A DNA stretch of 63,604 nucleotides. Source: Octopus bimaculoides. Its lineage: Eukaryota. Below, in pieces: positions 1-63,604 of the stretch (position 1 is the first letter of the stretch; each line of letters begins with the position of its first letter). The notes beneath the pieces were generated by a model. The model ran no database searches. It was given only the letters and a program-made list of their open reading frames with translations, and was not told the DNA's origin. The DNA lies in contig NC_068985.1 of assembly GCF_001194135.2 (NCBI RefSeq), positions 108,658,706 to 108,722,309 of the forward strand, read 5' to 3'. Position numbers and translations under genes: made by a program.

Positions 1-13436: not shown

Positions 13437-13640
13437 GTCTGAAATTTTGACACATGGCCAGCAATTTTGGGGAGGGGGAAAGTGCGATTACAGCGATACC
13501 AGTATTCAACTGGTAGTTATTTTATTGATGGCAGGCAAAGTCGAACACGGTGGAATCTGAACTCAGAACGTGAAGATGGACGAAATGCTGCTAAGCATTT
13601 TGTCTGGCGTGCTATCTACTCTGCCAGCTCGCCGCCCTTA
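13437..13640 (-). mobile_element. tRNA SINE (family A)
   Basis: Reverse of taagggcggcgagctggcaga...gagttcagattcc...gactttgcc. Confidence 0.8.
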
Positions 13641-13986
13641 CACACACACATGTGTATGACTGGCGGTGCCCCAGTATGGCCACAGCCTTGGGCTGAAACT
13701 TATAGAATTGAAGAATAAAAAATGTATGTATGTATGTATATATTGATAACAGTTCAGACATGCTGATCCCCAATATTTCCAAATGCAATAGTCGGCAACG
13801 TTCTGTCCATTTATATGCCATATCCAGGAATGGATACGGCAATATAAGAATGTAGTCTAATATATGAAACGATATGATATAACATAAAATATAATGTCAT
13901 ACAATATATAGAGAGGAGCTAATGAAAGGGAGGGAGTAGTAGTGAGGGTTAGAGACTAAGAAATATAACAAAAGTAATCATAGTCA

Positions 13987-14019
<33 letters not shown>

Positions 14020-14561
14020 GGCACACATTGCCATACACGCACACACTGCCATACACGCACACACACAAGACACATTCAGACCTTGATACAAGAGTAACAC
14101 AGTAAACTCTATTCGTGATTGAAAAACAATCTAAAAATACATCAGACCAAGTTAAAAACTTCAGAAAGCCAACCTCCATAAATTATTCACCCCGTTCCTG
14201 CCACCGCCATCTTTCACCAAAGAACCAAAGAAAAAAAAGAAAATAACTATAAAACAAAAAGCGAGTTCAAATCTTTGGCCTTCTTCTCCATAGATATGAT
14301 ACCCCGACCCTTTCTAATAACCAGCCCACTTTTTCCAACCGTTCACAATTCTCTGATGGGTTGGTGCTGTTTGCTTTTTTATTTTTATTGTTGTTCTTTT
14401 GTTTTCTGAATTTTTTTTTTCTCACCGTTTTACAGATAAAAGAATGGCGTTTCCCCATATGGACAGATTTGATTTATTTTTTTCTACCCTGCTCTCCACC
14501 CCACCTCCACTTGACATTCTCATGTCGTTTAGTTGGCAGCAGTAAGCTCATGCCCCAGTCG

Positions 14562-14672
14562 CTTCTTCTTCTTCTTCTTCTTCTTCTTCTTCTTCTTCTT
14601 CTTCTTCTTCTTCTTCTTTTTCATCATCATCATCATCATCATCATCCCCATCATCACCATCATCACTATCAC

Positions 14673-14710
<38 letters not shown>

Positions 14711-14730
14711 CCATTATCACCATCATCGTC

Positions 14731-14781
<51 letters not shown>

Positions 14782-14782
14782 T
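14562..14782. repeat. (CTT)n + (CAT)n compound trinucleotide microsatellite
   Basis: Direct reading; produces the spurious poly-L/H/I/M ORFs. Confidence 0.95.
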
Positions 14783-15879
14783 ATTCTTTCTCTTTCTTTT
14801 ATACTCCACTCCCCTTCCTCCTGCTCCCCCTCATCTTTTTTCTTTCGCTCTTAATTTCTTTCATTCTTTCTTCCTCCCTCTCCTCCCTCTTTCCTCTCCC
14901 ACCTTCTACTACTACTACTTCTTTTCCCACTACTACTACTTCATCGTCTTTCTCTTCTTCCCCCTGTTCATTTATATATATTTCAAAAAATTCGAGAAGT
15001 TTTTTTCCCTGGTTCTTATACACATTCTCGTTGTTGTCATCATCGCCGCCACTGTTTCTATTGTTGCTAATATTTATGTTGTTTATGCTGTTTGTATTGT
15101 TCATTTACTCTTACATTTCTCCTTCTTACCCTTCTCTACCCCGCCACGTCTCTTCTCCTTCATTTTTCATTCTGCTTTGCACCATTTCTCATTTGCTTTC
15201 GAAAATCATATATTACAATGAAACTTTGCATAATTGTGTAAGTATATGCCTGCCTTCAGCATGTGTACATATATGTGCTTATATACATATGGGCGCGTAT
15301 CTATGTGTGTCAACGCATAAATGTATTGTTAAATGGGTATCTGTTTCTCTGTATGTTCGTGCCTATTTGAACATATATGCATACGTGTGCATGTGCACAA
15401 GTGTGCTTATCATTCTTTGCTTTGTATGAGTGTTTATATGTTATATATGTATCTCTGTAGCATATTGTGGTTGTTTTCGCAGCGTGTACTACTGTGTTGA
15501 ACCCACATCTCTGGTAGAAGCATAAAATCAAAAACAAACTTTAAACTATGTCTATTGCATAATATGACTTCATTATGATTTTAACTTCTGTTTCTCACTG
15601 TATATTAGATTTGAAAACAAATTACAAGATTATATCATAGAATTCCAAGAATAGAATCATTATAAAGATAATACTATCTTCGGTGAATGTGATGCACTGA
15701 CTTAACACTCCCAAAATATACACTCAATTATGTAATAACTTAAATAAAGCAATGAAAAATAAATGAATAATGCATATTAAGTCAAGTTTACCAGCAACAT
15801 TTTCATTTTCTAATACGTACTTTGTGTGATTGCTTCCCTTAGTTTTGTATTACTTCTTAAGTAATGTGTAATATGCTTG

Positions 15880-15931
<52 letters not shown>

Positions 15932-15934
15932 CCA

Positions 15935-15986
<52 letters not shown>

Positions 15987-16828
15987 GGCACCGCGAGTGT
16001 CGCCAAGCTCTACAACAGCTCTGCCGTCCGGGATCAAACTTGTGCAACTTCCAAACGACCAATGCGTTCTATNNNNNNNNNNNNNNNNNNNNNNNNNNNN
16101 NNNNNNNNNNNNNNNNNNNNNNNNNNNNNNNNNNNNNNNNNNNNNNNNNNNNNNNNNNNNNNNNNNNNNNNNNNNNNNNNNNNNNNNNNNNNNNNNNNNN
16201 NNNNNNNNNNNNNNNNNNNNNNNNNNNNNNNNNNNNNNNNNNNNNNNNNNNNNNNNNNNNNNNNNNNNNNNNNNNNNNNNNNNNNNNNNNNNNNNNNNNN
16301 NNNNNNNNNNNNNNNNNNNNNNNNNNNNNNNNNNNNNNNNNNNNNNNNNNNNNNNNNNNNNNNNNNNNNNNNNNNNNNNNNNNNNNNNNNNNNNNNNNNN
16401 NNNNNNNNNNNNNNNNNNNNNNNNNNNNNNNNNNNNNNNNNNNNNNNNNNNNNNNNNNNNNNNNNNNNNNNNNNNNNNNNNNNNNNNNNNNNNNNNNNNN
16501 NNNNNNNNNNNNNNNNNNNNNNNNNNNNNNNNNNNNNNNNNNNNNNNNNNNNNNNNNNNNNNNNNNNNNNNNNNNNNNNNNNNNNNNNNNNNNNNNNNNN
16601 NNNNNNNNNNNNNNNNNNNNNNNNNNNNNNNNNNNNNNNNNNNNNNNNNNNNNNNNNNNNNNNNNNNNNNNNNNNNNNNNNNNNNNNNNNNNNNNNNNNN
16701 NNNNNNNNNNNNNNNNNNNNNNNNNNNNNNNNNNNNNNNNNNNNNNNNNNNNNNNNNCTTTGTAATTTGTCCATTTTCTGTATTTAGCCCTGTGTGGCTA
16801 TAATAAAAAGATATCTATCTATCTATCC

Positions 16829-16875
<47 letters not shown>

Positions 16876-16888
16876 CATCCATCCATCC

Positions 16889-16925
<37 letters not shown>

Positions 16926-16950
16926 CTTACCAATCTATCTATCTGTCTGT
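15880..16950. repeat. (TATC)n arrays on both sides of an N-gap
   Basis: 15880-15986 and 16812-16950. Confidence 0.9.
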
Positions 16951-17439
16951 CTGTCCCTCTGTCTTTGTTTCTTTCTCTTTCTTTTGCCTTTCTCTCTATA
17001 TTCACACACACACACACACATATATAAGTATACACACATATATATGTGTATACACACACATACATATCTGCATACATACAAAGAAGCAAACACATATGCA
17101 TATTTTCAGCCTTCACAAAGAAACTTGTTCTAGAATGAATACTAACTACGCCAGAGAAAATGTCCATCTCATCCATTTTAAAGCTACAGAAAGCTGAGTT
17201 ATATTTCAAATCTACAAATTCTTTGGTTTCTGATGTATTTAACCTTGTATTTTTTTCATTTCCAATTTTGTTTGTCACACAACCGTATATATATATAATA
17301 CAATATTAGGATAACAATTTTATAATAATTTATCAAGTAGTTAGCGTGAAAAAACCTCAAAAGGGAAAAAAAACATCACTTTTTCCCATAAATATATTTA
17401 ATGCCCTTATATAAGTTCTATATTTAAGAGATGAGGAAT

Positions 17440-17620
17440 GATGTACATTATTTACATTACTTACATTATTTACATTATTTACATTATTTACGTTTGACGG
17501 ATATTTGTCCTCATCTTGTTTGTTGTTAACACAACGTTTCGGCTGATATACCCTCCACCCTTCATCAGGTGTCTTGCGCAAATTTAGAACCTGGATTCTC
17601 ATTCCTAAGGTATTTTTCGA

Positions 17621-17625
<5 letters not shown>
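17440..17625 (-). mobile_element. Short non-autonomous Penelope-related element containing a minimal type-I hammerhead motif
   Basis: (tttacatta)n run, hammerhead core at 17528-17573, ends in a (TTA)n array. Confidence 0.55.
17528..17573 (-). ncRNA. Minimal type-I hammerhead ribozyme-like motif
   Basis: GACAC-CTGATGA-A-GGGTG-gagggtatat-CAGCC-GAAA-C-GT-T-GTGTT: stem I 5 bp, intact core, stem II 4 of 5 pairs, palindromic loop-less stem III. Confidence 0.6.
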
Positions 17626-17698
<73 letters not shown>

Positions 17699-18429
17699 GC
17701 TTTGCTACGACTTCTTAAATATAGTGGCAATGATTGACCTTTTCAAATATAATCAAACTGATTTCTCCCGAAGCAAATGATAACACCTAATGCGACGTGT
17801 TTTTCATATTTTCCACCATCTTGTCTCATTCGGTTACTTTTCTGATGAATGACTAATATCAGAAACGTTGAAGCTATTTCCTTTCTTTCTATGTGCTAAA
17901 CTAATAAAAGATGTATTAAAACATGTCCCTCCCGTGTCATCTTTTTGTGCTCATTACCCAACAAACACAGACACATTCACACACACATGTTGATTGTGAA
18001 TTTTTCCGCCGATATCCAACGACCTAAATATCAGACAACCAACGTAGGTACTTTGTTTTTAATAGTAAATACTTGGGTAGGATCAGTCACAGATTTTGAA
18101 AGAGCTGATTCCATAAAATTGATGCAAATATTTGACACAAATTCAATGAAGTAAATGCCTTAGAACACCTTTGCTTCCCATTTTACTTCTTTGGATACCC
18201 TACCCATTTAATGCTTCAAAAATTCTATTGTATTTTATAGTCAAAGATTATTAGCACCCGTGTAAAAATTGTAAAAATATTTTTGTACTGTAGGCTTATA
18301 ACTAATTTCTTGTGCATAAACCTGAACAACAAACTGAATTCTATTGGAAATGAATATTCACAACTAAACTGAGTCATAAATATACAAGGTCAAATTTATT
18401 AAAGACGATAGTACTTTAGTGTTACTTTA

Positions 18430-19300
18430 ATTAGTGCAAGCCTCTCGGTTGGTGTTACTCAGCTAGTTTTGCAATATTTTCCTCCAACGTTGTCAAAGAT
18501 ATTCGAAGATCACCTGTTTCTACGATGTCGATTTGATTAATAGCTTTTGACATTATGCTAGTGACATGGCAGAAACCAGATTCAACAAGGTAAGATAAAA
18601 GAAAAGCAGTAAAGTACAATTGCGCTCCCTCCCAGAGTGGTGGATACTTTGTAGCAGTGTCGTTACTTTTCCATACATTATGTTCTCCATCTTTAAATCC
18701 TGCTTGAAATATTTCATCACTCTGTAATTCAATAGGATTCTCCTGCAAACAGATATCTGCACCAGCAACATTAACTTCAAAAGAAAATGTCACCCAACGT
18801 GGTATATCTAACCCCCAGCAGGTCACTAAACCGAGCTTACATATCAACATTCAAGTTTTTCAAATGTTCAGCATACAGTACAAGGTCATCATAGTGTTGA
18901 TTACTATGAATTGACAGTAAACTAGGAAATTGTAATAATGCACAACATACAATAATCATTTTCTAGAGCTGTACTTTCTCTAGAAAAGCAGTAATAGCTC
19001 TTTTGGCGGACATGAGATTAAAGTTTTCGCCCTACAGCTATTTATTAATCAAATTAATGTTATCAAATATATCTGATAAATAAGATATATCACATTTAAC
19101 TGAATTGTTTCTATTGTTATTCTGTCTGATCTCCGAATGGATTTGAAGCTTTGCTGACTTCATTTGGCAAATCATTTGACAGTACATCCATACATATGAG
19201 GCGCAGTGGTTTCGCTTCATTTTGTAGCGATAGAATAAAACCGTAAGACAGATATTCAATGGAATGCTGTCGGCATTTCCGCTTAGTCGCAGGGGCGAAA
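18430..19300 (-). mobile_element. hAT (Charlie/Buster-like) transposase remnant, internally deleted
   Basis: N-terminal RKCRQHSIEYLSYGF...LICMDVLSND..MKSAKLQIH (BED-finger-like) joined directly to C-terminal YLSDIF...RFSDLL...YPPLWEGAQLYFTAFLLSYLVESGF...GDLRISLT...HQPRGLH* (dimerisation domain). Confidence 0.85.
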
Positions 19301-19311
19301 ATCTGGTTCAA

Positions 19312-19757
19312 GCGCGCCCATATAAGCCCTCATAACTTATTTATTTTTTGGAATTTTCAGGAACTTTTTGTGAATTTGTCTTTTATACATGGGAATTTAT
19401 AAGATTATGTAAATAATATTTTTGTATGTGATTTAAGGGCAGTTTAGCTGTTGTTTTTAACACATCCCACAACCACCTGATACCTTCCTCGTTTCTTTGT
19501 AACTCTGATATGTACTGATGTTTTACAAGATGATCCATTGCTGGAATTTAAGCTGCAAATTCTGAGTGTCTATTTTAAACTCTGATATTGAAAAAAAAAT
19601 CGAAAATCGAGAAATTTTAGGATTTATGGGGTTTAAGAAAATTAAAAAATTGTGGGGTTTTTTTTGTTGCTTAATCTCTGTCCGTAGAACACAAATTCGC
19701 AAAAATTTTCTGAAAATTACTAGAAAGAAAAGAAAAATATAGACTTATATGGGGTGC
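19312..19757. mobile_element. Candidate MITE with ~70-bp imperfect terminal inverted repeats
   Basis: Left cccatataag...aattttcaggaactttttgtgaatttgt matches the reverse complement of right acaaattcgcaaaaattttctgaaaatt...cttatatggggtgc; TTAA at the right flank (19758-19761), ttcaa at the left. Confidence 0.6.
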
Positions 19758-20001
19758 TTAAGCCAGAATTCTACAAACCGATGCAAATGACGGTAGATAA
19801 CACGGATATTATATTTATCAGTAATGGATAAAGACAATTGTAACTTTCTTTTCTTAGAACATATGTTAAAATACCAGTTATAGAAGATATGAAAACTTTC
19901 TTACCTTTACCCTAGAAAACTAACAAACTCGGAGATCAGTCTTGCGGAAACATTTCTAAGTCTACTTGTTCCTAAGAGCAGAATGAGAAATCTGTCTGTC
20001 T

Positions 20002-20062
<61 letters not shown>

Positions 20063-20133
20063 NNNNNNNNNNNNNNNNNNNNNNNNNNNNNNNNNNNNNN
20101 NNNNNNNNNNNNNNNNNNNNNNNNNNNNNNNNA

Positions 20134-20440
20134 CAGGGGTTGGACAAAATAATGGAAACACTTAGCATCATAGTATCATAATTTTGAAATATCTATAAAA
20201 CCGTCAAAAGCTTGTTTATTTTTATGTTTTTTGATTTATTATTAGTGTTGATTAATATGTCTTGCTAAAATTGGTTTTTTTTCAGATATCATCAGAAAAA
20301 GGTAATTAAAATTCATTAAAATGACAGATCTATCGGACTTTCAAGGGGGTCAAATTGTTGGTGCTTGTATGGTAGGCGCTAGCGTAACGAAAAGAGCCGA
20401 AATGTTTGGTGTATCAAGAAGTACTGTATCGAAATTATAA
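20134..20440 (+). mobile_element. Tc1 transposon 5' end (TIR plus start of transposase)
   Basis: caggggttggacaaaataatggaaacac TIR; ATG at 20321 gives MTDLSDFQGGQIVGACMVGASVTKRAEMFGVSRSTVSKL* (Tc1 paired-like HTH). Confidence 0.85.
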
Positions 20441-20467
20441 AAGTAATAATAAAAGATACACAGTACA

Positions 20468-20551
20468 GTACTGTTCCTACTTCGCGGATTTTCAACTGTC
20501 TTGTGGGGGTTTTGGAAAGTAACACCCGCGATAGTGGAGGGATTACTCTGT
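20468..20551 (+). mobile_element. Tigger/pogo-like transposon right end
   Basis: cctacttcgcggattttc...ggaaagtaacacccgcgatagtggagggattact resembles Tigger-type termini (recalled consensus). Confidence 0.5.
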
Positions 20552-22359
20552 GTGTGTGTATGTGTGTATGTGTTTGTGTGTCTGTAATGTGAAACCCGCT
20601 GGATTATCACACCTAACCAACATTGGCAGCAGCATGCTGAGTATAAAGCTTCATACAGCAGCAGATCGTAAATAGGATTAATGGAATAGACTCACCGTTT
20701 TATTTTAGACTAAATCGAATATACATCTTAAATTTGAAGTATTTTCACTAATTTGTCTGTCCGAGGTAACGGCTTGGAAAATCTTGCCCAAAGCGGTGCG
20801 CAGTGGAACTCAACTGGAAAACTACGTGGTTGCGAGGTCAGCTTAAGTACATGTATTTAATGCGACAAAGCAATACCTTGTACCGAGTAAATCCACCTTC
20901 CTCATTTGTATATACACGACAGCCGTCCACTATCAAGGCATTGGCCTGCCCGTGTTAAGAATGGATGTCTGTACGTCTAAAATACCGGACAGTGGTACAG
21001 AACATGAAATCATGTAGTTGCGAAGTAAAATTCTTTACCAGACTTCCATGAGAATGCGTGTGCCTGTATAAGTGTGTGTGTATGTGTATTTGCGCGCGCT
21101 CACACACATATACACATCCCCAACTGTGTATATATATGCACACACAAACGCATGCACACATACAAGTGTGTGCACATGTGCGTGCGTATGTTTGTGCGTG
21201 TGTTGTACTTAAGCTGAAATGCAGTCAAGTCTGAACGTTATTTAAGATACAATATTGAAGATCCTAGATTTGAAGAACTGATGGTACTTGGAGACTACTC
21301 GCATTAATTATAATGAATAGAAAAACAACTCTCTTTAATTACATAGTTAATTAATGAATTCTGACTTTAATAGCTATCTCGCACAAATCAAGTACCAACG
21401 CAAATATTAATTAGCTTTCTTTTGTTAATTGCTTGAAACAAATTTATTTACTCAGTCAGACATACCATATAAAAAAAAAAAAAGGATTGATTTATTGGAA
21501 GCCGCTTCAGATAAATCTCACTAAATAAGTGTGCTCCTAATAAGATGGGAATATTTTGAAGTGGAAATAAATTTTGTTTTAACTGAGTTAACCCTACCCA
21601 GCTGAATGTCACTAAATAGTGACCAAGTTCTACCATTTCAGTCGAGAATAAGCAACCAATACTGTTATGGCTTAGAGTTCAAGATCCCGCAACTCTTCAA
21701 TACCTTGCGAAATAAATCAGAGATATACGCTGTGTAGAAGTGGTTCTGCTACAAAATCACGTACACCAATTTCTATGTAGGTTGTTGGATGATCCCACAC
21801 CCTAATATCGTGAAACTATTTTGTATGTTCATGTGCTGAGGCATTGGCTTTATACATACAAGATAAAAAATTTTGGCTATTAGTAATCGAAAAATATAAT
21901 TTACTACATTTAACTAAACTTCAAGGTCGCTAGCACTGAGTCTTTTTACAACCAGCCATCTCAAACTTAAGTTTACCCGAGAATGTGTACGCTTGTGTGT
22001 GTGTGTGTGGGGGGAGATGGAGGGGGTGCGCACACACACATACACACACACACACATATATTTGAAAGTCTAGAGAATTACTTAATACAGATTTGAAGTG
22101 TAAATATAATTTTAAAAAACTTATTTTTTAAAAGAATGTTATGAAAGCTTTTATCAAGATGTTAATAACCTCTTTTGGGAAGAAGTTTTTTTCTAGTGTG
22201 TGAGCACTTTCGTTTAACTTTTTCAAACATACGTGCTCTTAAAGAGGAAGTTGTTATTTTTGTAGTAGTTGTAGTATTAATTATTTCCGGTTTATTTTCG
22301 GACATATAATTTTAGTCATAAATATATCTTACCATTGTTTATTATATAGTGTTGGCTAT

Positions 22360-23008
22360 TTTCGGTTTAATTTCGGATTAAGACTTTTTATAAGTTTCTT
22401 TCTTTTGCCTTTCATACTTATACATTTTCATCGTTTATTTCATAAAATGGGAATATCATAAATTTTCCATTTGCACAGATATCTAGATGTTCACTGTGTG
22501 AGACATTCCTAAGGGATGAATCCCTAATTTATTGCTTATGCACATTTACACAGCTGGTCAGTTTCTCTCTTGTCTCCCCAATGTAGTTTCCATTGCATTG
22601 AGGGGATGTGATGCAGTAGACGAGAATTTTTGCTTTGCAATTCATGTTTGCATTCACTTTTAAATCCTTCCCATTCTTAAGTCTTTTCGTTGTCCCCTGT
22701 TCAATTAATTCGCATGTCCCACAATGGGAGTCTCCACAGTTAGTTACCTGCATTGTTTCTTTTTCAAATGTGAATCTCGCCTTTGTTAGGAGTCTCTTGA
22801 GGTGAAGTGATTGTCTTCGACTGTTGATAATTTGTGATTCTTAAAAATTATTCGTTGGAGATTTGATGGTTCATGTAGTAATGAGAGGTATTGTTTGGCG
22901 GAGCGCAGGATGCTGTGGTTTCTAGGATTGTGGGTGATTACAAATGGAATATTTGAATTAGTATTTTTATTATCACACCTAGCCTGAATGTTTCTCAGAA
23001 GGAATATA
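22360..23008 (-). mobile_element. Penelope-like element 3' fragment (linker plus GIY-YIG endonuclease), degenerate
   Basis: IPFVITHNP linker; CGDSHCGTC...ILVYCITSPQCNGNYIGETREKL...HKQ*IRD...SEHLDICANGKFMIFPFY. Confidence 0.85.
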
Positions 23009-23011
23009 TAT

Positions 23012-23109
<98 letters not shown>

Positions 23110-23604
23110 GTACAAATATATATATATATATGATAACTTTAATAGAGAAATACAATCAACACTCTAACTATTTATTAAATTATAATATATTATAATATAA
23201 ATACTATAAATATAATATAATATAGCCAATTTAAAAAAAAACAAAAAACACAGTCAACAATTTGTCTCGACTTATATATATTATTTGATTTACAAACAAG
23301 TCATATCTATGGATACAAATATCCTCAGTGCCTATTTTCAAAACGACAGACGAAATTCCATGTAAAAGGAATGCTAGATTGCATAATACTGATTCAATAT
23401 ACATATTTAGGAGCGTGAGCGTTAACAATTCAAATACATAAGTACAACAAAAGAACAACAAAGTTCAAATGGATAAAATAAGTAAAGAAAGTTTATAACG
23501 ATCCAAAAATGTTTTTATATATCTCCAACAATATTAATCTAAATGTATTTAAATCGAAAGTAATCACTGGCCATTTTTAATGATATATAATAATAATAAT
23601 AATG

Positions 23605-23637
<33 letters not shown>

Positions 23638-24181
23638 TATAAATGTACAAATAAAGTATCAGAGCCTTAATTAGTTTTATTGACGGATTAATCTTATTTT
23701 GCTCTGGTAGACTAAGTACTTTGGTATTTATTCTATAAATATGCCTATAAATATCCTATTCATTTATATGTGATACTATTTGGATGCTTATTATTACCCA
23801 AAGGAAATATACAAATTATACGTAATGATAATATATAATAACTCCTCTCAATTATCTATTGGTACTGACATAAAGATTATTCAAAGTAACTAATAAATAA
23901 AGGTCCTAATTTACGTAGTTCATGGAAGGGAGATCTCCGTAAATTAAAACAAACAAGAAACAAAGATATACGATAATTATAATCTATATTGTTTCTCCGA
24001 TAAAGTGACAATAAACTACAAATAAAAAATATTACTAAGTCGTCCAGAAGTAACAAAATTGGAGTATGACATTATGTATACAAGCTTTATCACCATTAAT
24101 ACATATATTTGCGAGGGTTCAAAAATACATAGCTATATATTATAATTGTTGTAATCTACATATTCATATCTGCACAAAACA

Positions 24182-24254
<73 letters not shown>

Positions 24255-24256
<2 letters not shown>

Positions 24257-24480
24257 GGTGGCAAGCGGACAGAATCGTTAGCACACTACAAAAATGCTTA
24301 GTTGCATTTCGTCCGGTCTTACGTTGTGAGTTCAAATTTCTACGTGGTCGAATTTGCCTTTCATCATTTCGGGAGTCGACAAATTAAGTACCATTGAATC
24401 ACTGGGGTCAATGTAATCGATTTACTCCCCTCCCAAAATTTCAGGCGTTGTGTCTATAGTAGAAAATATTATCATTATTA
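24255..24480 (+). mobile_element. tRNA SINE (family A) following an (ATT)n array
   Basis: cagaatcgttagc...gagttcaaattt...ttgcctttcatc...gtcga.aaattaagtacc. Confidence 0.8.
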
Positions 24481-24591
24481 TTTTTTAAGACACAGCGCAG
24501 TATCCAATACCGTGATGTTGTTGATTAAAGATATTGTGTCTACCGGGGTTTTGTACTGTCTATCAAGTCACAGCAGGGACCTCAGACAGAT

Positions 24592-25010
24592 TATTATTAT
24601 TATTGTTTCGTTATAATTTTAAACTGCATGTTTGTTACAGTCACTTGCAGAGACACTCCCAGTGTCCTGGGACGACTGAAGGATAAGGGATTTTAAAGGA
24701 TGACTGAAAGCATGAGGAGGGGAAGTAGCGAAATATCTTCATGTAATACAACACAAACATGTAAACGGATAGGGTTGTTCTACGGATGTGGTCAGTACTT
24801 GTCAGTACAATCTTTTTGGATTTTTCCGAGACATGGTTCTCATGGGATCTTATCTAGATCTTTCTGACATCCCTTTTTTTTATCATACCTAGGGCACTAA
24901 CAATAACAGGAATAGTTCTCGTTTTTAGATACCACACCGTTTGTATTTCAATTTCCAGGTCCTTATATTTACTTAGTCAAATTCCTTGACAGATATCTTT
25001 GTATTACTTA
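24592..25010 (-). mobile_element. R4/Dong 3' end fragment (endonuclease C-terminus, 3'UTR, (AAT)n tail)
   Basis: LSKYKDLEIEIQTVWYLKTRTIPVIVSALGMIKK...KIQKIVLTSTDHI; ends acgaaacaataataataat. Confidence 0.8.
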
Positions 25011-25035
25011 CATTTAAGCAGTCTGTTGTTGTTGA

Positions 25036-25083
<48 letters not shown>

Positions 25084-25199
25084 GAGAAGCACAAGTCTAC
25101 ACCGCTTCTGTCTTCAAAATAAGCTTATCAATAAATAAATATCATAATGAATTCTCACGGCAATAACTATTTAACTAACAGTGTAATGGAGATGAATAT

Positions 25200-25575
25200 A
25201 TGAGATGATGATTGTGATAATGGGGATGATTATGTTCATGAACGACGGAGAGGAGGAAGTGGCTGAGGATGATAATGGTGATTAAGATAAGGGGGCAAAG
25301 GGACAACTGCTGACTGTGTAGGCGAACGAATATGTTGATCCTGACGATAAAGTTAACGATTGCCTAGATTATGATAATGATAAAGAGGATGAAGATAATT
25401 TGGAATATGGAAATCATCTTGAGAATAATTAGGGAGATTATGACGATGATAATGACAATCATGACAAGGACAACGACGATGATGATAATTATAATGATGA
25501 TCATGATTGTGATGAAAAGGGTGATGAAGATGATGATGGTTCGGTAGCGAATAGTGATGGTGATTATTAGTATTA
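25200..25575. repeat. Degenerate (GAT/AAT)n low-complexity tract
   Basis: Direct reading. Confidence 0.8.
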
Positions 25576-25744
25576 TCTTCTGGATTGGCAAAATGCTTTC
25601 AGCGTAAGAAAAATGTCTTGCGATATTACTTCCGATATTTCGCATTGTGTGTTCAAATACTGCCAAGGTCAGCATTGCTTTTCATCTCTGCGGTTTCGGT
25701 ACTCAAGAAAAACCAATTGCACTCGAGTATTATGCATTACACCA

Positions 25745-26230
25745 TAAGGGCGCTGAGCTGGCAGAAACGTTAGCACGCCGGGCGAAATGCTTAGCGGTAT
25801 TTCGTCTGCCGTTACATTCTGAGTTCAAATTCCGCCGAGGTCGACTTTGCCTTTTATCCTTTCGGGATCGATAAATTAATTACTAGTTACGCACTGGGGT
25901 CGATGTAATCAACTGAATCCCTTTGTCTGTCCTTGTTTGTCCCCTCTATGTTTGGCCCCTTGTGGGCCATACAGAAATAAGAAACGTTAGCACGCCGGGC
26001 GAAATGCTTAGCGGTATTTCGTCTGTCTTTACGTACTGAGTTCAAATTCTGCCGAGGTTGACTTTGCCTTTAATCCTTTCGAGGTCGATAGATCAAGTCC
26101 CAGTTGCATACTGAGGTCGATTAATCAAGTCCCAGTTGCATACTGAGGTCGATGTAATCGACTTAATCCTTTTTACCTGTTCTTGTTTGTCCCTTCTATG
26201 TTTATTCCCCTATGGGCAATAAAGAAATAA
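25745..26230 (+). mobile_element. Head-to-tail dimer of family A SINE inside one 15-bp TSD
   Basis: Monomer 1 at ~25745-25980, monomer 2 from 25981 (5'-clipped); flanks ttatgcattacacca (25730-25744) and ttatgcatgacacca (26231-26245). Confidence 0.85.
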
Positions 26231-27261
26231 TTATGCATGACACCAAACGTCATGCAGGACTGGCTATAACATTCCCACAGTTTATACACATATGGATGGC
26301 CTATATCTCTTCCCCGTCACAAGTAATGAATGTTACAGATGACTTGAAATCGATGAGAAAATAGCATATAGTGTTCCGTGAGTAGAGATAGAGTGACAAA
26401 AAAAAAATACTTCAGCAGATTTTGGAAGATATAGATATGGCTGCATTCAGTGGAACCCTATCCCGAAAGACTTTTGCAGTGCGAATGATAGTATCAACAT
26501 TTGGTATATTAAATTGAATGATTGAAGAAAACTGCATCTCGGGCTAGAAGCATTAACAGGATACTAACAATGACAGGTAATTTCTACATCAGTTGTGACA
26601 CTCGCAGGTTCTATATTTAATAGACAGTTGGCGGCAGAGGCATAAAATCAGTTTGTACAGTCTCCTTATCGAAACCTACTAGGAGGAGATGAGCCTAGGA
26701 GGAAATGAGTACGTCATGAGTATATTCAACAATGGACCGTTGTAGAGATCAACTTCCCAGCATAAATGGATGACTATTCGAAAACTGAAGCAGTCGAGAA
26801 ATGTATATCAGACTGATAAGAAACCTACAGCACTTATATTAACGCTAATTTTCTTTCTTTTTTTGCTTTTATTATAGATGCATTGGACCACCTAACAAAA
26901 GATCTGCGTAGAAATTTAGAAATGCTTGGTTTCTCCCTAAAAGAACAGAGCAGTCTGTTTCGCATTCGCTAGATACAATCGATGAAAAGAATAAGGAAAA
27001 TGTGTAAGACAGTTCTGAGATTCTCCGTATGAGGTTTTTGGGTGAACACAGTAATGTATACATGTGAAATACATATGCGCGCCCACACGTGAGCAGTAAT
27101 GAAACCTGCAAACCCACCCATGCAAGTTGATCCACATGCACACACATACACACACGCACACACAAACACAAAAACAAAAACATGCATTTGGCCAACAACA
27201 TCGAAAACTGGACTGCTTGTAATAAACTATGGACTGGTTGTATGTATGGCAAAACTAAGAA

Positions 27262-27316
<55 letters not shown>

Positions 27317-27540
27317 CATGCATATATATATATATATATGTACACATGCATATATATGTGTATATGTATGCAAACTGGACTGGTTGTATTTATGGCAAAG
27401 CTAAGAAATATGTGTGTGTATAAGTGTTTGTGTGTGTACGTGTATGCATGCATATATATGGAACTCTTTTAAACAAAATAATATATTCCTCTATACACAA
27501 TCATACAAAACCCCGCCCTTTTTTTGTATTTATTTTTACT

Positions 27541-27585
<45 letters not shown>

Positions 27586-29019
27586 GTATATATATATATA
27601 CTTATGTGTTTGTGTGTTTGGATGCGTGTGTATCTATATATAACTGAGATCTTGCCAAAAATATTTACATATTTTTTTTTAGAAAAATCTATAGACAGGT
27701 TATTTGATAAAAATATCTCGCGGGATATAATTTGCATTTTTTCAAATCTCCAAAATAAAATACATATTTAAAAGGATTTATTAATTTTCTCTTGTAGTTT
27801 TTGTATTTATTTATGTTTGATTGTATTTTTTGTTTGTGTTTCTATTTAAAACATTTTCTTAATCTACATATTGCTTTACAATTAAATATCACACAAATAT
27901 TCAATTTCGATCTATCAGATGTACGTTCTCTGATTGGCTTATTTTGTTTGACCCTCGACCTATCTTCCATCTATTGACATCTCCACCGTCCCATAGGTTT
28001 CATCGACTGAAATTTCTAAAGTGGCCCATTGCCATATCTAATAATTTTGGACACCATAAATAGGTAAATTACGGTACAAAAATAGCAACCTGGTTGCTAT
28101 ATTTGTAACGAAAATGTTTTGGTTTCGAATTCTGCTATATCTTGCAGATGTTTAGCAAACATATTGCCGACAACAATAATTTTACATATAATATATTTGT
28201 TTATATATTAATTCTCCATTAAGGTTTTCAACTCTCCTGTGCTAGGTATATCTGACAATATACAGATATTAGGAAAATTATATTTTTGGAGGTACCAATC
28301 CTATTTGAGTTAAATATGTACGATTATGTGGTCAAGTTTGTTTAATACTTACAGTTATATAGTGCTTCCGCTATGTACACAACTCTATCCTGTTAGTAAC
28401 TAGAGATAAAAACGAAAATCCACTTGTTCTAGTTTGAAATAAGTTAAGATTAATGGTTAAATGTACTTGGATGCAATATGGAGGCAAGATAGAATGATTG
28501 TTTGTGTACATCGTGAATTTGCTTTTAGCCTGTTGTTATGTGGAGACGGCATGTCAGTGAATAGACCCAACGTTTCCTCCGAGTATCGTAAAAGGCGAAC
28601 AAATCAGGTTTAGGTAGAGTTTGCACTCCGACCTCATAAAATCTTCAGCAGCAACGACTACCCAAAACACATGAATGGTTCGGAGGGTTTGTCGCTTGGG
28701 TGGTGCGAAGGTGTCATCCGCCAGGACTCGGGAATCACCAGTAGACGGTGGATGCAGCGAAGTACTGTTACAAGGCATGCCCTCATAATGCTACTAATAC
28801 TATTGTTGTTGGTTTTAAATGTTGTTGGTTTTAATCTTGTTACTGTCACCTACCAAAGTAAGCTGAATGCACGTAGGTTGATTATAGGGAATGTGTTCAC
28901 ATATTATCACACAATAATGATTTTCACAGGCATTGATTTCCAGTCCCAGAGCTGAATATGTGCTTCAGTAGTCTCTGTAACTTGCAAGCTGCTCAACATC
29001 CATGACTGAAAATATTATG

Positions 29020-29340
29020 AGTGATGGCTTCATTTTCTCCATCGATGTAATGAAGGTGGTGGTGTGCTGTCTATGTACATATCTTATCTTGCCAAACAAC
29101 CTCATTGGAAATATGTTCCATCATGAGCGTAGGTTGTTTGATGTACCCAGTTCATTTAGCTCTGAATATATTATATTGAAAATATCTTGTTCAAATACTA
29201 TAGTCAGTCCAAAAATTAAAGGTAACTTTCAGATACTCTGCAGGCCATGTCAGACGGCTTATACAGTTTGGGAGCGAAAGTTGGTCTGCGAATTAGTGCA
29301 AAAAAGATCAAAACCATATCAATAAGTGAATGTCAATCAC
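29020..29340 (+). mobile_element. Degenerate RTE-type reverse transcriptase fragment
   Basis: FIFSIDVMK and GAKVGLRISAKKIKTISI resemble RTE RT motifs; many indels. Confidence 0.4.
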
Positions 29341-29384
29341 AAAACCATGTCAATCACAACTTGTCAATCTCGGACGAGATCAAA

Positions 29385-29620
29385 TAGCTGTCCCTAATAA
29401 GACTGTTTTCTGGAGCTGTACTAAACTGAGTTTTATGCCTATTTCCTCTTTCTGTTCAAATCTTTAGGGATAGTTCCCAACGCACCTATAACTACTGGGA
29501 AGCCTTTTAGTCGCACTTTCCATAGTCTCTGTAATTAATTAGCTAGGTCCTGATACTTTGCTATCTTTTATATACCTCTCATATTTATTCTTTTTCATCA
29601 TTTAGGACTGTAAAGGTAAC
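29385..29620 (-). mobile_element. R4/Dong endonuclease C-terminal fragment (second subfamily)
   Basis: KIAKYQDLAN*LQRLWKVRLKGFPVVIGALGTIPKDL...EIGIKLSLVQLQKTVLLGTA; abuts (TTC)n(TTA)n at 29638-29735. Confidence 0.8.
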
Positions 29621-29653
29621 TATCTGGTACTTTCTATTCTTCTTCTTCTTCTT

Positions 29654-29734
<81 letters not shown>

Positions 29735-29788
29735 TGTTTAATAAGACAAAGTCGATCCCAATCCAGTAGACTTATGGTAAATGCATTT

Positions 29789-29867
<79 letters not shown>

Positions 29868-30461
29868 GTCATCATCATGTTCTTTTCTTTTCAGGAATCT
29901 ACTAGATGACAGTAGGATGTGATCTGAGGCGTGTGCGCATGCGCATGCGCGTGTGTATACGTGCGTGTGTATTTATGTGATTGCTCTTCCTAGCAGGCCG
30001 GTGAAGCGCATCAGTAGTAAAGTTCAAATTCATGATTAAAGTGCTGTCCACTCCACTTTGGTCACTAATGTCTGTGGACGTCATCAACGCCACAAAATCA
30101 CGCTTAGTAATTATCTATTGCGACACTCTTTATCTCTATGTCACTCCTCCTACCACACTTCTGCACTCAACACTCAAATTTTTTAATGACATAAAAGTTT
30201 GAGCTTTACATTCCGATTCTCTTAGCTCTGTGTTAATTCTGTTACCTTCGGCATTAAGCACTAATCCTTTTAAATGTTGTATCATTTAGATTTCAACGTT
30301 TATATTCCGGTCTTATTTCTACTACCGTAATTCTGCACTAAGACTTCAACACTTTAATGATGTATCATTAAATGTTTGAGGTTTATCGCTTACACATGAA
30401 AGCTCTAACGTTATAGGATGATGTTTCATTCTGACTACAAATCTTTTATCGTTCACTTGCT

Positions 30462-30772
30462 GCAGTCATTGGACTGCGACCATGCTGGAGCACCGCCTGG
30501 TAGTTATTTTGTCTTTCTCTCTTGCTGAACCACTAGAGATGTCAAAAAGTGGGAACACACTCATATATACATACTCGTATATATATATATATATATATNN
30601 NNNNNNNNNNNNNNNNNNNNNNNNNNNNNNNNNNNNNNNNNNNNNNNNNNNNNNNNNNNNNNNNNNNNNNNNNNNNNNNNNNNNNNNNNNNNNNNNNNNN
30701 NNNNNNNNNNNNNNNNNNNNNNNNNNNNNNNNNNNNNNNNNNNNNNNNNNNNNNNNNNNNNNNNNNNNNNNN

Positions 30773-30821
<49 letters not shown>

Positions 30822-31030
30822 CATACACGTATACATACACACAAACACACGTACACACGCGCGCAGACACATACAAATATATATGATGGGCTTCTTTCAG
30901 TTTCCGTCTACCAAATCTATTCACAATTTTCTGGTCCGCCTGGGGCTTCGGTAGAAAACACTTTCTCAAAGTGCAGCCCAATGGAATTGGTCATGGAACT
31001 ATGTAGTGGGAAGCAAACATCTTATTGCAT
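30462..31030 (-). mobile_element. Family B SINE, interrupted by an N-gap in its internal microsatellite
   Basis: Tail ggactgcgaccatgctggagcaccgcc; CORE-like gggcttctttcagtttccgtctacc. Confidence 0.75.
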
Positions 31031-32593
31031 ATTCAAGCAATAAGATTTCACAAATTTCCCCAATTGAACGCTGCTTAGCACCAAGTCAAGCACGATCGAG
31101 GAGATCGATGGCTAAAAGATGTTCCAATAATGACTATTATGTCATTTATTCAGACATGGTGTATTTAAGATAAAATATACTCGAATGTATTCTTCTACGT
31201 TGTAAGATGGTCGACCGTGATTTAATAAAGATTAGAATGTTAGTTGTAGAACATGTAGCTACCAGGTAGAGGAACTCCGTTTTTTGGATGGCATTGTATT
31301 GTTACAGAATAGAGTTTTCCAACACGGCTAACGTTTCTTAAAGTAACGTTCTGAAAATAGGTGCTATTTTATGTTAAGAAAGAAACCTACGAAAACCTGA
31401 AGCTGCGATTTCATTGAAAATTTTCAGGAAGCCATTGATCTTCTAAAATGTAAGTAATCGATTGTATTCGCGTATAAAGGAGAAGAAGAATTTGTGGATT
31501 TATTCAGGAATCCTCGTGATCCCTCCACTAGTAAAGGCTGTGTGCAAAACACTAAAGTTCTTTTCTATTTGTGCAAAGGGGACTTAATATATTTTATGAA
31601 TGTATTCAGTCGGCTTTTGCTAATATCAGCCGGCTTCTGATTTCACTAGATTCCTGATGTCTAGTTTGATTGGAGAAACCGACAAGACAGTGAGAATGAA
31701 ACAATTGGTGTTGTGATAAGATTATACTGGTTATACCGCTACGTGATGAGATTATTACTAGTCAATCTGTTGCAATAGATAAAATCCGAATATTTGAATC
31801 TATTTTCCAATGAATCGTGCAGTTATAATATTTAGACCCAGGAAGGATTTCAGAGGGCACCAACTGATGTATTAATTTGTTTTAATATTTAGACCGAAGG
31901 CATTAATCTGTAGTAATCCTGATTGATTAATTTAAAATGAAACATTGCTTTTTGAGTTCATAGCTGGTTTGTTTACTATTAGTAAAATTTATAAGAAAAC
32001 AGTGATCAAATCTAGTGAACTCTTATATGAAGATTCCAGAAGAGTTTTAGTAAATGATACTGAAAATTTACCGTTGCTGAATTTTGACCATCATCATCTT
32101 AAGTGTATGGGAAACTCGTTACCTAGAGTAGGCATTTATACTTGTTCTACTATACTTTAATTACATCCTAATAAAATAAGCCGGTGAACTTTTGGCATCC
32201 TAACAATATTTATATAAAACAAACGAACCTGTCGCAGGCCCACCTGTCTTGGTTCTTCATGGTATCATTCAAACCATGTACTGGAATCTAATGAAATACT
32301 TATCAAATGTATTTTGCGTAATCTGTAGAAATGCAAGCTTTGCTTTTAATTAAATGAATTTATGTTTAGACGAACATAGCTAGTATGAGTGAAATTATTA
32401 TTATTTTTCACCATGGACATCACGCAGTCCAGTTCTTGTGGTATGAACAGTCGAATGTTGGTTTACTAATGTGACATTCTATCGAGTTTGTCGGTATTCA
32501 TGCTTGAAATATATTTAGCAGAACTTCAAAATCATAAAAGATAACTATTATTAGATAAGAGAATTTGAGAGAAATGTCCTTTTGGTGTTTCTT

Positions 32594-32599
32594 TTTATT
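32594..32599 (-). terminator. Candidate polyadenylation signal (AATAAA) of the S-crystallin gene
   Basis: First minus-strand AATAAA I found downstream of the stop (~380 nt), followed by pyrimidine/U-rich sequence. Not verifiable without transcript data. Confidence 0.4.
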
Positions 32600-32975
32600 G
32601 GAATCTTGGTAAGCTGATTGTTAAAAGATTACAAGAAATTTCACTAAATGCCACAGCTTTGCAGTTCTATAACATTCTCTGACAGGTTTGGGATTGTCAG
32701 AAAATTTTCAGTTTCAATGCATTGCAACACAGATGTGTTTTCCCTTGAAAGGTAAGAAAAAGGCAACGATTTTTAAAAATGAAGAAAAAGAAAATAACTG
32801 AATTATTGAGACATATTTTGTGTGTTATTTCATTAAAATTTTAGACACCAGAGAAACTGGTTCACATTGATAATAACTGATGTGTTTTGTTGTGACTTTT
32901 AAGTATTTTCGGTTGTTATTGTTCTTGTTATTGATTTCATGCGAGAAATCCACGCTATTAGTGTGGATTTCACAT

Positions 32976-33140
32976 TTAAAATTCGGTACGTGGTTGACTC
33001 CTAAGGTACATGGAAATCTTTGGGTGGTTTTGGATGCGGTTTCTCAGAGACTGCAATTTGGGGTAACGGCTGAGGAAAGAAGGTTCTTCAATTAAGGGGT
33101 TCTCAAGAGCACAGTAGCACATCATATCAGCCATAGTCAT
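32976..33140 (-). CDS. S-crystallin coding exon 6 (terminal): [54 protein letters not shown]
   Basis: Acceptor ttttcttgctgcag|ATG; TAA stop at 32978-32976; GST N-capping motif (T-M-A-D) present. Confidence 0.97.
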
Positions 33141-36100
33141 CTGCAGCAAGAAAAATAAAAATTATATCAATTGAAAAAGGGATAAAATCGCATTTCTGTT
33201 TGTGAAAAAGTATATTCGACATTTTTTTATAATAAAGATGTAATGATAGAAAGTGCTACCTAACTAGAGATTTATCGTTCTAAAATATAAGGATTTCTGA
33301 TATTGTGATGCAAATCCACAAATTTTGTGAATGGTCGGTGCGTATAGTCGATTAAATAGACCCTATAACTTATCTAATCAAGCCCTTAATTGTGAAAAGA
33401 AATGATGTCAGTTATAGAGGTATTTGAACTCGGAAAGTAAGGAGATATAACTAAATAATTGTGGCTTCAACCATTCAGCTAATCTATCACCCTAGAAATA
33501 TAAAATATAGAGCAGATGTGGAGACACAATAAAATATGATTATATAACGTATTATATCTTGAAAGATGTGATGTAAACAAAATAAAGTATAATTATGAAA
33601 TAAATTTGATCTGTAAAATTAGATTAAATCTTTAGATCAGATGTAATAGCATATAAAGTAATAACATAAACTGTTATATCTTCAGAGCAGATGTACCGAT
33701 ATAATACAATACAACTTTGCAGTAGAGTTGAATAATATCCCACGCATCCAGTGTAATATTACAATCTGCGAAACTACGTAATCTCTTAACTGCTCATTTA
33801 TTCTCGCTTTCTTTAACTTTCTACCAATACAGAATTTAATAATGTATCTCATTGGTAGTTATTGCTTTGCTTCATGTCCATGCTGAACAAGCAGACTAAT
33901 GATCAATGGTATATTCAGTGCCCCAGTCTTCCTGTTTACAAAGAGCATAGAAGTCAAGATCTGGCATTCGAATCTAACAGCTTTAACGGTTACTTATATC
34001 TTTCGTTAAGACTAGTGAAATATTATTAAAAAATTATTCGGGATAATATGCTTCAAAATGACAGTGCTAAAGCATAGGGGTTATCTTTCGTTGAGCTAAA
34101 TTGAAAACATAGTGCCGTTCTCAGTTTCAATAGAAAAATGGAAAAGAAGCAGCTGATTGTTCCCAGATACTTAAAAGTTATTGTTCTGGCTATTCTGACT
34201 GCATTTAAGATTAAAAAACAAAACAAAACAAGAGCAAATCTAACAATGTTAGCGTAAAAAGTTCTAGAGCGGTTCTGCTATCAATGATAACGTAAAAGTT
34301 CTAGCCATTTCTGCTATCAAAACTATTAATGACTCATTTGTCTTAATTGTATACAGGCACGATAATAATGCAGACTGAAAGGACACTGTGTTTCTGATGG
34401 ATGTGTCTTTCGCTTGTTGTACTAAAATGGAACCAATCGATTGGACAGAACCTCTGATAGAGTAGCGATCTAATCCAGACAAAGAAACATATTTCTTTTC
34501 GCCAAATACCAACAAAAATACCGGGACAAGCTTCAGCAGATTAAGTCTAACTACGTGGCATAAAATATTCTTTGCATTTTAACTTTGATTTGTTTCAGTC
34601 ACTGGACTGAAACCATGCCAGAAGACAACCTTGACGGGTTTAGTCGAACGATTCCCCCACAATACTTACATTTTTAATCTGGTATTTATTCTATCAGTCT
34701 CTTTTGCCCTACCGATAAATTACGGGCGCGCAAACAGGTTATGAAGTTGGGCAAAAAACACAAAGACAACACACACACACACAAACACACACAAATACAC
34801 ACATGCGTACGTCGGGCTCGCACATAGTTTCCGTCTGCCAAATTCACGCACAAGATATTAGTGGGCCTAAACCACTTACCCATACTACCACACATGAGAC
34901 AGAACCCCAAACCGTCAGGTTGCAATGCAAGCTCCTTAATTAACACATCCATTTTTGCGCCAATGTTACAAGACATTGGTCAAATTATGTCCAAGTATCT
35001 TCGCCTAATCATTTGCTGACATTCATCATTCTTTGAGGCCAGACTTATCGCCAGTCATATTCAATGAATAATCTAACTGTGTAACATGAAAATTTTCGAG
35101 ATATTTGCAATCAGGGTTGCATGTTGACTGAATCAAAACGGATCAAGAAATCACGTACCTGGTCTCCCATGAAATATTGATTTCCACTGTTATGCATTTC
35201 AAGTGTTCTCTCCAAATATGGAAGAAGCCTTTGGCAGGTTTCACGGAATCTCATGCGACGTTCAGGCTGGAAAAGATAGATAAAATTAGATGATTAAAAA
35301 CCGAAACTATCAATAAGGAAGAAATTTATGTAACATGGTGCATTTTCTTATATGGAGCAGACACTGTAATGCATTATTTTAGACATAGTACGGAAGTAGG
35401 TTACTAGACAGTGACTATAAACATAGAGCCGTATAAATGAGATACTTAAGAAATATCAAAATCTGGAGGTACTTTTGTTATTTTAGGATATTACAAAGAC
35501 GTTGCACCCATTTTATAATTAAGACTAGTTTAAAATCAGTTTCTTATAGTTCTTGGTACACAAATTGATTTCTTCTATAAATTTTAAGCAATTTGTTTGT
35601 TAAAAGTCACCCGAATCAGTCTGAGGTAAGACGAACTCTGCAATAGGAATCTTTGTATTCATTTCAAAACCTAACATATGAAAACTATTTTTAGAAAATA
35701 AATAATGATAAAACTTACGGAACAACTCATATCTTGATTCCTTTCGAACTGGAAAATAGAAGAAACATATATGTATAATAAAAGAAATAAGATGAAAAGG
35801 TATAATAAATGATACCCATTTTTCCTCTCTCAACTCCTGTTCCACTTTCTCCTCTGATATGGTTATTATTTGAGATTCTTCTTATGAAGTACTATCGTTT
35901 GATACGTTTAGACTTTTTCTCCTCCATTTGAGCGCGAAGCTGATACAGTATTTGTTAAAGCTTGTCACTCCTGAGCCCTTTTCCCTTCTGCTATTATAAA
36001 ACACCACACACACACACACACAAACACGTACACATAAACACGCACACGCACTCACGCACACACACACGCGCACACACGTGTATGTATATATGTATGTATG

Positions 36101-38081
36101 CATGTATGTATGTATGTATGCATGTATGTATATGTGAGGGTATATGATTTATTTACTTGAAGTTGTAAGCTTAGGGTAAGTGGAGCGTNNNNNNNNNNTA
36201 TATATAGTTGTATACACATACATATACACACACACTTTTCAAGTATTTTCGCCCTTCAGTGTATTCCTTTTACTGTGTAGGCAACAGGCTTAACCACGCT
36301 AATGTTAGAATTATCTTCTTATATTTTATAAGAAGGTATTTAAATATAAAATAACCGATTTCCTTGGAAATTAACATTAATCGATTAAATCAATTTCAAC
36401 AGAAACTGTAAATTAGTTTAATATAAACAAAGACGCTATTAGAACATATGAACAAGAAGAAGAGAGAATCAGAGCTTGTATAATCGATGGATTTGGAATA
36501 ATTTTCAAATACACACCATACGTACGGAGTAACATTGTGAAAACAATAGAAAATGCTCTACTATTTTGGATAGAACAATAAAACCCAATATAATGGCAGT
36601 ACCCACTTATCAGTATGCATGGGTGTATGTATATCTGAATACACGTGCACTGAATTTCAATAAATAATTGTCTTGTTTAGTTTGTATGGATATCTCAATG
36701 TGTAATACATAAGCATATATTTTCTCTTTTTCCATCTCTCTTGCTCCCCTCTGTTTCTCTCTCTGTGTGTGTATGCATATATATATATATATGTGCGTGT
36801 GTGTGTTTGTATCTGTGTGTATGTGTGTCTGTGTGTGTGTGTATGTGTGTGTATATATATAGTCGATTATATACATTCTCCTGAAGGATGAAATGCAATG
36901 CTGTCCTATCCTTTACTTGATATTATCCACCATGTTCTCACTAATTGTAAACTCTCGCACAGGCACAGGCAAACTCTACCTGTACTCAACGTTGACCGCC
37001 TAAAATCACCAATACATAGAAATGACATCGATAACCACTGCAACCATCGGCTTTTATTTTAGGCATTAAAAATTTTGAATCCCTCACCCTCATTCTTCCT
37101 TCTCTGTCCTGGTACATCCTCATGTAGTCATCCATGATGTCATAGAAACAGTGCGAGATGAAGTCAACTCTGGCCATCTCCATGCTGCTTTTTCCATGGA
37201 AACCTTTTAAAAATATGAAACATTTGAATATCATGAACGTAAAATTTTAGTTGGGGCATATTAATCCTAGTGTATTTTTAATATAATATTACTTTCAAAT
37301 TTTGGCACAAGACCAGCAATTTCAAATTGTGTGCTAATTCGATTACATCCACCTCAGCGCTCAACTTGTATTTATTTTATCGACGTTGAAAGCTGAAAGG
37401 CAAATCGATCCCAGTGACTGTTGAATTTCAGGGCATAAAGACGGACGAAATGCCGCTAAGTATTTCGCCCGGTGTATTAACTATTCTGCCACCTGCCTGC
37501 CTTGTTCATTAACGTTATTGGCATCTTTCATCTTTTATATTTTACTTTGTTTTAGTCATTTGACTGCGGCCATGCTGGGGCACCGCTTTAGATTTTTTGT
37601 CGCACGCATCGACCCCACTACTTATTTTAAAAGCTCCGTACTTATTCTATTGGGTTCTTTTGCCGAATCACTAAGACACGGGAACGTAAAATCACCAAAC
37701 CAGTTGTCAGACGGTGATGGAAGGGAGATACACACACAGAACAAATAAACAAATACACACACAGAACACAGAACAAATAAGCAAACATATATACGACGGG
37801 CTTCTATCAGTTTCCCCTCTATTATATCCACTCACAAAGCTTTGGTCGGCTCGTGACTATAGAGCTATATTTTGGCACAAGCCCAGTAATTGCGAGGAAG
37901 GCGCTGAGTCGATTACATCGATCCTAGTGTCCAAATGTTACTTATCTTATCGACCCCGAAGGATCAAACGCAAAGTTGATCCCAGCGATATTTGAATTCA
38001 GAAAGTAATAATGTCGCTAAGCATTTTTCCCGGCGTGCTAACGATTCTGCCAGCTCGCCATGCTCTTCACTGATATATCAT

Positions 38082-38136
<55 letters not shown>

Positions 38137-41100
38137 GAGTATATGCATATATATGTACATGTATGTACATACCTTCATCTACATGTATATATAGATGCAT
38201 ATCTGGGCACAGGACGTACAAAAAAGTGGACAAAATGATAAACAGGGTACAGAGAACACACAGTCCACATAGAGAACATTTCCTTCATCAGCTGCCACTA
38301 ATCTAACATTGGCGTTTCGAAGAGCTAGGGCATATATATATATAATATTGCTGCCTATCTTATAAACCTCAGAATTGTTAAGGTGGAACTTAACATTGAA
38401 TTTAAAATAAAAGGGGACGAAGCAAATTATTGTAGAGCATTTAGTCTGGCACTCTACTACTTTGGACGCGTCAAAGTAGTCGCAGGAATGGCTGACTGTG
38501 TGGTTAAGAGAATCGCTTTGCCACCGTGTGAAACACAGTTAAAACTTCCGGTGGTCTGAGAATGTGGGCCACTGTGGTTCTTTGCTTATTATGTTTACTT
38601 TCGTCGTTGTTGCAGTTCGTAAAGCATGACGTTATAGCGTCCCATCAGATTTTGTCACAAAATATTCGGTGTTAGTGTCTATAGAAAGAAAGGCCTGTTA
38701 TTGCCTTGTGTGTTATGGAAACAAAATTAGGATCGTCATACTTTTCTTAATGCCCCACTTTGAAAATGATAAAAAAAGCTCTGCAGCCGAGAAGGCTTAT
38801 TGTTTTTGTTTTAAGCCGTTTGCTTTCCAAACCGGCTTCGTGTTTAGTCTACAGACCTCGCTGGGTCTTCAAGTCTAAGATGAGGTCAGTATCCATGTTT
38901 TAGGCATTTTTCTTCTTGCTTAACTTATGTACAAAGTAAAATTTACCCGGGAATAGATTCATTTTGCCGATATAAAATTATATATTTATTCTTGCAGGGA
39001 AATAGCACAGGAGTGTTATACCGTAAAACCTGTTGAAGTATGGCCCAGAAATGGATCTTATAGTACTAGTGACAAGTTCTTGTCAGAGAGCATACAAATT
39101 GAATAGCCTATAATTTTACAATTTATAGTATATGAGACCAATTACTATATTTTCCTTTTCCTTTTAATTTCATTGAAATATTTTAGCACTTATGAAAGGA
39201 ACGCTGGTTCTACTTACCAAATTCTCTGGCCAGGTATCTAGCGATGGACATGCTTTGAGGAAACTGGGTTCGGTTATCAATCTCCAAGACTGGTAACATA
39301 GAACATGGCATTCCTGAAATTAAAGTTAACAGAAACAAAGTTTATACATGGAAATATAAAAACCACTGAAGTTTTGACAATCTGTTCATAAGTCAAAAGT
39401 CATATAATATAAATAATATCAGATTGTGTCAGCACTAATTTTAGAGAGAAAACACCAACAGACTTACTGATTAAATTATTGTTCCTTTTCTGTTTGGAAA
39501 TAGTACTTGTTATATCAAATATCATCTACATAGAAATTTTAGCTGTTAATTTGAAAATTAATTTAATGGTGTGCATGTCTGTAGAATTCACATCCACTTA
39601 CTACTTAATCTAGGTGCAGGTAATTCGAATGATCGATCAACTGAATCCTCAGCGTCGAATGATAAAAATCCTTCTCTAAGATGATTAGTTGGAGAGTTGC
39701 CAAGATTCATATAATAATGTTATTTCAATCATGATTGTAAGAGCACTAGATTTACTCATTATTGGAGTAAAGTAATTGTATATCTTTAAAAGTAAGCAGA
39801 ATGATTTTTTAGAATAGATTCAAGAGACCACTTAATGATAGACGAGTTGAGAAGACATGGAGAAAAGGGCTTAGACAGAGACCACCCCGTCTTTTATTGA
39901 AATGGAATCTATGAAATAGAGTTACAAATTTTCTCCTACGGTAGTTTTTATAAACAAGCTTGGAATGATTATATATAAAATGGGTGTTAGTATAGAAGAT
40001 GTAATTAGACCAAAAGTTTTAATTAAAATCGTGCCGTCAGTAATGAGGACTGAAATTTCTAAATGATTAAGATTTAAAAAGTTAAGGGAGATGATAGCGA
40101 AATTTTAATTAATTATCGTTTATCACATATGGAAAACAGTAGGAATTTAGCCTCATCTTTGGTAATATAATGATAACTCTGGACAAGAGCAGTATTATTA
40201 TTATTATTGTATTATTATTAAACCTCTATAACTAAGTTTAGTATTATTAAACTAATAATATAGTATAGTATTATTAAACTAATAATATAGTATAGTATTA
40301 TTAAACTAATAATATAGTATAGTATCATTAAACTATATTGATATAGTATAGTATTATTAAACATAGTATTATTAGACCTCTATAACTAAGCTTGGTCTTA
40401 TTTGCTTAGATAACAAAAGATGTATATAAAATATACTAATACCTTTTTTAAAATTGATGCCTATGTTGTAAAGTATAATTTATTTAATGCTTATATGCGA
40501 TTTGATAGTTAATGAGAATGTAACCCAAACTTATCGTGTCATTTCGAAGCATGATTCCCGAAATACTTATACAAATATGTTCAACTCATCTCTGATTATA
40601 AGAACGGATTTCTAAATCTTGGAACCTGTGAGATATACCCAATCACTTTCACTGCTCTGTGCTTAAGAATAAAGATATTTACACGTGAAATGTTCATTAT
40701 CCCAAGATGAAAATAAGTACCATACTATAAAAGGCATTTTAACAAAAAAAAACAAAACAAAAAAAGCATTTTAAACACTGAAACACTGGCAATTATTGTG
40801 CTAAAACGAGATGCTTTATTCCAGTTCACTTGTGGTTGCTCTGATGACACGATCGATATATTATCCATACAACCGTGAGTTCTTTTATTCCACTACCCTT
40901 ACTGAGTGGAATTTTTATTGCTATTATTGATTAACCTTATTCAGCGTCGGCCGAGTAGATGCATACACTTTGATGGTATAACTCAACGAACGCTTGAAAC
41001 AGTCGTATAAATCTTCCACCATCTTCGACATTTTTATTGCAGGACATTCTCCTGTATCGACTTAGCAATGAAATCCTGCTACACATAGGGCTAAAAGAGC

Positions 41101-42944
41101 TGAACGACAATTGAGTGTATCTACAAAAGACGTCTATTCTTTATGACGTGATAATTTCAGCGCCGTTTATCTAACAACTGGTGACCTAGGTGAACACATA
41201 CGGTGGAATCACTCATTAAGTAACTTTAGATAAGCTGTCTGTTAGAACGATTTCAAAGGTCCAATTGGAAAAACATGGGTGATGTCTAACAGAAAAAATT
41301 AAGGTTAAAATCGTTAGAATAGTGAACATCCCACCTTTATGCAAATAACAAGGCAGAATTTCTGTTGCAGAGATTCAAGAAGAGAAAGCAGTACGCGTAA
41401 ATGTCTTTCGCCATTTTGTAAACGAAACACGAGTGAGTATGCGATGTAGGTGTTAACGTGCTTTGTATAGTAAATTAAGAAACTTAATTCATTAAAATTA
41501 CTGACATGGATATGAAATTATTAATTAAACGTCTAGTTCAGGTAAACAATAATTAGGAATACAACTTCGATATTAGATGAAATTAAAATTAATTACGTTA
41601 TAATTAATTGATTGTGAAATGTTACATAAAAAACATTAATGACTTGAGAATTGTTAGGAGTTATGTCACTGAATTATGAATGGTTTATATGTTAAACGAT
41701 TACGTGAAATTAGATATAGATGACCGCTGCATGGAAAATTTAAACTAAAGTTGTTAGTAGGATATTTGTAAACCAAGTCTTTTAATTAATACTGCACTAT
41801 TGGTGATAAGGAGAGTCGTTATCTCAAAGACTAATTATAGTAAAAACTGGCGTATAAGTATGTTTCAATCTTTTCCTTTTAATTATGTGAATTCTTCCTA
41901 CAAAGATAGAGCTAATAGAAAGAATAGTGACTGTTGAACCATACACACAGAAATTTAACATTCTTTGGGGTGATATATCTTTTGTTCTGTTTATTTAGTG
42001 CAGTAAAATTGCTACTAGTATACGGTTTGATATGTTTATGCAACACATTTTATAATATCCATTTAATTTGATGTGGATATGCAAACATAACGATACTCGA
42101 TATAATCTTAAAGAGTTGATGTCATCTCTGAAAGTCACTTAGCAATAATGTGACGAACATGTTCAGATTGGAAACCTGTTAAGGTTATCTCTAGAGATTT
42201 TCTATGGAAATTATAGACAGCACCGATTTTATTATGACGTATTAGTGTTGGCTATAATTTCTATAGAAAATCTGTAGAGATAACCTAAACAACTAATGTA
42301 AGAGCACTGCTAACACAGTAGAGTCCAATATTAACTTACAAAAAACGTTTAATATACTTTAGAGTATATTATAATTGCATAGCGAAGTACCGCATCCATA
42401 CAAGTCACCAGGCTAGAAGCTGTTTTGCAGTTTTAATCGAGAAACAAATCAGAATCCATTAAAACAAGCAGTGGCTTAATGGTGTGGAAGGTGGACTCCC
42501 GCGTCAACAGTTCAGCATGATACAGCTTGCTGTACTGCGATCTTAGTTCAATGGTCAAGAAAGTGTGATGGTATTAATGTTGGGGGTTCTTGATTAGCTG
42601 AACAATCTGCATGATGAATATTATTAAAGTGGCGATGGTCTGTAGAGAACCAGTCCTACATTTTCATCTTCCAAACTTATATTGTTCTGGGACGAGTGCC
42701 AGAAGAACAGTAGTTATCGGGACGCAGAGTTTACATGGAATTACTATCACTTTGATGAGCAACTACAAAGTTGGAAGACTTTCATCTGCCCTAAGTCCGT
42801 TGGAGTGTATCCGAGCAATCGTCTTTCGGTAACAGTTTCCTGACGTGCAAGTCAGTACTTAGCAGGAACTTTACCAAGTGCCAAAAGACCTGATCAGAGC
42901 AGACATATAAACAACAATGGCTGAGGAGTATGTATGTATGTATT

Positions 42945-42978
<34 letters not shown>

Positions 42979-43303
42979 TACATACATAGTATATACATGT
43001 ATACGATTGCATGTGTGCAAACAGAAAAAATATATACTAATCAAGGCGTGTGGTCTCATGATATGAATTATTGATGGTTAGGATGTGAGTTCAATTTTTC
43101 TGCCAAGTAACGCGTTTGAACAGCTGAAAATGAGAGAGTGGAAAATCCGCAATGGGCCAGCAAGAGGTTTAGTGATGTATCTTCCTCTGTACGTCACTTA
43201 AATACGATATATATATATATATTTATATATTTGTATGTATGTATTATGTATATATGTATGTACGTAACGTATATTTATGCATACGCATATATATTGTATA
43301 TGA

Positions 43304-43360
<57 letters not shown>

Positions 43361-43657
43361 NNNNNNNNNNNNNNNNNNNNNNNNNNNNNNNNNNNNNNNN
43401 NNNNNNNNNNNNNNNNNNNNNNNNNNNNNNNNNNNNNNNNNNNNNNNNNNNNNNNNNNNNNNNNNNNNNNNNNNNNNNNNNNNNNNNNNNNNNNNNNNNN
43501 NNNNNNNNNNNNNNNNNNNNNNNNNNNNNNNNNNNNNNNNNNNNNNNNNNNNNNNNNNNNNNNNNNNNNNNNNNNNNNNNNNNNNNNNNNNNNNNNNNNN
43601 NNNNNNNNNNNNNNNNNNNNNNNNNNNNNNNNNNNNNNNNNNNNNNNNNNNNNNNNN

Positions 43658-43717
<60 letters not shown>

Positions 43718-43766
43718 GCATTCATATATATGTATGTAATTATGTATGTATTTGTGGATGGATGGA

Positions 43767-43797
<31 letters not shown>

Positions 43798-43957
43798 ATG
43801 TCTAATATACATTAGGGTACTTACTGCTTCTCATGTTGTTCCATTCTGAATATTCGATCCTGCGGTCGTTGTACTTGACACCGGCAGCTGCGAACAGCAT
43901 ACGGCATACCTCAGCACGGCCACGGTGGTTGAAGTAGTGGAGAGTATAGGAAGGCAT
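32976..43957 (-). CDS. S-crystallin (glutathione S-transferase sigma-derived cephalopod lens crystallin), long-loop type; spliced CDS of 6 exons, 215 aa
   Basis: Hand-spliced exons 43957-43825, 39313-39218, 37203-37088, 35748-35719, 35266-35159 and 33140-32976 sum to 648 nt with no internal stop. All 5 introns are GT...AG with compatible phases (1,1,0,0,0). The translation matches the S-crystallin family pattern I recall ([16 protein letters not shown]..., [17 protein letters not shown], [37 protein letters not shown]). The specific paralog cannot be assigned without a search. Confidence 0.97.
34590..34940 (-). mobile_element. Family B SINE in the last S-crystallin intron
   Basis: cagtcactggactgaaaccatgcc tail; agtttccgtctgccaaattcac CORE-adjacent segment. 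Confidence 0.7.
35159..35266 (-). CDS. S-crystallin coding exon 5 (108 nt): [36 protein letters not shown]
   Basis: Acceptor ttttatctatcttttccag|CCT, donor CAG|gtacgt; family-typical ETCxRxLPxxERTLEM...YFMGDQ. Confidence 0.97.
35719..35748 (-). CDS. S-crystallin coding exon 4, 30-nt loop micro-exon: [10 protein letters not shown]
   Basis: Acceptor gtttcttctattttccag|TTC, donor TCC|gtaagt; phase 0/0; the peptide resembles the S-crystallin insert peptide (recalled as FQRSRDMSSS-type). Confidence 0.93.
37088..37203 (-). CDS. S-crystallin coding exon 3 (116 nt): (G)[38 protein letters not shown]
   Basis: Acceptor tttcatatttttaaaag|GT, donor AGG|gtgagg; lies within listed ORF 36986..37234(-); the other two frames contain stops. 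Confidence 0.97.
37305..38062 (-). mobile_element. SINE stack in coding intron 2: family A (37305-37500), family B (37545-37870), family A (37870-38062)
   Basis: Recognisable family A heads (gctaagcatttt..cccggcgtgctaacgattctgccagctcgcc) and family B body. Confidence 0.8.
39218..39313 (-). CDS. S-crystallin coding exon 2 (96 nt): (R)[31 protein letters not shown](G)
   Basis: Acceptor ctttaatttcag|GA, donor TTTG|gtaagt; GST cis-Pro motif (LP) and QS motif present. Confidence 0.97.
40212..40390. repeat. 27-bp minisatellite (~4 copies of gtattattaaactaataatatagtata) bracketed by a direct repeat
   Basis: Units start at 40241, 40268, 40295 and 40322; bracket tattatta(a/g)acctctataactaag. Confidence 0.85.
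42177..42291. other. Long inverted repeat (47-bp arms, 5 mismatches, 21-nt spacer) in S-crystallin coding intron 1
   Basis: ggttatctctagagattttctatggaaattatagacagcac versus the reverse complement of gtgttggctataatttctatagaaaatctgtagagataacc. Confidence 0.9.
43825..43957 (-). CDS. S-crystallin coding exon 1 (aa 1-44 + 1 nt): [44 protein letters not shown]
   Basis: ATG at 43957-43955 (context CCAACT-ATG-C); donor GCA|gtaagt at 43824; contains the GST N-terminal Tyr8. Confidence 0.97.
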
Positions 43958-44030
43958 AGTTGGATTGTCTGATGCTCTTACGGCGTCGGTCTGGAAATAC
44001 TATATTAGCTGCTGTGAGTTAACAGTATTA

Positions 44031-44059
44031 TGAAGACAACCTGCAACGGAGGTTATATA
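44031..44059 (-). promoter_or_regulatory. Candidate core promoter: TATATAA (44059-44053) and Inr-like TCATA (A at 44031)
   Basis: 28 nt TATA-to-Inr spacing; would give a ~74-nt 5'UTR. Competes with an upstream-exon model (see findings). Confidence 0.45.
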
Positions 44060-44118
44060 TATACATGTGCTTGTGGGTCTATATAAATATATAAATCTAT
44101 ACATAAAGGCTAACTTAC

Positions 44119-44137
44119 CTATGGGTCTTAGTCATTG
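44119..44137 (-). other. Candidate upstream non-coding exon end (donor TAG|gtaagt at 44118) splicing to acceptor tatttccag| at 43991
   Basis: Consensus donor 128 nt upstream of a reasonable acceptor; possible own acceptor ctaactctcattag| at 44138. Confidence 0.4.
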
Positions 44138-44740
44138 CTAATGAGAGTTAGTTTTCGAGCCAAAATTTGGAATTGGTAGATCAACAAGAGAGAATTAGCA
44201 GGACATTTGGTATAATTAACGCAACTACACTTGGTGACATAATCATTCAATTTGGTTATTTTGTTCTTTGAATTTTTCATTACGTATATTTTATTTTTGT
44301 TCAATAGTATTTTCATTTCTTTTCTTTTTTTCTTTTTAAGAACGAGGTTATATGTATCTTCGACGGTTAGTGTACTAGCAGTGAAAGAAAAAAAGAAATA
44401 CAATTCACATGGCTCTTCTGACATAAGTTGGCATTTGATGTGGTTCATGTCATTCAAAGAATAGTGTTTATTGTAACGTCAAATAATGATATTAGAGACA
44501 TTTTCATTCATTCTGATTTGATATAACGCACACGTTCTCATTAATCCTTTCCTAATTTCCGATTCTATATTTAACCATTCAATTTAAGTTTCGTTTAACA
44601 TAATTTATTACAAGTATTACTTTGTTTTCTTAGTCCTAATGTTGTAATTTTTATAAGAATATAAGCAGTATTACTAATGAAAAAGTCAGTACATATGTAT
44701 CTCTATGTGTATGTATGCGTGTGTATGCATGCATGTTTGT

Positions 44741-44772
<32 letters not shown>

Positions 44773-44858
44773 NNNNNNNNNNNNNNNNNNNNNNNNNNNN
44801 NNNNNNNNNNNNNNNNNNNNNNNNNNNNNNNNNNNNNNNNNNNNNNNNNNNNNNNNAA

Positions 44859-44942
44859 TCTGTTCCGGCATCTCATCAGTTAATAAGACAAAATGCTATA
44901 CATGTGCTTTTGTCTTAATAGCGGATGAGATGCCGGAGCAGA
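44859..44942. other. 84-nt hairpin (35-bp arms, 4 differences, 14-nt loop), pre-miRNA-like or foldback remnant
   Basis: tctgttccggcatctcatcagttaataagacaaaa / ttttgtcttaatagcggatgagatgccggagcaga. Confidence 0.85.
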
Positions 44943-45559
44943 CTTCAGCCCCGGTATCCGAAACTCTGAGTTTTATTATGACAACCAACTAATTGTCATA
45001 TATTATATTTATAGATAAATTCCTCTATTTTACATAATATTGAAGTCTCATTCATTCTTCTGTTGTCGCATTATTATTATTATCATTATTATTATTTTAT
45101 GTTTGACTTTTGTTTTGCATTTGTACAAGTTGGATCCACGTCTCACCCAGAGACCTCAAGAGACAACAAGTTAGAAGTTCATGTAGGTGTTATGCCTAGG
45201 GTACCATATATTTGGATTTGTACATTTGGATTTGTACTAGAGAATGTTTAAGAAACCATAAGAAAATTGTGTTTGTTTCAAAATTTGAGATCGCATAGAC
45301 AGTATTTTTATTATTATAGACATTATTATTATTATTATATAGTCACATATAAATATATATTCATATAAATATATATACAGATACACACACAAGCACGCAC
45401 ATACACACACACACGTATATATATATATATATACATACACATATATACAATCATATGTATATGTATGTATGCATGTATGGATATATCAGTTTATCGGTGT
45501 ATCACTGTATCGACCAGACAATCAAAAGTTACACATCGCTGGTTACAATGCAGTTTCAA

Positions 45560-45960
45560 TTCTTTCTGAATTGCGACATTGTTTTCAATCTTTGCTCAAA
45601 TCTTTAACTAAATCGTCTTCTGAGCTGCTTTTCGGATCTGTTGGATATTACTCGGCAACTACACGAGTCCATATTTAGTCTGTGGATCTTACAATAAGTC
45701 TGACCGTACGGTATTTGTTCTTTCAGTATTCTGCGATGAAGTCGTTTTTCACCTCCTTTTCCGAATCATTTCATTTTGTATATGCTCTTGCAATGGTATT
45801 CCTCGCTCATTTTCAAAGGCTCATTTTCTGGCCATTTGCGTTGTAGCCAATTGATCTTCCTCACATTTCGCAGTAGCTCACGTTTCACTTGTGTATAATA
45901 CTAAAAGCAGGACGGTGCTATTGGTGAGTCTGGCAGATGTGGTCATGTCTAGCATTGCTC
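45560..45960 (-). mobile_element. RTE-clade LINE 3' fragment, degenerate
   Basis: NSTVLLLVLYTSETWA...HIQNEMIRKRR...SDLL*DP, matching the RTE C-terminal pattern (YGSETW...NEEIR...LLWxP). Confidence 0.65.
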
Positions 45961-46049
45961 TGAGCACTTTCTGTCTTTATTGATTCATGCTGACTTGCGG
46001 GCTTTCAAAGAATTATACAAACGCTGCAGTTGTTGAGCATAAAGTTTAG

Positions 46050-46565
46050 CGTTCACAGTATGACAATTTTGGTCAAGCAAAAAGTGCAACGCCCCTACAA
46101 AATTCCACCGAAACAACCCTTGTTTGACAGCAGGTTCTGAAGACTAGCTACAACGAATCCACTGATTTCTCTTATTAGGATTGCGAAAGTAGATCCATTG
46201 TTTATCTTCAGTTACAATTCGACTCCAAAATCGGGCATCTCAACGATTTGCTAGCAGTTGTTTGCAAAACGTTCACACGTTGGAACTTGAACATTGGGTA
46301 GCTCATAAGGAGCTTCTCGGCAGCATCTGTACTCTGGGCCGAGCTTATAGAGTTGTAGATTGAAGGTGTTTTGTGAAGGAACAAGTTCTGCAGACAATGA
46401 ACGTGTGCTTGTGCCTGGCTGCTGTTCAATCTTTTCTAGCAAAGCCACATCTAAGTCAGAAGGTCTTCCTGACGTTTGTTTCTCTTCGAAAGTCGTGTCA
46501 CATTCGAAGAAATCTCTGAACCAGTTTTGTGCCACACGTTGGTTGACAGTTCCTGGGTCACCCAC
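46050..46565 (-). mobile_element. Mariner transposase remnant (HTH to start of catalytic domain)
   Basis: WFRDFFECDTTFEEKQTSGRP...STRSLSAEL...YEL, matching mariner WFxRF...D..RSGRP and WVPHEL regions; listed ORF 46251..46565. Confidence 0.85.
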
Positions 46566-46606
46566 ATCATTATTTTCTTACACTTTCATATATAAAAGAG
46601 AGGAAA

Positions 46607-46653
<47 letters not shown>

Positions 46654-47364
46654 GAGAGAAAGTGAGTGAGTTCTAAGAGTTTAGCGACGATAAAACAAAT
46701 TCTTGGGCGTATTATTCGCAAGTAATTGAATTATCCTTCCTAGAGACTTGGTCCGACAAGTTTCAAGGGCTGTACAATGTTTCGGACTCGGTTTGTATGT
46801 GAACCTGATGGTGAGCATAGCAGATAGGGAAGTGATATGTGTGTTAATCTTTTTTCTTGCTTTATGATCTGAAATATATCCAGAGTTGTTGTTCATTCCC
46901 AGGTGAGTTACGATCAAACACTCATATGATAATGTATGTTCCAAATATGACAATCCAGAGAACTCCATAGTGAATGTTCCACCGACCTCATTGCCTAACT
47001 GGCAGAGAGTTGTGAGCGCTTGCCGACATTTCAGGTGCCAAACGCCCTTTCTTGTTCTACGCTTGAACCAAGACTGTACCTCTAACAATGAGACGGGCTA
47101 CAGAAAATCCTGTGTGACAGACGGTGACCACACCTGTTTACCGTTAAGAAAGCGCTGGAGATGTCGCAGCCTCAGCGCGTGTCTGTGCATCATTAGCCAC
47201 GGCATGCTCAGCCCTCCACTCAGCGGCTGTTGACAACAGTGGAATCACCTGAGAAGCGGAACACGTCCCTTCGACAGACAGCGGAAGAGCAAGTGCTCCA
47301 ATCACGAAGCAGGGCAAGGGACGACGACCAGTCGGTCGTAGATGACGGAAGCAATGTGCGCATT

Positions 47365-47670
47365 CACCTCGGCGGAATTTGAACTCAGAACATAACGACA
47401 GCAGAAATGCCGCTAAGCATTTCGCCCAGCGTGCTAACGATTCTGCCAGCTCGATGCTTTAATAACAACAATAACAACAACATCATCATCATCATCATCA
47501 ACAACAACAGCAACAACAATAACAACAAAGGTTTAAAATTTTGGCACAAGGTCAACGATTCCGGAGAGGGTTAAGACGATTACATCCACTCCAGTGTTCA
47601 ACCGGTACTTATCTTTCTCCTTGTTGAGCGACCCCGAAATAATGAAAGGCGTAATTTGAACTCAAAGCAT
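47365..47670 (-). mobile_element. Two family A SINE fragments separated by (AAC/ATC)n
   Basis: ggcggaatttgaactcagaac...gctaagcatttcgccc...ctgccagctcg. Confidence 0.75.
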
Positions 47671-48710
47671 AGCCCAGACATTTCTTTCCTATATCCTGAA
47701 TGATGTTATACATTTTTGTTGAAGCGCATCCAAAAGTTAAATACTAAGTATAAAAAAGAAATACAATTTTCCAACATTTATGGTAATGACTATTGTCTGT
47801 AAATTGCATGTTTTCTATTTTTCTATATTTTATATTTTTATGTATTTTTTCTACTTCGATTTGAATTATCAACATTAATGAATATATTAATCCAAGAGAA
47901 TCATATTCATACAAGAGCTATAACAGCTACTTCTTAGCTTGAAGCTTACTTTTCTTAAAATATAATTGACCCCTACATAACTCACAGGCAATTTTGATTA
48001 AATAATTGATTGAAGGTATTTTACAATAGTCTCCATATGTTTCTCCTAGACTCCATAAGTCTAGTGCGACAAACAAAATATTTCAATATATCCATGATAT
48101 ATCTGTCATATTATATGAGCTATCATACAATAAACAAAATCTATGGGGGAATTTTAAGAAAAAATATGCAAATTATCGTATCAAATCTTGCTTTACATTG
48201 TACTAACCAAGGCTTATATCTGCCTAATTTTTTCATCGGTGGGCAGATATAGTTTCTTTTTTCACAGAAAGTATAAAGTCATTGGTTTGTTTAGGCTCCA
48301 AATGTCAGGGTAATTCCGGCAGACGAAACACATGTCGAGACAGCGGTGTACCAGAATCCGTTGTGCCAGTGATCCAAATGTGTCATGAACATACTGCAAC
48401 CATGAAAGAGAATATTTGTTCTCCTGTGGGATGTGGAATGTCTCGAGACTAAAAAAGCAAAGTATCGTTTCATTCACGGTATTAATAACGATTTTTCTTT
48501 GATACTGTAGAGCGGGGCAAGCTGAGTGTCATGAGCAAAACACTGAATGATCTTAATTTGTTTCTAATAAAAATTCATTGTCATCTTAACGTCCCGGCCT
48601 AATGTTAAGCCGATAGAAAACCTCTGTAGTGTAGACTGCCGTAACATCTAAGATCCGAAAACGTCGATAATCAAACATCGCTGTAGTGTAATTAAGAATT
48701 TTATAAGCGA

Positions 48711-49125
48711 TAGCTCGGTTTTGCGGATAAGAAACTTGCTTTACAACCATATGGTTTCGTATTCAGTCCCATTGTGCAGCATGCTGAGCGGGTCAAAGTC
48801 TTGTGAATGAATTTGATAGATCGGAAAGTTGTATGAAATCTCAGCATGTGTTTGTGTATATATTAATATAAATGTGTATATATTACTATATATCACTCTA
48901 AGTGTGGTGGTGGTGGTGGTGTGTGAGTGTGTGTGTGTGTATGTGTGACTTTGTGTCTATGTTGTGTTTGTCTCCTATCAATGTTTTGCGACTGATAGAA
49001 TAAGTACCAGACTTTAAAATAAATAGTGAGTTCCATTTCTCCGAAGAGAAAAAAATAAATAAAAGCCTTCAATATAGAGCTCCAGCATGGTCGCAGTCCA
49101 AAAACTGAAACAAATAAAAGAATGA
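48711..49125 (+). mobile_element. Family B SINE
   Basis: cttgctttacaaccatatggtttcgtattcagtccc head; gctccagcatggtcgcagtc tail. Confidence 0.75.
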
Positions 49126-49399
49126 AATATACAAGCTAAATCCTAAAAACGAAATCCTATTCATCACTGTCAGAGCCTCACTGCATCCATATTTTACAAC
49201 TGTCACAAAATCATTTCTTTGAGCAAAGGTTATCACCCGACTATTAATTTGTGACTATATATTTCTGAACAGGAAACCGTCCATTGTGTTAATAATAATG
49301 TTTCCAGACTGATTGTGAATATACTTCGCCCTGAATTCTAAACGCAGTGTAAAAATGAAAACATACAACTGTAATAGAGATTTCAGCCATTCGTTCGCT

Positions 49400-63604: not shown

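Follow-up and report, generated by a model that had tools for sequence, protein, structure and literature searches.

Structure, transcription and family placement of an S-crystallin 3-like gene of Octopus bimaculoides, very probably coding for a minor structural lens protein

S-crystallins arose by duplication of sigma-class glutathione S-transferases (GSTs) and came to serve cephalopods as the bulk refractive protein of their lens. [quoted passage not shown] We consider it very probable that the locus is a single functional and transcribed S-crystallin gene, whose product is most probably a minor structural protein of the lens and not a detoxifying enzyme.

The gene was rebuilt from the sequence as six exons of 30–165 nt in which every acceptor is AG and every donor GT (Table 1). 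The coding sequence of 648 nt begins with the start codon at 43957, ends with the stop codon at 32976 and encodes 215 amino acids without an internal stop, and its start and end are exactly those that had been proposed before. Only the open reading frame around exon 3, at 82 aa, passes the default cut-off of 60 aa, which bears out the earlier remark that the gene is largely invisible in the ORF track. Exon 4 was identified as the one in-frame AG..GT segment of 30 nt that has a polypyrimidine tract, and it aligns to the loop of OctvuS4, an S-crystallin of O. vulgaris. The putative TATA-like box lies 43–50 nt 5′ of the ATG and 23–30 nt 5′ of the point at which the RNA is seen to begin. All 215 aa of the protein agree with RefSeq XP_014781640.1, named 'S-crystallin 3-like' of O. 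bimaculoides, as does the start-to-stop span of 10,982 nt on chromosome CM046605.1 (GCA_001194135.2), and no difference was found. The gene is therefore already listed in RefSeq and, within a family that is well known, counts as an unremarkable and minor one; what we add to that entry are RNA-supported junctions, transcript ends and a comparative analysis. A literature search on the accession numbers found no paper about this paralog.

Table 1. Features of the S-crystallin 3-like gene, in positions of the window
Feature	Position	Strand	Basis or remark
TATA-like box TAATATAG	44000..44007	-	Sequence search; putative function
5′ UTR, at least 20 nt	43958..43977	-	X13 RNA contig stops at 43977, then Illumina adapter
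Exon 1, coding part, 133 nt, Met1 to first base of codon 45	43825..43957	-	Donor GTAAGT
Intron 1	39314..43824	-	Holds gap 43361-43657, with TA/CA microsatellites on its flanks
Exon 2, 96 nt	39218..39313	-	RNA shows both flanking junctions
Exon 3, 116 nt	37088..37203	-	Codes His94 and active-centre Met100, Asp101, Met104, Gln108
Intron 3	35749..37087	-	10-N gap 36189-36198 within microsatellite
Exon 4, 30 nt, 10 aa	35719..35748	-	Codes S-crystallin-specific alpha4-alpha5 loop insertion
Exon 5, 108 nt	35159..35266	-	Sequence model and RNA contigs
Exon 6, coding part, 162 nt, and TAA stop	32976..33140	-	Sequence model and RNA junction
3′ UTR, ~400-412 nt	32564..32975	-	AATAAA at 32599-32594; poly(A) addition at 32577 or 32564

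RNA junctions had been set beforehand as the test of the six-exon model, and all five were seen in RNA contigs from four public runs (X13–X16), matching the model exactly. The junction of exons 1 and 2 (39313>43825), which crosses an assembly gap, is found in contigs of X13–X16; those of exons 2 and 3 (37203>39218) and of exons 3 and 4 (35748>37088, across the other gap) are likewise present, and that of exons 5 and 6 (33140>35159) was found in X13, X15 and X16. A single 432-nt contig runs through exons 5-4-3-2-1 consecutively and agrees with the window without a mismatch. Polyadenylation is seen in contigs with 18–21 terminal T on the plus strand, ending at 32564 (X13, X15) or 32577 (X14). 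A five-exon model of 205 aa, in which exon 3 is joined in frame to exon 5, was excluded because exon 4 is included in the RNA contigs of all four runs. A minor isoform that skips exon 4 may exist, the junctions given here being the best-supported joints.

The S-crystallin 3-like transcript reaches a depth of ~1800–2300 in the two runs whose family transcripts stand at 10^5 (X13 and X14), and ~25 in two other runs; in X23, a run of the same study, no S-crystallin family transcript was found at all. This co-occurrence with the family in RNA runs of coded tissue is what suggests expression in the lens. The share of the family signal is <1% in X13 and X14 and ~7% in X16, as judged from reads placed on exon 6 at 80% likeness, which also catches paralog contigs, and from contig depth, a poor measure that is unreliable for ratios between paralogs. 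At <1% of the signal, the protein would contribute little to lens refraction. The retina of O. bimaculoides has also been reported to contain S-crystallin mRNAs (PMC2493028), and thus the family is not strictly lens-restricted.

The composition of the protein points to a crystallin. The earlier hand counts of 21 Met, 27 Arg and 4 Lys, with K + R − D − E = +5, are right (M 9.8%, R 12.6%, K 1.9%), Asp and Glu numbering 10 and 16. The predicted refractive increment (dn/dc), calculated with residue increments that reportedly come from Zhao, Brown and Schuck in 2011, is 0.198, inside the interval of 0.196–0.199 spanned by octopod S-crystallins and above the 0.190–0.195 of GSTs; the enrichment in high-refractivity residues that had been claimed is thus crystallin-like by composition and by predicted increment. 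The increments of Phe and Tyr and the Lys-to-Arg trend in S-crystallins agree with PMC4047532. Speaking against a refractive role, the nearest Argonauta relative has far fewer Met and Arg residues (dn/dc 0.195). Pfam domains (GST_N, 2e-7; GST_C_3, 2e-17; GST_C, 8e-9) and full-length alignment to 5b7c and 1gsq indicate the two-domain GST fold, i.e., a thioredoxin-like N domain and a helical C domain. The residues that bind glutathione are kept (Tyr8, Arg14, Trp39, Arg43, Gln64, Ser65, Asp98), and by alignment columns the active centre is in the S-crystallin state, for which position 100 is Leu or Met and position 108 Gln or His, with Met100, Asp101, Met104 and Gln108 in this protein.

The best match in the PDB is the S-crystallin OctvuS4 of O. 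vulgaris (5b7c, E 1e-103; squid GST 1gsq, 9e-51), which is likewise 215 aa long and 75% identical over its full length. The two proteins have in common the loop insertion, Asp101/Met104/Gln108 and every glutathione-binding residue. They differ in that OctvuS4 has Leu100, Gly110, Asp94 and Arg210, whereas our protein has Met100, Arg110, His94 and Gln210, and 28 Met where ours has 21. In place of Cys112 of OctvuS4 our protein has Gly112, the commoner state, and is therefore without the loop disulfide to glutathione. In OctvuS4 the loop between alpha4 and alpha5 comprises residues 112–122, and the active-centre states together with the loop lower catalysis, tighten glutathione binding and add stability; mutants in which these features are reverted regain activity (PMC4976375). 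For the protein studied here we accordingly propose the following by analogy. Although the fold of a GST and its glutathione-binding residues are retained, the active-centre states and the loop of exon 4 would predict low catalysis, the many Met and Arg and few Lys residues would give a high refractive increment, and the protein would add to the refractive index of the lens as a minor structural component.

Comparison with O. sinensis shows how strongly the gene is constrained. The ortholog XP_029636684.1 agrees in 214 of 215 residues, has its six exons and splice sites alike and lies in a colinear locus, differing in Ser3Asn and 10 synonymous changes. Exons are 98.5% identical, introns 85–90%, and with a dN/dS of 0.043 the gene is under purifying selection. 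The promoter block aligns at 95% identity over ~370 nt, and the ortholog has ATAAATAG at the TATA-like position.

A much less likely reading is that this is a specialised paralog of the S-crystallin lineage with its main role outside bulk lens refraction (for example in the retina, the cornea, another tissue or one lens layer), which would be retained because it binds glutathione or serves structurally in a way of its own. Together with proteins of O. sinensis and Argonauta, the protein branches as a separate clade (100/100) apart from the core S1–S4 group. Residues invariant elsewhere are replaced (D/E94H, R210Q, I62F, N83S, V197I). His94, which had been flagged as unusual, is indeed so: this column holds D or E in 25 of 25 other octopod S-crystallins and D in 14 of 15 other cephalopod members. 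The very strong purifying selection and the sample-dependent share of the family signal also fit a specialised role, as do the 3′ UTR, long against the 135–198 nt of retinal S-crystallin mRNAs (PMC2493028), and the isolation of the gene. A tblastn search of the window found no second S-crystallin copy and no other family exon, and S-crystallin 2, which has the same six-exon layout, lies ~0.53 Mb away; aligning the two promoters gave no clear common block past the short leader before the ATG. Elsewhere in the window, none of the eight longest ORFs free of gaps gave a Pfam domain, and a scan for bacterial promoters and terminators, irrelevant to a eukaryotic gene, found nothing. However, the protein is a full crystallin in its composition and its predicted dn/dc, the transcript is present only in runs rich in other S-crystallins and absent where those are absent, and the ratios that vary by sample come from contig depth. 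A minor structural lens protein is the reading that we prefer.

That the product is a catalytically active sigma-class GST serving in detoxification, merely auto-named 'S-crystallin-like', is highly improbable. Tyr8 and the glutathione-binding residues are kept, and automatic names are unreliable, bivalve and echinoderm GSTs being likewise labelled S-crystallin-like. The digestive-gland GST-sigma of squid (PDB 1GSQ/2GSQ) also resembles our protein in fold, domain order, catalytic Tyr and glutathione-binding residues. However, identity is 43% to this enzyme and 70–77% to lens S-crystallins, and the enzyme lacks the loop and has Phe98/Asn99/Val102/Phe106, of which Phe98, Val102 and Phe106 are hydrophobic H-site residues, at the positions of Met100/Asp101/Met104/Gln108, so that our protein is S-crystallin-like at all four and carries the alpha4-alpha5 insertion; Asp101, Met104, Gln108 and the loop are the very features that lower activity in OctvuS4. 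The squid enzyme is Lys-rich and Met-poor (Met 3.5%, Arg 5.4%), with a predicted dn/dc of 0.191. In a distance tree (NJ), built from a set without an octopus digestive-gland GST, the octopod S-crystallin clade that includes our protein has a bootstrap of 96/100, and the squid GST falls outside the cephalopod S-crystallin-like group in 99/100. Grouping with digestive-gland GST-sigma had been named as the outcome that would speak against the S-crystallin assignment; the protein clusters with lens S-crystallins instead, and the assignment is supported by identity, clade and composition.

The two assembly gaps within the gene span leave the reading frame untouched. Since the two gaps lie within TA/CA microsatellites, contigs from short-read DNA bridge neither of them, and the intron lengths therefore remain estimates; intron 1 of O. 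sinensis is colinear and ~2 kb longer, so the true length of intron 1 is uncertain. The reading of the model as a pseudogene, or as an assembly chimera of exons of different paralogs joined over the gaps, which these unbridged gaps and an exon 1 near-identical among many paralogs (DNA depth there ~8–10× single copy) might invite, was tested and is rejected with near certainty, as exons 5 to 1 are linked in the 432-nt RNA contig, the O. sinensis locus, which is free of gaps, stays colinear across both gap positions and has its six exons in matching order, the frame is open under strong constraint, and transcripts are abundant and polyadenylated. The gaps thus leave the gene undamaged.

Beyond quality control the significance of this gene is small, as a RefSeq model exists and the gene belongs to the 27 for S-crystallins that have been counted in O. 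bimaculoides (PMC9068888). The case shows that a tool-free reading of raw sequence can yield a correct six-exon model, the 30-nt exon included. It also shows a paralog that is transcribed and spliced correctly and that is under strong constraint. For the question of how paralogs share the work in the graded-index lens, the lineage-specific replacements His94 and Gln210 and the low relative abundance offer a modest starting point. There is some chance, though not a large one, that they mark an old, separately conserved S-crystallin lineage of Octopus and Argonauta, strongly constrained at low abundance and suited to a specialised job, in which the acidic residue 94 of helix alpha4 became His or Gln, Arg210 became Gln, Ile62 Phe and Asn83 Ser. 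If so, the lineage might have a role, for instance, in one shell of the graded-index lens or in glutathione binding outside the lens, and would not be redundant with the major crystallins.

The six-exon S-crystallin gene proposed in the initial annotation (minus strand, 43957-32976) was rebuilt from the sequence with identical start and stop coordinates. Five of them are evident by six-frame translation in this AT-rich window (G+C 35%, 17 assembly gaps), and in intron 3/4 exon 4 alone among the in-frame AG..GT candidates combines a polypyrimidine tract with a GTAAGT donor. All six exons carry canonical splice sites, and the 648-nt CDS encodes a 215-aa product with 21 Met, 27 Arg, 4 Lys, 10 Asp and 16 Glu (net charge +5), which agrees exactly with the earlier hand counts. 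A tblastn comparison of the product with the whole window matched its own six exons only, showing that the window carries one member of the family.

Coordinates of the S-crystallin exons and of other open reading frames in the window
Feature	Position	Strand	Basis or content
Exon 1 (coding)	43957-43825	-	six-frame translation, splice sites
Exon 2	39313-39218	-	six-frame translation, splice sites
Exon 3	37203-37088	-	six-frame translation, splice sites
Exon 4	35748-35719	-	30 nt, 10 aa; in-frame AG..GT search
Exon 5	35266-35159	-	six-frame translation, splice sites
Exon 6 (coding)	33140-32976	-	six-frame translation, splice sites
Longest gap-free ORFs outside gene	7559-8095, 60642-61118, 60153-60548, 18455-18850	-	131-178 aa
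Low-complexity tract	14361-15429	+	~1 kb; poly-Leu/-His/-Ile/-Phe ORFs, 286-298 aa, two frames

All five splice joints of this model are seen in RNA contigs from four public O. bimaculoides runs (33140>35159, 35266>35719, 35748>37088, 37203>39218 and 39313>43825), each skipping CT..AC on the plus strand, i.e., GT..AG on the gene strand, and a single 432-nt contig holds exons 5, 4, 3, 2 and 1 with zero mismatches. Two assembly gaps lie within the gene, at 36189-36198 (intron 3) and 43361-43657 (intron 1); as both are intronic, the reading frame cannot be affected. The orthologous O. sinensis locus is N-free and colinear across both sites; ~55 nt occupy the position of the small gap, and close to the large one it is ~2 kb longer. 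Short-read DNA contigs stop in TA/CA microsatellites beside both gaps, neither bridging nor contradicting them. Because the RNA joints span the gaps and the O. sinensis locus is colinear, the gene is continuous, and uncertainty is confined to intron lengths. More generally, the assembly gaps that were checked have (TA)n, (CA)n or (TATG)n microsatellites alongside, at which short-read contigs stop; these gaps are unresolved simple repeats, not absent unique sequence.

The product contains the Pfam domains GST_N and GST_C_3, and its closest solved relative is OctvuS4, an Octopus vulgaris S-crystallin (PDB 5b7c, E 1e-103), compared with 9e-51 for the squid digestive-gland GST-sigma (1gsq). In a neighbour-joining tree (52 proteins: S-crystallins of octopods and decapods, the squid GST, and bivalve and echinoderm GSTs as outgroups), all 100 of 100 bootstraps united the product with its O. 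sinensis ortholog and a protein of Argonauta hians. This group was nested in the octopod S-crystallins (96/100), and the squid GST fell outside every cephalopod S-crystallin-like protein (99/100), so that the S-crystallin identity claimed at the outset holds against digestive-gland GST-sigma. The product shares 70-77% of its residues with the classical octopus crystallins S1-S4 and 43% with the squid enzyme. An exact-sequence look-up returned XP_014781640.1, "S-crystallin 3-like [Octopus bimaculoides]", encoded on chromosome CM046605.1 (GCA_001194135.2) with the same 10,982-nt span; the gene was thus previously annotated. The genome holds 27 S-crystallin genes along one chromosome (Albertin et al. 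2022, PMC9068888), and S-crystallin 2, also of six-exon layout, lies ~0.53 Mb away.

In OctvuS4, Leu100, Asp101, Met104 and Gln108 replace the GST-sigma Phe, Asn, Val and Phe, and residues 112-122 form an α4-α5 loop insertion; jointly these reduce kcat and make glutathione binding tighter and the protein more stable, and activity returns when they are reverted (Tan et al. 2016, PMC4976375). The window protein shares Asp101, Met104, Gln108 and the loop (exon 4), but has Met100 instead of Leu100, and also Gly112. In the alignment, Tyr8, Arg14, Trp39, Arg43, Gln64, Ser65 and Asp98 are retained. By analogy, the protein would be a glutathione binder with little transferase activity. Several paralogs are annotated with exactly 10 aa fewer, e.g., the 205-aa "S-crystallin 3" models P0022 (O. 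vulgaris) and P0024 (O. bimaculoides), and may be models lacking exon 4 rather than genuinely loop-less proteins. With residue increments that are reportedly those of Zhao et al. 2011, a refractive increment of 0.198 ml/g is predicted, inside the octopod S-crystallin range; that of the squid GST is lower (0.191). The Phe and Tyr increments and the Lys-to-Arg trend are consistent with PMC4047532. The Argonauta relative (P0002), with only 12 Met, 11 Lys and a dn/dc of 0.195, resembles a crystallin much less than the Octopus orthologs do.

Compared with O. sinensis, the coding sequence shows one amino-acid change (Ser3Asn) and 10 synonymous changes (dS 0.088, dN 0.004, dN/dS 0.043), with intron identity of 85-90%; strong purifying selection acts on the gene. 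His94, flagged as unusual by the initial annotation, is indeed so: Argonauta has Gln, and Asp/Glu occupies this position in 25/25 other octopod members, 14/15 other cephalopod members and GSTs. Residue 94 lies in helix α4, one helical turn ahead of Asp98, and its probable orientation is therefore towards the subunit interface and the glutathione site. Gln210 replaces an Arg invariant in all compared cephalopod family proteins and the squid GST and present in 7/8 bivalve/echinoderm outgroup GSTs (a gap in the eighth), and Phe62, Ser83 and Ile197 substitute residues invariant across octopod crystallins.

At the 5′ end, an RNA contig stops at 43977, 20 nt upstream of the ATG, followed by adapter sequence; a sequence search located a TATA-like TAATATAG at 44007-44000 (minus strand), within promoter sequence 95% identical to that of O. 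sinensis. An AATAAA lies at 32599-32594 (minus strand) and poly(A) starts at 32577 or 32564, giving a 3′ UTR of ~400 nt. AP-1/ARE-like sites have been described in squid S-crystallin promoters; here the candidate TGACTAA (44128-44134, minus strand, 171-177 nt 5′ of the ATG), which differs at one position from the AP-1 consensus TGACTCA, is kept in O. sinensis.

Contig word depth, a crude abundance measure in these tissue-coded runs, was ~1800-2300 for the gene in X13 and X14 and ~15-28 in X15 and X16, and X23, a run of the study that also produced X13 and X14, gave no contig from any family member. Paralog contigs over the conserved exon 6 start (80% likeness) sum to ~4.5e5 (X13) and ~2.7e5 (X14), so that by this measure the window paralog contributes <1% of the family signal there, and ~7% in X16. 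It is co-expressed with the family in runs where family transcripts are extremely abundant. The O. bimaculoides retina likewise contains S-crystallin mRNAs, whose 3′ UTRs are shorter than that of this gene (PMC2493028). Intronic stretches at 37243-37647, 37729-37890 and 37972-38300 (intron 2), 34584-34897 and 36782-36938 show very high RNA depth in all four runs independent of the gene's level, most clearly in X15 (~20,000 vs. 23 for exons). Their most likely source is dispersed repeats (SINE-like/microsatellite-bearing) transcribed from many loci, and not the S-crystallin mRNA.

The 5′ half of exon 1 (43896-43957) has a DNA contig depth of ~290-350, against ~30-45 in flanking single-copy sequence, indicating ~8-10 genomic copies at ≥95% identity. 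The N-terminal coding sequence is near-identical in nucleotides among paralogs; gene conversion or strong constraint may be the cause. Elsewhere in the 63.6-kb window no cellular gene was recognised; the longest outside ORFs look like mobile-element protein remnants but gave no Pfam hit (E ≤ 0.01), and the long ORFs of the low-complexity tract were rejected as a compound simple repeat.

Overall, the initial observation is confirmed and its interpretation supported. The gene is an ordinary, minor, previously annotated member of the textbook S-crystallin family, and only the separate conserved lineage of this paralog and its unusual residues are mildly new.
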